Counted from the stretch's first letter, positions 1 to 64,000 are shown. The stretch is 64,000 bases of DNA from an uncultured Acidimicrobiales bacterium (GCA_963700755.1 CAVOYW010000005.1:732026-796025), one strand, 5' to 3'. Notes: generated from the letters alone by a model not told the origin. Numbers and translations: made by a program.

Positions 1-1
1 C

Positions 2-187
2 TCGACCGAAGGGACGGGAACGGCGATCGATCGGCTCGACGGGCTCACCGTCGACCTGGGTGACTGGTGGTTCAACCTGCGGCCGTCCAACACCGAGCCC
101 CTGCTCCGGCTCAATCTCGAAGCCGCAACCGAGGCCGATGTCGCGGCACGAGTCGCCGAGGTCCAGGCCGTGATGGCGAGCGTCTGA
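2..187 (+). CDS. phosphomannomutase/phosphoglucomutase family protein, C-terminal fragment (5' end outside window)
   Basis: Frame-2 translation ...GDWWFNLRPSNTEPLLRLNLEAATEADVAARVAEVQAVMASV* carries the RPSNTEP C-terminal signature of alpha-D-phosphohexomutases. TGA at 185-187. manA starts 5 nt later. Confidence 0.8.
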   Translation, partial: STEGTGTAIDRLDGLTVDLGDWWFNLRPSNTEPLLRLNLEAATEADVAARVAEVQAVMASV

Positions 188-191
188 GTCC

Positions 192-1424
192 GTGCCCGGC
201 GTTCCCGAGTTCATCGCCGCACCGCTCGATTGCCCGATCCAGCGCTACGCCTGGGGACGTCCGGGGGCCCTGTCCGACCTCCTCGGCATCGAGGCCGATG
301 GTCGCCCCGAGGCCGAACTCTGGATGGGAGCCCATCGCTCGGCGCCGAGCGTCCTTCCCGACGGTCGGAGTCTCGCCGATGTGATCGCCGAACGCAGCCT
401 GGCCATGATCGGCTCGGGCGTCGCCGAGGACTTCGACGGTCTCCCGTTCCTCTTCAAGGTCCTCGCAGCCCGAGTGCCGTTGTCGATCCAGGCCCACCCG
501 GACCGGGTCCGGGCCCGGGCCGGGTTCGCCCGAGAGAACGCGGCGGGCATCGATCGTGATGCGCCCGAACGGGTCTACCGGGATCCGAATCACAAGCCCG
601 AACTGATCGCGGCGCTCACGGTCTTCGAGGGCAAGTGTGGGTTCCGTCCGCTCGACGCCACCCGACGGCTCTTCGCCGTCTTGGACCATCCGGCGCTCGA
701 TCCCATCCGGGACCTGCTCGGCGTGCGGGCGAGCGACGACGCCTCGATCCTGGCCGAGACGCTCGCATGGCTCCTCCACCAGCCCGCCCCGGAGGCGCAG
801 GTCATGGCCCGCGCCGTTCCGGTGGCCGCAGCGGCGCTCCTCGCCTCGGGACGACCCGAGGCCAACGAGTTCCGGGCCGATCTGATCGCCTGTGGGACGG
901 TGGCCGACGCCTTCCCCGGGGACGTGGGTGGTGTCGTGGCCCTGTTGCTCAACCATGTGGTGCTCCAGCCCGGTGAGGCGCTCTTCCTCGATGCCGGCAA
1001 CCTCCACGCGTACCTGTCGGGTATCGGGGTGGAGCTCATGGCCAACAGCGACAACGTCGTGCGAGGTGGACTGACACCGAAACACATCGACGTCGAAGAG
1101 CTGCTGGCCGTCGTCAGCTGCGATCCTGCTCCGGCGCCGATCCAACGACCGATGGGGGCGACCCACACCTACGAGTCACCGGTCGCCGAGTTCGCCCTCA
1201 CCCGACTGGTCGACCTCGAGCCAGCGGCCGATCCCCTGGAGGTCGCCGGTCCCGCCATCGTGTTGGCCACCTCGGGTCACCTCACCCTTCGGGTCGCCGA
1301 GCGCGAGCAACGGCTCGATCGGGGCGTGCCGGCGTTCCTGGCCGCCGACACCGGACCGGTGACGGTCACCAACGTGGGTCTGGCATGGGTGGCGAGGCCG
1401 GGCGCTAGTCTGACCGGGTCCTGA
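192..1424 (+). CDS. manA: mannose-6-phosphate isomerase, class I
   Basis: 410-aa ORF with QRYAWG, ELWMGAH, LPFLFKVL, SIQAHP, YRDPNHKPE and NSDNVVRGGLTPKH motifs typical of type I PMI. Confidence 0.9.
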   Translation: MPGVPEFIAAPLDCPIQRYAWGRPGALSDLLGIEADGRPEAELWMGAHRSAPSVLPDGRSLADVIAERSLAMIGSGVAEDFDGLPFLFKVLAARVPLSIQAHPDRVRARAGFARENAAGIDRDAPERVYRDPNHKPELIAALTVFEGKCGFRPLDATRRLFAVLDHPALDPIRDLLGVRASDDASILAETLAWLLHQPAPEAQVMARAVPVAAAALLASGRPEANEFRADLIACGTVADAFPGDVGGVVALLLNHVVLQPGEALFLDAGNLHAYLSGIGVELMANSDNVVRGGLTPKHIDVEELLAVVSCDPAPAPIQRPMGATHTYESPVAEFALTRLVDLEPAADPLEVAGPAIVLATSGHLTLRVAEREQRLDRGVPAFLAADTGPVTVTNVGLAWVARPGASLTGS

Positions 1425-1460
1425 CCCTGGCCCCGCCGGCCCCGACCCCTAGGAGCCCTC

Positions 1461-1697
1461 GTGGCACTCGATCCGACTCTGCTCGAAATCCTGGCCTGCC
1501 CCGAAGACAAGGGTCCTCTGCTCTACTTCCCCGACGAGTCGATCCTCTACAACGATCGCCTGCATCGCGTCTACCGAATCGACAACGACATCCCGGTCAT
1601 GCTGATCGACGAGGCGACCACCGTCGACGACACCGAACACGACCGGCTCATGGCCAAGGCCGCCAGCGAGGGAATCTCGCCGACCTTCGCCGTCTGA
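1461..1697 (+). CDS. Trm112/YcaR (UPF0434) family protein
   Basis: 78 aa. LLEILACPEDKGPL...NDIPVMLIDEA pattern of the Trm112-like family. Sits between manA and the SIS gene. Confidence 0.75.
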   Translation: MALDPTLLEILACPEDKGPLLYFPDESILYNDRLHRVYRIDNDIPVMLIDEATTVDDTEHDRLMAKAASEGISPTFAV

Positions 1698-1710
1698 ACA
1701 GGACCCCACC

Positions 1711-2760
1711 ATGAACACCACGCCCGACACCGACCGGCTCGACACTCTCGGCATGTGGGACGCCATGCTCGGGCTCCCCGAACAGATCGAGGCGTCGCTG
1801 GCCGCCATCGGCTCGATCAAGGGACTGCCCGACCCCTCACGGATCGAGAACGTCTTGATCCTGGGGATGGGCGACAGCGGATTCGGCGGCGACGTCGCTG
1901 CGGCCTGTGCCCGTCCGTTCTCGCCTCACCCGATCGTGGTGTACGGAGGCTACCTGCCACCGTCGTGGGTCGGTCCGCATTCGCTGGTGATCGCGTTGTC
2001 GGCGTCGGGTGCAACCGAGGAGACGCTCGAGTCACTCGAAGCAGCGGTCGAAGCCGGAGCCCCCCTGGTCGCCGTGACCAACGGTGGCGAACTCGCGGCC
2101 CTGGCCCGTCGGGCCGGCGCTCCGGTGTTGCCCGTGGCATCCGAGGCGCTCATGCCCCGGGCCATGCTCGGGGCCCTCGCCGTCCCGGCCATGATGGCCC
2201 TGGAGGAGATCGGGGTGTTCCCGGGGGCTCGGGCCTGGCTCGGTCATGCCACCGACCAGCTGAAGACCCGTCGCGAAGAATTGCTCTCGGACCGGAGTCC
2301 GGCGAAGGAGATCGCCCGCAAGGTCGGCCGGACGATCCCGATCATCTACGGAGGTGGTGTCATCGGCACCACGGCGGCGAAACGATGGAAGATCGCGTTC
2401 AACCACAACGTGAAGTCGCCGGCGTTCTGGGCCCCGATGCCCGACCTGTGTCACAACGAACTGGTCGGGTGGGGCCAGAACGGCGACGTCACCCGCCAGA
2501 TCTTCACCCAGATCCAGCTGCGCCACGACGGCGAACACCCCCAGACGGCCCGACGTTTCGCCTACGTCGAGGCCAAGACGCTCGAGGTCATGGCCGACAT
2601 CATGTCGGTCGAGGCACAGGGCGAGGGGTCGGTGGCCCAGTTGCTCGACCTGATCCTCGTCGGCGACATCACGACCCTCGAACTGGCCGCAGCCGAGGGT
2701 CTCGACCCCGGACCCCTGCCGATCGTCGACGATCTCAAGACCTGGCTCGACCAGGGCTAG
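1711..2760 (+). CDS. SIS-domain bifunctional phosphoglucose/phosphomannose isomerase family protein
   Basis: 349 aa, Gly/Ser-rich SIS-like core (LILGMGDSG..., LSASGATEET). Conserved position in actinobacterial man clusters. Confidence 0.7.
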   Translation: MNTTPDTDRLDTLGMWDAMLGLPEQIEASLAAIGSIKGLPDPSRIENVLILGMGDSGFGGDVAAACARPFSPHPIVVYGGYLPPSWVGPHSLVIALSASGATEETLESLEAAVEAGAPLVAVTNGGELAALARRAGAPVLPVASEALMPRAMLGALAVPAMMALEEIGVFPGARAWLGHATDQLKTRREELLSDRSPAKEIARKVGRTIPIIYGGGVIGTTAAKRWKIAFNHNVKSPAFWAPMPDLCHNELVGWGQNGDVTRQIFTQIQLRHDGEHPQTARRFAYVEAKTLEVMADIMSVEAQGEGSVAQLLDLILVGDITTLELAAAEGLDPGPLPIVDDLKTWLDQG

Positions 2761-2779
2761 TCCCCTGGGCCAGGATGCG

Positions 2780-3562
2780 GTGATGACCGGATCCCTCCCC
2801 CCTGAACTCGTCGGCGTCGTCGTGGTGACCGGTGCCGGTGGCGGCATCGGCCTGGCCACGGTGGCCAAACTGGCCAAGGCCGGTCACGCCGTGATCGCCA
2901 CCGATCTCCCGGGCACGGGGCTCCAGGCCGCATCCGGCATGGGTGAGCACGTGGTGGCCGTCGAGGCCGACGTCACCTCCCAGGCCGACTGGGAAACCGC
3001 CCGCGACACCGCGCTCGAGCGATTCGGCCGGATCGACGGTCTGGTCAACAACGCCGGGATCGAAGGGTCGGTGACCCCACTGATCGAGTATCCCGAGGCC
3101 ATGGTCGACCGGGTGTTCGACATCAACGTCAAGGGCGTCTGGCGGGGCATCAAGACCTTGGCGCCGGTGATCGCCGCCTCCGGTGGAGGCTCGATCGTCA
3201 ACCTGTCGTCGGTCGCGGGCCTGTCGGGGGCCAACAACCTGAGCATCTACTCGGCATCGAAGCACGCCGTGATCGGGCTCACGAAGTCGGCCGCGCTCGA
3301 ACTCGCCCCCGCTCAGATCCGTGTCAATGCCATCTGTCCGTCGCCGATCCAGACCCGCATGATGCGGTCGCTCGAGGATGCCATGAAGGTCGACGGGGTC
3401 GACGCCGACATGATCCAGGCCGCGGTCGCCGCGTCGATTCCGCTCGGCCGCTACGGCGAACCGTCGGAGGTGGCCGATCTCATCGTCTTCCTGCTCTCCG
3501 ACGCCGCCCGGTTCCTCAGCGGCACCGCGATCCCCATCGACGGAGCGATGAAGGCCCGCTGA
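2780..3562 (+). CDS. SDR family oxidoreductase
   Basis: TGAGGGIG Rossmann motif, NNAG, and catalytic YSASKHAV (YxxxK). Confidence 0.85.
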   Translation: MMTGSLPPELVGVVVVTGAGGGIGLATVAKLAKAGHAVIATDLPGTGLQAASGMGEHVVAVEADVTSQADWETARDTALERFGRIDGLVNNAGIEGSVTPLIEYPEAMVDRVFDINVKGVWRGIKTLAPVIAASGGGSIVNLSSVAGLSGANNLSIYSASKHAVIGLTKSAALELAPAQIRVNAICPSPIQTRMMRSLEDAMKVDGVDADMIQAAVAASIPLGRYGEPSEVADLIVFLLSDAARFLSGTAIPIDGAMKAR

Positions 3563-3570
3563 TCCGAAGG

Positions 3571-3642
3571 GGCCGCCGAGTCCATCGGGGTCGCCGAGTC
3601 GATGGGGGTCGCGGTCTCGACCGGGGTGGCTGAGTGGATCGG
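3571..3642. repeat. four degenerate 18-bp tandem repeats in the SDR-ahcY intergenic region
   Basis: ggccgccgagtccatcgg / ggtcgccgagtcgatggg / ggtcgcggtctcgaccgg / ggtggctgagtggatcgg, read directly from the sequence with strict 18-bp phasing. Confidence 0.7.
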
Positions 3643-3771
3643 CTCCCGACCGATGCCGGTCGTGCCCGCTACCCTTGGGGCGACGAGTGGCTGCCTGATC
3701 CGGCCAGTGGGCCTCAGCCTTTCCGAAGCGGCGCTGTCGACCGACGCGCCATCTCTGATCCCGGAGCTCAC

Positions 3772-5247
<1,476 letters not shown>

Positions 5248-5327
5248 GCGGGCCGAGCGGCAACGCCGGGTGACCGGGCTGCGCCGCGGGCCGATCGGGT
5301 GTCACAGCGGCGTCGTAGGGTTCGGTC

Positions 5328-5978
5328 GTGTTCTTCGACCGAACCTGCCCGGGCTGTGGTGAGGCCTCGAACTCGGTGTGCTCGGCCTGTTGGGCAGCCC
5401 TCGTGCCGGCGGCGCCCCGTCGGCTCGAGGGCGTCGCTTCACTGATCGCCCTCTTCGAATACGACCGACACTCGGCGTCGGTGATCCTGCGGGCCAAGAA
5501 CGGCGGCGGGAGGCCTTTGCTGCGGCGGTTGGGCGAGGCGATGGCCCGGGCGATCGACGCCGTTGACTCCGTCGGGGCCATCGACGCCGTGACCTGGGTT
5601 CCGGCCTCCCGATCGCACGAACGGGATCGCGGCTATGACCAGGGAAGACTGTTGGCCCGGCCGGTTGCTGCCGCGCTCGGGGTGCCGGCCCGCAACCTGT
5701 TGCGTCGGGTCGACGAGGCCTCCCAGCAGGGTCGGGGCCGTACCCAGCGGCTCGATGGTGCCGTGCTGGTCGCCCGGCGCCCGGTCGGGGGCCGTCTGGT
5801 GCTGGTCGACGACGTGGTGACCACCGGTGCCTCACTCGAGCATGGGGCCTGCGCCCTCATCGCCGCCGGCGCCGATACCATCCATGCCGCAGTGGTGGCG
5901 TCTGTCACCCGAGATGGGCCTGACCGGGTCGGTGATCGACCCTATGGTGAGTCCCGAATGAGCCATTGGTACCCATGA
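5328..5978 (+). CDS. comF: ComF family phosphoribosyltransferase-domain protein
   Basis: N-terminal CPGCG...CSAC zinc-finger-like motif and C-terminal PRTase motif LVLVDDVVTTGASL. Conserved comF-hpf-secA order. Confidence 0.75.
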   Translation: MFFDRTCPGCGEASNSVCSACWAALVPAAPRRLEGVASLIALFEYDRHSASVILRAKNGGGRPLLRRLGEAMARAIDAVDSVGAIDAVTWVPASRSHERDRGYDQGRLLARPVAAALGVPARNLLRRVDEASQQGRGRTQRLDGAVLVARRPVGGRLVLVDDVVTTGASLEHGACALIAAGADTIHAAVVASVTRDGPDRVGDRPYGESRMSHWYP

Positions 5979-5990
5979 AAGGGGTTTCTC

Positions 5991-6551
5991 ATGGAGGTCA
6001 CGGTCAGCGGTCGCCACACAACGGTTTCGGAGTCGCTCCGCCAGGTGACGGTCGAGAAGATCGGACGTCTCGATCGCTATCTCGCGGGAATGGATCGAGC
6101 CGAGGTCCACTTCTGGGAGGAGAAGAACCCTCGAATCGGTGACAAGGAACTGTGCGAGGTGACCATGGAGGGTCACGGTCACCACGTTCGCTGCAAGGTG
6201 GCTGCACCCGATTCGTTCACCGCCGTCGATCTGGCGGTCGAGAAGCTCGAACGCCAGCTCCGCAAACTCAAGACCAAGGTCAAGAAGCGCGAGCAGGCCC
6301 ACACCAAGATCGACGTGGCCGACGAACTCGTGCCCGAGACACTGCTGACCGACGACGAGCATCCCGAGCCGATCTACAGGATCGTCAAGAGCAAGTCGTT
6401 CTCCCTGTCGACGATGCACCCACCCGAGGCTGCGCTCCAGATGGACCTGCTGAACCATGACTTCTACCTCTTCGTGAACGCCGAGACCCAGCAGGCCGCG
6501 GTCGTGTATCGCCGTGACGACGGCGACATCGGACTCATCGGCGCCGACTGA
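5991..6551 (+). CDS. hpf: ribosome hibernation promoting factor (long form)
   Basis: 186 aa. N-terminal RaiA/HPF fold (MEVTVSGRHTTVSESLRQ...KLERQLRKLK) plus C-terminal dimerisation domain (FYLFVNAETQQAAVVYRRDDGDIGLI). Confidence 0.9.
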   Translation: MEVTVSGRHTTVSESLRQVTVEKIGRLDRYLAGMDRAEVHFWEEKNPRIGDKELCEVTMEGHGHHVRCKVAAPDSFTAVDLAVEKLERQLRKLKTKVKKREQAHTKIDVADELVPETLLTDDEHPEPIYRIVKSKSFSLSTMHPPEAALQMDLLNHDFYLFVNAETQQAAVVYRRDDGDIGLIGAD

Positions 6552-6556
6552 AGGCC

Positions 6557-6587
6557 GGTCGGGACCCGATCCCATCGGGTCCCGACC
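6557..6587 (+). terminator. stem-loop immediately after hpf (candidate intrinsic terminator)
   Basis: Perfect 14-bp inverted repeat ggtcgggacccgat-ccc-atcgggtcccgacc, 6 nt after the hpf stop. No U-tract, which is common in high-GC actinobacteria. Confidence 0.55.
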
Positions 6588-6655
6588 CGTGGCTCGACAC
6601 GGTGGCACCGATCGTGGGGTCCGGGCACGCTGGGTGAGGCTGTGTCGAGAAGGTG

Positions 6656-6685
6656 TTGACGTGCACTGTTGGCATGGACTAGAGC
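6656..6685 (+). promoter_or_regulatory. candidate sigma70-like promoter upstream of secA
   Basis: TTGACG (6656-6661), 18 nt spacer, TAGAGC (6680-6685). A ccgagg SD-like element lies 5 nt before ATG 6705. Weak -10. Confidence 0.25.
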
Positions 6686-6704
6686 CGGTAGACTCCGAGG
6701 CCAG

Positions 6705-9585
<2,881 letters not shown>

Positions 9586-9651
9586 CGTCGCACCGTCGCC
9601 GCCGACCCCGTTTCCGTCCCCTCCCGTCCGAACGAATGCCGACCCTGTCTG

Positions 9652-10786
9652 ATGCCTGATCTCTCCGATGCCATCGCTCGCCTGCGGACTTCGCTGTCCG
9701 AGGCCGAGGACTACCTTCGCGTGGGTGAGCTCCGGGCGCGGCTCCCGCAGCTCGAAACCGAGATGGGTCGCCCCGATCTGTGGGACGACGTCGGCCCGAG
9801 CCCGAGAGGTCCAGACCGAGTTCACCCAGGTCAAGGAAGATCTCGAGCTCTACGATCGTCTGGCCGGCGGGCATCGACGACGTCGAGACCCTGTGGAGCT
9901 GGCCGAAGAGGAGGGCGACGCCGACTCGTTGGCCGAGGCCGAGCGGATGATCGCCGACGTTGACCGAGTCGAGTTCGCCGCAACTCGAACTGCGGGCGCT
10001 GTTCACCGGCGAGTACGACGAGGGCGACGCCGTGTGCGAGATCCACTCCGGAGCCGGCGGCACCGATGCCCAGGACTGGGCCTCGATGCTGTTCGAGATG
10101 TACAAGCGTTGGGCCGACAAGCGGGGCTTCTCGCTCGAGGTCACCGAATGGCAGGACGGCCAGGAGGCCGGGCGTCGGCAGCGTCGGGTTCACGATCAAG
10201 GGTCGCTACGCCTACGGTCTGCTCCAGGCCGAGCGAGGTGTTCACCGACTCGTTCGCATCTCGCCGTTCGATTCCCAGGCCCGCCGGCACACCGCCTTCG
10301 CCTCGCTTCGGCGTGGTGGCCCGACATCGAAGACGCCGCCGACCAGGTCCAGATCGACGACAAGGATCTGCGCGTCGACGTCTTCCGGTCCTCGGGTGCC
10401 GGCGGACAGCACGTCAACACCACCGACTCGGCGGTTCGGATCACCCATCTGCCGACGGGCATCGTGGTGTCGTGCCAGAACGAACGCAGCCAGCATCAGA
10501 ACAAGGACCGTTGCATGCAGATGCTGTCCATGAAGCTCGTCGATCTCGAACGGCAGAAGCGGGAGGACGAGCTGGCGGCGGAGGCCGGTGAGTCCAAGAG
10601 CGTGGAGTGGGGCAGCCAGATCCGTTGCTACGTGCTCCAGCCCTATCAGCAGGTGAAAGACGAGCGGTCGGGTCTCGTGTCGGGCAATCCGGAGGGCGTG
10701 TCGAACGGCGACGTGACGCCGTTCATGGAGGCGTGGTTGCGTTGGCGGCGAGCCCGCAGACCGCACTGGAGGTCGGAAGCGCATGA
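9652..10786 (+). pseudogene. prfB: peptide chain release factor 2, at least 7 frame changes
   Basis: RF2 sequence is recoverable only by hopping frames: MPDLSDAIARL...DLWDD | ARAREVQTEF...YDRLAG | IDDVETLW | ELAEEEGDAD... | [12 protein letters not shown]...QEAG | [29 protein letters not shown] (SPF motif) | ...SGAGGQHVN (GGQ)...FMEAWL | ...TALEVGSA*. TGA 10784-10786 overlaps the ftsE ATG. Confidence 0.85.
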
Positions 10787-11468
10787 TCAAGCTCGAAGAG
10801 CGTCACGAAGGACTATCCGGGCAAGACCGTGGCCCTGCGTATCGGCGTCGGCCGACATCGCCAAGGGTGAGTTCGTGTTCCTGGTCGGTCCCTCGGGATC
10901 GGGCAAGTCGACCTTCCTGCGGCTGATCAACAAGCAGGAGGATCCCGACCGACGGGCGGATCTTCGTCGCCGGCAAGGACATCGGTCGAGCTGTCGTCAA
11001 CTGGAAGGTCCCGATGCTGCGCCGCAACATCGGCTGTGTCTTCCAGGACTTCAAGCTCCTGCCCAACAAGCACGGTCGCCGAGAACGTGAGCTTCGCCCT
11101 CGAGGTGATCGGTCGGCCCCGTCACGTCATCAAGAACCAGGTGCCCGCCATCTGTGACCTGGTCGGGCTGGGCGACAAGGTCGACAAGTACCCCGACCAG
11201 CTCTCGGGAGGTGAGCAACAGCGCGTGTCGATCGCTCGGGCGTTCGTCAACCGGCCCCTGATCCTGCTGGCCGACGAGCCGACCGGGCAACCTCGATCCT
11301 CAGACCGCCATCGGCATCATGCGTCTGCTCGACCGGATCAACAAGACCGGCACCACCGTGCTGATGGCCACCCACGACCGCGGCATCGTCGACACCATGC
11401 GCCGACGGGTCATCGAACTGTCGCACGGCGACATCGTCCGAGACCAGGCTCGCGGCGTCTACGAGTAG
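10783..11468 (+). pseudogene. ftsE: cell division ATP-binding protein FtsE, at least 5 frame changes
   Basis: MIKLEE..., GPSGSGKST (Walker A), [16 protein letters not shown] (Walker B) and C-terminal ...[12 protein letters not shown] are spread over three frames. Confidence 0.85.
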
Positions 11469-11477
11469 GAGAAGCAC

Positions 11478-12385
11478 GTGATGGCACTGCGAGTCGACTA
11501 CCTCGCTGCGGGAGACGGGCAACAACCTCGTCCGCAACCCCTCGCTGACCATCGCCACGGTGCTGACCGTGGCGGTGTCGCTTTCGCTGCTCGGCGCCGC
11601 CCTCGTGATCCGTCAGGGCGTCGAGGGACTCAACACGCGGTTCAAGGACGACGTCGAGTTCATCATCTGGGTCGACCCCGAGGCATCGACCGAGCAGCTC
11701 GAGTCGCTCGACCGCGCCCTGGCCGATTCGCCGGGGGTCAAGGACTACCGCTACATCAACACCGAGGAGACCTGGGCCGAGTTCCAGGAGTTCTGGTCGA
11801 GTCACCCGAGGTGCTCGAAGCCGTCACGCCCGAGCAGCTTCCGACGTCGTATCCGGGTGGTGCCCCAGATCGCCGATCTCGCCGTGGTCCGGTCGCTCGG
11901 TGACGCGTTCGAGGGCCTCCCCGGGGTTCGCAAGATCGACTTCGCCGGCGAAGCGATCGAACGGGTCGAACGAGTTCACCAGCGCCGCGTCGAGCATCAT
12001 GTTCGCTCGCCGCGCATCGCGGCCGCCGTCGCGTCCGGTCTGCTCATGTACAACTCGATCCGTACGGCACTCTTCGCCCGACGGCGTGAGATCGAGGTGA
12101 TGCGTCTGGTGGGCGCGACCAACACTCGTTCATCCGGCTGCCGTTCATGTTCGAAGGGCTGGCGCAGGGCCTCATCGGTGCCGGCGTCTCGCACCCTCGC
12201 GGTGTTCGGTTTCAATCGCTTGATCCGCAACGCACTCGACCGAGACCGACTTCCGGCTGTTCGACAGCTTCGCCCTCGACGTCGGCCAGCTCGTTCCCGG
12301 TCGCCCTGATCCTGCTGGCGTGTGGGCGCCGTGATCGGTGCGCTCGGCTCCGGCATCGCCGTCGTCGCGTTACCTCGACGCCTGA
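11478..12385 (+). pseudogene. ftsX: cell division permease FtsX, about 10 frame changes
   Basis: Segments [47 protein letters not shown]..., SPEVLEAVTPEQLPTSY, RVVPQIADLAVVRSLGD..., NSIRTALFARRREIEVMRLVGATN, FIRLPFMFEGLAQGLIGAGVS and ...RYLDA* alternate among all three + frames. Confidence 0.8.
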
Positions 12386-12398
12386 CCGACCGGCCGGG

Positions 12399-12702
12399 TC
12401 AGAGCTGACGCACCGCGGCAGTGGTCGCCGCGGCCAGCGACGACCACCAGCCAGAACGGCGCCCGCAGAGAGGCGGCGATTCCGCCGAGGGCGACGCCGG
12501 CCGCTCGGGCGTCGACCACCAGCGTCCCGCCGGTGTCGAACGTCGCCGTCGACGATCAAGGCCGCGAGCAGGGCGGGCGGGAGCAGGCGACCGAGCGCCG
12601 ACGACGGTGGGGGAGCCGCCACCCGGGCGAACCCGAACATGCCGGCCGCCTTTGAAGGCGTAGGCCCCGGCGGCCAGGAGGAGCAGGGCCGTCCAGCTCA
12701 TC
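12399..12702 (-). pseudogene. azlD: branched-chain amino acid transport protein AzlD, frameshifted
   Basis: MSWTALLLLAAGAYAFK | AAGMFGFARVAAPPPSSALGRLLPPALLAALIVD | TFDTGGTLVVDARAAGVALGGIAASLRAPFWLVVV | LAAATTAAVRQL* across three minus frames. Its ATG overlaps the azlC stop (ATGA). Confidence 0.65.
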
Positions 12703-13400
12703 GGGACGCCATGGCGGTCACGAGCGGTCCTCGGGAAGGGTCCGAAGACACCGAAGGCGACGACGGCGCCGACGGCCGCGGCCAGCACCGGGATCCCGGG
12801 CCGGGTGAAGGGGATGCGACGCAGCGGCGATCCCGGCGCCGGCGACGGCGGCCAGCAGTCCGGAACGGTGTCGCAACGCCGGCATCATCAGGGCGATGAA
12901 CCCGGCCGGGAACGCGGCATCGAGACCGAGCGCAGTCGGATCGCCGATGGCGTCGCCGCCGAGGGCACCGATCAGCGGTGCCCAGGTTCCAGAAGACGAA
13001 GACCGAGATCCCGCCGGACCAGAACGCCGCGTGCCGATCGCTCGGCTCGGGTTGGGCCAGCCCGAGCGCGGTCGACTCGTCGATCGTCAGATGGGCAGCC
13101 AGGGCTCGTCTACCCCGACTGGTCCCGGCCGGCATGAGCTTCGACACGCTGATGCCGTAGAACCCGTTGCGGGCAGCGAGGAGCAGCGCCGAGGCCAGCG
13201 CGGCGGCCGGGCCGCCCCCGGCGCCGATGACACTGGCGGCGGTGAACTGGGAGGCGCCGGTGAAGACCAGCAGTCGACATGGCGACGGCCTGGAGAACGC
13301 TCAGTCCACTCGTGACGGCGAGGACGCCGAAGGCCAGACCGAACACGCCGACGGCCAGTCCGAGCACGATGGCATCGCGGTGGTAGGGCCGGTCCATCAC
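12698..13400 (-). pseudogene. azlC: AzlC family branched-chain amino acid permease component, frameshifted
   Basis: MMDRPYHRDAIVLGLAVGVFGLAFGVLAVTSGLSVLQAVAMS... then ...SKLMPAGTSRGRRALAAHLTIDESTALGLAQPEP...FWSGGISVFVFWNLGT... in other minus frames. Confidence 0.65.
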
Positions 13401-13508
13401 TGGTGGAGGCTACGGCTCCGACCCGGCCTTGCGCGCCGTTTCGTGATGGCGTCGCCCAGGGTCGCTGCGCTATGTTCGGCGACGGCCCGCAACACAGGAG
13501 AAGCGATC

Positions 13509-13706
13509 ATGCGTATCAAGGTGGATTCCGAGAAGTGCGAAGGGCACAATCGCTGCTATTCCATCGCGCCGGAACTGTTCGACGTCGACGACTACGGGTA
13601 CGCCACCGAGAAGGGCGATGGGGTCGTGCCGGCCGAACTCGAAGAGAAGGCTCGGCTGGCCGTCGACAACTGCCCTGAGTTCGCCATCACGATCATCGAG
13701 GAGTGA
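13509..13706 (+). CDS. ferredoxin (3Fe-4S type, P450 redox partner)
   Basis: 65 aa MRIKVDSEKCEGHNRCYSIAPELFDVDD...AVDNCPEFAITIIEE. aggaga SD upstream. Sits immediately upstream of the P450. Confidence 0.85.
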   Translation: MRIKVDSEKCEGHNRCYSIAPELFDVDDYGYATEKGDGVVPAELEEKARLAVDNCPEFAITIIEE

Positions 13707-13713
13707 GGAGCCC

Positions 13714-14961
13714 GTGAGCACGACCGAGGACCTTCCCACCGGACCACCTCCTCGGCCCCCCGTCGAGGACTGGACCACCGACTACGACATCTTCGACACG
13801 GAGTACATCAGCGACCCGTACCCCATCTGGGCCGATCTGCGCGACGAGTGCCCGATCGCCCACACCGATCGCTGGGGCGGGTCGTGGCTGCCGACGAGGT
13901 ACGAAGACGTCGTGGCGCTGGCCCGCATGGTGCCCGAGTTGTCGTCGGCCGACCCGATCGTGGTTCGACCCCCCGAAGCAGCGACCGAGATCCTGCCCGG
14001 TGGCGCGTATCACACGGTCAACGTCCCACCGATCAGCGCCGATCCGCCGGTGCACACGTGGTCGCGACGGCTGATCCTTCCGGCGTTCTCTCCCAAGGCC
14101 ACCGCGGACCACGAACCGGCGACGCGTGAGCTCTGCAACGAGCTGATCGACGGATTCATCGATCGAGGGGAGGTCGACGGAGCCGTCGAGTACGCCCAGC
14201 AGATCCCACCCCGCGTCATCGCCAACCTGCTCGGGATCAATCCCGACGACGCCGACCAGTTCGTCGATTGGGTTCGCGGCACCCTCGAGCTGGGGCTGTC
14301 GAACCCTGCCATCCGTGAGCAGTACCGCGGCAAGATCGCCGATTTCTTCGCGGCCGAGATCCGCGATCGGCAGGAGAACCCTCGCGACGACCTGATCTCG
14401 CAGTTGCTCGACGCCGAGGTCGACGGGCACAAGGTCAGCGCCGAACACGTACAGGGCACCTGCAACCTGATGCTGGTCGCCGGGATCGACACCACGTGGA
14501 GTTCGATCGGTTCGGCCCTGTGGCACCTGGCCGGCCATCCCGAGGACCGTCGGCGCCTGGTGGCCGAGCCCGAGTTGCTGCCGACGGCCATCGAGGAACT
14601 CCTGCGGGCCTACTCGCCGGTGACGATGGCGCGTGTGGTCAGCCAGGAGGGCGTGGAGTACGGCGGTTGCCCGTTCCCCTACGGCGACAAGATCCTCATG
14701 AACTTCCCGGGCGCCAACCGTGACCCCGACGTGTTCGAGGATCCCAACGACGTCAAGATCGACCGGGAACGGAATCGCCACATCGCGTTCGGTGTCGGGA
14801 TCCATCGCTGCGCCGGATCGAACCTGGCCCGCATGGAGATGCTGGTCTCGATCGGGGAGTTCTTGAAGCGCATCCCCGAGTTCGAGTTGGCCGATCCATC
14901 GGCGGTCACCTGGGCCGGCGGTCAGGTGCGAGGACCGAGGATCCTGCCGATCAAGTTCTGA
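13714..14961 (+). CDS. cytochrome P450
   Basis: GTG 13714 preceded by gaggag. I-helix LMLVAGIDTTWS, ExxR (ELLRAYSP) and heme loop FGVGIHRCAGSNLA. Confidence 0.92.
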   Translation: MSTTEDLPTGPPPRPPVEDWTTDYDIFDTEYISDPYPIWADLRDECPIAHTDRWGGSWLPTRYEDVVALARMVPELSSADPIVVRPPEAATEILPGGAYHTVNVPPISADPPVHTWSRRLILPAFSPKATADHEPATRELCNELIDGFIDRGEVDGAVEYAQQIPPRVIANLLGINPDDADQFVDWVRGTLELGLSNPAIREQYRGKIADFFAAEIRDRQENPRDDLISQLLDAEVDGHKVSAEHVQGTCNLMLVAGIDTTWSSIGSALWHLAGHPEDRRRLVAEPELLPTAIEELLRAYSPVTMARVVSQEGVEYGGCPFPYGDKILMNFPGANRDPDVFEDPNDVKIDRERNRHIAFGVGIHRCAGSNLARMEMLVSIGEFLKRIPEFELADPSAVTWAGGQVRGPRILPIKF

Positions 14962-14996
14962 GTTCGGGGGTGGTCCCGCTCGGGGCTCGCACCGCT

Positions 14997-15722
14997 TCAG
15001 TGGACGATGATGACCCGGCCCATCGCCACGACGGCCGCAAGGGCACAGACGACCAGCACGGTGACCCGAAGGCGTTGGTCGACCCAGGGAATGAACCTCG
15101 GCGCGACCAGGATCCCCAAGGTCGTCGCCGGCACGAATGCCAACCCGGTTCGCAGGTCGGTGGCCGTCAACTCCCCGCTGACCGCCAGGATCGCGGCGCT
15201 CAGCGGGGCACCGAAGAACATGACGACGCTGACCGTCGAACGGAGCTTGGGTCCCTGCTCGTGTTGGTAGATGAGTCCCAGGGGCGGCCCACCGATCCCG
15301 ACCGCGGTTCCGAACAGTCCCGATACCGCACCGGCGCCGGCGAGGGTCCCCCGGGTTCGTTGGATGCTGGGGGCCCAGACGCTGAGGGCAACGGCGACGA
15401 GCACGACGATTCCGCCGCCGATGGCGAGCGCCGCCCGGTCGACACTGCGGACCAGGAACACCGCCGCGATCATCCCGGGAATCCGACCGCCCATGAGCCA
15501 CCCGACCTCGGCGAGGTCCGCCCCGGCCCAGTTGCGGATGAGGTTGATCGTCACGAGCGGGATCGATGCCAGCAGGACGGTTCCCGGCAGGAGAGCCGGT
15601 TCGAGCGAGACCAGGACCGGGAAGGCGAGCACGACCATGCCGAATCCGATGCAGCCCTGGAGGATGGCGCCGACGAACACGGCGAGCAGAGCGGCAACGA
15701 GCGCGAGTCCGACGATGTGCAC
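14997..15722 (-). CDS. TauE/SafE (TSUP) family anion exporter
   Basis: Polytopic membrane protein (...LLAVFVGAILQGCIGFGMVVLAFPVLV...GTAVGIGGPPLGLIY...). Start moved to GTG 15722 because the upstream ORF extension overlaps the divergent crotonase gene. Confidence 0.7.
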   Translation of the reverse strand: MHIVGLALVAALLAVFVGAILQGCIGFGMVVLAFPVLVSLEPALLPGTVLLASIPLVTINLIRNWAGADLAEVGWLMGGRIPGMIAAVFLVRSVDRAALAIGGGIVVLVAVALSVWAPSIQRTRGTLAGAGAVSGLFGTAVGIGGPPLGLIYQHEQGPKLRSTVSVVMFFGAPLSAAILAVSGELTATDLRTGLAFVPATTLGILVAPRFIPWVDQRLRVTVLVVCALAAVVAMGRVIIVH

Positions 15723-15770
15723 CCCGTGACGGTAATGGTCTGCGAGCCGGAGACCGACTAGACCAGGGGT

Positions 15771-16634
15771 GTGACTCTCGAATTCGAACAGATCAAGCTC
15801 GATGTGGTCGACCACATCGCGACGTTGACCCTCAACCGCCCCGACCGTCTCAATGCCTTCACCCGCGACATGATGGCCGAGATCATCGAGGCGTTCGACC
15901 ACATCGACGCCAACGACGACATCCGTGTGGTCGTCGTGACCGGCGCCGGTCGCGGGTTCTGTGCCGGCGCGGAACTGGGTGACGCCGGCGGCGACACCTT
16001 CGACGCCGGGGCCCGCGGACGCGACACCTCCAAGGTCGACCGCGACGGCGGCGGACGCACCACCCTCCGCATCTTCGAGTCGACCAAACCGGTCATCGCA
16101 GCCATCAACGGCCCGGCGGTCGGGGTCGGCATCACGATGACGCTGCCGATGGACATCCGTCTTGCCGCCGAGTCGGCCAAGATCGGATTCGTGTTCGCCC
16201 GTCGGGGCATCGTCCCCGAAGCGTGTTCGTCGTGGTTCCTGCCCCGGCTGGTCGGCATCAGCCAGGCGTTGGAGTGGTGCTACAGCGGCAAGGTCATGAT
16301 GGCCGAGGAGTTCGCCCGGGGTGGCCTCGTCCAGGTCCTGCCCGACGACGAGCTCCTACCTCGGGCCTATGAGATCGCCCGAGAGATCGCCGTGCACTCT
16401 GCCCCGGTGTCGGTGTCGTTGACCCGGCAGATGATGTGGCGGGGCCTGACGTTCGATCATCCGATGGAGGCCCACCGGGTCGACTCGCGTGCCATCCAGG
16501 CCACCGGGGCCATGGCCGATGCGAAGGAGGGGGTCACGAGCTTTCTCGAGAAGCGCGACCCCGTCTGGACGCTCAAGCCCAGCGAGGACACCCCCGATGT
16601 GTTCCCCGACTGGGTCGAGCGCCAGTTCTCCTGA
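15771..16634 (+). CDS. enoyl-CoA hydratase/isomerase (crotonase) family protein
   Basis: LTLNRPDRLNAF, VVVVTGAGRGFCAGAEL and AAINGPAVGVG oxyanion-hole motifs. Confidence 0.88.
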   Translation: MTLEFEQIKLDVVDHIATLTLNRPDRLNAFTRDMMAEIIEAFDHIDANDDIRVVVVTGAGRGFCAGAELGDAGGDTFDAGARGRDTSKVDRDGGGRTTLRIFESTKPVIAAINGPAVGVGITMTLPMDIRLAAESAKIGFVFARRGIVPEACSSWFLPRLVGISQALEWCYSGKVMMAEEFARGGLVQVLPDDELLPRAYEIAREIAVHSAPVSVSLTRQMMWRGLTFDHPMEAHRVDSRAIQATGAMADAKEGVTSFLEKRDPVWTLKPSEDTPDVFPDWVERQFS

Positions 16635-16876
16635 GTCTCGTCGATCTGCCCCTCGGCGACCGCTCGGGAGCCGGCCCGACCACCGTGCCGAGAGTCACCT
16701 GACGATCGACGTGTGACGAGCCCGGAGCGGCCGATACTTCACCGGTGCCACCCCGTTTCGTCCCCGCCACCGCCGGGCGCCTGCCCTCGTTCACCCGGGC
16801 CGGAGCGATCGCTGCCGCCCAGTCGCGGGAGTCCGCCCTCCACCCGGGTTCGGTCCCGCCGCCGGCAAGGCGTTGG

Positions 16877-17575
16877 ATGGGTCAGGTGGTCGGTTCGGCG
16901 CTCGTTGCGCTGGGCATCTCGGTCACCCTCGTCACCGACATCGGGGCCGGCGCGCTCGACGTGCTGAATCTCGGGCTGGCCGACACGCTCGGCATCCCAC
17001 TGTCATTCGCCGTCTGGATCGTTGCCGGCACCATGATCGCGGTTGCGGCGGTCCTTGGTGGCCGTCCCCGGCTCGGGACGTTCGTGACACCGTTGGTCGT
17101 CGGCGCCGCGCTGCAACCGCTGGTCGACCTGCACCGACGGGTCCTTCCCGACCTGTCGCTGGCCACCGCCATCCCCGTGCATCTGGTGGGCATCGTCCTG
17201 ATCGGGCTCGGTGCCGGCGCGATCGTCGTCGCCGGGTTCGGCGCGGGAACCGGTGAGTTGCTCACCGATGCCGTTGCCACGCGCCTTCGCCGATCCCCGC
17301 CGCTGATGCGGGTGTCGATCGAGGTGTCGTGGGCCTGTGCCGGCCTGGCCCTCGGGGGGCCGGCCGGCGTCGGGACCGTGCTCGCGGCGTCGTCGATCGG
17401 CTCGGCCGTCGAGTTGGGGATCCGGGTCGCCCGACCGCTGATGACCGCCCCTCCAGCGCCGGGGTCACCTCCCCCCGACCCGCCGACGCTCAGCGGTAGG
17501 CGGCCTGGCTCTCTTTCCAGGTTCCACCGTCGGCGCGGGGCTCACGAGGAAGTCCGAGTACTCGTTCGCCGATGA
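16877..17575 (+). CDS. polytopic membrane protein (YczE-like?)
   Basis: MGQVVGSALVALGISVTLVTDIGAGALDVLNLGLAD... is hydrophobic throughout. Start chosen at ATG 16877. The 3' end overlaps the convergent acyl-CoA dehydrogenase by about 85 bp, so the C-terminus is uncertain. Confidence 0.5.
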   Translation: MGQVVGSALVALGISVTLVTDIGAGALDVLNLGLADTLGIPLSFAVWIVAGTMIAVAAVLGGRPRLGTFVTPLVVGAALQPLVDLHRRVLPDLSLATAIPVHLVGIVLIGLGAGAIVVAGFGAGTGELLTDAVATRLRRSPPLMRVSIEVSWACAGLALGGPAGVGTVLAASSIGSAVELGIRVARPLMTAPPAPGSPPPDPPTLSGRRPGSLSRFHRRRGAHEEVRVLVRR

Positions 17576-18746
17576 TGTTGCGCTGCACCTCGGAGGTACC
17601 GGCGTAGATGGTTCCAGGCCGGGCGATCATGAAACTCGACATCCAGTTGGCGGCGGTGTTGGCCGTTCCGATGGCCGGCGCACCCAGTCCGCCGCGGGTG
17701 TCTTCGCGGAATCCGACCATGGCGTCGGCCCCGAAGAGGTTCATGGCTGCCTCGGTGATCTCCTGGTGGTACGAACTCCAGAAGAGTTTGCCGATCGAGG
17801 ACTCGGGTCCGGGTTGCTGACCCTTGATGTAACGGCTGAGCGCCTGCATGCCGCGGTAGCGCATGATCTCGACCTTGGTGTGGAACCGGGCGATGTCCTG
17901 GCGAACCAGTGGATCGTCGGCCTTGCCCAGGTTCTTGGCAGCCTCGATGTAGGAGTCGAGTTCGGCCCGGAACGGGAGGTACTGGGTGGTGGCGGCCACA
18001 CCACGTTCGTACCCGAGCAGCGTGTTGGCCACCGACCAGCCGTTGTTGACCCCGCCGAGGACGTTTTCCTTCGGGCAGGTGGCGTCGGTGAAGAACACCT
18101 CGTTGAAGTGGTCGTGCCCGGCGATGTTGGTGATCGGACGGACCTCGACACCGGGCTGGTCCATCGGCACCAGGAGGAACGAGATGCCCTTGTGCTTGGC
18201 CTCGTCGGGTGCGGTGCGGGCCAGCACGAAGATCCAGTTGGCCGTATGACCGGAGCTGGTCCAGATCTTCTGCCCGTTGATGACCCACTGGTCGCCGTCG
18301 AGTTCGGCCCGGCAACCGAGGTTGGCCAGATCGGAACCGGCATCGGGCTCGGAGTAGCCCTGACACCAGACGTCTTCACCCGACATGATCCGAGGGATGA
18401 AGTACTCCTTCTGCTCGTCGGTGCCGACCGCCAGGATCGTGTTGCCGACCATGCCGATGCTGAACCCGTCGTTGCCGCCCATGGTCGGCACACCGCGTCT
18501 TGCGAATTCCTCGTTGAGCACGACGTGTTCGAGGTGGGTGAGCCCGCCGCCACCGTATTCGGCGGGCCAGTTGGCGGCCAGGAGTTTGTTCTCGTAGAGG
18601 GTCTGGCGCCACGAGTTCGTGAACGCCGATCGCTGTTCACCGTCGAGGGCGCCGATGCCCTTCCAGTCGCTGGGTAGGTTCTCGTCGAGGAAGGTGCGGA
18701 TCTTGGCCCGGAACTCCTCGGTCTCCGTCGGGTACGTCATGTCCAT
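17490..18746 (-). CDS. acyl-CoA dehydrogenase
   Basis: 418 aa. WCQGYSEPDAGSDLA, GQKIWTSSG, and C-terminal IYAGTSEVQRNIIGERVLGLPRE. Confidence 0.92.
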   Translation of the reverse strand: MDMTYPTETEEFRAKIRTFLDENLPSDWKGIGALDGEQRSAFTNSWRQTLYENKLLAANWPAEYGGGGLTHLEHVVLNEEFARRGVPTMGGNDGFSIGMVGNTILAVGTDEQKEYFIPRIMSGEDVWCQGYSEPDAGSDLANLGCRAELDGDQWVINGQKIWTSSGHTANWIFVLARTAPDEAKHKGISFLLVPMDQPGVEVRPITNIAGHDHFNEVFFTDATCPKENVLGGVNNGWSVANTLLGYERGVAATTQYLPFRAELDSYIEAAKNLGKADDPLVRQDIARFHTKVEIMRYRGMQALSRYIKGQQPGPESSIGKLFWSSYHQEITEAAMNLFGADAMVGFREDTRGGLGAPAIGTANTAANWMSSFMIARPGTIYAGTSEVQRNIIGERVLGLPREPRADGGTWKESQAAYR

Positions 18747-18792
18747 GGCGGCAACCTAGTGCGCTTGTCGGTGGAGGAACAGTTGGGCCACA

Positions 18793-19923
18793 GTGAGCGT
18801 CATGACCGAGATCCGACCCTTCACCATCGACGTCCCCGACGCCGTCCTCGACGACCTGCGCGACCGGCTGCAGCGGACGCGCTGGCCCGAGGCCGAACTG
18901 GTCGACGACTGGTCGCAGGGCATTCCCCTGGCGTACGTGCAGGAGGTCTGCGAGTACTGGTCGACGACCTACGACTGGCGGTCACGCGAGGCCGCCCTGA
19001 ACCGGTTCGACCAGTTCACGACCGAGATCGACGGTCTCGAGATCCATTTCATCCACCAGCGTTCGACCCGCCCCGACGCCACGCCGCTCGTGATCACCCA
19101 CGGCTGGCCCGGGTCGGTGGTCGAATTCCACAAGGTGATCGAGCCGCTGAACGAGGCCGGCTTCCATGTGGTCGCCCCGTCGCTGCCCGGGTTCGGGTTC
19201 TCGGGGAAGCCGACCGAGACCGGCTGGGGGGTCGAGAAGATCGCCGAGGTCTGGGCAGCGCTGATGGCCCGACTGGGTTACGACCGCTACCTTGCGCAGG
19301 GTGGCGACTGGGGATCGGCGGTGACCGCCAACATCGGTCGCTCCGACACCGAGCACTGCATGGGTGTACACATGACCCTCAACATGGGGGCTCGTCCACC
19401 CGAGGGTGCCGAGCTCGGGCCGGCCGAGCTCCATGCCGCCGAACGGGCGCAGTACTATCAGCAATGGGATTCGGGATACTCCACCCAGCAGGCCACTCGA
19501 CCCCAGACCGTCGGGTACGGACTCACCGACTCACCGTCCGGTCAGGCCGCCTGGATCCTCGAGAAGTTCTGGGCCTGGACCGATTGTGACGGTCACCCCG
19601 AGAACGCGATCAGCCGAGACGAGCTCCTCGACAACGTGATGCTGTACTGGGTCACCGAGACGGCGACCTCGTCGGCCCGGATCTACTGGGAGAGCTTCCG
19701 GCGGTCGCGCTCGTCGGGGCCGATCGAGATCCCTTCGGGTTTCACGGTCTATCCGAAGGAGATCGTGCCGCCGGTTCGGAGCTGGGCCGAAGCGGGTTTC
19801 ACGAACATCGTGTACTGGACCGAGCAGACCAAGGGTGGGCACTTCGCGGCGTTCGAACAGCCCGAGCTCTTCGTCTCCGACGTGCGATCCTTCGCCGACA
19901 CCGTCGCCGGTGTGGCCTCGTGA
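18793..19923 (+). CDS. epoxide hydrolase (EHN N-terminal domain + alpha/beta hydrolase)
   Basis: IRPFTIDVPDAVLDDLRDRLQRTRWP, HFIHQRS and HGWPGSVVEF motifs. Confidence 0.88.
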   Translation: MSVMTEIRPFTIDVPDAVLDDLRDRLQRTRWPEAELVDDWSQGIPLAYVQEVCEYWSTTYDWRSREAALNRFDQFTTEIDGLEIHFIHQRSTRPDATPLVITHGWPGSVVEFHKVIEPLNEAGFHVVAPSLPGFGFSGKPTETGWGVEKIAEVWAALMARLGYDRYLAQGGDWGSAVTANIGRSDTEHCMGVHMTLNMGARPPEGAELGPAELHAAERAQYYQQWDSGYSTQQATRPQTVGYGLTDSPSGQAAWILEKFWAWTDCDGHPENAISRDELLDNVMLYWVTETATSSARIYWESFRRSRSSGPIEIPSGFTVYPKEIVPPVRSWAEAGFTNIVYWTEQTKGGHFAAFEQPELFVSDVRSFADTVAGVAS

Positions 19924-20744
19924 GCACGACGTCCACCGAGCAGGATCGGTTGGCCGATTTCGTGTGCGAGCCGTTCTCGGCTCGCAACATCACCAAGGAC
20001 GTCTATCGGGCGGGTTCGGGTCCGGCCGTGGTGGTGCTCACCGAGATGCCCGGGATCACGCCCGAGGTCGCCGACTTCGCCCGTCGGCTGATCGCCGAGG
20101 GCTTCTCGGTCACGCTCCCGGATCTCTTCGGTGAGGCCGGGCGCCCGTTCTCGAATGGTTATGTCATCCGGTCACTGGTCAAGGGATGCGTGTCGAAGGA
20201 GTTCGTTGCATTCGCCCGGAACACCACGTCACCGATCACGTCCTGGCTGCGTGAGCTCGTGGCCGACGCCCATCGGCGGGCCGGCGGTGATGCGGTGTCG
20301 AACGGTGTCGGTGTGGTCGGGATGTGTTTCACCGGTGGGTTCGCCCTCGCCCTGACCGTCGATCCGCTGGTCCGGGTGCCGGTGATGAGCCAGCCCTCCC
20401 TGCCCCTCGGACCCGGTGCCGAACGACGCCGGGATCTCGGGCTCGATCCCGAAGACCTGGCCGTGGTCAAACGGCGGGTCGAGGACGAGGATCTTTGTGT
20501 CGTCGGTCTTCGCTTCACCGGTGACCCGATGGTGTCCACCGCCCGCTTCGAGCGACTCCGAGAGGAGTTCGGCGACCGCTTCGCCGCCGTCGAGATCCGC
20601 AGCGGGAAGGAGGCCCCGGATGGGCACGGTCCCCGGGCTCACTCGGTGCTCACCACCGAATACGACCCGACACCGGGAAGCCCGACGAGGCTCGCCTACG
20701 AGTTGGTCGTCGAACACCTCGGCCGGCTGCGCCCGCCGACCTGA
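19920..20744 (+). CDS. dienelactone hydrolase family protein
   Basis: GTG overlaps the upstream stop (GTGA). VVVLTEMPGITPEVADFARRLIAEGFSVTLPDLF and GVVGMCFTGGFAL (nucleophile Cys). Confidence 0.8.
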   Translation: MSTTSTEQDRLADFVCEPFSARNITKDVYRAGSGPAVVVLTEMPGITPEVADFARRLIAEGFSVTLPDLFGEAGRPFSNGYVIRSLVKGCVSKEFVAFARNTTSPITSWLRELVADAHRRAGGDAVSNGVGVVGMCFTGGFALALTVDPLVRVPVMSQPSLPLGPGAERRRDLGLDPEDLAVVKRRVEDEDLCVVGLRFTGDPMVSTARFERLREEFGDRFAAVEIRSGKEAPDGHGPRAHSVLTTEYDPTPGSPTRLAYELVVEHLGRLRPPT

Positions 20745-20766
20745 CGGCGGCGATCGCGCTCGCCGT

Positions 20767-21296
20767 TCAGAGGATCTGGGCGAGCAGGCTGCCGACGCCG
20801 AACCCGACGGCGGCCACGGCGGCGGTGAGGGCGGCGGTGAGGGCGGCGGGAGGGGGGGGACGGCGGCGCAGGTCAGGCCCCGGAACGTCGGTCGCGGGCC
20901 GATGCTGCGCGGCGGGTGATCGGTGACGGTGTCGACGCGGACAGGTGCGGCGGTCGGTCCGGCGGGAAGGGAACGCTGCGGTGGGGCCGGCTCGGGCGCG
21001 GTCAGGCGGTCGAGGTCGTCGGGGCGGATCTCGTCGTCGGCGATGGCGGCAAGCAGCCGGCGAGCAGCGGACTGGAGCGCTCGACCTTCGTCCGACAGCA
21101 GGGTTTCGTCGACGGCGGGTTCGTGATGGGCCAGGACGGCACGGGCCGCTTCGGCCCGTTGGCCGGGCTCGATCGCCGTGACGACGTGATCGACGTCGTC
21201 GAGCAGTGCCTGTACCGATCGGTGGGCGATGTCGTTCCGGGTCAGGGCCACGGCGAGCGCCGAGTCGTTGGTGGTGTCGAAGGTCAGCCGCTGCAC
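20767..21296 (-). pseudogene. hypothetical tail-anchored protein, fourth gene of the HTTM operon (frame discontinuity about 20,850-20,905)
   Basis: GTG 21296 lies 11 nt after the HTTM stop. VQRLTFDTTNDSALAVALTRNDIAHRSVQALLDDVDH... reads well, then the C-terminal ...DLRRRPPPPAALTAALTAAVAAVGFGVGSLLAQIL* (RRR + TM helix) is in another frame. A G8 run lies at 20852-20859. Confidence 0.45.
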
Positions 21297-21307
21297 GAGG
21301 CAAGAAA

Positions 21308-22096
21308 CTATCGACCGGAGACGCGCTGATGGGGGATGCCCGTCTCGATGTCCCCACGCACCGGGCCGAACCCGGGTGGGAGCGTGAGGTGGGCCACCAT
21401 CGCCAGTCCGAACGCCACGAGACCGAGATCCCAGCCGAGCACCGCGATGATCGAGAGATGGAAGGCCAGACCGAGCGTGATCGACAGGGGACGCCATGAC
21501 CACGACCACAGGGCGGTTGCCAGGATCATCTCGGTGATCACGGTGAAGACGGCGACGACGGCCAGCGTACGCATCGGCAGGTCTCGGACCATCCGGACGC
21601 CCAGCGGACTCTGTGCCGCCCGCACCAGGATGTCGCCCGACCACCAGTCGGGACGGAGCTTCGACAGCGCGGCGAACAGGTAGACACTCGAGGTCTGTGC
21701 CCGCACGGTGAGGGCCAGGGCCGCCGGGTCGGTCCCGTGGAAGCCGGCCGTCAGGGCCCCGAGCACCCCGATCAGGACCGTGTGGTTGCTGTATCCCTGC
21801 TGATCGACGACGAGATCGAACAGTGAGACCGTGGCGACGACGGCCGCGGCGATCCGGACCCGGGCGCCCAGGACCAACGAAATCGCCGCCGCGAGCCCGA
21901 AGGCGATGAGACCGACGGCGATGGCCCGCGGGAGGACGGGCGTCGGGAACCCGAGACCGAGCCAACGTACGGGGACCCGGAAGCGACCGGGTTCGGTCCA
22001 GGCCCAAACCAGATCGATTCGATCGAGGCGATCGACCAGCGCAGCCAGGCCGACCACGGCCACGAAGCGGCGGTCCGGGGCAACGCGGGGTGTCAT
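21308..22096 (-). CDS. HTTM-domain (vitamin K-dependent gamma-carboxylase-like) integral membrane protein
   Basis: 262 aa from ATG 22096. Multi-TM. QQGYSNHTVLIGVL and SVYLFAALSKLRPDWWSGD resemble the HTTM core. The ATG overlaps the upstream stop (ATGA). Confidence 0.65.
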   Translation of the reverse strand: MTPRVAPDRRFVAVVGLAALVDRLDRIDLVWAWTEPGRFRVPVRWLGLGFPTPVLPRAIAVGLIAFGLAAAISLVLGARVRIAAAVVATVSLFDLVVDQQGYSNHTVLIGVLGALTAGFHGTDPAALALTVRAQTSSVYLFAALSKLRPDWWSGDILVRAAQSPLGVRMVRDLPMRTLAVVAVFTVITEMILATALWSWSWRPLSITLGLAFHLSIIAVLGWDLGLVAFGLAMVAHLTLPPGFGPVRGDIETGIPHQRVSGR

Positions 22097-22420
22097 CGAC
22101 AGAGCCGCTCGGAACGCCGTGGGCCGTAGGCCAGGCGCACGACCACGGCACCATCGACCGACGAGCACAGATGACGGTCGAGGGCCTCGGCGAGGTCGAG
22201 TTCGACCCGGGGTCGGACGAGCAATTCGTCGACGTCGACCGGGCAGCGTGGAGCCGTCGACGAGTTCGACCTCGGCCCACCAGCGGTCGCCCCGTTCGGA
22301 GTACATCTGCCACCCGAACGGCTCGGGCCGGGGACCGTCGCCCCGGCTGACCAGCAGGGTCGCCGGCACCGCGACCTGCACGAGCATGATGATGCCGATC
22401 GCGAGGGTGCGCCGCCTCAT
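22093..22420 (-). pseudogene. small signal-anchored protein with FGWQMYS motif (one frameshift about 22,240)
   Basis: MRRRTLAIGIIMLVQVAVPATLLVSRGDGPRPEPFGWQMYSERGDRWWAEVELVDGSTLP | VDVDELLVRPRVELDLAEALDRHLCSSVDGAVVVRLAYGPRRSERLCR*. The 328-nt length is not a multiple of 3. ATGA overlaps at both ends. Confidence 0.55.
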
Positions 22421-23550
22421 GTCGGTCGTCGATAGACGCCTTCGCCGGCCCACCGGCGAATTCGCACCAGATCGTTGACCAGCAACAGGGTGTCGCGGGC
22501 GATGCGGACCGTCGACTGGCCACTGTTGCGCACCGAGACGGGCACCTCCTTGAGTGAGCGACGATCGAGCTCGGCGATGCAGAAGATCTCGACGTCGAAG
22601 CCGAATCGGTCGATCCGGCAGCGGCGGAACATCGAGTGACCGACGTCGGACCGGAAGCCCTTGATGCCGCATTGGGTGTCGCGGAAGTGGCCGAGCAGCA
22701 CGAGATGGGTCAGTGCGTTGATGACCCGACCGCCGAGCTGACGGATTCGCCGAGCCCGGACCAGGGTGGTCGTCTCCTCGTGTTGGCGACTCCCGACGAC
22801 GATGTCCCAGCCGGCCTCGAGTTCTCGCATGATCTCGGCGACGGCTTCGGGCGGATAGGCGAGATCGGCGTCGGTGAACACCACACTGCGGCCCGACGCG
22901 GCCAACACACCCGTGCGAACGGCGGCCCCCTTGCCCCGATTCCGGTCGAGTCGGATGACCCGAGCGCCGGCGGCGGCGGCCCGGTCGGCGGTGTCGTCGA
23001 TCGATCCGTCGTCGACGACGATGATCTCGAGGTCGTCGCCCACGGTGTCGGACAGGGTCGTGCGGAGCTCGCTGACCGAATCGGCGATGCGCCGGCCCTC
23101 GTTGTATGCGGGCACGACCACGGTCAGTCTCAGATCGCCCGGCGCCGGTGGCTGCGCCACGCAATCGGACAGGGCCGTGCGGACCTCGGTGAACAGCACC
23201 CAGCGATAGCTGAGCCAGCGGGCACCGGCCGCGAACGCGACCGCAACGAGTTTGGCGGCCCACCGGGTGGCACCGGCCCAGTCGAGGAACAGCACGAGGG
23301 CGAGGTCGATCGCTCCCGCAACGAGGGCCATCATCCCGAAGGTGGCCGGATGGCGCACCCAGCGGGCGCTCGGATCGTTCCCGAACGTGGCGAACCGGTT
23401 GACCAGATACGAGAAGACCGCCGCCGTTGCGAGGGCCACGAGGTCGGCGACCACCAGCGACGACCGGTCGACCAGCACGAGGAACAGGGCGACGTCGATC
23501 GTGGTGGTGAGGAGCCCGACGATGACGAATGTCCGGAGTCTTCGTCGCAT
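22417..23550 (-). CDS. GtrA-like domain fused to family 2 glycosyltransferase (polyprenyl-phosphate sugar synthase-like)
   Basis: 377 aa. The N-terminal ~125 aa form a 4-TM GtrA-like segment (FVIVGLLTTTIDVALF...YLVNRFATF...). The GT2 core follows: VVVPAYNEGRRI, IIVVDDGSIDDT, FTDADL, QCGIKGF. Confidence 0.85.
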   Translation of the reverse strand: MRRRLRTFVIVGLLTTTIDVALFLVLVDRSSLVVADLVALATAAVFSYLVNRFATFGNDPSARWVRHPATFGMMALVAGAIDLALVLFLDWAGATRWAAKLVAVAFAAGARWLSYRWVLFTEVRTALSDCVAQPPAPGDLRLTVVVPAYNEGRRIADSVSELRTTLSDTVGDDLEIIVVDDGSIDDTADRAAAAGARVIRLDRNRGKGAAVRTGVLAASGRSVVFTDADLAYPPEAVAEIMRELEAGWDIVVGSRQHEETTTLVRARRIRQLGGRVINALTHLVLLGHFRDTQCGIKGFRSDVGHSMFRRCRIDRFGFDVEIFCIAELDRRSLKEVPVSVRNSGQSTVRIARDTLLLVNDLVRIRRWAGEGVYRRPT

Positions 23551-23606
23551 GCCACCTCGTTCTCGCGGGTTCCAGCCGGGACGGCATCGAACCTACCAGC
23601 GGTGCG

Positions 23607-23890
23607 GGATGGCCACGTCCGGCCGGTGGGTCAGCGGCTCGCCGGGACGACCGCAACGACATCCAGCAGGGTTTCGCCAGCAATGAGATCGACACGTACG
23701 AGCACGACATCGAGTGGAAGGACGGGGCAGCGGCCCCGGTCGACGACCTGCTCGTCGACTGGCTCGGGTTCCGGGACTATCCGGCCATGATGACGGTGCG
23801 GGCCGACAAGCTCGAGGAACTGAGCCCGTGTCTCGAGCTCTTCGTGCCGATGCAGGCCCAGGCCTGGGTCGACTACCTGGAGGCCCGACG
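23607..23890 (+). CDS. hypothetical protein fragment, boundaries unresolved
   Basis: The only protein-like reading of 23,650-23,890 is + strand ...FASNEIDTYEHDIEWKDGAAAPVDDLLVDWLGFRDYPAMMTVRADKLEELSPCLELFVPMQAQAWVDYLEA. There is no convincing start, and no stop in any + frame before it runs into the convergent VOC remnant. Confidence 0.3.
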
Positions 23891-23903
23891 CCGATCACCC
23901 CGC

Positions 23904-24134
23904 TCATCGGGATCGACGATCGGCATCGCAGTCCAGATCCAGGTGCATCGAGCCCGGTCGTGTGGCCCCGCGTTGCCGGCCGAGCCGACGATCACCGGAC
24001 GGGTCGGACAGCACGATCCAGCGATCGACGTCCTCGCGCTCGGTCTCGACCAGGCCCAGGGTCGATCGCCAGAAGTCGGCACGTCGGTCCGGATTCGACG
24101 AATCCCGCGTGACGAGGTCGAATCGGCTGGTCAT
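23904..24134 (-). pseudogene. VOC/glyoxalase-like domain protein, truncated
   Basis: MTSRFDLVTRDSSNPDRRADFWRSTLGLVETEREDVDRWIVLSDPSGDRRLG.QRG...GSMHLDLDC matches the first two-thirds of glyoxalase-like domain proteins. It stops after 76 aa and the C-terminal beta-strands are missing. Confidence 0.45.
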
Positions 24135-24294
24135 GGGCACAAGTTGGCCGGGGGTCGGACGCGACTGCCGAGCCGATCGGGGCGGTGGGGTAATTCGGGT
24201 TCGCCGGATGCCGAAGTTGCCGGGGGCTGTCCCGACCGGGCCGGCCTGCCGGAGCAATCCCGGCGACCTCGTGAGACAAAGGATCTGTGGCCAG

Positions 24295-25972
24295 GTGCGA
24301 CCGACGATCTCGCTGACCAGACTCGGGCGGCTGCTGGTGGCCGGTGGCCTCGGCGTTCTGTGGACGGCCGGCCCATTGGCTCGACCCGGATCGGCCGACC
24401 CCGTTGCCGGCGACGTCGTGGTCTCGGCCGAGGTCTACACGACATCGACCAACTGCTCGAACACCGCCGAGCTCCGGGATGCCACCGATGCGCTCGACAT
24501 CGAATGGCGTTCGCTGGTCGCCGCGGATCGGTACGTGGTCGGTGAGATGGGTCTGGACACCGAGGCCGATCCGACTCCGAATCCGACGTCGATCACGTTC
24601 GGCGCGCTCGATCTGGTCGTTGACGTGTCGAAGTACGACGTGTCGCCGGACGTTGCGGAGTCGACCGATCCCGAATCGTGGGGTGTGGTCGACGTGGCGT
24701 CTCCGGCGGATCCCACGTTGGCCCGATCCGAGACACTTCAGGACTGTGCCCCACGACCCTCCCGGGCCTACGCCTCCGAGGCCGATGATCGACCCGTCCA
24801 GTGGAACGCCACGGCCGGCGACGGCGACTCGTTGGATGCGGTCCTGTTCGAGTTCGATTCTCCGATCTCTGCATTCGGTGCCTGGTTCGGTGACGTCGAG
24901 ACCCGGACCGACGGTGAGGGCCGGCCGGCCCTCGTGAAACTCTTCGACGCCGACGGAAACGTGCTGACGGTCGAGGCCCTCACCCCCGATCGGGCCGCCC
25001 CCCTCGTCGACGACCCGAGCGGGCGCCGCGAATGTGGCGGCCGCCAGGATTCGGACGCGTTGGCCTGTGGCAACCAGGCAACCCGCTTCATCGGATTCGC
25101 CACCGCCGAACCCGTCGTGGTCCGCATGATGGTGATCGTCGGTGACGACGACTCCTGTGCCGACGGCGGCGAATGTGACGGTTCGTCCGAGCACCTCTCC
25201 TTCGTCGCCCCCCAGGTCGCGGTCTTCGACACCCCACCGACGACATCGACCTCCCGCTCGGCCGAGACGACGGTCCCGTCTTCGACCACGTCGCCGCCGA
25301 CGACCGTCTCGACGGCACCGGTCTCGACAGTCCCGGTCTTGATGGTCCCGAGCTCGACGGCCGCCCCGACCACGGTTGTTCCCACCACGGTTGTTCCGAC
25401 CACGGCCGTCGTGGTCTCGACGGTCCAGGGCTCGACCATCCCGGTCTCGACGGCCGCCCCGACCACGGTTGTTCCCACCACGGTTGTTCCCACCACGGCC
25501 GTCCTGGTCTCGACGGTCCAGGGCTCGACCATCCCGGTCTCGACGGCCCACCTCGACCACGGCCGTCACTCCGACCACGGCCACCTCGACCGCGAACGCC
25601 CCCACCACCACGACCGCTCCCGCAACGACGACGAGTGTGTTGCCACTGGTCCCGCTGGTGCAGAGCACGACGACGGCTTCGGTGCCGGGACTGTTCCTGC
25701 CGGCGTCGGACCTCGACCCGATCGATGCCGGCGAGCTGGTCGACGGGGCCCCAGTCGACGGCGCCCCGGTCGATGCGACGGCGCCCATCGCGATCGAGGT
25801 CGCTCCGGCGTCAACCGTTGTCGCCGGACTGAGCGCCGGTGCCGCACCCGACGAACTGCCGCTCACCGGATCGTCATCGACCTTGTCGATCACGCTCGGA
25901 CTCGGCCTGATCTCCTGCGGGACGGTGCTCATGTCGGCGTCGCGTCGCTCCGGAGCCACGCCGGCGAGCTGA
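24295..25972 (+). pseudogene. LPXTG-anchored cell-surface protein with Thr/Pro-rich repeats (one frameshift about 25,546)
   Basis: Signal peptide VRPTISLTRLGRLLVAGGLGVLWTAGPLARPGSA|DP, an unknown ~300-aa Cys-containing domain, then a T/P/V-rich stalk. After the frame switch the C-terminus reads ...DELPLTGSSSTLSITLGLGLISCGTVLMSASRRSG (LPLTG + TM + basic tail). Confidence 0.75.
25354..25539 (+). repeat. 2 x 93-bp near-identical tandem repeat inside the surface-protein gene
   Basis: The unit tcgacggccgccccgaccacggttgttcccaccacggttgttcc.accacggccgtc.tggtctcgacggtccagggctcgaccatcccggtc occurs at 25354 and 25447 with 2 mismatches. A third, diverged copy starts at 25540. Encodes STAAPTTVVPTTVVPTTAV.VSTVQGSTIPV. 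Confidence 0.9.
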
Positions 25973-25975
25973 GCG

Positions 25976-26860
25976 CTACCGGGCTGGGCGCCCGATGGCG
26001 GCGAAGTAGTTCGCGGCCAGGAGTGCCTTGGTCGCCGGAGCGATGAGGTCGCCGAAGCGCAGGGCCTCGTCGTTGCCGACCGCCGCCCACAGCCGAACGG
26101 AGTCACGGTTGGTCGCGGCCTCGATCTCGGCTCGGGAATCCCGTCCGTGATCGGTGAGGTCACCCTGGTCGTCGAGCCAGCCGCGTTCGGTCAGCCGGTC
26201 GACGGCTGCGGTCCAATCGACGTCGGACCAGGCCCTCGACTTCTGGACGACACCTCGGCGGCCGGTCATGACCTCTGACACCACGGTGCACTCGGCGCCG
26301 TCGAGTGGTGCCGTGAGGAGCAGCGCGATGTGGCCGTCGCCTCGCCATTCGCGTATCACGGTCACCAGTTGCCAGAGGCGAAGCAGGCGATCCGATGCGA
26401 GGTCACCGGTCTCGAGGTCGGCGAGCGCGGCAGCGTTGCCGGCGGCCAGGGGGCGGCCCGACCAGTTCAGCGAACCGACGACGCGTTCGGCGATGTCGAG
26501 CGCCGCGTCGATGTCGTCGTCGGTCATGGCCGGCCGGACGACGGCGTCGAGGACCTGCTTGGCCCCTCGCCAGCGCGCGGTCTGGAGGTCTCGGGCCGAG
26601 ATCCTGTCCCACATCCCGTCCATCGACGGCACCACCAGATCGGGACTGAAGTTGTAGAACGTGGCGATGACCATCTCGGTTGGGAGCGGCCCCATCGCTG
26701 CGGTCCGCGAGCCGAAGTAGCCGCTGCGGCCCTCGACGCCCAGCTTCGCGTAGTGCTCGGCCGCTTCGGGTGAGAAATAGATGAAGGCGTGGAGCAGGGT
26801 GGTCTGGTCGTGGAGTTTGGCCACGGTCTCGACCGAGGGCAGGGAAGCGGGGTTCGTCAT
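25976..26860 (-). CDS. conserved-looking hypothetical protein
   Basis: 294 aa from ATG 26860 (MTNPASLPSVETVAKLHDQTTLLHAFIYFSPEAAEHYAKLGVEGRSGYFGSRTAAMGP...). Balanced composition, no motif I can name. The upstream 280 codons of the ORF look like non-coding read-through. Confidence 0.6.
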   Translation of the reverse strand: MTNPASLPSVETVAKLHDQTTLLHAFIYFSPEAAEHYAKLGVEGRSGYFGSRTAAMGPLPTEMVIATFYNFSPDLVVPSMDGMWDRISARDLQTARWRGAKQVLDAVVRPAMTDDDIDAALDIAERVVGSLNWSGRPLAAGNAAALADLETGDLASDRLLRLWQLVTVIREWRGDGHIALLLTAPLDGAECTVVSEVMTGRRGVVQKSRAWSDVDWTAAVDRLTERGWLDDQGDLTDHGRDSRAEIEAATNRDSVRLWAAVGNDEALRFGDLIAPATKALLAANYFAAIGRPAR

Positions 26861-26974
26861 GTCGGAAACGTAGTGGACGCACGTGGCGGCCGACATGTGG
26901 TGGACGGAGGTGGAGGCGCAAACGTGGTCGTCCCGTTGTCGGGCCGGGTGGGATCGCGGGCAGAATACGAAGCG

Positions 26975-27394
26975 ATGCCTGCCCGTCCACCGGCCGAACT
27001 GGGACGCCTCGTCCGGCTGTTCCGTGACGCGCCCGAAGACCTGCGGGTTGCCGGGCTGCACGATCACGGCCACCGGCTGCCGCCGCTGCCCGACGGTGTG
27101 ACCACCGACGACATGGAGCAGGTGACCGAATGCCAGGCGCCGGTGTTCGTTCTCGCCGAGCTGCTCGACGATGCCACCGTGTCGGTGTCGATCTCGTGTC
27201 CGCCCGAGGCTCCGACCACTCGGGGCTTTGCGGCCGTGGTGTACGAAGGGGTGAACGGGGCCACCCTCGACGAGGTGCTGGCCATTCCCGACGACCTGTA
27301 TCGCCACCTCGGAATCGATGCCGTCGTCACCGGCCAGCGCCTCGACGGCATGGAGGCCCTGATCCGACGGTTGAAACGTCAACTCACTTCCTGA
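26975..27394 (+). CDS. sufE: SufE-like sulfur acceptor protein
   Basis: 139 aa from ATG 26975. VTECQAPVFVL (conserved Cys loop) and GLDAVVTGQRLDGMEALIRRLK-type C-terminus. Confidence 0.7.
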   Translation: MPARPPAELGRLVRLFRDAPEDLRVAGLHDHGHRLPPLPDGVTTDDMEQVTECQAPVFVLAELLDDATVSVSISCPPEAPTTRGFAAVVYEGVNGATLDEVLAIPDDLYRHLGIDAVVTGQRLDGMEALIRRLKRQLTS

Positions 27395-27686
27395 CACCCC
27401 GGATCGGCTGCCCCCGCAGCAGCACGCCACGCCCTCTCCCAGCCCAATGCTCGCTCTCGGCACCCACGATCCGGTCCGAGCCCACGAGGTGAGGGGGCTG
27501 CGTCGTTTCCCGTGGTTCCGAGGGGACTCCGTTCGCCGCAGGGTGCGGCGCCTCCCCAGTGGTCCGGGATCGGACGGTGGCTCCTCGCTTCGTGCGGCTG
27601 GGGAGTTGGGTGGGGTGCGGTGCGCGGGCCCGGGCCTGGGCCGGGGGTGTTGGGGTGCGGGGGACGGTCCGCAAGACGGGGAGTGG

Positions 27687-27720
27687 TTGCAATAGATCAC
27701 TCGACAGTTATAGAGTGATC
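27687..27720 (+). promoter_or_regulatory. arsR promoter (TTGCAA-18-TAGAGT) overlapped by an 8-bp inverted-repeat operator; probably leaderless
   Basis: TTGCAA 27687-27692, TAGAGT 27711-27716, ATG at 27724 (7 nt after the -10). Inverted repeat gatcactc(27695-27702)-N10-gagtgatc(27713-27720). Confidence 0.5.
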
Positions 27721-27723
27721 GAC

Positions 27724-28053
27724 ATGCCCGATGCCCTGCCCGACGAACTGCTCGAACATGTTGCCGAACGCTTCCGGGTCCTCGGCGATGCCACCCGACT
27801 GTCGATCATCTCGGCATTGATCGACAACGGCGAACAGAATGTCGGACAGTTGGTCGACCTGCTGGGCGCCGGCCAGGCGAATGTCTCGAAGCACCTGCGG
27901 GTGCTGCACGATGCGGGCATCGTCAGTCGTCGCCCCGAGGGGACGGCGGCCTACTACTCGGTGACCGACCCCAGTCTGATGTCGTTGTGTTCGACGGTCT
28001 GTCAGCGCCTGCGCGATCAGGTCGCCGACGACGCCCGCACCTTCGCCGTCTGA
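27724..28053 (+). CDS. ArsR/SmtB family transcriptional regulator
   Basis: 109 aa. FRVLGDATRLSIISALIDNGEQNVGQLVDLLGAGQANVSKHLRVLHDAGIV is the canonical winged-HTH of ArsR/SmtB. Confidence 0.9.
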   Translation: MPDALPDELLEHVAERFRVLGDATRLSIISALIDNGEQNVGQLVDLLGAGQANVSKHLRVLHDAGIVSRRPEGTAAYYSVTDPSLMSLCSTVCQRLRDQVADDARTFAV

Positions 28054-28153
28054 CCGCCGTCCGACCGACCCCGTCGGCCGGGTACCCCGTTCACCTCCCA
28101 TCACGGCCAGCACGCCACGACACGGCTCTTCATCACGACACGGCATTTCTTCT

Positions 28154-28200
28154 CCACACCGCATTCCCTTCCACACCGCATTCCCTTCCACACCGCATTT
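28154..28200. repeat. 2.8 copies of a 17-bp direct repeat (ccacaccgcattccctt) upstream of mmpL
   Basis: Copies at 28154, 28171 and 28188 (partial), preceded by related units (cacgacacggc x2). Embedded in a G-poor, C/A-rich 178-bp intergenic region. Confidence 0.8.
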
Positions 28201-28231
28201 CATCACTACATAGTCAAGGAGTCATCGAATC

Positions 28232-30334
28232 ATGGACATCGATCACACACCACTGGCCCGACTGGGCCGATGGTCACACCGATCCCGACGGCTCGTCATC
28301 GTCACCTGGGCCGTCCTCGCCGTCGGTCTCGGCGTGTTCGCCCCGGCCCTCGAGCATGCGTTGTCGGGCGCCATGTGGGAGGTCAAGGGCAGCGACTCGC
28401 TGGCCGCACGAGAGGTCATCGACGAACAGTTCGGTGGCCTGTCGTCGCAGTCGGCGGTGATCGTGATCCACAGCGACTCCATGACCATCGACTCGCCCGA
28501 GTTCCAGGCCGTGATCGCCGACGCCAACGCGATCCTCGACTCGGAGTCGGCATTCGGGCCGCCGATGCCGGCCCAGCCCGGCATGGACGGGCAGACCGTG
28601 ATGATCCAGGCCGGTGCCATCGTCGACCCGACCGAAGCCGTCAAGGCGGCCGAGCGGATCCACGATGACGTCGGCGCCCTGTCGACCGTCGACGACGGGG
28701 GAGACCTGACCGTCGCCCTCACCGGCTCACCGGCGTTCTGGGGTGACTTCAACGCGGTCAATCGTGAGGGCATGGTCAAGGCCGAGATCCTCACGTGGCC
28801 GGTCACGGCGGTGATCCTGGTCCTCGCCTTCGGCACGCTCGCCGCCGCCGGTCTCCCGCTGCTGCTGACCGCCGCCGGTCTCCTGGCCTCGATGGGGGTG
28901 CTCTACGGCATCACCCGGTTCACCGACCTGTCGATCTGGACCCTCAACTTCGCCATGATGTTCGCGCTCGCCCTCGGCATCGACTACGCCCTCTTCATCG
29001 TCACCCGCTATCGGGCGGCGCTCCATGCCCATCCCGACGATCCGCAACATGCCGTCGGCATCACCATGGACACCGCAGGCAAGGCCGTGCTCTTCTCGGG
29101 GCTCACCGTGTTGATCAGCCTCTCGGCCGTGCTGCTGGTGCCGATCCCGGCCTTCCAGTCGATGGCCGCAGGCATGATGCTGTCGGTCGGGTTCGTGCTC
29201 CTCGCCGCCCTCACCCTCCTGCCCGCCCTGCTCGGCCCGGGTATCGACCGGTTCGCGCTCCCGTGGCACCGCGTCGGTGACCACCGGAGCCCGGCCTTCG
29301 AGCGGTTCGCAGCGCGGATCGAGGCCCGTCGGGTGGTCGTCGCCGTGGCCGCCGTGGCCATCCTGCTGGGTCTGGCAGCGCCGTTGCTCGGCCTGAAAAC
29401 GGGTATGCCGGGCATCACCGTGCTCCCCGAGGACGAGCAGGCCCGGCAGGGATACGACCTCCTGTCGCAAGCGTTCGGGCCGGGCGGTCCGGGCCCGATC
29501 CAGGTCGTCGTGCCCGCCGGGGCCGACGCCGCAGCGGTGGCCGAGCAGGTCGGATCCACGCCGGGCATCGCCATGGCGTTCCCGCCTCAACCCGGCGCCG
29601 ATGGAGCGTCCCTCATCCAGGCGGTCTCCGCCTATGACCCGTCGTCGCCCGAGATCATCGGGGTCATCGAGACCATGCGGGCCGGACTCCCGTCCGGGGT
29701 ACTGGTCGGTGGCCCGGTGGCCGAGAACGTCGACCTCGACGACACGCTCGGGGCCAAGGCGCCTCTGGTGATCGGCGTGGTCCTGGTGCTCGGATTCCTG
29801 CTGCTCGTCCTCGCCCTGCAGGCCGTGATCGTGGCTGCCGTCGGCGTCGTGTTCAACCTGCTGTCGGTCGGCGCGGCCTTCGGGGTCGGGGCGCTCGCCT
29901 TCCAGCACGGCTGGGCCGCGGGCCCGATGGGCTTCGAGAGCCAGGGATACCTCACCTCGTGGGCCCCGCTGTTCTTCTTCACGCTCGTGTTCGCCATCTC
30001 GATGGACTACACGGTCTTCCTGCTGGCCTCGACCCGTGAGCACTTCGAGCGGTCCGGAGACGCATCCGAGGCGATCCGGGGGTCGATCGCCCATACCGGT
30101 CGGCCGATCGTTGCCGCCGCCGGGGTGATGATCGGGGTCTTCTACACCTTCGCCATCGCCGGGACCCTGCCCATGAAGGAGATGGGGCTCATCCTCGGCA
30201 CCGCGGTGCTGCTCGACGCCTTCCTGATCCGGCTCGTCCTGGTGCCGGCGGTGCTGTCGATGATCGGTGAGAAGGCGTGGTGGCTGCCTCGGGCCGTCGG
30301 CCGGGTGCTGCCCAAGGTGGCCTTCGCCCACTGA
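28232..30334 (+). CDS. MMPL family (RND superfamily) transporter
   Basis: 700 aa. aaggag SD. Two 6-TM bundles with two extracytoplasmic loops. Typical MMPL N-terminus LARLGRWSHRSRRLVIVTWAVLAV... Confidence 0.9.
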   Translation: MDIDHTPLARLGRWSHRSRRLVIVTWAVLAVGLGVFAPALEHALSGAMWEVKGSDSLAAREVIDEQFGGLSSQSAVIVIHSDSMTIDSPEFQAVIADANAILDSESAFGPPMPAQPGMDGQTVMIQAGAIVDPTEAVKAAERIHDDVGALSTVDDGGDLTVALTGSPAFWGDFNAVNREGMVKAEILTWPVTAVILVLAFGTLAAAGLPLLLTAAGLLASMGVLYGITRFTDLSIWTLNFAMMFALALGIDYALFIVTRYRAALHAHPDDPQHAVGITMDTAGKAVLFSGLTVLISLSAVLLVPIPAFQSMAAGMMLSVGFVLLAALTLLPALLGPGIDRFALPWHRVGDHRSPAFERFAARIEARRVVVAVAAVAILLGLAAPLLGLKTGMPGITVLPEDEQARQGYDLLSQAFGPGGPGPIQVVVPAGADAAAVAEQVGSTPGIAMAFPPQPGADGASLIQAVSAYDPSSPEIIGVIETMRAGLPSGVLVGGPVAENVDLDDTLGAKAPLVIGVVLVLGFLLLVLALQAVIVAAVGVVFNLLSVGAAFGVGALAFQHGWAAGPMGFESQGYLTSWAPLFFFTLVFAISMDYTVFLLASTREHFERSGDASEAIRGSIAHTGRPIVAAAGVMIGVFYTFAIAGTLPMKEMGLILGTAVLLDAFLIRLVLVPAVLSMIGEKAWWLPRAVGRVLPKVAFAH

Positions 30335-30345
30335 TCCTGGCTACG

Positions 30346-30386
30346 TTCCTCCGGTCTGGCTGGTCGGTCCAGCTCGACCGGAGGAA
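30346..30386 (+). promoter_or_regulatory. nested stem-loop whose 3' arm contains the SD of the downstream LLM gene
   Basis: ttcctccggtc TG gctgg tcggt ccagc TC gaccggaggaa (11-bp + 5-bp stems). GGAGGA lies 6 nt before ATG 30392. Starts 12 nt after the mmpL stop. Confidence 0.5.
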
Positions 30387-30391
30387 CCGCC

Positions 30392-31273
30392 ATGCGCATC
30401 AGTGCCGCCGGCATGTTCGGCAACAGTCCACGCCGAGACCTCGGCTTCATCCGGGCCTACGCCCAGACGCTGGAGGGTCTCGGGTTCCATGCGCTGCACG
30501 TGCCCGAGCACGTGGTGTTCTTCGGGTCGTACGAATCGAAGTATCCGTACAGCGAGGACGGCTCGGCCAACTGGAGTCCCGACACCGGCCTGTTCGATCC
30601 GCTCTTCGTCGTGCAGGCTGCGGCAGCGGCAACGACGTCGTTGCGCTTCTGCACGGGGGTCCTGATCCTGCCCCAGCGTCCGGCCCTGCTGACGGCCAAG
30701 GAGGTGCTCTCGCTCGACCACCTGACCGGTGGTCGGTTCGAGCTCGGCGTCGGGGCTGGTTGGTCGTCCGAGGAGTACGCCGCTCTGGGCGTGCCGTTCG
30801 CCCGGCGGGGTCGTCGGTTCGACGAGTACATCGAGGCCATCCGGGTCGCCTGGACGCAGGACCGGGCGAGCTACCGGGGCGAGTTCGTTCGGTTCGACGA
30901 CGTGGTCCTCAATCCCAAGCCCCTGACCCCCGGGGGACCGCCGATCGTCATCGGCGGCGACTCCGAGGCGGCGATGCGTCGAGCCGCCCGCCTGGGTGAC
31001 GGTTGGTACGGCTGGTGGGCCCGGGGTGACCTCGCCTCCCACCTCGAACGGCTGCGATCGATCGTGGCCGACGCCGGTCGTTCGGTCGACGACGAGGGCT
31101 TCAGCCTCAAGCTCGGGCTGCCGCTGTCGAACGAATCGGTCGGCGAGTTCGCGGCAAAGGTCGAGACGGCCCGTTCGCTCGGAGTCGAAGAACTCGTGAT
31201 CGCCGGCGCCGTTCCCACGTCGTCGTTCGAGTCGGTTCTGGCCGGCTACGCCGAGGTCTGTGGGTTGACCTGA
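30392..31273 (+). CDS. LLM-class (luciferase-like) F420-dependent oxidoreductase
   Basis: 293 aa. VPEHVVF..., LSLDHLTGGRFELGVGAGWSSEEY and RRGRRFDEYIEAIRVAW are typical of the TIGR03619-like LLM family. Confidence 0.8.
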   Translation: MRISAAGMFGNSPRRDLGFIRAYAQTLEGLGFHALHVPEHVVFFGSYESKYPYSEDGSANWSPDTGLFDPLFVVQAAAAATTSLRFCTGVLILPQRPALLTAKEVLSLDHLTGGRFELGVGAGWSSEEYAALGVPFARRGRRFDEYIEAIRVAWTQDRASYRGEFVRFDDVVLNPKPLTPGGPPIVIGGDSEAAMRRAARLGDGWYGWWARGDLASHLERLRSIVADAGRSVDDEGFSLKLGLPLSNESVGEFAAKVETARSLGVEELVIAGAVPTSSFESVLAGYAEVCGLT

Positions 31274-31332
31274 CCGGCCAGCTCCGACGAGGGGCGATCG
31301 AACGGGGACGCAGTGGCCGCACGGTCGAGCTG

Positions 31333-32004
31333 TCACTCGGCCCGGGTGCGAAGGCGTTGTATCGCCGACCGCTCCCCGGTGGTCACGTTGGCGTCGGCCA
31401 GCCGGTGATCGCAGGCGGCGGGCGTCCAGCGGCGGATCGCCTCCCGCCCACTGCTTCTGGCGAAGGCTCGGACCAGCACCTGCTGGGCGATACGGGTCCG
31501 CAACGAGTCCGCCTCGAACGTCGACATGAGGACGTGGCTGACGGCCGCATCGAAGCCGAGCGGTCCGCGCGATGCGTTGGTCCAGTCGATGACGATCGGC
31601 CCGTCCGATCCCATGATCACGTTCATGGGGTGGAGGTCGAGGTGGAGCACGGCGGGACCATCGGGAACGGTCGATCGCCGGCCGAGCCAGGTCGGTGCCG
31701 AGAGGGCATTGATCGAGCGTTGGAGCGCGGCCAGCAGTCGGGCGTGGCCGACCATACGGCCGGGATGCGCCTCGATGTCCTCCAACATCGTCGGTCCGCT
31801 GATCCGATCCATCACCAGGTCACGACCGCCGGCATCGTGGAGCCGGGGGACGGGTACCCCCTGTTCCCCGAGCCAGGCCATCAACCGGCCCTCCGGACCC
31901 GTGTCGTGATCGGTTCGGTAGCGACGAAGGACCGTCCCGTTGCCGAGGTCGTAGACGTCGGCTGCCCGACCGGATGCGATCAGCGTTCCCGGAGCATCGG
32001 ACAT
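31333..32004 (-). CDS. phosphotransferase (APH/choline-kinase-like) family protein
   Basis: Start at ATG 32004 (MSDAPGTLIASGRAADVYDLGNGTVLRRY). Catalytic loop LHLDLHPMNVIM and IDWTNA. Confidence 0.75.
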   Translation of the reverse strand: MSDAPGTLIASGRAADVYDLGNGTVLRRYRTDHDTGPEGRLMAWLGEQGVPVPRLHDAGGRDLVMDRISGPTMLEDIEAHPGRMVGHARLLAALQRSINALSAPTWLGRRSTVPDGPAVLHLDLHPMNVIMGSDGPIVIDWTNASRGPLGFDAAVSHVLMSTFEADSLRTRIAQQVLVRAFARSSGREAIRRWTPAACDHRLADANVTTGERSAIQRLRTRAE

Positions 32005-32214
32005 CGCGACATCTTGGCCGACCTCGATGTCGAGTTCATGCCGACCGGCGCGAGCCGGTCCGTCGTCGGTCCTCATCGGTTGAGCTGACCGGGGACGATC
32101 CGTTGGGCGAATCGGAACGCCGCCTATGCTTGGCGAACCGAATCCGTCGCTGCAGACGAGTCATGGTCACACCGTCCAGACCGGCTCGTTGGCAACGCCA
32201 AGAGGAGCCACGTC

Positions 32215-33267
32215 ATGTATGCACACATCCAGGAGACGCTCGGCGAACAGGCCGAGTATCTGCTCGGCCACAAGAGCCAGACGATTCCGAAGGAACAGTT
32301 GCACCTACCCGGACCCGATTTCATCGACCGGGTGACGTCACGGACCGATCGTGGTCCGGCGGTGCTCCGCAATCTTCAATCGATGTATGACCACGGTCGC
32401 CTCGCCGGCACCGGCTACATCTCGATTCTCCCGGTCGACCAGGGCATCGAGCACTCCGCCGGAGCGAGCTTCGCGCCCAACCCGATCTACTTCGATCCGG
32501 CGAACATCTGCGAGCTCGCCATCGAAGGCGGGTGCAACGCCGTGGCATCGACGCTCGGTGTGCTGGGCGCCGTCGCACGCTCGTACGCCCACAAGATCCC
32601 GTTCATCCTCAAGTTCAACCACAACGAACTCCTCACCACGCCCAACACGTTCGATCAGACCCCGTTCGGATCGATCAACCAGGCATTCGAGATGGGCTGC
32701 GTCGGTGTCGGCGCCACCATCTACTGGGGCTCGGAAGAGTCGAACCGCCAACTCCAGGAAGTCTCCGCGGCGTTCGAGCAGGCACACGCGCTCGGCATGT
32801 TCACCGTGCTCTGGTGCTACCTTCGCAGCCCTGCGTTCAAGGTCGACGGGGTCGACTATCACGCCTCGGCCGACCTGACCGGCCAGGCCAACCATCTCGG
32901 CGTCACGCTCGAGGCCGACATCATCAAGCAGAAGCTGCCCGAGAACAACGGCGGGTACACGGCGATCAAGGCCGGCAAGACCCATCCGAGTGTCTACAGC
33001 GAACTCACGACCGACCACCCGATCGACCTCACCCGCTACCAGGTGGCCAACTGCTACATGGGCAGGATGGGTCTGATCAACTCCGGTGGCGCATCGGGCA
33101 CCAACGATCTGCAGGACGCAACCGCCACGGCGGTCATCAACAAGCGTGCCGGTGGTACCGGCCTCATCACCGGGCGCAAGGCTTTCCAGAAGCCGCTGGA
33201 CGAGGGGATCGCGATCCTCAACGCCGTCCAGGACGTCTATCTCTGCGACGACGTCGACATCGCCTGA
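32215..33267 (+). CDS. fbaB: class I fructose-bisphosphate aldolase (FbaB/DhnA type)
   Basis: 350 aa. [30 protein letters not shown] and ADIIKQKLP (Schiff-base Lys region) closely resemble E. coli FbaB. Confidence 0.85.
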
Positions 33268-33279
33268 GAGGGTCGAATC

Positions 33280-34428
33280 ATGCGTATCGGAATCCTGACG
33301 GGGGGCGGCGACGTCCCGGGCCTCAATGCGGCCCTCAAAGCGGTGGTGATCCGGGCCGCCGAACACGGGCACGAGGTCGTCGGACTCCGACGCGGCTGGG
33401 CCGGACTGCTGTATGCCGACCCCGATCGGCCCGAGTCGCTCGGTGAGTTCACCCAGCCGATGGACCCGTCCTGGGTTCGGACCATCGACCGGACCGGCGG
33501 CACGATCCTTCACAGCTCGAGAACCAACCCGGGCAAGGTCAAGGCCGACGACGTCCCCGACTTTCTCGAGCCCCCCGCCGGGGCCGAGGCCCCGTATGAC
33601 TTCACCCCTCATGCCCTGAAGGTGATCGAGGCCCTGGGCATCGACGTGCTCATCCCGATCGGGGGCGACGACACGTTGTCGTACGGCCTTCGATTGCACC
33701 AGGAGGGGGTGCCGGTCATCGCGATCCCCAAGACGATGGACAACGACGTCCACGGAACCGATTACTGCATCGGATTCTCGACCGCGGTGACCCGTGGGGT
33801 GCAGTTCATCACCAATCTGCGGACCAGCACCGGCTCACACGAACGGATCGCCGTCGTCGAACTGTTCGGGCGCTACAGCGGCGAGACGTCGCTCATCACC
33901 GCCTATCTCGCGGGGGTCGATCGGGCGGTCATCTCCGAAGTGCCGGTCGACATCGACCGACTCGCCGGCTTTCTGACCGCCGACCGCAAATCGAATCCCA
34001 GCAACTATGCGATGGTCACGATCTCGGAGGGTGCCGTGATCGAGGGCGGCGAGATGTCGTTGCGGGGCGAAGCCGACGCCTATGGGCATCGCAAGCTCGG
34101 AGGGATCGGTGAGCAGCTCGGATCGATGCTCAAGACCATCACCGGTATCGACATCATCAACCAGACGGTCGGCTACCTGATGCGCTCCGGGAGCCCCGAC
34201 TCGCTCGATCTCATGGTCGCCAACAACTACGCCGTGATGGCCACGGACCTCGCCGTCGAGGGCCAGTCGGGCAGGATGGTCGCCCTGCGGGGAGGAACGT
34301 ACACCAACGTGCCGATCAATCTGATCGGTGAAGGCGTGAAGCGCGTCGACGTGGGAGAGATGTACGACGCCAATCTCTACCGGCCCGTGATCCGCCACGT
34401 GGGCGGCAAGCCCATGTTCCTGTACTGA
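33280..34428 (+). CDS. pfkA: 6-phosphofructokinase, PfkA family with PPi-type signature residues
   Basis: [23 protein letters not shown] (Asp at the E. coli Gly104 position), IPKTMDND (Lys at the Gly124 position). Confidence 0.9.
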
Positions 34429-34914
34429 CCCGGTCGCACGAGTTCGACGTGAACCGAGCCGAGTCCGAAACGTGGACTCCGGTCGGCCGTGGGTCTTGTC
34501 GTGTTCACCGCACGCCGGTCCGCCCAACGTGCCGCGTCTCCTCGGGATGCGTGTGAACGACGTCGGCGGACTGCTGCACACCAGTCGCACGACAACGGGT
34601 CATGTCGCTCCCGCGGATCGATGCTCCCAATACAGGCCTGGGTCCGGGACCGCCGACTGGCCGGTCACCAGTCGGTGGCCGGGCAGTGATGGTTGCGTCG
34701 GTCGGGGTGGCCGCCGTCAGCGGACCGGCATATGCCCGGAGCCGGGGAGGAATTCTCCGTCGACCACGGTTGCAGGGGAGTCGGCGTTCCCGTAGCGGCC
34801 CGTGAGGGTCGAGACGGCGAAGACGGTGACGGCGAGGCCGGGCTGAAGTCAGGCGCCGCTGCGCCCTTGCCGGCCGGACTCGACCGGGAATTGTGTTCGT
34901 CACCGGTTGCGTGG

Positions 34915-35030
34915 TCACAGATCCTGGCGAGGCCATCCTGGCTGGTGGTGGCCAGGAGCGCACCGTCGTCGTTGAAGGCGACGCCGTTGACGGGTTCGTC
35001 GTGGGCATCGATCGTCTGGCGGATCCGTCT
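34915..35030 (-). pseudogene. isolated WD40/beta-propeller-like repeat relic
   Basis: Minus-frame translation IRQTIDAHDEPVNGVAFNDDGALLATTSQDGLARICDHATGDE fits one WD40-type blade. The upstream side is cut by the + strand gene at 35042, and the downstream side decays into non-protein-like sequence. Confidence 0.3.
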
Positions 35031-35041
35031 AGGGTCCGCAC

Positions 35042-35938
35042 ATGGCCTCGCAACCGTTCGTCGAGCTCGACCTGGAGTCGATCGAGAACCGAATCGCCGC
35101 GGCCATCAGCGCCCGTTCGACCGACGGCCTGCGATTGCTCGGCCACGGCGAGGTGAGCATCGTCCTGGCGTGGCCGGGACACGCCCCGACCGTCGCCGTC
35201 AAACGGGTGCCGCCGTTCCGATCGGTGGCATCGGCCGAACGGTACATCGAGGTCTGCAACGAGTTCTTCGCGCTGCTCGCCGACGCCGGCGTCGGCGCAT
35301 GGCCCACCGAGCTCCGTGTGCTCGAGCGCGACGACGGGCGGAGCGTCGTCTACCACTGCCAGCCCATCGCCGACGCCGCCCAGCTCGGTACCAACGTGCT
35401 GCGTTCGACCGAACCCCGGGACGGCCATGAACTGCTGATCGCGATCGCCGACGCGGCCCAGGCCGTGTGTTCCCCCACCGTTGGCCTGGACTGCCAGCTG
35501 TCGAACTGGCTCTGGGACGGATCGACGGCGATCCAGCTCGACTTCACCTCGCCGTTCATGATGAGCCGATCGGGTACCGATCTCACCTACGACTCCGACG
35601 CCTTCCTCCAGGAGTACCCGGTCGTCCTCCGGCGGTACCTCAAGCGCGAACTCCTGGGTCTGATCGAACGGTTCACCACGACCGAGGGAGCGCTCGGCGA
35701 CGTGGTCGCGAACCTCCTGAAGGAGGGTCTCGACGACTGGGTCGATCCGGCCATTCGTACCTTCAACGACCATCTCGGTCTCGACCTGCGACGCGATGAG
35801 GCCGAGCGGATCCTGGCCGCCGACGCCCGGTTGTTGCCACTCATCCTTCGAGTCAAGAAGTCGCATCGATGGTGGCTCACCCGCACCGGACGACACTATG
35901 AGCAGTTGTTGCCGGAGCGCACCACCTACGGGCGGTGA
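35042..35938 (+). CDS. hypothetical protein (kinase-like N-terminal signature)
   Basis: 298 aa. LLGHGEVSIVLAWPGHAPTVAVKRVPPF resembles a Gly-loop + VAVK Lys. Good protein-like composition. No family name I can assert. Confidence 0.6.
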   Translation: MASQPFVELDLESIENRIAAAISARSTDGLRLLGHGEVSIVLAWPGHAPTVAVKRVPPFRSVASAERYIEVCNEFFALLADAGVGAWPTELRVLERDDGRSVVYHCQPIADAAQLGTNVLRSTEPRDGHELLIAIADAAQAVCSPTVGLDCQLSNWLWDGSTAIQLDFTSPFMMSRSGTDLTYDSDAFLQEYPVVLRRYLKRELLGLIERFTTTEGALGDVVANLLKEGLDDWVDPAIRTFNDHLGLDLRRDEAERILAADARLLPLILRVKKSHRWWLTRTGRHYEQLLPERTTYGR

Positions 35939-36007
35939 CCGGGGCATCCCACGAATGCTCCGGTACCGGCTTCGATCAGTTCGTCGATCTCGTCCGGGCC
36001 CGCCAAC

Positions 36008-36160
36008 TCACAGCCTCGTGGCAACCGGGACACCGATCGCGTTGATGCCGACGATCACGAAGAGGATCGAGAGGTCGAACCCGCCGATCGAGGGGACGAA
36101 TCGTCGGATCGGGGCGAGGATCGGTTCGGTACCCCGATGTACGGCATTCCACACCGGGGG
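36008..36160 (-). pseudogene. YggT family membrane protein, C-terminal half only
   Basis: Minus frame ...PVWNAVHRGTEPILAPIRRFVPSIGGFDLSILFVIVGINAIGVPVATRL* matches the TEP.L.P.RR..P...G.D.S motif of YggT. The frame is closed by a stop just upstream (about 36173), and there is no start. Confidence 0.5.
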
Positions 36161-36640
36161 CCTTTGAGCAGTTCAGCGCGGGTCTCTTCGCCCGAGGGGC
36201 CAACGATCTCGTCGAGGTGCGCCTCGGCTTCTGCTCGCCTCTGGCCGGGTCGCAACCCGTGCGGTCCGAGCCATGCAGCCATCTCGCCGACGCTCTGATT
36301 CGCCCGGTCACGACCTGGCGCCCGACCGGCTGACGTTCCGCGTCGTAGGTGTCGAGGAGGCCATCTCCGGCACGTCCGGTGACAACCAGCGCCAGCTTCC
36401 AGGCGATGTTCCAGGCGTCCTGCATCGACGTGTTGGACCCGAGCCCGTTCGCGGGCGGGTGGCGGTGCGGCGTCCCCAGCGATGAAGAGCCGTCGACGCC
36501 GATAGTGCGCTACAACGACATGGTTGAACTCCCACGGGCTGATGTGCCTGATCTTCACGTCGACGTCGGGGTCGCCGATCGCGGTGGACGCAGCGTGTGA
36601 CAGTCGCACTCCAAGAGATCGTGAGAAATATGGCAACGGA
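36161..36640 (-). pseudogene. FAD-dependent aromatic monooxygenase (PheA/TfdB-like), internal fragment with frameshifts
   Basis: ...WEFNHVVVAHYRRRRLFIAGDAA | HRHPPANGLGSNTSMQDAWNIAWKLALVVTGRAGDGLLDTYDAERQPVGRQVV | ANQSVGEMAAWLGP... The GDAAH....G.G.N....DA.NL.WKL motif is split over two frames. The N-terminal FAD domain and C-terminal domain are absent. Confidence 0.6.
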
Positions 36641-36734
36641 TATTGGTTGCCCGAGCATGCCCTGTCCGTCGCCGAGCGACATGATCGAAATCCCTAGCTG
36701 GTCAGAGGACAGGCGCTCACTGCGCCGACATCAC

Positions 36735-38069
36735 TCAGGGCGGATTAGATGCACGAATCTGCTCTGGATTTAGCCCGATCAGGTACGCGTTCTCGGAGTC
36801 GTACATGCTGAACGACGAGATGTAGAAGTTCCCGTCGCTGTCCCACGAGTCGTAGCCGGTGATGAAGGCCTCACTCCCGGCCGGCGTGTCGAGGTCGGGC
36901 AGAGCAGCCAGTATCGATGAACGTCCGGTGTCGATGTCGAACTCCCAGATCTCGTTGGGTCGACCGGAGTTGTCGCTGCGGCCGAGATAGATCGTGTCTT
37001 CGCCGGGATCCAGCTCGAATACCCAGACCTTGTTGAAGCCCGAGGAGGTTTCCCCGGCGGGGAAGTCCGGCCGGCCCAGGTACTCCCAGGTCGCGGTGGC
37101 GTCGGTGAACCGGTAGATGTGCCCCATGTCGTCGCTGACGTACAACGTGTCGTGAGCGGAGTTCCACTGACCAACCTCGATCGCGGCCAGGGTCTGCAGC
37201 GCGAATCCCGTGTCCTCGAATCCGGTGTCCGGGGTGTATCGCCAGACGGAATCGAGCACCGAACGGTCCTCGCCCTGGTTCCACTGTGACCGTTCGGTCC
37301 CGCCGGTCATGTACACGTTGCCGCGGGAGTCCGTCCACATGAAGCGATTGCTGTAGAAGTAGCCCTGCCACTCGTCGGGGGTACCGACCACGGTCGTTCG
37401 CCCCTGCGCGACGTCGTAGTAGAGCAACTGGTTCTCCGGAATCGTCATGCCGTAGATGCGATTGTTGACCGTGTCGGCGGAGATCGTGACGACTTGAAGG
37501 TGCTCAGCGCCGACTCCGCCGGGTTCGTCTGCGCTGAGGTCGACGAACTCGCCCGATGTCAGGTCGTACGCGTACCAATGGAAGCCGCGTGTCGTCAGGA
37601 AGGCATCGTCGATCGACGACTTGTCGAGGGTCGCCACGTACATCCGGCCGTCGTGGTCCGTCGGCCGAGTATGGAACTTCTCCGCGGTTTCGCCGGGTTC
37701 CCAGTTGTCCGCCGCTGTCGACGCCGTGATCGCGTCCCCCACCCACGTGAGATCGCCCGTCTCCGGGTCGAGTCGGTAGAGCATCGAGTTCAGCCGGTGA
37801 TCGCTGCCGGAGATGTAGATGCCTCCGTCGGGGCCGGATCCGACCGCCAACCACGACTGATCGGGCTGGTATCCGCCCGGAGCATCAGGGAGCTGCCACA
37901 CCCGCACGCCCGGCACGTCTCCCTCGCGGAAGTCCACGCTCGCCACATCGGTGGTGGCAGTTTCGATCAAACTGCTGTCAGGACTGGACTCGGAATCGCC
38001 TGAGCCTCCGCACGACAGGGCGACCATCGCCAGAAGGGCCACCGAGAAGGGAACGAACCGCGTTCGCAT
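36735..38069 (-). CDS. predicted lipoprotein, beta-propeller-like, no recognisable family
   Basis: MRTRFVPFSVALLAMVALSCGGSGD (lipobox-like ALS|C). 444 aa rich in W/Y/D/G with recurring ...G.IY..., ...YRF/YRL..., ...WE... blades. Visibly lower GC and different codon usage than neighbours. Confidence 0.7.
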   Translation of the reverse strand: MRTRFVPFSVALLAMVALSCGGSGDSESSPDSSLIETATTDVASVDFREGDVPGVRVWQLPDAPGGYQPDQSWLAVGSGPDGGIYISGSDHRLNSMLYRLDPETGDLTWVGDAITASTAADNWEPGETAEKFHTRPTDHDGRMYVATLDKSSIDDAFLTTRGFHWYAYDLTSGEFVDLSADEPGGVGAEHLQVVTISADTVNNRIYGMTIPENQLLYYDVAQGRTTVVGTPDEWQGYFYSNRFMWTDSRGNVYMTGGTERSQWNQGEDRSVLDSVWRYTPDTGFEDTGFALQTLAAIEVGQWNSAHDTLYVSDDMGHIYRFTDATATWEYLGRPDFPAGETSSGFNKVWVFELDPGEDTIYLGRSDNSGRPNEIWEFDIDTGRSSILAALPDLDTPAGSEAFITGYDSWDSDGNFYISSFSMYDSENAYLIGLNPEQIRASNPP

Positions 38070-38574
38070 GGCAAACCTCCATCCCCACTATCGAGCGCAG
38101 CGTCAGCTGCGGTCCGACAGAGGATTTCGTCAGCGGTTGCTGCGAGCGCCGGGGGGCCTGGCGCCCAGCTGCGATCGAAGGCCATCGACGGTTCACCAGT
38201 GGACTGCGTGGCCCCCGAATGAAGCTCGTCGGGATGTCAAGGGTGGACTCGGTCCCGGCGTCGGCTCTGGGTCACACACTTCGCTCATTCCTAGCCACTG
38301 AACGCGCGCAGCATCACCGGCGAAGTCGGTCGCCTCGTGGCCCGATCGACCCACCGCATAATCGTCCTTGGATTGACGTGAACGTTCCGACATCAGAGCG
38401 TCGGGATGCGGGTCGGCGACAACGAACCTGACGCGCGGGCTTCGATCTTGGTCGTGCGGCTCAGCCGGCGTTTTGCTCGCAGGATCACGGAGAGTGGTCG
38501 CAGCGCCAGCATTGCCGAATGATGAACGCCGTGCGCAGCGTCCTCCTCGCGTCCTACGACCCCCGTACGACGAA

Positions 38575-38606
38575 GGCGCATATCCCCTGAGCAGGGAATA
38601 TGCGCC
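38575..38606 (-). terminator. stem-loop directly downstream of ssrA
   Basis: On the minus strand GGCGCATATTCCCTG-CT-CAGGGGATATGCGCC (15-bp stem, one mismatch), 10 nt after the tmRNA 3' end. Confidence 0.6.
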
Positions 38607-38616
38607 AGAATCTTCG

Positions 38617-39000
38617 TGGAGCTGGGGGGAATCGAACCCCCGTCCGCCGAGGAGTCACCGACCGCGCTACGACCGTTCCCGAGATTCCGGCCGTGAAGGC
38701 AACCGGACTGCCGGGTCAGTTGGGCCGAAACCCCACCTCTCGCACTTTCTCGAGCGTCAGCGGTCTTTGCCTGCAGTCAGTGGTCTCTCCCACCGTCCAC
38801 CACTACTTCTGTTGCCGGGCTGTAGCGATCAGGCCCCGCGTGACCTCACGGTTCGCGATGTTCCTCTGTACTACCTGAAATCAGGCGGCAAGAGCGAAGT
38901 CAGCCTTGTTGGCGCTTCTGTTGATGCCCCGTTTTACGAGTCTGAGCAACTCGGGTCGCACGAACGACTTCTCGTCTCGACGTCGAAACCGGTCAGCCCC
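38617..39000 (-). ncRNA. ssrA: transfer-messenger RNA (tmRNA)
   Basis: Minus strand 5'-GGGGCTGACCGGTTTCGACG...GGACGGGGGTTCGATTCCCCCCAGCTCCA-3'. The acceptor stem has a G3:U70 pair and the T-arm is GGGGG-TTCGATT-CCCCC. Tag reading frame GCC AAC AAG GCT GAC TTC GCT CTT GCC GCC TGA (38913..38881) encodes ANKADFALAA*. Confidence 0.93.
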
Positions 39001-39153
39001 GAGGTCGAGTCACCGACGCACGACACCACCGGTGAGGGCAGCTCGGTCGTCGGTTCCTCTGTCAAGTAACACCCTCGGCGGCAGGCAAGCCCACCCCGAA
39101 GGACCTCCCATCATAGCGCCGAATACCCGTGGCCCCGGTGTCGACACTGTGGC

Positions 39154-40641
39154 GTGCGACATCCGGCACGACGCAGACGACCTCGGACCGACGGGGTTCG
39201 ATCGCGTCCGACCCTCCCTCTGGTGTTGTCGGTGGCGTGGGCGTTGTTGGTGGTGGCGACCGGGGTTGGCTACCTGCTCCCACTGTCGCAGCCGGACACC
39301 GATGCGGTGTCGAACCTCACCTTCGTCCTGGCTGGGCTCCTGATCCTGGTCGGGTTGGGCCGGGCCATCCGTCGTGTCCGTGGTCTCGATCGCCTGGGCT
39401 GGCTGATCCTGGCGTTGTCACTGGCCGGGCTGCTGCTGCTGTTCGCCCTCGATCCTGCGAGCTCGAACGGGCGTCCGACCTTGGCGCTGGTCATCACGCC
39501 ATTTCTGGGACTGTCGCTGGTGTTCGTGGTGTTCCTGTTCGGACGGCACGGCCTGAACTCGATGGACCTGCTCCGATTGTTCTTCGATGGGGCGTGGCTC
39601 ACCGCCGGGATCGTCGCCTCGGTGTGGCACTGGTTCTACGCACCGCTGTTCCGTCTTGCCGCGGAGTCGGGCCCGGTGGTCATCGTCTCGGTGTTCCCGA
39701 TCATCGTTGCCATGTCGGCCACCGCCACGTTGCTGATCCTTCCCCGTGTTCGGGGCTCGGCCCGGTTGCCGTTCGCCGCCTTCGGCTTGGGCGCCGGTGT
39801 GACCGCCGTTGCCGGGGCCATTCATCTGCGGCTGGCCTACGAGGGCACGCTCCAGTTCGGTACCTGGTACGACTTCCTCTGGATGGTCGGTCTCCCGCTC
39901 CTGGGCCTGGCAACACTCGAGCCGGCCATCGGCGCCAACCTCCGTCCGACCCGCCCGTCGGCGCGGTCGCAGCAGATGGTCACCGTGGCCCCGGTGGTCG
40001 GGTTCGGTATCTCCTATCTCGACGAGGAAGCCTGGACCGATACGCCGCCGCTGTTCGGGGTCGTGATGCTCGTACTGTTGGCGGCACGGGTCGTGGTGCT
40101 GATCGCCAACAACGAGCGGCTCAGCGATCAACTGGCCGACCGCGCCAACCGCGACGAACTCACCGGTCTGGCCAACCGGCGGGCCCTGCTGTCGTTGCTC
40201 GATTCCCTCGACCACGACACCTCGGTCGACCGAGTCGACGTGGCGCTCCTCTTCGTCGATCTCGACGGGTTCAAGGGTGTGAACGACCGTCACGGGCATG
40301 CCGTCGGCGACCACGTGCTCGAGATCGTTGCCGATCGGCTGACCGGGGTGTGCCGGCGACGAGATGTGGTCGCCAGACTCGGCGGCGACGAGTTCGTCGT
40401 CCTGACGACGTCGGCCGGCGCTGCGGTGCTGGCGGACCGGATCCACCACACGGTCTCGCAGTCGGTCAACTGGCACGGCGAGATCCTCGAGGTCGGCTGC
40501 TCCATCGGGGTCGCCGCCGGCTTCGACGTGCCCCCGTCCGATCTCCTCCCGCTCGCCGATGCCGCGTTGTATCAGTCGAAGCGGGCCGGCCGGAACACGA
40601 TCACCTCGGCCGAACCGGCTGCACTGGCAGAGTCCGATTGA
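39154..40641 (+). CDS. diguanylate cyclase (GGDEF) with N-terminal polytopic membrane domain
   Basis: 495 aa with about 8-9 predicted TM helices. Then RDELTGLANRRAL, FVDLDGFKGVNDRHGH.VGD and ARLGGDEFVVL. Confidence 0.88.
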   Translation: MRHPARRRRPRTDGVRSRPTLPLVLSVAWALLVVATGVGYLLPLSQPDTDAVSNLTFVLAGLLILVGLGRAIRRVRGLDRLGWLILALSLAGLLLLFALDPASSNGRPTLALVITPFLGLSLVFVVFLFGRHGLNSMDLLRLFFDGAWLTAGIVASVWHWFYAPLFRLAAESGPVVIVSVFPIIVAMSATATLLILPRVRGSARLPFAAFGLGAGVTAVAGAIHLRLAYEGTLQFGTWYDFLWMVGLPLLGLATLEPAIGANLRPTRPSARSQQMVTVAPVVGFGISYLDEEAWTDTPPLFGVVMLVLLAARVVVLIANNERLSDQLADRANRDELTGLANRRALLSLLDSLDHDTSVDRVDVALLFVDLDGFKGVNDRHGHAVGDHVLEIVADRLTGVCRRRDVVARLGGDEFVVLTTSAGAAVLADRIHHTVSQSVNWHGEILEVGCSIGVAAGFDVPPSDLLPLADAALYQSKRAGRNTITSAEPAALAESD

Positions 40642-40822
40642 TGTCGTCGGGAGCCGGGTCGGGACCTTTCTCGAGCGGTCCTCGATGACGCGGCAGCGGT
40701 CGAACACTCGACCCTGATCGGGCCGTCGATTCCCGCCGCGATACCGCCGTCGGTTGCCATGGTTTGAATCGCCATCGGGGCCTCGGGCTCAAGAACCGGT
40801 CACCGTAGGTCGATACCCCGAC

Positions 40823-42379
40823 ATGGCGGACATCGACGGAACCGAGCAGGACGGCTATGTCCTGGCCATGACGGCCCTGCTGCTGATTCCGATGATGGTG
40901 TTCGCCGCCCTCGCCGTCGACGTCGGCGGCTGGTACGTCCGATCCTCCGAGGCCCAGCGGGCGGCCGATGCGGCGTCGCTGGCCGGGGTCGTGTTCATGC
41001 CCAACGAGACCAAGGCGACCACGGCGGCCCTGGACACCGCCGCAGCGAACGGATTCGTCGATCAACCCGGATGTCCGACGATGCCCTGCACGACGACGTC
41101 GTTTCCCCAGGTCGTCGTGACCAAGCTCGGGAGCCAGGCGATCCGGGTGGACATCATGGTCTCCGGCGACACCTACTTCGGTTCGGTGGTATCGCCCGAC
41201 GATCTCACGATCCAGCGATTCGCCTCGGCCGAGTACACCCTGGGCGTGCCCATGGGGAACCCGACCTCGGCCATCGGCATGGGCACCGAGGCCGGTTCGG
41301 GCGTCGCGTCGAACTTCTGGCTCCGGGCCATGAACGACTGCGAGAGCCGTCAGACCGGTGACTTCATCGGTGCCGGTGGCGGTTGCCCCTACAACCCGAC
41401 GAACAACCCCAACCACAAGCCCGAGGGCCACACCTTCATCGTCGATGTCCCCGTCGACGGCAACTACGAGCTTCAGGCCCGGCTCACCTGCGCCGAGTTC
41501 GGCGGGCAGCAGGCGAACGCCCCGATGCGGTTCAAACTCTTCGACGCGGACGACACGCTCCTGAACGATGCCGACAACGTGCAGACCGTTCCCCTCGTCG
41601 ACATGACGGTGAACCGACCGTCGACGGCCATCTGCCCGGCCAACGGCAGCGGCTGGTCGATCGCCTCGGATCCGGCTCCCTGGGTGAAACTGAGCGACCT
41701 CACCGCGGCCGGCCGATACGTGATGCAGGCCGACAATGCCGGGACGGCGGCCAACGTCCGCAGCCTCTACTCGCTCCGGATCGTTCCGGCTTCGACGAGC
41801 GGGCCGTGGACCTGTTCGAGAATCGGGCCCGGCGGCTCGGCGGCCTGCCCCAACATCTTCGCCAGGGACTACCTGACGGCCTACACCCACGCCAACATGT
41901 TCCCCAGCGGCGTCATCGGACTGGCGCGTCTGTACCTGGCCGAGATCGACGACGTCCACGCCGGGAAGACCATGCGGGTGGAGTTGTTCGATCCGGCCGA
42001 CGGCATCGACAGCGTCCGGATCATCGATCCGCACGGGAACTATGCGCCGTTCTCGTGGTACTTCATCGATTGCGATGTCTATGGCTACAAGTGTGGGTCG
42101 CGCACCGAGGTCTTCAAGGAGAACAACCCCCACTCCGACACCTGCATGGCAGGAGCGGTTCTGGTGTCGTGCCTGAAGGAGAACCCGCCGACGTGGGACT
42201 TCCAGGATCGGACCGTGATGATCGAGATCCCGCTCACGGGCTACACCTGCGCCACACCGGCGGCGCAGCCGAAGAACTGCTGGTGGCAGGTGGAGTACGA
42301 GGACAACACCTCGAATGCGAACGAGACCACGACGTGGGGGGTCAGTCTGACGGGCGACCCGATCCGCCTGACCGAGTAG
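40823..42379 (+). CDS. TadE/G-like domain protein with large uncharacterised extracytoplasmic region
   Basis: Start at ATG 40823 (MADIDGTEQDGYVLAMTALLLIPMMVFAALAVDVGGWYVRSSEAQRAADAASLAG is the TadE/G-like N-terminal anchor). About 470 further aa are Cys-rich with no motif I can name. Confidence 0.7.
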   Translation: MADIDGTEQDGYVLAMTALLLIPMMVFAALAVDVGGWYVRSSEAQRAADAASLAGVVFMPNETKATTAALDTAAANGFVDQPGCPTMPCTTTSFPQVVVTKLGSQAIRVDIMVSGDTYFGSVVSPDDLTIQRFASAEYTLGVPMGNPTSAIGMGTEAGSGVASNFWLRAMNDCESRQTGDFIGAGGGCPYNPTNNPNHKPEGHTFIVDVPVDGNYELQARLTCAEFGGQQANAPMRFKLFDADDTLLNDADNVQTVPLVDMTVNRPSTAICPANGSGWSIASDPAPWVKLSDLTAAGRYVMQADNAGTAANVRSLYSLRIVPASTSGPWTCSRIGPGGSAACPNIFARDYLTAYTHANMFPSGVIGLARLYLAEIDDVHAGKTMRVELFDPADGIDSVRIIDPHGNYAPFSWYFIDCDVYGYKCGSRTEVFKENNPHSDTCMAGAVLVSCLKENPPTWDFQDRTVMIEIPLTGYTCATPAAQPKNCWWQVEYEDNTSNANETTTWGVSLTGDPIRLTE

Positions 42380-42397
42380 CGGCTGACGAGACGAGCG

Positions 42398-42863
42398 CTA
42401 CTGGTGGCGGGTTCGTGCCGCCAACTCGCGGCGGGCTTCGCGATCGGAGTCGCGTTTGGCGATCGCCTGCCGCTTGTCGATGGTCTTGAGACCTCGACCG
42501 ATCCCGAGCTCGAGCTTGACGTGGGAATCCTTGAAATACAGGGCCATGGGGACCAGCTGCAGCCGATCGACGTTGACCTTGGTGATGATGCGATCGAGTT
42601 CGTGACGATGGAGGAGCAGCTTGCGCTTGCCGCGTGGCCTCGGTGTTCACGTGCGTGCTGGCCCGCGAATACTGGGCGATGTTGAGCCCGACCAGCCAGA
42701 GCTCGTTGCCCTCGACCCGGGCGTAGGCATCGTTCATCTGCACCTTGGACTCGCGCAGCGACTTGACCTCGGACCCACGCAGGGCGATCCCGCACTCGAA
42801 CGTCTCGAGGATCTCGTAGCTCCGGCGAGCGGACTTGGCCGTCGCCACCATCTTCACGGCCAT
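42398..42863 (-). pseudogene. smpB: SsrA-binding protein SmpB, one frameshift (about 42,636-42,642)
   Basis: MAVKMVATAKSARRSYEILETFECGIALRGSEVKSLRESKVQMNDAYARVEGNELWLVGLNIAQYSRASTHVNTE | PRGKRKLLLHRHELDRIITKVNVDRLQLVPMALYFKDSHVKLELGIGRGLKTIDKRQAIAKRDSDREARRELAARTRHQ*. The 466-nt length is not a multiple of 3. Confidence 0.88.
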
Positions 42864-42949
42864 GCGTCCAGGCTAGGGGGCGACGGAGCCGACGGGGTGG
42901 GGCGCCGAGGCCGACGGTACGGTGCGGTCATGAACGCGAGGTCGCGCCC

Positions 42950-43429
42950 ATGAACCCTGTTTCCGGTCCCTTCCCCGACGGACCGACCCCCCTGGCCGAC
43001 CGGCCGATCGTGATCACGCACCGCATCTGGCTCGAGATCGTGGCCGAGGCCTGGCGGGTCTACCCGCTCGAAGCCTGTGGCGTGCTCCTGGGCCGCTCGG
43101 TCGCCGATCCGATCCATTCGTTCGTCGCGATCCCCAACGCCGCCGACTCGAGCCGGGTGTTCACCCTCGACCCGCTGGCGTTCGACAAGGCCGACCGGTC
43201 GGCCGAGAAGACGGGGCTCCAGGTGGTCGGCGTGGTGCATTCCCATACCCACACCGTGGCGTATCCCTCACCCACGGATCGGGCCGAGATGGCCAGCCCG
43301 ATGATCCCGTCCGACTGGCACTGGGCGATCCTGAGCCTCGGTTGGGGCCTCCCCGAGCTGCGCAGTTTCCGGGTCTGGGAAAAGTCTCCGATCGGAATAG
43401 CCGAAGAGACCGTGGTGTTGGCAAACTAG
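42950..43429 (+). CDS. mec: JAMM/MPN+ metalloprotease (Mec-type, CysO-cysteine peptidase)
   Basis: EACGVLLG and the JAMM motif HSHTHTVAYPSPTD. Sits immediately upstream of cysO-cysM. Confidence 0.85.
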   Translation: MNPVSGPFPDGPTPLADRPIVITHRIWLEIVAEAWRVYPLEACGVLLGRSVADPIHSFVAIPNAADSSRVFTLDPLAFDKADRSAEKTGLQVVGVVHSHTHTVAYPSPTDRAEMASPMIPSDWHWAILSLGWGLPELRSFRVWEKSPIGIAEETVVLAN

Positions 43430-43533
43430 AATGCTGATAACTCCAGTCGGGTTTATCGGCAATCCGATCGGGTACGTCCGAAGAGTCTGCCCGCCCACCC
43501 CGAATCGTGTCTTCCACCCCGAGGTACCCCAAC

Positions 43534-43812
43534 GTGTCGACCATCTCCGTGCGCCTTCCCACCGTGCTCCGTCCCCAGGCCAACGGCCAGTCCGAGGTCA
43601 CGGTGTCGGGTGACACCGTCGGTGCGGTCGTCTCGGCCCTCGTCGCCGATTACCCGGGACTGCAGTCCAACCTGCTCGACGAGAGCGGCAAGATGCGCAA
43701 GTTCGTCAACGTCTACGTCAACGACGAAGACATCCGGTTCCTCGACAAGCTCGACACGGCGGTGAAGGAAGGCGACGAAGTCGCAATCCTCCCGGCCGTC
43801 GCAGGAGGCTGA
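43534..43812 (+). CDS. cysO: MoaD/ThiS-family sulfur carrier protein CysO
   Basis: GTG 43534 (gagg 10 nt upstream) gives 92 aa VSTISVRLPTVLRP...FVNVYVNDEDIRF...AILPAVAGG*, ending in Gly-Gly. The ORF track's longer start at 43507 is also possible. Confidence 0.85.
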   Translation: MSTISVRLPTVLRPQANGQSEVTVSGDTVGAVVSALVADYPGLQSNLLDESGKMRKFVNVYVNDEDIRFLDKLDTAVKEGDEVAILPAVAGG

Positions 43813-43819
43813 TCGCACC

Positions 43820-44773
43820 ATGACCGTCTACGCCTCGGTACTCGACCTGATCGGCAACACGCCGATCGTCGACGTCTCCCAGCTGAGCCCGAACCCTCGG
43901 GTTCGCATCCTGGCCAAGCTCGAGAGCCAGAACCCGGCCGGCTCGGTCAAGGATCGCATCGCCCTGGCGATGGTCCGAGCCGCCGAAGCAGCGGGTGACC
44001 TCGTTCCCGGCAAGGTGATCATCGAGCCCTCCTCCGGCAACACCGGGATCGCCCTCGCCATGATCAGTCGGATCAAGGGCTATCAGCTCAAGATCGTCCT
44101 TCCCGAGAACGTCACCCCGGAACGGCGGCAGGTCCTCGAGGCCTACGGGGTCGAGATCATCCCATCACCGGGCGACGAGGGTTCCAACGGGGCCGTCCGC
44201 CTGGCCCAGTCGCTGTCCGAGGAACACCCCGAATGGGTCTTCCTCTACCAGTACGGCAACGAGGCCAATCCGACTGCCCACTACGACACCACCGGCCCCG
44301 AGATCCTGGCCGACGTTCCCGAGATCACGCACTTCGTGGCCGGTCTCGGCACGTCGGGAACGCTCATGGGGGTCGGCACCTACCTCAAGGAACACAAGCC
44401 CGACGTCAAGCTCTACGCCGTCGAGCCGCCCAGCGGGGAGCGGGTCGAAGGGCTGCGGAGCCTCGACGACGGCTATGTCCCGCCCGTCTTCGAAAAATGG
44501 GGCGGGATCGACCTCCTCGACGGAAAGCGAATCGTGCGACCGGCCGACTCGGTCGAATACACCCGTCGACTCGTCGACGAATGCGGCATCTTCGCCGGGC
44601 TGTCCTCGGGCGCCGCGTTGGCCGGCGCGGTCAAGGTGGCCGAGCGGCTCGACGAGGACGCCACCATCGTGTTCATCGTGTGCGACGGAGCCTGGAAATA
44701 CCTCTCGACCGGGGCCTACTCGGCGCCGCTCGACGACGTCGTCGACACGCTCGACAGCGTCATCTACTTCTGA
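43820..44773 (+). CDS. cysM: cysteine synthase CysM-type (PLP-dependent, CysO-thiocarboxylate/O-phosphoserine type)
   Basis: GNTPIV, ESQNPAGSVKDRIA (PLP Lys), EPSSGNTGIALA, GLGTSGTLMG. Confidence 0.9.
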   Translation: MTVYASVLDLIGNTPIVDVSQLSPNPRVRILAKLESQNPAGSVKDRIALAMVRAAEAAGDLVPGKVIIEPSSGNTGIALAMISRIKGYQLKIVLPENVTPERRQVLEAYGVEIIPSPGDEGSNGAVRLAQSLSEEHPEWVFLYQYGNEANPTAHYDTTGPEILADVPEITHFVAGLGTSGTLMGVGTYLKEHKPDVKLYAVEPPSGERVEGLRSLDDGYVPPVFEKWGGIDLLDGKRIVRPADSVEYTRRLVDECGIFAGLSSGAALAGAVKVAERLDEDATIVFIVCDGAWKYLSTGAYSAPLDDVVDTLDSVIYF

Positions 44774-44805
44774 GTCATCGACTGAGTCATCGACCGCGCG
44801 AGAAC

Positions 44806-44827
44806 GGCCGGACCCTGTGGTCCGGCC
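44806..44827 (+). terminator. stem-loop after cysM
   Basis: ggccggacc-ctgt-ggtccggcc, a perfect 9-bp GC stem, 33 nt after the stop. Confidence 0.55.
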
Positions 44828-45123
44828 GTTGCCCGTGGTATCGGTCATCACCCCGATGTTGTTGGGTCCCCACCACCGTGAGGCGACGAGTGGTGGGGGC
44901 CCGAGTCCTTCGTTCGGCCGCCGGTCAATGTGCGTCGTTGCCGCCTGTCCCGACGGCCGAACGTTGCAAGCGCCCACTGTAGGTGAGGCATCGGTCACGG
45001 ACCAGGGCCGAGGGACGTATTGCCCATCAAGGTCCACACGCTCTCGGCGCCGGTGGCCGGCCTCGCCCCCACCTCGCCGGGCATGACCCAGCGAGGCCGC
45101 AGGCACCGGTACCGTGGCGCCTC

Positions 45124-45930
45124 GTGGACACACGACCCATCGGGATGTTCGATTCGGGATTCGGCGGCTTGACCGTCGCCCGGGCCACCATCGACCTCCT
45201 CCGAGCCGAAGACCTCGTCTACCTGGGCGATACCGGCCGCTACCCGTACGGCTCCAAGCCTCACGACGACGTCCGCCGGTTCGCGCTCGAGATCGGCCGG
45301 CATCTCGTCGATGCGTACGACATCAAGTTGTTGGTGGTCGCCTGCAACACGGCGACGGCGGCCGCGCTCACGTCCCTGCGGGACACGCTTCCGGTTCCGG
45401 TGGTCGGGGTCATCGAGCCCGGCGTCCGAGCCCTGCTCCAGGCGACCGAGCGGCACCGGGTCGGCGTGATCGGCACCGTGGGCACGATCGATTCGGGGGC
45501 CTACGACGACGTCGTCGGCAAGGTCGACCCCCTGGTCGAGCTGGTCACCTGTGCCTGCCCGGGATTCGTCGAGTTCGTCGAGCGCGGCATCACCAGCGGA
45601 CCCCAGGTCGAGATCCTGGCCGAGCGGCTGCTCGCGCCCGTCGTGGCCGCCGGGGTCGATGCGCTGTTGCTCGGGTGCACCCACTACCCATACCTGGCCC
45701 GTGTGATCGGCGAGGTCATGGGGCCCGACGTCGTACTGGTCTCGTCGGCCGACGAGACGGCCTTTGCGTTGGCCGACCTCATGCAGTCCTCGGTTCTGGC
45801 CCACCCCGACCCGACACGGATCGGAACCCACACGTTCATCTCGTCGGGCGATGTGGCCACGTTCACCGCAATCGGGAGCAGACTGCTCGGGCCAGAACTC
45901 GTAGACGCCGAACGATGGGACCCCACGTGA
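45124..45930 (+). CDS. murI: glutamate racemase
   Basis: [23 protein letters not shown] and LGCTHYPYL (two catalytic Cys motifs). Start GTG 45124, or ATG 45145. Confidence 0.9.
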
Positions 45931-46700
45931 CCGACTCACCCACCAGCTCCACCAGCACCCTGCGCCCTGCGGTCGGCGATGGTCATCGTCCCGACGGTCG
46001 CGTCGCCGACCAGCTCCGGCCGGTCAGTTTCCAACGCGACTTCACCGACATGGCCGAGGGGTCGGTCCTGGTGAGGTTCGGGCGAACCCATGTGCTGTGC
46101 ACGGCGTCGGTCGACGACGACGTCCCACGGTGGATGCGAGGCTCGGGCCAGGGCTGGGTCACCGCCGAATACAACATGCTGCCCGGTTCGAGCCCGGAAC
46201 GGATCCGGCGACGCGTGTCGGGACGCGACCAGGAAATCCAGCGTCTCATCGGCCGGAGCCTGCGGGCGGTGTGCGACATGAAGCTCCTCGGGGAGCGGTC
46301 GATCACCGTCGACTGCGATGTGTTGCAGGCCGATGGGGGAACGCGTACGGCTGCGATCACCGGCGGCTTCATCGCCCTGCACGACGCCATCACCCGCCTC
46401 GGCCTGGCGACCCATCCGCTGACCGATCACTGCGCCGCGGTCAGCGTCGGCGTCGTCGACGGCGAATGCCGGCTCGACCTTCCCTATGTCGAAGATGCGG
46501 GTGCCGAGGTCGACATGAACGTCGTCATGAACGGGGCTGGTGGGTTCATCGAGGTCCAGGGAACGGCCGAAGTCGCTGCGTTCGGCCGCGGGCAGCTCGA
46601 CACGCTCCTCGATCTCGCGACCGCGGGAATCGCCGAGCTGATCGATCTGCAGCGGGCGGTCGTGGCCACGCCTCCGCCCGCCCGCCCCGCCCGCCCGTGA
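45927..46700 (+). CDS. rph: ribonuclease PH
   Basis: GTGA overlap with mur[40 protein letters not shown]. Confidence 0.9.
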
Positions 46701-47293
46701 CGCCGCCGGTCAAGCCTCGGTTGGTGATCGCCTCGGCCAACCCCGACAAGGTGCGTGATCTGGTCGAGTTGCTCGGCGACCGCTACGAGATCGTTCCCCG
46801 GCCCGATGACGCGCCCGAGACCGTCGAGGACGCCGACACCCTCGACGGGAACGCCATCAAGAAGGCGCTCGAGATCGCTGCCTTCACCGGCGAGGCGGCG
46901 CTGGCCGACGACACCGGGCTGTTCGTCGACGCGCTCGACGGCCGGCCCGGTGTCCGCAGCGCCCGCTATGCCGGTGAACGAGCGACCTACGCCGAGAACG
47001 TCGCCAGACTCCTGCGCGAACTCGACGGGGCCGAGACCCGACGGGCCGAGTTCCGTTCCGTCGTCGCCCTCATCCGGCCCGATGGAACGGGCGTGACCGG
47101 TGAGGGCTCGGTCCCCGGCTCGATCACCGAGGCTCCCCGAGGCGAGAACGGCTTCGGCTACGACCCCGTTTTCGAACCCGACGAGGGTGAGGGCCGCACC
47201 TTCGCCGAGATGACGAGCGAGGAAAAGCACGACCTGAGTCACCGGGGCCGGGCCATGGTCAGCCTGCGATTGGCCCTCGATCACCTCGACTGA
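46697..47293 (+). CDS. rdgB: non-canonical purine NTP pyrophosphatase (RdgB/HAM1)
   Basis: GTGA overlap with rph. [33 protein letters not shown]. Confidence 0.88.
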
Positions 47294-47303
47294 TCGGGGC
47301 CGA

Positions 47304-48556
47304 ATGGCCGAAGTGCAGCGGGAGTCGGGGCTACGGTCGGTGGTCATGACGTCTCACTCGAGCGGGCCCCACGAGCCGATTCCCGGTGTCCTGTCGTGGG
47401 CCGACGACCTCGACGCAGCCACCCTGGCACAGGCCGCGAACTCGGTGTCGTTGCCGTTCGTCGAGAACCCGGTCGCACTGATGGCCGACGCCCATCTGGG
47501 CTACGGGGTCCCCGTCGGGACCGTGCTGGCAACCCGTGGGGCCATCGTCCCCTCGGCCGTCGGGGTCGACATCGGCTGTGGCATGGTCGCCCAGAAGCTG
47601 TCCGTCGCCGTCGACGATCTCGACCTCGACCGATTGCACGATCGGCTCGGTGCGGTGATTCCGGCCGGCCAGCCCACCAGGACGCACCCCGGTTCGGGTT
47701 CGTTCCGCGACACCGAACGGGTCGCCGCCCCGCTCACCCGGTCCGAGATCGCCCTGCTCGTCGACGTCGACGAGCATGCGCCGGGCTATTCCTCGGACCG
47801 TTGCCACGATCAGTTCGGCACGCTCGGTGGGGGAAACCATTTCGTCGAGGTGGCCGCCGACGAAGCCGGCGTTGCCTGGATCGTGCTGCACTCGGGATCC
47901 CGTGGTGTCGGCAAGTCCATCGCCGACACCCACATCGCCAGGGCCAAGGGCCTGATGCAGCAGTACTTCATCACGCTCGACGACCCCGACCTGGCCTACC
48001 TGGCCGAGGGGACGACCGAATTCGCTCGCTACATCGACGCCATGCACTGGGCCCAGGCCTACGCCGCTGCGTCTCGTTCGTCGATGATGCCGCGCCGCCG
48101 TCGCCGTCGTGGTCGAGCAGATCGGACAGCGAGGTACGCGACGGTGACGAGATCAACTGTCATCACAACTACACCGTTCGTGAACACCATCACGGAACCG
48201 ATCTCTGGGTGACCCGGAAGGGCGCCATCAACGCCGGACCGGGTGTGCTCGGGATCGTTCCCGGCTCCATGGCCTCCGGGTCCTACATCGTCGAGGGTCT
48301 CGGCGCCGACGCGTCCTATTGGTCGGCATCGCATGGGGCCGGGCGTGCGATGTCCCGGTCGGCGGCGCGCCGACAGCTCACCGCCGAGTCGCTCGAGACG
48401 GCGATGAACGGTATTGCGTGGAATCGTGACGCCGAGGCCCTTCTCGACGAACACCCCGACGCCTACAAGCTTCTGGACGAGGTGATGGCGGCACAGTCCG
48501 ACCTGGTTCGTGCGGTCACCCGGCTCACGACCGTGCTCAACTACAAGGGCGTCTGA
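47304..48556 (+). pseudogene. rtcB: RtcB family RNA ligase, frame disrupted about 48,070-48,140
   Basis: First frame: ...LMADAHLGYGVPVGTV, GVDIGCGM, GTLGGGNHFVE ... WAQAYAAA. Second frame: ...EINCHHNYTVREHH...GSMASGSYIV...SASHGAGR...VLNYKGV*. A short stretch (AAVAVVVEQIGQ) reads best in the third frame. Confidence 0.85.
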
Positions 48557-48565
48557 GCCGGCAGG

Positions 48566-48647
48566 TGCGGACGGGGGGACTCGAACCCCCACGCCTTTCG
48601 GCGCCAGGACCTAAACCTGGTGCGTCTGCCAATTCCGCCACGTCCGC
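48566..48647 (-). tRNA. tRNA-Leu (anticodon TAG)
   Basis: Minus strand GCGGACGTGGCGGAATTGGCAGACGCACCAGGTTTAGGTCCTGGCGCCGAAAGGCGTGGGGGTTCGAGTCCCCCCGTCCGCA. Acceptor GCGGACG/CGTCCGC, anticodon arm CCAGG-TTTAGGT-CCTGG, long variable arm, T-arm GGGGG-TTCGAGT-CCCCC. Confidence 0.9.
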
Positions 48648-48877
48648 GCTGTTCGTCGGCCACCGGCCTCCTCATGTGCACCGCTGTTCGCTGACGCTCA
48701 CACCGGCCGTCGTACCCTACCGCCGACGCCGACGACCGTGAGCCTGCGATCGGTCATGCCGATAGGTGGACGACTTGGGTGGAGGGGCTCAAGTTTCGGG
48801 CCCGGCGGGTCGATCATGCGGCAGCGACGCCCGTCGCGGTGGGACAACAGCGAGGTCGAGTCTTGATCCTGAAATTC

Positions 48878-49526
48878 GTGTTGGCGGACAAGGTGCTCGG
48901 GCTCCTGGCGGTCGGTGCACTGACCACGGCAACGACCGCCGCAGCCGTGACGGGGACACTGCCGTTGCCGGGCAGCGCCGACACCGTCGAGGGCTCTGCT
49001 GTCGTCGAGACCGGCACCGACAGCACCGACGAGTCGACCGCCGACGATCAGATCGAGACCACCGAGGAGGTGAGCGGGGATGAAACCGAAGAGGTGACCC
49101 AGGAGGTCATCGAAGAAGCACCGCTCGACGAAACCGAAGCTGCGGTGGTCGAGGGACCCGTGGGCGAGGACGGTGAGCCCTATGGAACCGTCGCCTGCGA
49201 CGACGCCGAGAATCACGGCGAGTACGTCTCGGGCGTCGCCCACGATGAGCGACTCGACGGGACGGGCAAGGGACGTGTCATGCGAGACGCGGCCCAGACC
49301 GACTGTGGCAAGCGTGACGACGTGGACGTCGACGACGAGGATGTCGATGACGACGAGGATGTCGACCACGTGGATGTCGATGACGACGAGCGACGTCGAC
49401 GACGACGAGTCCGGAAGCGATCACGAGGACCGGGGCAGTGGTCGCCGAGGGGCGGACGAGCGGGAATCGGGCGACCGCGGTTCCGGGAACGGCGGGTCGA
49501 AGAACCGTGGCAACGCCGACGATTGA
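48878..49526 (+). pseudogene. secreted, extremely acidic hypothetical protein (one frameshift about 49,390)
   Basis: GTG 48878 gives MLADKVLGLLAVGALTTATTAAAVTGTLPLPGSA (signal-like), then a D/E/T-rich region, CDDAENHGEYVSGVAHD, CGKRDDVDVDDEDVDDDEDVDHVDVDDDE | SDVDDDESGSDHEDRGSG...NADD*. Confidence 0.55.
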
Positions 49527-49619
49527 GGTCGGCGCCGGGACGCCACGATTGCGACGGCAAGCGACGCCGGACGGCCCGGTCTGACCGACCAGGGGGTGAG
49601 GCGGATAGTCTTGGCCCCC

Positions 49620-50245
49620 ATGACACAGTCTGCTCCGCTCATCATTCCTGGCACGCCCGTTGCCGCCTCCCCCGGCGGCGGATTCGGGTTCGACATCTAC
49701 CAAGAACTGCTGAAGGAGCGCATCGTGTTCCTCGGCCAGCAGGTCGACGACACCATCGCCAACTCGATCGCGGCGCAGATGCTCTACCTCGCCGGACAGG
49801 ATCCCGACAAGGACATCTGGCTCTACATCAACTCGCCCGGGCGGCTCGGTCACCGCCGGTATGGCCATCTACGACACCATGCAGTTCGTCAAGCCCGAGA
49901 TCGCCACGGTGTGCCTCGGTCTCGGCGCCTCGATGGGTCAGTTCCTCCTCACCGCCGGCGCGGCGGGCAAGCGCTATGCGCTGCCCACACGCCCGGATCC
50001 TGATGCACCAGCCGAGCGCCGGGGTGCAGGGCCAGGCAGTCCGACATCGCCATTCAGGCCGAGAACCTGATCCGGATCAAGCGTCAGATGGCCGAATTGA
50101 TCGCGCGAGCATTCGGGCCAGACCGTCGAACAGATCGACGCCGATTCCGACCGCGACAAGTGGTTCACGGCCGAAGAGGCCCGCGAATACGGCCTGCTCG
50201 ATCGCGTGATCACCCGCACCGGCGAGCTCGCCGAGTACGCGCTGA
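49620..50245 (+). pseudogene. clpP: ATP-dependent Clp protease proteolytic subunit, at least 4 frame changes; 3' end uncertain
   Basis: MTQSAPL...[49 protein letters not shown] | [42 protein letters not shown] | [17 protein letters not shown] | [21 protein letters not shown] | [36 protein letters not shown]... Confidence 0.85.
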
Positions 50246-50946
50246 GAACGGCGTCAGTCCCGGGTTTCCCAGGCCGCGGTTCGCGAGTTCCCGCAGCTCG
50301 GTAACGGCCGCGCCCCGAGTCCGCCGGGGTGTTTGAACATGGCCGACCCCGAGATCAGGGCGTTGGCCCCGGCGGCTGCAGCTCCGGAGATGGTCTCGGC
50401 ACTGATGCCACCGTCGACCTCGAGGTCGATCCAGTGGTCGGCCGTGTCGAGCAGCTCCCGCATCGCCGCCACCTTCGGCTCCATCGTCGGCCAGATAGGT
50501 CTGTCCACCGAAACCGGGATTCACCGTCATGACGAGCACCATGTCGAGCAGATCGAGGACGTGGGCCACCATGTCGATCGGGGTGTGCGGGTTGAGCGCC
50601 ACGGCCGGTTTGGCGCCGAGCGAGGCGATGTTCGACAGCGTTCGGTGCAGGTGCCGGCACGCCTCGGCGTGGACGATGATGATGTCGCAACCGGCGTCGA
50701 CGAAGGTCGGGGATGCAGGACATCGGGATCCTCGATCATGAGGTGGGCCTCGAACGGCACCGACACCGACCCGCGGCAGGCCTTGATCACGTCGGCGCCG
50801 AAGGTCAGGTTGGGGACGAAGCGACCGTCCATGACGTCCCATTGGATCCGGTCGACACCGGCCTCTGCGAGTGCGGCGCATTCCTCACCGAGCCGCGAGA
50901 AGTCGGCGGGGAGGACCGATGGGGTGATGTACAACGGAGGGATCAT
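50210..50946 (-). pseudogene. rpe: ribulose-phosphate 3-epimerase, at least 3 frame changes; 3' end uncertain
   Basis: [50 protein letters not shown]...HLMIEDPD | ...[15 protein letters not shown]...[14 protein letters not shown] | ...IDLEVDGGISAETISGAAAAGANALISGSAMF... across three minus frames. Confidence 0.85.
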
Positions 50947-51030
50947 GGCTTCCTTCGGAACACGGGCGCCCCATCGTGGCCGGTTTCGCGCGCCGATGCC
51001 ACCCGTGAGTGGCCGCCGGGCCGGCTCGGC

Positions 51031-52245
51031 ATGACCATCGCCCGCGGCGATCGCTTCACCCTGACGATCGATCGCATCGCCGCCGGCGGCGATGGGGTCG
51101 GTAATGGCCCCGACGGTCGGGTCGTGTTCGTTCCGGCATCCCTTCCGGGCGACGAGTTGACCGTGCGGGTCACGCAGGCCAAGAAGCGTTTCCTTCGTGC
51201 CGTGGCCGAGTCGATCGATCGTCCGGCCGAGGGTCGGCGGCCACCCCCGTGTCGATACGTCGAGGAGGGTTGTGGCGGCTGCGACTGGCAACACGCCACG
51301 CCGATGGTCCAGACGTCTCTCCGCCACTCGATCGTGGTCGACTCGTTGCGCCGGTTGGGCCGACTCGTCGACGTCACGGTCACCTCGGGCCCTGCGTTCG
51401 ATCCCGACAACTACCGGACCACCGTTCGGGCTGCGGTCGTCGACGGCCGCGCCGGTTTCCGGGCGGCGGCGTCGCATCGGGTCGTGGTGCCCGAGCATTG
51501 CCGAACGGCGCACCCCCTCGTCGACGAGATCCTGACCACCGGACGGTTCCCGGACGCCACCGAGGTCGTGATCAAGGTCGGAGCCCGCACCGGGGACCGT
51601 CTCGTCATCGTCGATCCCACCGCCGCCGGGGTGGAGGTCCCCGACGGGGTGTCGCTGATCGGTCGTGACGACCTGGCCGGCGAGGCCGCGGCATCGATCG
51701 AGGAGATCGTCGCCGGCCGTCGCCTACGGATCTCGGCCGACTCGTTCTTCCAGGCCCGTCCCGACGGGGCCGAGGCCCTGGCCGCGGCGGCGGCCGAGTT
51801 CCTCGCCGACGCCCCGGACGGTCCCTTGCTCGATGCCTACGGCGGCGGAGGACTCTTCGCCGTGCTCGTCGCCGGCGATCGGCCTGTCGTCGTGATCGAG
51901 TCGAACCCGTCGTCAGCCGGCGATGCTCGCCACAACCTCGCGCAGTACGGGATCGAGGCGCGTGTGGTCGAGGGTCGCGTCGAGGACTGGCCCCCCGAAC
52001 CCATGACCGTCGTGATCGCCGATCCCGCCCGACAGGGACTGGGTCGGATGGGGGTCGACGTTCTGACGGCGACCGGTGCCGGGTACCTCGTGCTCGTCAG
52101 CTGCGATCCGGCGGCGATGGCCCGCGATGCCCGACTGCTGGTCGACGCCGGCTTCGTCCTCGACGAGGTTCGAGTCTTCGACCTGTTCGGCCACACCTCG
52201 CACATCGAGACCGTGAGCCGGTTTCGCCGCCCGTTCATCCGATGA
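51031..52245 (+). CDS. class I SAM-dependent RNA methyltransferase, RlmD/TrmA family (TRAM + Fe-S)
   Basis: Start ATG 51031. TRAM-like N-terminus ([12 protein letters not shown]...[16 protein letters not shown]), [15 protein letters not shown] cluster motif, DAYGGGGLF and [11 protein letters not shown]-MTase motifs. Confidence 0.85.
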
Positions 52246-52270
52246 TCGAGTTCGTCGTTACCCTGTCCCG

Positions 52271-52888
52271 ATGATCTCGACCCTGTTGGACTGGCTGGAA
52301 ACGGCTTCGTCCAATCCCTGGTTCTACCTCGTCATCTTCGTCATCGCCCTGCTCGACTCGGTGATCCCGGTCGTGCCCAGCGAGACCACGGTCATCCTGG
52401 GGGGGATCGCTGCCGGGCAGAACGATCTCCACCTCTGGATCGTGATTCTCCTCGGGGCGGGCGGAGCGATCGCCGGCGACTCGCTGGCCTACTGGATCGG
52501 GCGCAGTGCCGGAGGTCGACTCCAACAGGGGCTCTTCGCCAAGGAATCCTGGAAGATCCGGCTCGAGTGGGCCAAGAGTCAGCTCGAGGAGCGGGGCGGG
52601 ATGCTGCTCGTGACGGCTCGGTTCGTGCCCGGCGGACGCACCGCGATCACGGTGTCGTCGGGCATCACGCACCAGCCGTATCAGAAGTTCCTCGTCTTCG
52701 ACATCGTCGCCGGTTTCCTGTGGGCCGGCTACGCCGGCGGCCTCGGCTTCTACTTCGGTGATCGCTTCAAGGACGACCACACCCGGGCCTTCCTCTATGC
52801 GTTCGGGATGGCGCTCAGCGTCACGGCTCTGGTCGAGGTGGTGCGCTGGTACCGGAAGCGTCGGGCGACGAAGATCGTGCTCGGTTGA
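52271..52888 (+). CDS. dedA: DedA family membrane protein
   Basis: PWFYLVIFVIALLDSVIPVVPSETTVILGG...ARFVPGGRT is the SNARE-associated/DedA signature. Confidence 0.88.
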   Translation: MISTLLDWLETASSNPWFYLVIFVIALLDSVIPVVPSETTVILGGIAAGQNDLHLWIVILLGAGGAIAGDSLAYWIGRSAGGRLQQGLFAKESWKIRLEWAKSQLEERGGMLLVTARFVPGGRTAITVSSGITHQPYQKFLVFDIVAGFLWAGYAGGLGFYFGDRFKDDHTRAFLYAFGMALSVTALVEVVRWYRKRRATKIVLG

Positions 52889-53735
52889 GCTGGTCGATCA
52901 CGTCGCCGATCGAGACCGGTGGTTCGGTTCGGTCCTTGCTCGACTCGAGTCGACGGTAGATCTCTCCGGCTGCATCGAACCAGCCCCCGGGAAGACCACT
53001 CGTCTCGAGGAACGTGGCGATCTCGTGCATCTCGCCCACCCAGCGCCACGCCTTCGGCGCCGATCCGGAAGCCGTTGCCCCGCTCCGGTCGGCCAGCCCA
53101 GGCTGGGATCGAGCCCACTCGTCGAGCAAGGCGGCCTCGACTCCCGCTTCAGCCGCCGCAGCACGGATGGTGAGCAGGAGCGCCGCCGAGCCCTTGGTCC
53201 ATGCGGCGTAACAGAGCTTCAGAGCCGAGGCGGCGCCCGGCTCGTCGCCGACCAGGATCACCTCGACGTTGGAGCCCCTGAAGCCGTCGGCCACCAACGG
53301 TGCGGCCCGACCCGACAACGCCAGGCGAGTGGTTCCGGCCCGGTGCGCCGGCGGGCCGATCAACCCGCCATCGACCAGGGTCGCACCGGTGGTTGCCACG
53401 ATGCCGGCGATGATTGCCACCGTCGAGGGGGCGATGGCGTTGGCGTCGACGTAGCGTCCGCCGAACCGCGCCCGGGTCACCGAACGGGCAACGTCGACCG
53501 CGGCATCGGGAGGGCAGATCGACAGGATCGTGTCGGACCCATCGACCAGCGACTCGAGGTTTGCGACCTGATCCAAGCCGGCCGCATCGGCCCGGGCCCT
53601 CGTGGCGGCCGACCGCCCGGCACCGGCCCACAGCACCCGGTGGCCGGTGGCGACCAGGGCGGCCCCGATCGTGGACCCCATCGCTCCCGGATGGAGCAGA
53701 CCGACGGTTCCGAGCGGGGGACGCAACGGGTTCAT
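52821..53735 (-). CDS. NAD(P)-dependent oxidoreductase (6PGDH-like NAD-binding domain + DUF1932-like C-terminus)
   Basis: ATG 53735 overlaps the glcF stop (ATGA). VGLLHPGAMGSTIGAALVATGHRV is a Rossmann motif. The C-terminus overlaps dedA by 68 bp, so the end is uncertain. Confidence 0.7.
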   Translation of the reverse strand: MNPLRPPLGTVGLLHPGAMGSTIGAALVATGHRVLWAGAGRSAATRARADAAGLDQVANLESLVDGSDTILSICPPDAAVDVARSVTRARFGGRYVDANAIAPSTVAIIAGIVATTGATLVDGGLIGPPAHRAGTTRLALSGRAAPLVADGFRGSNVEVILVGDEPGAASALKLCYAAWTKGSAALLLTIRAAAAEAGVEAALLDEWARSQPGLADRSGATASGSAPKAWRWVGEMHEIATFLETSGLPGGWFDAAGEIYRRLESSKDRTEPPVSIGDVIDQLNRARSSSPDASGTSAPPRPEP

Positions 53736-54901
53736 GGGCCCGACCTTGGCGCCTCGGCGGCGTCGAGGGCCCGATCGATCAACTGCATCGGATGGACGGT
53801 GGGAACCCCCACGGCGCCGAGATGCATGGCGCAGCCGGGGTTGGCGCTGGCGACCGCGTCGGGGGCGGCCCGGTCGATCGACGCCACCTTTCGGTCCCGG
53901 ATCTGGCCCGCCAGCTCCGGTTCGAGCAGCGAATAGGCACCGCCGGCCCCGCAACACAGTCCGTCGTCATCGAGTTCGACCAGTTCCCGGACGAACGGCC
54001 GGAGCACGGAGCGGGTGGCGCCATGGACCTTCTGCACATGGCGCAGATGACAGGGGTCCTGGATCGCGACCCGGAGGTCGAGCCGCTCGACGCTCGGGAG
54101 CTCGTCGAGGTGGAGGGCGACGAACTCGGAGATGTCGAACACCCGCTCCGAGAAGCGCTGCGCCTCGTCGGTTCCGAGCAGATGGCCGTAGTCCTTCATG
54201 GCAGCCCCGCACCCGGCGGAGTCGACGATGATCGGTTGGCTGCCGGCGAGATTGGTCATCATCTTCTCGGCGAGGGACCGGGTCACGTCGGTCAATCCCG
54301 CGTGGGCCTGGAGGGCCCCGCAGCACGGCGCCCAGTCGAGGGTCGGGGTCACGCCGAACCCGGCTGCCTCGAGCACCCGTTGGCCGGCTCGGTGGACTTC
54401 GCGTTGCCAGGCGTCCATGACACAGCCCGTGAACAGCAACACGTCGGAGCCCGAGCTCTCGAGCGGTGCCGATCGCAGGGGAAGCCGGGTGGGAACCAGT
54501 CGGTCGGGCACGATCCCGACCCGCTGCGCGGCACCGAGCACCTTCGAGCCGATGCCCAGAACGGTCGGGAATTCGAGGGGTTTCAGCAGCAGCCGTTGCC
54601 AGGTCGGGGTCATGTCGCCGGCCCGGGCCAGGGTCTCGCGTGTCTGCTCCATCAAATGGCCGTAGGGCACGCCCGAAGGGCAGGCCGGCTCGCAGCCCCG
54701 GCACTGGACACAGGACTCGAAGGACCTCAGGACCTCGTCGGTGAGCGGGGCGTCGTGGTCCTGGACCTGGCGCATGAGCGCGATACGGCCTCGGGGCGAC
54801 ATGGTCTCGTCACCCGTGACCCGGAACGTCGGGCACGCCGGAAGACACAGGCCGCATTGGACGCAGGTGTTGAGGTCGTCGGGGTCGAGATGGAGATCCA
54901 T
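53732..54901 (-). CDS. glcF: glycolate oxidase iron-sulfur subunit (Fe-S + CCG domains)
   Basis: CVQCGLCLPACP and CVQCRGCEPACP ferredoxin-type motifs, followed by two Cys-rich CCG repeats (FTGCV..., QDPCHL...). Confidence 0.88.
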   Translation of the reverse strand: MDLHLDPDDLNTCVQCGLCLPACPTFRVTGDETMSPRGRIALMRQVQDHDAPLTDEVLRSFESCVQCRGCEPACPSGVPYGHLMEQTRETLARAGDMTPTWQRLLLKPLEFPTVLGIGSKVLGAAQRVGIVPDRLVPTRLPLRSAPLESSGSDVLLFTGCVMDAWQREVHRAGQRVLEAAGFGVTPTLDWAPCCGALQAHAGLTDVTRSLAEKMMTNLAGSQPIIVDSAGCGAAMKDYGHLLGTDEAQRFSERVFDISEFVALHLDELPSVERLDLRVAIQDPCHLRHVQKVHGATRSVLRPFVRELVELDDDGLCCGAGGAYSLLEPELAGQIRDRKVASIDRAAPDAVASANPGCAMHLGAVGVPTVHPMQLIDRALDAAEAPRSGP

Positions 54902-54914
54902 GGGTCCTGGGTGG

Positions 54915-55850
54915 TCAGTTCCGGGCCGGGTCGCGGCCGGGATTGAGCCGGTGGGTCGGGTCGAAGTTGTCCTTCATCGCCCGGTTCAGACCGGCCACCA
55001 CGGGGTCGACCCGGCGGAGCGGTTGGGGCCGTGAGGCGAAAACGAGTCCGACGCCGATGACGGCAACGAAGGGTGTGAGGTCGGCGGGAAGGGCGCGCAG
55101 CTGGGCCGGTGAGAGTGACCAGCGATGGCCGGGCAGTGGGGGAGGTCCATCGGTTTCGGCGAAGGAGCCGACCAATTCGAGCGCCGAGGCCTGGACAGCG
55201 ACGTCGGGCCCATGGCCCTCGAGTTCGACCCAGGTGCGATGGCCGTCCCAGAGCACCGACGACGGGGCGAGGACCGCGTCGCGGGCGAGGAACGGATCGG
55301 CGTCATCGGCGCAGAACCAACGGGTCACCGGGGGGATCGGATTGGTCCGGATGATCACCTCGGCCAGCAGGCCCAGGGTCCCGAGCGATCCGACCATGAG
55401 GCGGGGAAGGTCGAAGCCGGTCACGTTCTTCACCGTCGGCCCCCCGCCGGTCACGAGCCGGCCCTCGGCCGACACGTAGCGCACCTGCAGCACCGCTGAA
55501 CGAAGGGAGCCCCGTCCGAGTACCGAGGGGTGGTTCTCGCCGACGGCAACCGCACCACCGACCGTGGCATCGGGTCCTCGATCGGGCAGTCCGGTGCGTT
55601 GATTGCGCTCGGCCAGCGCCGCCGACAGTTCGGCAACGGTCGTTCCGGCCCGGACCTTCACGATCATCTCTTCGGGGACGTACTCGACGATGCCCTGCGG
55701 GGCCCGAACCAACCGGGTGCCGTCGAGCGGTGCGCCGCCGCGGTGCCAACGAGTGCGACCTCCCTCGACCGCGACCGGTCCTTCGGGGCCGATCTCGTCG
55801 GCGAACCCGGAGAGGACACGATCGTCGATGCTCAGCGCCGGTCGGTTCAC
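54915..55850 (-). CDS. glcE: glycolate oxidase FAD-binding subunit
   Basis: GTG 55850 overlaps the glcD stop (GTGA). FAD-binding PCMH-type domain (...VEYVPEEMIVKVRAGTTVAEL...TVGGAVAVG...VKNVTGFDLPRLMVGSLGTLG). Confidence 0.8.
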   Translation of the reverse strand: MNRPALSIDDRVLSGFADEIGPEGPVAVEGGRTRWHRGGAPLDGTRLVRAPQGIVEYVPEEMIVKVRAGTTVAELSAALAERNQRTGLPDRGPDATVGGAVAVGENHPSVLGRGSLRSAVLQVRYVSAEGRLVTGGGPTVKNVTGFDLPRLMVGSLGTLGLLAEVIIRTNPIPPVTRWFCADDADPFLARDAVLAPSSVLWDGHRTWVELEGHGPDVAVQASALELVGSFAETDGPPPLPGHRWSLSPAQLRALPADLTPFVAVIGVGLVFASRPQPLRRVDPVVAGLNRAMKDNFDPTHRLNPGRDPARN

Positions 55851-57301
55851 CCCCAGACCCCCGTTGGTACCGAACGCAGCGCCTGGATGTCGGCGCAGCT
55901 GTGGCCCGTCGGCAGCACCTTGCCCGGGTTGGCCCGGCACGCCGGATCGAACGCCCGACGGAGCCGATTCTGGTGATCGAGGTCGTCGTCGGTGTAGAGG
56001 CGGTCCATGTAGGCCTGCTTCTCGACGCCGATGCCGTGTTCGCCCGAGAGCACGCCGCCCGCGTCGAGCGACGCCGTGATGATCTCGGCGCCGGCGGCGT
56101 GGACCTTTTCGAGCATGCCGGGTTCACGGGCATCGAAGATGATGAGCGGGTGGAGGTTCCCATCGCCGGCGTGGAAGACGTTCATGACCAGCAGCCCGTG
56201 CCGGTCGGCGATGGAGTAGATCTGGTCGAGCACGTCGGCGAGTTTGGATCGGGGTACCACGGTGTCGTGAAGGTAGTAGTCGGGGGCGATCTGGGCGATG
56301 GCGCCGAAGGCCGTCTTGCGTCCCTTCCACAGCAGTGCCCGCTCCTCGTCGGACTGGGCCATCCGGACCTCGGTGGCCCCCTGGGCCCGACCGATGGCGG
56401 CGATGGCCTCGGCGTCGAGGTCGACTCCGGCCGCCAGACCGTCGACCTCGGCCAGCAACACCGCTGCGGCGTCGGTCGGGTAGCCGGCGTGCACGTAGTG
56501 TTCGATGGCCTGGGTGATGCGTTGATCCATGACCTCCATGGCCGCCGGGACGATGCCGGCGGCGATGACGGCCGACACGGTGTTGGCGGCGTCGCGCACG
56601 GTCGCGAACGACAGGAGGAGGGTGCGGACCTCGGGCGGATTCTTCGTGATGGTCACGGCGATCCTGGTGGCGATCCCGAGCGTGCCCTCACCGCCGACGA
56701 ACGCACCGCGAAGGTCGAGACCCGCCGGTTCGGCGTCGAGACCGCCGAGCAGTGCGACCTCGCCCGAGGGCAGCACGACCTCGATGGCGGCGATGTGGGC
56801 GTTGGTGACGCCGTAGGCCAGGCAGTGGGGTCCGCCCGAGTTGTTGGCGACATTCCCCCCGATCGTGCAGACCTGCTGGCTCGATGGGTCGGGCGCGAAG
56901 TGGTACCCGAGCGGATGGAGGTGCTTGGTCAGGTCGAGGTTGATGACGCCGGGCTCGACCCAGGCGATGCGGTTGTCGGTGTCGACCTCGAGGATGGCAT
57001 TCATCTTGGTCAGGGCCACCACGATCGGTCCGCCCAGCGGGATGGCGCCCCCGGCCAGTCCGGTTCCGGCCCCCCGAGGAACAACGGCACGATCGTGGGT
57101 CGTCGCGATCCGCATGACGGCGCTGACCTCTGCGGTCGACACCGGGAAGCACACGGGCCCGGCGACACCACCCTCGAATACCGAGGCATCGTGGCTGAGG
57201 AGCGATCGTTCCGCCCCGTCTGCTCGGACCCGGTCCGGGGACAGGGCGGCGCGGCAGGTCTTCGACGAGCCGGTCTTCGACGAGCCGGTCGACAGGCTCA
57301 T
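55847..57301 (-). CDS. glcD: glycolate oxidase subunit GlcD (FAD-linked oxidase)
   Basis: 484 aa. VVPRGAGTGLAGGA, TIGGNVANNSGG, and C-terminal GVLSGEHGIGVEK. Confidence 0.9.
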   Translation of the reverse strand: MSLSTGSSKTGSSKTCRAALSPDRVRADGAERSLLSHDASVFEGGVAGPVCFPVSTAEVSAVMRIATTHDRAVVPRGAGTGLAGGAIPLGGPIVVALTKMNAILEVDTDNRIAWVEPGVINLDLTKHLHPLGYHFAPDPSSQQVCTIGGNVANNSGGPHCLAYGVTNAHIAAIEVVLPSGEVALLGGLDAEPAGLDLRGAFVGGEGTLGIATRIAVTITKNPPEVRTLLLSFATVRDAANTVSAVIAAGIVPAAMEVMDQRITQAIEHYVHAGYPTDAAAVLLAEVDGLAAGVDLDAEAIAAIGRAQGATEVRMAQSDEERALLWKGRKTAFGAIAQIAPDYYLHDTVVPRSKLADVLDQIYSIADRHGLLVMNVFHAGDGNLHPLIIFDAREPGMLEKVHAAGAEIITASLDAGGVLSGEHGIGVEKQAYMDRLYTDDDLDHQNRLRRAFDPACRANPGKVLPTGHSCADIQALRSVPTGVWG

Positions 57302-57443
57302 CGGATCGGCGCCGCCCGACCAGCGAGTCGAGCGACGTCGACAGCTTCGCCCCCGAGGGAACGGCTCTACGGATCGCTGCCTTCCACGTCACAGGGACAA
57401 ACGTAGCGGGGATCATTGGAATGTCTCGGCAGCCGGCGGGTTG

Positions 57444-58100
57444 ATGCAGGGCATGCTGGTCGAGATCTGGTCCGATGTGGTGTGTCCGTGGTGTTTCATC
57501 GGCAAGCGTCGATTCGAAGCCGGACTGGCCGAGTTCCGTCGTTCGAACCCTGACCTCGAGATCGAGGTGGCCTATCGGGCCTATCAGCTCGACCCGACCG
57601 CACCGGTCGGTATCGGCGAACCCGTCCGGGCGGTCTACGAGAAGAAGTTCGGTGGGCCCGAAAGGGCGGCCGAGATCCTCGACCACGTGACGGCCGAGGC
57701 CGCCGGCGAAGGGCTCGAGTTCCACATGGACGTCGCCCAACGGGCCAACACCCTGCTGGCCCATCGGTTGCTGGTCCTCGGTGAGGTCCAGGGCGTGCAA
57801 CTGGCGTTGAAGGAGCGTCTGATGGCGGCCTACTTCACGGAGGGACGGGCCATCGGTGATGCCGACACGCTCGTCGAGCTGGCCACCGAAGTCGGAATCG
57901 ACAGCGAAACAGCCCGGGCGTGGTTGGCAGGTGACGCCGGGAAGGCCGAGGTCTTGAGCCACCTGGAGTTCGCCATGGAAGCAGGCATCACGGCCGTGCC
58001 GACCTTCGTCTTCGACCGGCAGGCGGCCATACCCGGCGCCCAACCGGCGGAGGTGTTCACCCAGGCCTTGGAGCAGCTGACCCGCGACTCTGCGCCCTGA
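57444..58100 (+). CDS. DsbA/FrnE-family thiol oxidoreductase
   Basis: VEIWSDVVCPWCFIGKRRFE (CPWC active site), GITAVPTFVF. Confidence 0.85.
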   Translation: MQGMLVEIWSDVVCPWCFIGKRRFEAGLAEFRRSNPDLEIEVAYRAYQLDPTAPVGIGEPVRAVYEKKFGGPERAAEILDHVTAEAAGEGLEFHMDVAQRANTLLAHRLLVLGEVQGVQLALKERLMAAYFTEGRAIGDADTLVELATEVGIDSETARAWLAGDAGKAEVLSHLEFAMEAGITAVPTFVFDRQAAIPGAQPAEVFTQALEQLTRDSAP

Positions 58101-58125
58101 GCGGCGCTTCACAGCGTCGACGCAC

Positions 58126-58158
58126 GGTGTGGGGGTTCAAGTCCCCCCTCCGACACCA
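58126..58158 (+). other. 3' fragment of a tRNA gene (variable loop, T-arm, acceptor 3' strand, CCA)
   Basis: GGTGT-GGGGG-TTCAAGT-CCCCC-CTCCGAC-A-CCA. No complementary GTCGGAG 5' acceptor strand or D/anticodon arms in the preceding 45 nt, which are the 3' end of dsbA and unrelated sequence. Confidence 0.6.
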
Positions 58159-58160
58159 TT

Positions 58161-58216
58161 TGCCGCTCGGTGCCGCTGGCTGCCGGCTATTGCCGCTCCC
58201 TGCCGCTGGCTGCCAC
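58161..58216. repeat. six phased 10-bp repeats TGCCGCTnnn
   Basis: tgccgctcgg tgccgctggc tgccggctat tgccgctccc tgccgctggc tgccac, with exact 10-bp periodicity. Begins 3 nt after the tRNA fragment. Confidence 0.85.
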
Positions 58217-58527
58217 GAACGGAGCGGGGCGTCGGAGGGGTGTGTGTTTTTCGACGTCCTTTTCGGCTTTCGGCGTTTGCCCTGGTGAGCGGGGGTGGAG
58301 ACGATGGACGCGTGTCGTTTGCTAATGCTTCTGCAAATGCCACTCGTTGGGGAGCGCTCGCCGCAGGCCTCTGACCAGGTCGTTTGCCTGTTGCAGCGCG
58401 GTGAATTACTCACGCGGCTTGCTGGTCGTGCGGGGTGGTGTAGCGCAGGAGGTCCGGACCTTGGGCCCTGCCTCTAAGCGAGGGGATTCGACAGGCTGAA
58501 CGTTCAGTCTTCGCCCCGGGAGGTCGG

Positions 58528-59590
58528 GTGATGCAGACGGTCGAGCCGATCACGAGCACTGCGGTGCTGGTCCCCCGGTTGGGGGGACCTGAGGTGCTGG
58601 AGGTGCGCCCTTGGGAGGTCTCGGCGCCGGGGCCCGACGAGGTCCGGGTTCGTGTCGATGCGGCGGGGATCAGCTTCGCTGACCCGTTGGTGATGCAGGG
58701 GGTTCATCCCGAGCGTCGCACGCCTCCGTTCGTGCCCGGTTGGGATGTGGTTGGCGAGGTCGACGCGGTGGGATCAGGGGTCGATCACGTGGCAGTGGGT
58801 GATCGAGTTGCGGGGCTCTCCATCGTTGGTGGGTGGGCCGAGCATGTGATTGTTCCGGGCTTCCGCATCGTGCCAGTACCTGCGTCGATCGAACCGGTCG
58901 CTGCGGTGTGTCTGGTGATGGATTACGTCGTGGCCTATCAGATGCTGACCCGATCAGCCGCGGTTCAGGCGGGCGACACGGTGTTGATCCAAGGCGCCGG
59001 CGGAGGGGTGGGAACGGCGCTGATGCAGCTCGCGGCAACGATGGATGTTCGAGTACTGGGGACCGACCGCGCTGCCAAGCGGGAACATCTCGAAGCCGCG
59101 GGAGCGACCCCGATCGACTTCGAGAACGAAGACATCGTCGAGCGATGCCGAGAGCTGACCGGGGGCCGCGGCGTTGAAGCGGCATTCGATGGGATCGGCA
59201 CCACTGCGGCGACTTCGCTGGACGCCGTGAGGCGAGGCGGGACCTTGGTGTGGTTCGGGATGGTCAACTTCTTGTCCGGCGGTCGCCGCGACGTCGGCGA
59301 GCATCGCGAAGACGCTGGCCACGGTGATGTCGGTGTTCGGTCGCAACCTGGTGCCGGGCCGCAAGCGTACGACGGTGTACAGCATTCAGCGGCTCGCAGA
59401 GAAGCACCCTGGGTGGTATCAGGAGGATCTCTCGATGCTGTTGTCGATGCTCGCTGAGGGCCACATTCGTCCACAGATCGCAGCTGAGTGGGCCCTCGAG
59501 GACGTCCCGGCTGCAGTGGAAGGCCTCGCTCATGGCGCCCTGGCGGGCAAGCAGGTGATCAACCTGGCCCGCCGGCAGGGGTCAGGTTGA
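58528..59590 (+). pseudogene. zinc-type/quinone oxidoreductase (MDR family), one frameshift (about 59,295-59,301)
   Basis: GGPEVLEV..., VRVDAAGISFAD, LIQGAGGGVGTA ... WFGMVNFLSGGRRDV | ASIAKTLATVMSVFGRNLVPGRKRTTVYS...GHIRPQIAAEWALEDVPAAVEGLAHGALAGKQVINL...*. Confidence 0.8.
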
Positions 59591-59954
59591 TGCGCACGGT
59601 CGCCGAGATCGGGTTCGCGGCCTCTTCTTGGTGGGCGCGGGGTTCAACGTCGTGTACACGCTCGGGCACACGAAGGACTTCTATGGCAGCTGGGCCGACA
59701 ACGCCTGGTTCGGGTGGGCGCGCTCATTGCTTCGCAACCAGATCCTCCCCAACGGCGTGGCAGTCACAGTGGTGGTGATCGGATGCCAGCTCGCGATCGC
59801 CGCGCTGATCTTGTCGCGGTCGGATCTGGTCGAAGCCGGGCTGGTCGGCGGTGGCGTCTTCGCCGTCATTGCTGCGGTGTTCTCCAGCCCGGGCGGATTC
59901 GGGGCGAACCTGGCGTTGGCGCTCGCTCAGTTCGCTCTGGCGGTCACTCGGTAG
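59590..59954 (+). pseudogene. small 3-4 TM membrane protein, probable frameshift near 59,620
   Basis: ATG 59590 overlaps the upstream TGA (TGATG). MRTVAEIGFAA | LFLVGAGFNVVYTLGHTKDFYGSWADNAWFGWARSLLRNQILPNGVAVTVVVIGCQLAIAALIL...LAVTR*. Confidence 0.5.
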
Positions 59955-61216
59955 AGACGACCGACGGGACTATTCGGCGGGCGAGTGCTGTGGGCGTATG
60001 CGGCGATGTCGCCGAGGAACGGGATCCAGTCGATGTTTCCGATGCCGGTGCCGTGGCGGACGATGACGATGTCGGCGCCGGGGTCGACGTAGATGAACTG
60101 CCCGTGGTCGCCGTTGGCGTAGTAGGAGTTGCGGGCTTCGTCGATCCACCACAGGTACTGGTATTCGCTTGCCGGGTCGGTGGTCGTGTCGACTCGGGTG
60201 GCGTCATGGACGAACGCAGCAGGAATGACCTGGTCGTCTCCGTTGCGCCCGTCGTTGAGGTAGAGCCAGCCGAACCGGGCGAAATCGATCGCTCGGGCGT
60301 TCAAGCCGACGAACATCTTCTCGAACCGATGGCGGTCGCTGTCGAGGCTCCACGAACCGTCGGCCTCTGCACCCATCGGCTGCCACAGCCGCGTTGCGGC
60401 GTAGTCGGTGACCTGCATCCCTGAGGCCCGTTCCAGGGCGAGGCCGAGCATGATCACGTTCCAGTCGTTGTAGTGGAAGATCTCGCCGGGTGGGCCCTCG
60501 ATCCTCGGTGTGTCGAGGACCGCCGATCGGAGATCGGTCCCGTGGTAGGTGTTGGCGGGATCGTCCCATGGCCCGCCTCCGTCGGCGAAGGAGAGCCCCG
60601 ATGACATCGTGAGTAGGTGCCTGAGCGTGATGTCGGTGTATCGCTCGTCGCGCTCGGCGAGTTCGGGCAGGTAGTCGGTCACCGGGTCGTCGAGGCTGGT
60701 GAAGATGCCCTCGTCGACGGCGATGCCGATCAGGGTCGCGGTGAACGACTTGGCAACCGAGAACGACGTCTGCAGCGCGTCGTGGCTCGAGCCGTTGAAG
60801 TACTCCTCGTAGAGCAGCTCGTCGCCGCGGAGCACGATGAACGCGGTCGTCTGGTTGTCGGCGAGTAGCTGTTCGAGGTCCTCACCGTCGCTGCTGCGGT
60901 ACTCGGCCAGGGGAGCGGCGCCAGCCGTTCCGAACACGAGCACGTCGTTGCCTGCTTCGATCGCTCGCGACGGGAACCGGTCCTGGTCGCCGAAGGCCGA
61001 CTCACCCCACACGAGAGAGCGGGCGAACTGCGAGGTGTCGGTCGAGTTGCGCGCCCAAACGTAGAGACCCGTCGTTGCGAGACCTGCGACAAGCAGCACG
61101 CCCGCTATCACCAGACCGATGAGCCGCAGCGCGGACGGTGCCACGAGTCGCCACAGCCACCAACCCAGCGCCACCGACACCAGGCTCACCAGGACTCCGA
61201 CCGTGAGCAACAGCAT
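59927..61216 (-). CDS. membrane-anchored serine hydrolase (beta-lactamase/PBP4* family)
   Basis: Two N-terminal TM helices, then the SxxK motif FSVAKSFTATLIGIAV, YHYND..., and the ...HGTG... triad region. Confidence 0.85.
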   Translation of the reverse strand: MLLLTVGVLVSLVSVALGWWLWRLVAPSALRLIGLVIAGVLLVAGLATTGLYVWARNSTDTSQFARSLVWGESAFGDQDRFPSRAIEAGNDVLVFGTAGAAPLAEYRSSDGEDLEQLLADNQTTAFIVLRGDELLYEEYFNGSSHDALQTSFSVAKSFTATLIGIAVDEGIFTSLDDPVTDYLPELAERDERYTDITLRHLLTMSSGLSFADGGGPWDDPANTYHGTDLRSAVLDTPRIEGPPGEIFHYNDWNVIMLGLALERASGMQVTDYAATRLWQPMGAEADGSWSLDSDRHRFEKMFVGLNARAIDFARFGWLYLNDGRNGDDQVIPAAFVHDATRVDTTTDPASEYQYLWWIDEARNSYYANGDHGQFIYVDPGADIVIVRHGTGIGNIDWIPFLGDIAAYAHSTRPPNSPVGRLYRVTARAN

Positions 61217-61316
61217 CAGGTCACCAACCGCGGTGCGTCGCTGGAATACCCGAAACGGTCGTCGGCGGCGATGCTGGCGTCGGGCGGCGGTAAGCGGGCC
61301 GATCTCGCCATCGCGC

Positions 61317-61970
61317 TCACGCCTGCGGGGCGCGTTCGCGCGAGGCCAGGATCGCTTCGCGGGTGTACCAGGCGGCCGCGGTGAGGAACATGGTGCGCTG
61401 CAGCAGCCCCCAGATGCTGGTCGACATGGTCAGCGAGACCGCTGAGGGGATGATGATGGCGGCGATGTCGGGCAGCGCAGCCCGGGTGGATGGCAGCCGG
61501 CGGGCGACCATGACGGCCACGACACCGACGATGAAGCCGAAGCCGATGATCCCGGCGAAGACACTGTGCAGGACGTCTTCGCTCTCGACGTAGACCGCCT
61601 CGGGCTCCCACGACTTGGCCGAGAACGCCGCGACCGCGAACATCGACACCGCGAACGCTCCGTGCAGACCCGTACCGACCAGCTTCCACGCATCGCGGCG
61701 GAGCCGAGCGAGCCACAGAACAGCGAGGCCGAAGAGGATGAACCCCGTTCGGGTCACCCACGCGCCGTCGACTCCTTGAGCAGCGGACTCGCTGATGCCG
61801 TGCTCGGTCCACGAGTACGAGGCGGGCATGGCGAAGGGCGTCACCAGCGCAACAAGCGCCACCGCGAGCAAGACGACAACGCCAAGAGACTGCGTGCTCG
61901 AAGTAGCCCCTTGGGGGCCGGATGGAGCAGGACTCTTGCGGCGGTGAAGATGCGGCGCGGTGATCGACAT
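61317..61970 (-). CDS. DUF998-like polytopic membrane protein
   Basis: 217 aa, 6 predicted TM. YSWTEHGISESAAQG and VHSVFAGIIGFGF resemble DUF998 family members. Confidence 0.6.
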   Translation of the reverse strand: MSITAPHLHRRKSPAPSGPQGATSSTQSLGVVVLLAVALVALVTPFAMPASYSWTEHGISESAAQGVDGAWVTRTGFILFGLAVLWLARLRRDAWKLVGTGLHGAFAVSMFAVAAFSAKSWEPEAVYVESEDVLHSVFAGIIGFGFIVGVVAVMVARRLPSTRAALPDIAAIIIPSAVSLTMSTSIWGLLQRTMFLTAAAWYTREAILASRERAPQA

Positions 61971-62244
61971 CGTTGGCTCCTCCAGAGCAGGGTGACACGG
62001 CCACAGCCGACGTCGGTAGGGGCCAATGTCCCGTCGTCAGGGCTTGGACGTCGCGGTGACCCCACGCGGCTGCATGGGACGTTGGCCCCTGGACTCTTGA
62101 CGTCACTCGGGACTGAATGAACAGATGGTGCAACACTCGGGTTCGCGTGTCGACGCAGGTGATGCCGCGTCGCGGGGTGCATCGAAAGGGCCGACGATCG
62201 ATCTCACCGGTCAAGCGCCGTCGCCTGGGCGACGAGGTGCGCCG

Positions 62245-63135
62245 GTGATCGAGGTCCGTGGCCTGGTCAAGCGCTACGGCGATCATGCCGCGGTCGGCGG
62301 GGTGGATCTCGATGTGTTCGCGGGCGAGATCTTCGCGCTGCTGGGTCCAAACGGCGCGGGCAAGACGACCACGCTGGAGATGCTGGAGGGCTACCGGCAC
62401 CGCGACGAGGGCTCGGTGTCAGTGCTGGGTGACGACCCCGAGCAGGCCACGTTGGCGTGGCGAGCGCGGATCGGGTTGGTCCTGCAGACCTCGCAGATGC
62501 CTGCAGAGCTCACCGTCGCCGAGCTCGTCGACCGCTACGCCGGCTACTACCCCCACCCCCGCGATGTCGACGAGACGATCGAACTGGTGGGGCTGAGCGA
62601 GAAGCGCGACGCCCGTGCCGGCCGCCTCTCGGGGGGCCAGCAACGGCGACTCGATGTCGCGTTGGCGCTGGTCGGTGACCCCGAGCTGGTGTTCCTCGAT
62701 GAGCCCACCACGGGATTCGATCCCGCAGCCCGGCGCGCTGCATGGTCGATGATCGACGACCTTCGGGGCCTCGGCAAGACGGTGATACTGACCACCCACT
62801 ACATGGAAGAGGCCGAGGCGTTGGCGGACCGGATCGCGATACTGGTCAACGGACAGATCGCAGCCCAGGGAACCCCATCGACAATCGGCGACCGAGAGAC
62901 CGCACCCGCCGAGATCCGCTTCGTCGCCCCGCCCGGATTCGACCTGAAGATCCTCTCTGCGGGTGAGATCCGCCGCGACGACCACCACTTGGTCATCACC
63001 ACCGCGGACGCGACCGTCACGGTCGGGGAGCTGGTGGACTGGGCCCGCCGGGAGCGTTGTGAGTTGGTGGGTCTCGAGATCCGGCGCCCCTCGCTGGAAG
63101 ACGTGTACCTCGAGCTGGCGGAGCCGTCGTCATGA
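62245..63135 (+). CDS. ABC transporter ATP-binding protein (DrrA/ABC-2 type)
   Basis: Start GTG 62245 (VIEVRGLVKRYG). GPNGAGKTT, LSGGQQRRL, VFLDEPTTGFD. The longer ORF start at 62125 is less likely. Confidence 0.88.
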   Translation: MIEVRGLVKRYGDHAAVGGVDLDVFAGEIFALLGPNGAGKTTTLEMLEGYRHRDEGSVSVLGDDPEQATLAWRARIGLVLQTSQMPAELTVAELVDRYAGYYPHPRDVDETIELVGLSEKRDARAGRLSGGQQRRLDVALALVGDPELVFLDEPTTGFDPAARRAAWSMIDDLRGLGKTVILTTHYMEEAEALADRIAILVNGQIAAQGTPSTIGDRETAPAEIRFVAPPGFDLKILSAGEIRRDDHHLVITTADATVTVGELVDWARRERCELVGLEIRRPSLEDVYLELAEPSS

Positions 63136-63917
63136 ACACGATCGCGTTGGTGGGCCGAGAAGCGGGCTATGCCCGCAAGGTGTTGCTGCGCGACCCCCAG
63201 AACCTGTTCTTCACCGCAGGGCTGCCGCTGCTGTACCTGTTCATCTTCGCCACGATCTTCGGCGACGAAACCGCCGAGATCGCCGGCCAACCCGGCGAGC
63301 TCGACGTCGCCACCTACATGACCGCTTCGGTGATCGTGATCGGCGTGGTGTCCGCCGCGTTCCAGAACCTGGTGGTGAACCTGGTCCAGGATCGGGAGAA
63401 CGGTGTGTTGAAGCGGCTCCGCAGCGCCCCGGTCCCAACACCGGTGTTCCTCGGCGGCCATATCGTCAATGCCCTGGTGGCCTCGGCGCTGCTCGCGGTC
63501 GGTGTCGCGGTCCTGGGGATCGCCGTGTACGGCGTGCCATTCCCAGATCAGCGCACTGGCGCTGCAGTGCTGACGGTGGTGCTGGGCTCCCTGGCCTGCG
63601 CAGCCGCTGCGTTCCCGTTCACTCGGCTGGTGCGCAAGGGCCCCGCAGCATCGCCGATGGCCGTCGCGGCCACGCTCACCTTGTTCTTCTTGTCTGGCAA
63701 CTTCTTCGCCGGCGCGGACATGCCCCGGGCCCTGAACCTCGTGGCAGACCTGTTCCCGGTGCGGCACTTCCTCATCGCCATGACGACCGCGTTCAACCCC
63801 AACGTGGACGGCGCCGGTTTCGAATGGGGTCATCTCGCCGTCCTGGCCGTGTGGGCCGTCGGCGGCGCGATCGCCGGCACGCAGCTCTTCCGCTGGACCC
63901 CAACCGGAGACCACTGA
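63132..63917 (+). CDS. ABC-2 type transporter permease
   Basis: ATGA overlap with the ATPase gene. 261 aa, 6 TM, typical ABC-2 layout. Confidence 0.8.
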   Translation: MNTIALVGREAGYARKVLLRDPQNLFFTAGLPLLYLFIFATIFGDETAEIAGQPGELDVATYMTASVIVIGVVSAAFQNLVVNLVQDRENGVLKRLRSAPVPTPVFLGGHIVNALVASALLAVGVAVLGIAVYGVPFPDQRTGAAVLTVVLGSLACAAAAFPFTRLVRKGPAASPMAVAATLTLFFLSGNFFAGADMPRALNLVADLFPVRHFLIAMTTAFNPNVDGAGFEWGHLAVLAVWAVGGAIAGTQLFRWTPTGDH

Positions 63918-64000
63918 CCACTGGGCCACGGACGACCCCAGAACGCAGAACGACGGGGGGCCGCCCATGCCAACAACCACAACGACTCCGACCCAGACCC

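What the first reader, a model, noticed from the sequence alone, without database searches (positions are those of the whole stretch)
20767..23550. Translationally coupled GtrA-GT2 / FGWQMYS small protein / HTTM membrane protein / tail-anchored protein operon: a split, permuted gamma-carboxylase-like module with a lipid-sugar synthase
Four same-strand genes are packed with ATGA stop/start overlaps at 22417-22420 and 22093-22096, and an 11-nt gap at 21297-21307.
- Gene 1 fuses a GtrA-like 4-TM segment N-terminally to a GT2 polyprenyl-phosphate glycosyltransferase core.
- Gene 3 is a bare HTTM-type membrane domain (SVYLFAALSKLRPDWWSG).
- Gene 2 is about 109 aa and signal-anchored. Its FGWQMYS motif recalls the Y-S-W-D-M-M-V-H-S motif that, from my recollection of the human GGCX sequence, follows the HTTM domain in vitamin K-dependent carboxylases. 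Here that piece would be a separate gene placed upstream of the membrane domain.
- Gene 4 is an acidic/Ala-rich protein ending in RRR plus one TM helix.

I know of no characterised bacterial system combining these parts. The arrangement suggests an envelope-modification machine: a lipid-linked sugar donor plus an HTTM-family transferase or oxidoreductase.
Basis: partly seen in the sequence, partly recalled or inferred. Interest (0 to 1): 0.7.

Follow-up and report, generated by a model that had tools for sequence, protein, structure and literature searches.

The report
Split vitamin-K-carboxylase-like membrane enzyme pair
Two adjacent genes encode a membrane enzyme related to the human vitamin K-dependent carboxylase, split into a catalytic subunit and a small, unnamed partner that carries the lid of the quinone pocket; the pair is widespread in soil bacteria, but the neighbouring sugar-transferase gene is not part of it and the partner gene is frame-broken here.

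Summary
Four same-strand coding regions, both ATGA overlaps and the 11-nt gap are real. Pfam confirms GtrA+GT2 (gene 1) and HTTM (gene 3).

The conserved unit is gene 2 + gene 3. A gene 2 homologue lies directly upstream of a short HTTM gene in 23 of 31 loci from at least six phyla. The family has at least 414 clusters, all "hypothetical", with no Pfam model. Where it is absent, six loci carry long HTTM proteins with the VKGC lumenal domain in cis. Profile comparison aligns gene 2's TM helix and FGWQMYS onto that domain, i.e. GGCX TM9 and loop LL9 (Y397-S-W399-D-M401-M402-V403). Gene 3 keeps the K218, N159/H160, D263 and F299 equivalents.

So the "split, permuted carboxylase-like module" is supported. 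The link to the lipid-sugar synthase is not: a syntenic relative has gene 2-HTTM-gene 4 without gene 1, and no other locus has it. SdpA/SdpB and a 2026 DUF5819-HTTM prediction are precedents. Substrate and chemistry remain unknown.

The parts
22417..23550 (-). Gene 1: intact 377-aa protein, an N-terminal GtrA-like 4-TM domain fused to a GT2 (Dpm1/ArnC-type) polyprenyl-phosphate glycosyltransferase. It is a neighbour specific to this lineage, not part of the conserved module.
   Evidence: Pfam GtrA_DPMS_TM E 2e-15 and Glycos_transf_2 E 1.5e-28. NCBIfam equivalogs (AglJ, PpgS, ArnC and others) all score far below their cut-offs. It is 93% identical to L001, dN/dS 0.07. It is absent from L040 and from the other loci.
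22093..22420 (-). Gene 2: small signal-anchored partner subunit (108 aa when repaired). It has a TM helix with Q15/P19, a FGWQMYS loop, and a small beta-alpha-beta domain with two invariant Cys (C85, C107). In the window it is broken by a +1 nt frameshift.
   Evidence: Two frames. Intact homologue P0003/L001, 74% identity. Family alignment and invariant residues. AF2 model pLDDT 88. hhalign to the VKGC lumenal domain of long forms, E 8e-5 and 3e-4, with controls well below.
22239..22247 (-). Approximate site of the single extra base that splits gene 2 (around a CCC run at 22241-22243).
   Evidence: tblastn pieces end at 22247 and resume at 22239. DNA alignment with L001 shows one extra base here. 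Deleting one C restores a 108-aa ORF that ends at the ATGA.
21308..22096 (-). Gene 3: intact 262-aa HTTM-only membrane protein, the catalytic subunit. It corresponds to GGCX residues about 50-318 (TM1-TM8) and lacks TM9 and the lumenal domain.
   Evidence: Pfam HTTM, 51.8 bits. The family profile hits human GGCX 50-318, E 1e-27. Invariant H105, Q134, Y139, K146, E189, W197, H213 and F229. No indels relative to L001.
20767..21296 (-). Gene 4: tail-anchored protein with a helical, acidic, Cys-free cytoplasmic domain, a Pro-rich linker, RRR and a C-terminal TM helix. It is conserved with the pair only in this Acidimicrobiales-like lineage. In the window it is frame-disrupted near 20890-20910.
   Evidence: Frames. 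Intact 165-aa homologue in L001 and a homologue in L040 (E 1.6e-21) directly after HTTM. No Pfam or NCBIfam family. AF2 gives a helical bundle, pLDDT 66.
21308..22420 (-). Uninterrupted 370-codon ORF created by the gene 2 frameshift: gene 2 residues 1-59, then 48 Arg-rich out-of-frame residues, then HTTM.
   Evidence: The GC3 frame plot shows that the linker is not coding in this frame.

Best explanation
Genes 2 and 3 encode the two subunits of a split HTTM enzyme, a bacterial relative of the vitamin K-dependent carboxylase.

Roles of the two subunits:
- Gene 3 supplies the membrane catalytic core, equivalent to GGCX TM1-TM8.
- Gene 2 supplies in trans what GGCX and long bacterial HTTM proteins carry in cis. 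This is the last TM helix (TM9) and the conserved loop LL9, whose Trp-x-Met caps the quinone ring and lines the substrate pocket. A much reduced extracytoplasmic domain, probably held by a disulfide, follows.
- The gene order (small subunit first, usually overlapping the HTTM start by 4-10 nt) is permuted relative to the domain order in fused enzymes.

Inferred mechanism:
- The heterodimer sits in the cytoplasmic membrane with its active site facing outward and binds menaquinol.
- The K146 amine deprotonates the quinol, and O2 converts it to an epoxide with release of a strong base.
- That base abstracts a proton from an unknown extracytoplasmic substrate. Because the CO2-stacking Phe (F229) is conserved, the likely outcome is carboxylation.

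Shown versus inferred:
- Shown: homology, residue conservation, and gene-pair conservation and its complementarity with fused forms.
- Inferred: complex formation, cofactor, chemistry and substrate.

Other genes:
- Gene 4 is a third component specific to this lineage, of unknown role.
- Gene 1 (GtrA-GT2) is a recent neighbour, translationally coupled here but not part of the conserved unit.
- In this particular genome genes 2 and 4 are frame-disrupted, so the module may be inactive or the assembly may be wrong.
For: 1. Gene 3:
- HTTM in Pfam.
- The profile of its family hits human GGCX 50-318 (E 1e-27).
- N104/H105 align with N159/H160, K146 with K218, W151 with W223, E189 with D263 and F229 with F299.
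- The roles of those GGCX residues are taken from PMC12647623.

2. Gene-pair conservation:
- A gene 2 homologue sits immediately upstream, on the same strand, of a short HTTM gene in 23 of 31 genome loci (HMM E 1e-25 to 1e-40).
- These loci come from Actinomycetota, Chloroflexota, Acidobacteriota, Gemmatimonadota, Zixibacteria and others.
- The same arrangement is seen in L033-L037 and L040.

3. Complementarity with fused forms:
- Six loci without gene 2 have 450-470-aa HTTM proteins with Pfam VKGC_lumenal_dom at about 300-450.
- The gene 2 HMM gives weak hits at exactly that place in five of them.

4. Profile-profile comparison:
- hhalign of the gene 2 family against that domain scores 31-32 (E 8e-5 and 3e-4) over 62 columns.
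- The aligned stretch covers the TM helix (Q..VP), F-x-W-x-M and the first strand.
- Controls score 9-10 (reversed) and at most 18.8 (30 block-shuffled).
- The same domain profile aligns to GGCX 361-505 (E 2e-14). This places W37/M39 on W399/M401.
- In GGCX, Met401 stacks on the naphthoquinone ring and its backbone contacts K218.

5. W37, M39, R71 and C85 are invariant, and C107 nearly so, in 120 family members.

6. Topology fits: gene 2 has an N-terminal RRR and then a TM helix, like TM9, which runs from the cytoplasm to the lumen.

7. Precedent:
- AF3 predicts that DUF5819 plus HTTM-DCC1 form a GGCX-like complex in which the partner's TM helix replaces a GGCX helix.
- sdpA-sdpB and yitP-yitO show the same gene order.
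Against: - No Pfam model, including VKGC_lumenal_dom and DUF5819, hits gene 2. Only 1 of 24 family members reaches E 0.15 for PF22777.
- The gene 2 profile does not retrieve GGCX from PDB sequences directly.
- Foldseek of the gene 2 model against PDB finds nothing significant.
- The hhalign probability is only 42-62% and covers the N-terminal 60% of the protein.
- The complex could not be modelled.
- No biochemical function is known for any short HTTM protein.
- Many relatives carry a DCC1-like thiol-disulfide oxidoreductase domain, which points to redox chemistry that the window's version lacks.
- In the window itself gene 2 is frameshifted.
- dN/dS of genes 2-4 (0.21-0.32) is higher than that of most neighbours.
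Confidence: 0.62

Rival explanations
1. All four genes form one envelope-modification machine: gene 1 makes and flips a polyprenyl-phosphate sugar, and the HTTM pair uses or modifies that lipid-linked sugar or its glycan product.
For: - The gene 1 stop overlaps the gene 2 start (ATGA) in both the window and L001.
- In Chloroflexota, Zixibacteria and related loci, the pair (there HTTM-DCC1) lies among several GT87-like membrane glycosyltransferase paralogues. One of these often sits directly upstream of gene 2.
- A flavin amine oxidase and a spermine-synthase-like membrane protein are also in those clusters.
- GDP-mannose dehydratase, MurJ or a DegT-type aminotransferase appear near a few loci.
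Against: - L040 is syntenic with the window and has gene 2-HTTM-gene 4 without gene 1.
- No gene 1 homologue adjoins the pair in any other locus.
- Neighbours in L003, L009, L018 and L023 are unrelated housekeeping genes.
- The GT87 loci are probably phylogenetically related, so they are not independent counts.
- Gene 1 evolves under far stronger constraint (dN/dS 0.07) than genes 2-4.
Confidence: 0.12
2. The pair is a quinone-linked thiol/disulfide oxidoreductase (functionally VKOR/DsbB- or MauE/DoxX-like), not a carboxylase. It would pass electrons between membrane quinone and cysteine pairs, with gene 2's conserved Cys pair as substrate or relay.
For: - 8 of 18 HTTM genes in the surveyed loci, and many of the closest 150 relatives, are fused to a DCC1-like thiol-disulfide oxidoreductase domain.
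- Sulfitobacter has the DCC1-like domain as a separate downstream gene.
- Long HTTM proteins give weak MauE and DoxX_3 hits.
- C85 is invariant and C107 nearly so in gene 2.
Against: - The window, L001 and L040 versions have no DCC1 domain, and there is none elsewhere in the window.
- The DCC1 domain would be cytoplasmic, whereas gene 2's cysteines are outside.
- The K218, D263 and F299 equivalents, specific to the epoxidase/carboxylase mechanism, are invariant.
- A DCC1 fusion fits equally well with recycling of the quinone epoxide.
Confidence: 0.18
3. An SdpABC-like peptide or toxin maturation system: gene 2 = SdpA-like, gene 3 = SdpB-like, and gene 4 = the precursor whose C-terminal hydrophobic segment is processed.
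For: - The gene order is the same as in sdpABC and yitPOM: small partner, HTTM, third gene.
- Gene 4 stays directly downstream of HTTM in three genomes, down to 44% HTTM identity.
- Gene 4 has a C-terminal hydrophobic segment, as SdpC and YitM do.
- 9 of 32 short HTTM relatives hit the SdpB model weakly.
Against: - Gene 4 has no signal peptide. The RRR before its TM helix predicts a cytoplasmic bulk, on the side away from the HTTM active site.
- No SdpI/SdpR-like immunity genes are nearby.
- Gene 2 and its family do not hit the SdpA model, and the window HTTM does not hit SdpB.
- Gene 4 is absent from all loci outside this lineage.
Confidence: 0.08
4. In this genome the locus is a decaying remnant. 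The frameshifts in genes 2 and 4 are real, so no functional module is made here, whatever it did ancestrally.
For: - Two of the four genes are frame-disrupted.
- Nearby AzlC carries three 1-nt insertions and a 63-nt 3' deletion, and AzlD five 1-nt indels, none in long homopolymers.
- The ABC transporter next to gene 1 in L001 is deleted here, leaving remnants at 23655-23879 and 23916-24134.
- About 11 kb of other shared genes have no frameshift, so the indels are clustered.
- dN/dS is raised for genes 2-4.
Against: - Gene 1 and HTTM are intact, with no indel in 1.9 kb.
- dN/dS stays well below 1.
- The source is probably a long-read MAG (813-kb contig), where single-base errors occur.
- The gene 2 insertion is next to a CCC run.
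- This reading concerns the state of the locus, not its nature, and is compatible with the main explanation.
Confidence: 0.4

Closest known systems
[quoted passage not shown]
   Same: HTTM core with equivalents of N159/H160, K218, W223, D263 and F299. A following TM helix (Q374..P378 aligns with Q15..P19) and the LL9 motif Y-S-W-D-M-M-V, which aligns with F-G-W-Q-M-Y-S.
   Different: - One 758-aa chain, against two proteins of 262 and 108 aa.
- GGCX has clamp A/B jelly-roll domains, a C-terminal domain and propeptide binding. Gene 2 has only about 70 extracytoplasmic residues.
- Y395, which binds the Glu carboxylate, is not conserved (E33, or A in the family consensus).
- The substrate here is unknown.
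Long bacterial HTTM + VKGC_lumenal_dom proteins (e.g. L028, L031 Pedobacter, L025 Entotheonella) and MloH of malonomycin biosynthesis
   Same: Same two modules. The gene 2 profile aligns to the first third of their PF22777 domain. They occur in loci that lack a gene 2 homologue.
   Different: The modules are fused, in the order HTTM then TM9-lumenal domain. The lumenal domain is about 150 aa with no conserved Cys pair. MloH is the only one with a demonstrated reaction, alpha-carboxylation of an Asp residue (cited).
DUF5819 protein + HTTM-DCC1 pair (AF3-predicted complex, bioRxiv 10.64898/2026.08.19.745780)
   Same: An N-terminal TM helix plus an extracytoplasmic domain, encoded next to an HTTM gene. 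The helix is predicted to replace a GGCX TM helix and the domain to sit where the clamp is. Many gene 2 partners are also HTTM-DCC1 fusions.
   Different: DUF5819 is about 160 aa, against about 85 aa here. No gene 2 family member hits the DUF5819 model at E up to 1. I had no DUF5819 sequences, so I could not test for distant homology.
Bacillus subtilis SdpA/SdpB (and YitP/YitO)
   Same: A small partner gene upstream of an HTTM membrane protein, with a third gene downstream. Both are required genetically for maturation of a secreted product.
   Different: The SdpA and SdpB NCBIfam models are not matched by the window proteins. There is no signal-peptide precursor and no immunity genes here.
GtrA/GtrB-type and PpgS (Rv3631)/Rv3632-type polyprenyl-phosphate sugar synthases (for gene 1)
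   Same: A GT2 Dpm1/ArnC-like catalytic domain together with a GtrA-like 4-TM domain.
   Different: The two are fused in one chain. No equivalog cut-off is reached, so the sugar and the acceptor are unknown. No GT-C transferase was identified next to it.

Membership tests
HTTM domain (Pfam PF05090), gene 3 | Score above the Pfam gathering threshold | tested here: met
   51.8 bits against 27.7, E 1.1e-13. The family profile hits human GGCX 50-318 at E 1e-27.
HTTM domain (Pfam PF05090), gene 3 | Catalytic Lys (GGCX K218) and the N159/H160, D263 and F299 equivalents | tested here: met
   K146, N104/H105, E189 and F229 by the alignment. K146, H105, E189 and F229 are invariant in 32 relatives. The H213-H287 equivalence is ambiguous in that alignment.
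VKGC lumenal domain (Pfam PF22777), gene 2 | Score above the Pfam gathering threshold | tested here: not met
   No hit for gene 2. One of 24 family members reaches E 0.15.
VKGC lumenal domain (Pfam PF22777), gene 2 | Homology of the TM9 helix plus the LL9 W-x-M motif | tested here: met
   hhalign E 7.7e-5 and 2.7e-4 in the same register. Reversed and shuffled controls score at most 18.8, against 31-32. Five weak HMM hits fall at the same place in long forms.
VKGC lumenal domain (Pfam PF22777), gene 2 | Full domain of about 150 aa (clamp-type fold) | tested here: not met
   Gene 2 has about 70 residues after the motif. The model is beta-beta-alpha-beta-beta. Foldseek against PDB finds no GGCX match.
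Vitamin K-dependent gamma-carboxylase (enzyme) | Quinol/O2-dependent epoxidation coupled to carboxylation of a defined substrate | not testable with these tools
   Only residue conservation is available.
SdpA/SdpB antimicrobial peptide system (TIGR04034 / TIGR04033) | Match to the NCBIfam models | tested here: not met
   Gene 2 and 24 relatives give no SdpA hit at E up to 1. The window HTTM gives no SdpB hit, while 9 of 32 relatives hit weakly, best E 3.6e-7.
DUF5819 (HTTM partner family) | Match to the Pfam model | tested here: not met
   DUF5819 is not among the families hit by any of 24 members at E up to 1.
DUF5819 (HTTM partner family) | Architecture: N-terminal TM helix plus extracytoplasmic domain, encoded adjacent to HTTM(-DCC1) | tested here: met
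   description of DUF5819.
Polyprenyl-phosphate glycosyltransferase, GT2 with GtrA domain (gene 1) | GT2 and GtrA Pfam domains above threshold | tested here: met
   100.3 bits and 57.5 bits.
Polyprenyl-phosphate glycosyltransferase, GT2 with GtrA domain (gene 1) | Assignment to a specific equivalog (PpgS, ArnC, AglJ, GpgS and others) | tested here: not met
   Best score 81.9 bits against a cut-off of 325. All hits are far below their cut-offs.
Four-gene operon as a conserved unit | Co-location of all four genes in related genomes | tested here: not met
   All four are together only in L001/L002. L040 has genes 2, 3 and 4 without gene 1. Twenty-two other loci have only genes 2 and 3.
Four-gene operon as a conserved unit | Co-transcription | not testable with these tools
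   Consensus promoter and terminator scans found nothing in 20500-24000.

The most novel reading that the evidence does not exclude
The gene 2-HTTM pair is a minimal two-subunit, menaquinone- and O2-dependent base-generating enzyme. Its natural substrate would be not a peptide but a cell-envelope lipid-linked sugar or glycan, for example carboxylation or epimerisation of a polyprenyl-phosphate sugar or its product. This would explain the independent adjacency to a GtrA-GT2 synthase in Acidimicrobiales and to clusters of GT87-like transferases in Chloroflexota and Zixibacteria.
Probability: 0.1. Interest if true: 0.85.

Novelty: new variant of a known kind. Interest (0 to 1): 0.45.

Why it matters
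- **Open question.** HTTM enzymes are common in bacteria, but only one (MloH) has a known reaction.
- **A partner family with visible homology.** This small-subunit family is large (at least 414 clusters), unnamed and absent from Pfam. Its homology to the GGCX TM9-LL9 segment can be seen at sequence level.
- **General rule suggested.** Short HTTM proteins appear not to be autonomous. They seem to receive the quinone-pocket lid in trans.
- **Practical value.** A 262 + 108 aa pair is the smallest version of the vitamin K carboxylase architecture seen in this survey. It would be a convenient system for studying the chemistry and for finding bacterial substrates.
- **Annotation.** These "hypothetical proteins" can be named as HTTM partner subunits.
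- **Correction to the finding.** The glycosyltransferase link is not conserved, and two of the four genes are out of frame in this sequence.

Tried and rejected
- **Direct family searches with gene 2.** Pfam, NCBIfam and PDB sequences gave nothing.
- **Complex modelling.**
  - Only window sequences and proteins from the search for homologous proteins may be submitted.
  - MAFFT misaligned gene 2 homologues onto the HTTM part of the fused ORF (A11).
  - Model coordinates are not exposed.
  - I therefore abandoned this.
- **Natural gene 2-HTTM fusions.** There were none among the 150 closest HTTM representatives.
- **Gene 4.** It has no family. The single-sequence model is only moderately confident, and Foldseek returned generic helical bundles.
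- **First genome scan.** The scan was repeated with six sequences.
- **Promoter and terminator scans.** These were empty.
- **Programmed +1 frameshift at CCC-G in gene 2.** I considered this and rejected it as unlikely. The close relative is in frame, no stop or rare codon follows, and other genes nearby carry unprogrammed indels.
- **A DCC1-like gene elsewhere in the window.** None was found.

Full report
**1. What is in the sequence**

On the minus strand, gene 1 (22417-23550, 377 aa) and gene 3 (21308-22096, 262 aa) are intact ORFs. The sequence ATGA occurs at 22420-22417 and at 22096-22093. Gene 3 ends with TAG at 21310-21308, and a GTG at 21296 follows an 11-nt gap.

Pfam gives GtrA_DPMS_TM (7-120) and Glycos_transf_2 (143-302) for gene 1. 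It gives HTTM (51.8 bits, cut-off 27.7) for gene 3. NCBIfam places gene 1 among Dpm1/ArnC/AglJ/PpgS-like enzymes but far below every equivalog cut-off.

The spans are 328 and 530 nt.

- A three-frame translation and a GC3 frame plot show a frame change inside each.
- Gene 2 residues 1-58 (TM helix, FGWQMYS, first strand) are in the frame of gene 3.
- The remainder (VDVDELLVRPRVELD...ERLCR) is in the next frame and ends at the ATGA.
- Removing one base at the CCC run at 22241-22243 restores a 108-aa protein.
- Because the first frame stays open, the window contains a 370-codon ORF that fuses half of gene 2 to HTTM through 48 Arg-rich out-of-frame residues.
- The conserved N-terminal part of gene 4 (to about 20907) and its RRR+TM tail (stop at 20767) are likewise in different frames.

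**2. The close relative and the state of the locus**

The HTTM protein has one 71%-identical homologue, and gene 2 one 74%-identical 108-aa homologue. Both lie on a 1.3-Mb contig of an uncultured Acidimicrobiales MAG (L001/L002).

There all four genes are intact (377, 108, 262 and 165 aa) and the flanks are syntenic. This validates the repaired gene models and shows that the window carries indels.

- DNA alignment finds no indel in gene 1 or HTTM and one extra base in gene 2.
- Several indels fall in the Pro-rich linker of gene 4.
- Nearby AzlC has three 1-nt insertions plus a 3' deletion, and AzlD has five 1-nt indels.
- About 11 kb of other shared genes have none.
- The ABC transporter that flanks gene 1 in L001 is deleted in the window.
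- dN/dS against L001 is 0.07 for gene 1 and 0.30, 0.32 and 0.21 for genes 2, 3 and 4. Most neighbours lie between 0.03 and 0.14.

Clustered indels favour real gene decay. The probable long-read origin leaves assembly error open. I put about 0.4 on real inactivation.

**3. The conserved unit is gene 2 + gene 3**

A profile search of 1.84 billion representatives finds only 515 relatives of this HTTM type. They are mostly 240-300 aa. A subset of 370-400 aa carries a C-terminal DCC1-like thiol-disulfide oxidoreductase domain.

A genome scan returned 31 loci.

- In 23 of them, a gene 2 homologue (family HMM E 1e-25 to 1e-40) lies directly upstream on the same strand, usually overlapping the HTTM start by a few bases.
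- These loci come from Actinomycetota, Acidimicrobiia, Chloroflexota, Acidobacteriota, Thermoanaerobaculia, Gemmatimonadota and Zixibacteria.
- Of the remaining eight, six have long HTTM proteins.
- One is cut at the contig end.
- One (Pirellulales) has a different TM-anchored upstream partner.

Gene 1 and gene 4 homologues occur only in L001/L002.

The gene 2 family has at least 414 clusters at 90% identity. All are 'hypothetical protein' with no Pfam domain. Its invariant residues are G36, W37, M39, R71 and C85; Q15, P19 and C107 are nearly invariant.

**4. What gene 2 is**

The six long HTTM proteins carry Pfam VKGC_lumenal_dom (PF22777) at about 300-450. That domain begins with a TM helix (..YLxIQxxVPLR..), followed by RF[AS]WRVM.

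- The gene 2 HMM gives weak hits at exactly this place in five of them.
- hhalign of the gene 2 family against these domains gives E 7.7e-5 (24 sequences) and 2.7e-4 (120 sequences). The register is the same over 62 columns.
- Reversed and block-shuffled controls score 9-19, against 31-32 for the real comparison.
- The long-form profile aligns to human GGCX 361-505 (E 2e-14).

Chaining the alignments puts Q15/P19 on Q374/P378 in TM9. It puts F35-G-W37-Q-M39-Y-S41 on Y397-S-W399-D-M401-M402-V403, which is loop LL9.

In the GGCX structures (PMC12647623):

- LL9 covers the vitamin K pocket and forms part of the Leu-Glu pocket.
- Met401 stacks on the naphthoquinone ring.
- The backbone of Met401 contacts K218 and the bound bicarbonate.

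The AF2 model of gene 2 (pLDDT 88) has a TM helix, a short helix at the motif and a beta-beta-alpha-beta-beta domain. The direct tests failed: Pfam, PDB sequence search and Foldseek. Homology therefore rests on profile-profile comparison, context and motif. It covers only the first 60% of the protein.

**5. What gene 3 keeps**

The family profile aligns to GGCX 50-318 (E 1e-27). The equivalences are:

| Window gene 3 | Human GGCX |
|---|---|
| N104/H105 | N159/H160 |
| K146 | K218 |
| W151 | W223 |
| E189 | D263 |
| F229 | F299 |

H105, K146, E189 and F229 are invariant in 32 relatives. Gene 3 stops where the cytoplasmic loop before TM9 begins in GGCX. This is consistent with gene 2 supplying TM9.

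**6. Context and the other two genes**

A metagenome scan found L040 (HTTM 44% identical). It has the same flanks as the window: the ABC transporter on one side, epoxide hydrolase and acyl-CoA dehydrogenase on the other. It carries gene 2, HTTM and a gene 4 homologue (E 1.6e-21) but no GT2-GtrA. So gene 4 belongs with the pair in this lineage, and gene 1 is a later insertion or was lost in L040.

Gene 4 has a helical, Cys-free cytoplasmic domain with conserved His residues, a disordered linker and a tail anchor. No family or fold match was found.

Contexts elsewhere vary.

- In Chloroflexota and Zixibacteria the pair (with DCC1) sits among several GT87-like paralogues, a flavin amine oxidase and a spermine-synthase-like protein.
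- In one Thermoanaerobaculia locus it sits next to a radical-SAM/PqqD cluster.
- In other Actinomycetota it sits next to housekeeping genes.
- A Sulfitobacter plasmid has hypothetical-HTTM-DCC1 as three genes. An archaeal Halobaculum plasmid has hypothetical + HTTM-DCC1. Both partners show TM + W-x-[MK]-F-S, which the gene 2 HMM does not detect.

**7. Comparison with what is known**

The idea of an HTTM enzyme completed in trans is not new.

- sdpA/sdpB and yitP/yitO are genetic precedents.
- A 2026 preprint predicts that DUF5819 proteins form a GGCX-like complex with adjacent HTTM-DCC1 proteins, with MloH as the fused counterpart.

The following is new here:

- a distinct, much smaller and widespread partner family, for which sequence-level homology to TM9-LL9 can be shown;
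- a DCC1-less three-gene version (gene 2, HTTM, gene 4).

**8. Verdict**

- Novelty: a new variant of a known kind.
- Interest is moderate. The substrate, the chemistry and even the integrity of the locus in this genome are unresolved.

Noticed in passing
window 12380-13410 (minus strand): The AzlC/AzlD homologues are broken. AzlC has three single-base insertions and lacks the last 63 nt. AzlD has five single-base indels relative to L001. None of these lies in a long homopolymer.
   Followed up: partly
window 23550-24313: Relative to L001, the ABC transporter genes (ATPase, permease, 409-aa protein) and most of a glyoxalase gene upstream of gene 1 are missing. Only remnants remain, at 23655-23879 and 23916-24134.
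   Followed up: partly
window 24313-26046 (+), and L001 2400-4347 (-): A large secreted protein with Thr/Pro/Val-rich repeats changes reading frame after the repeats. The LPLTG sorting signal, TM helix and basic tail are in another frame (window ORF 25376-25972). The same frame change is seen in L001, so it is either a shared assembly problem in the repeats or a genuine conserved feature.
   Followed up: partly
L033-L035, L010, L011, L013, L016, L020, L022, L004: In Chloroflexota, Limnocylindria and Zixibacteria loci, the gene 2 + HTTM-DCC1 pair is embedded in a recurrent cluster. The cluster holds three to five GT87-like paralogues of about 290 aa, a flavin amine oxidase and a 660-aa spermine-synthase-like membrane protein.
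   Followed up: partly
L036/L037 2299-5941: In a Thermoanaerobaculia MAG, the pair is divergently adjacent to a RiPP-like set: radical SAM, PqqD, an ScmC/HprK-like protein, a transglutaminase-core protein and NTP_transf_5.
   Followed up: no
L039 2228-3848 (Sulfitobacter indolifex plasmid) and L038 1551-3588 (Halobaculum plasmid): The same architecture occurs outside the gene 2 family. In Sulfitobacter a 155-aa hypothetical protein (TM, WLREWVMFSG, LC...C) precedes HTTM and a separate DCC1 gene. In an archaeon a 254-aa hypothetical protein (FQVSVIPL...TWHKFSS) precedes an HTTM-DCC1 fusion annotated only as DUF393.
   Followed up: partly
L027 4499-5428 (Pirellulales MAG): The HTTM gene is preceded by a 310-aa TM-anchored protein with a GYFFFAPNPGP motif and no Pfam hit. 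It is possibly another class of HTTM partner.
   Followed up: no
L040 4588-4986: The gene 2 homologue of this relative carries an inserted VAAVEVAAVEVAAVQVVSVEV repeat before the C-terminal Cys.
   Followed up: no
short HTTM family (alignment A2, columns about 146-165): The window's subgroup (P0001, P0002, P0004 and a few others) lacks the 'GAA-S-DAR-RG' loop that most relatives and GGCX (WSVDGLLNAHRRN) have between the YSNH helix and the catalytic-Lys helix.
   Followed up: no
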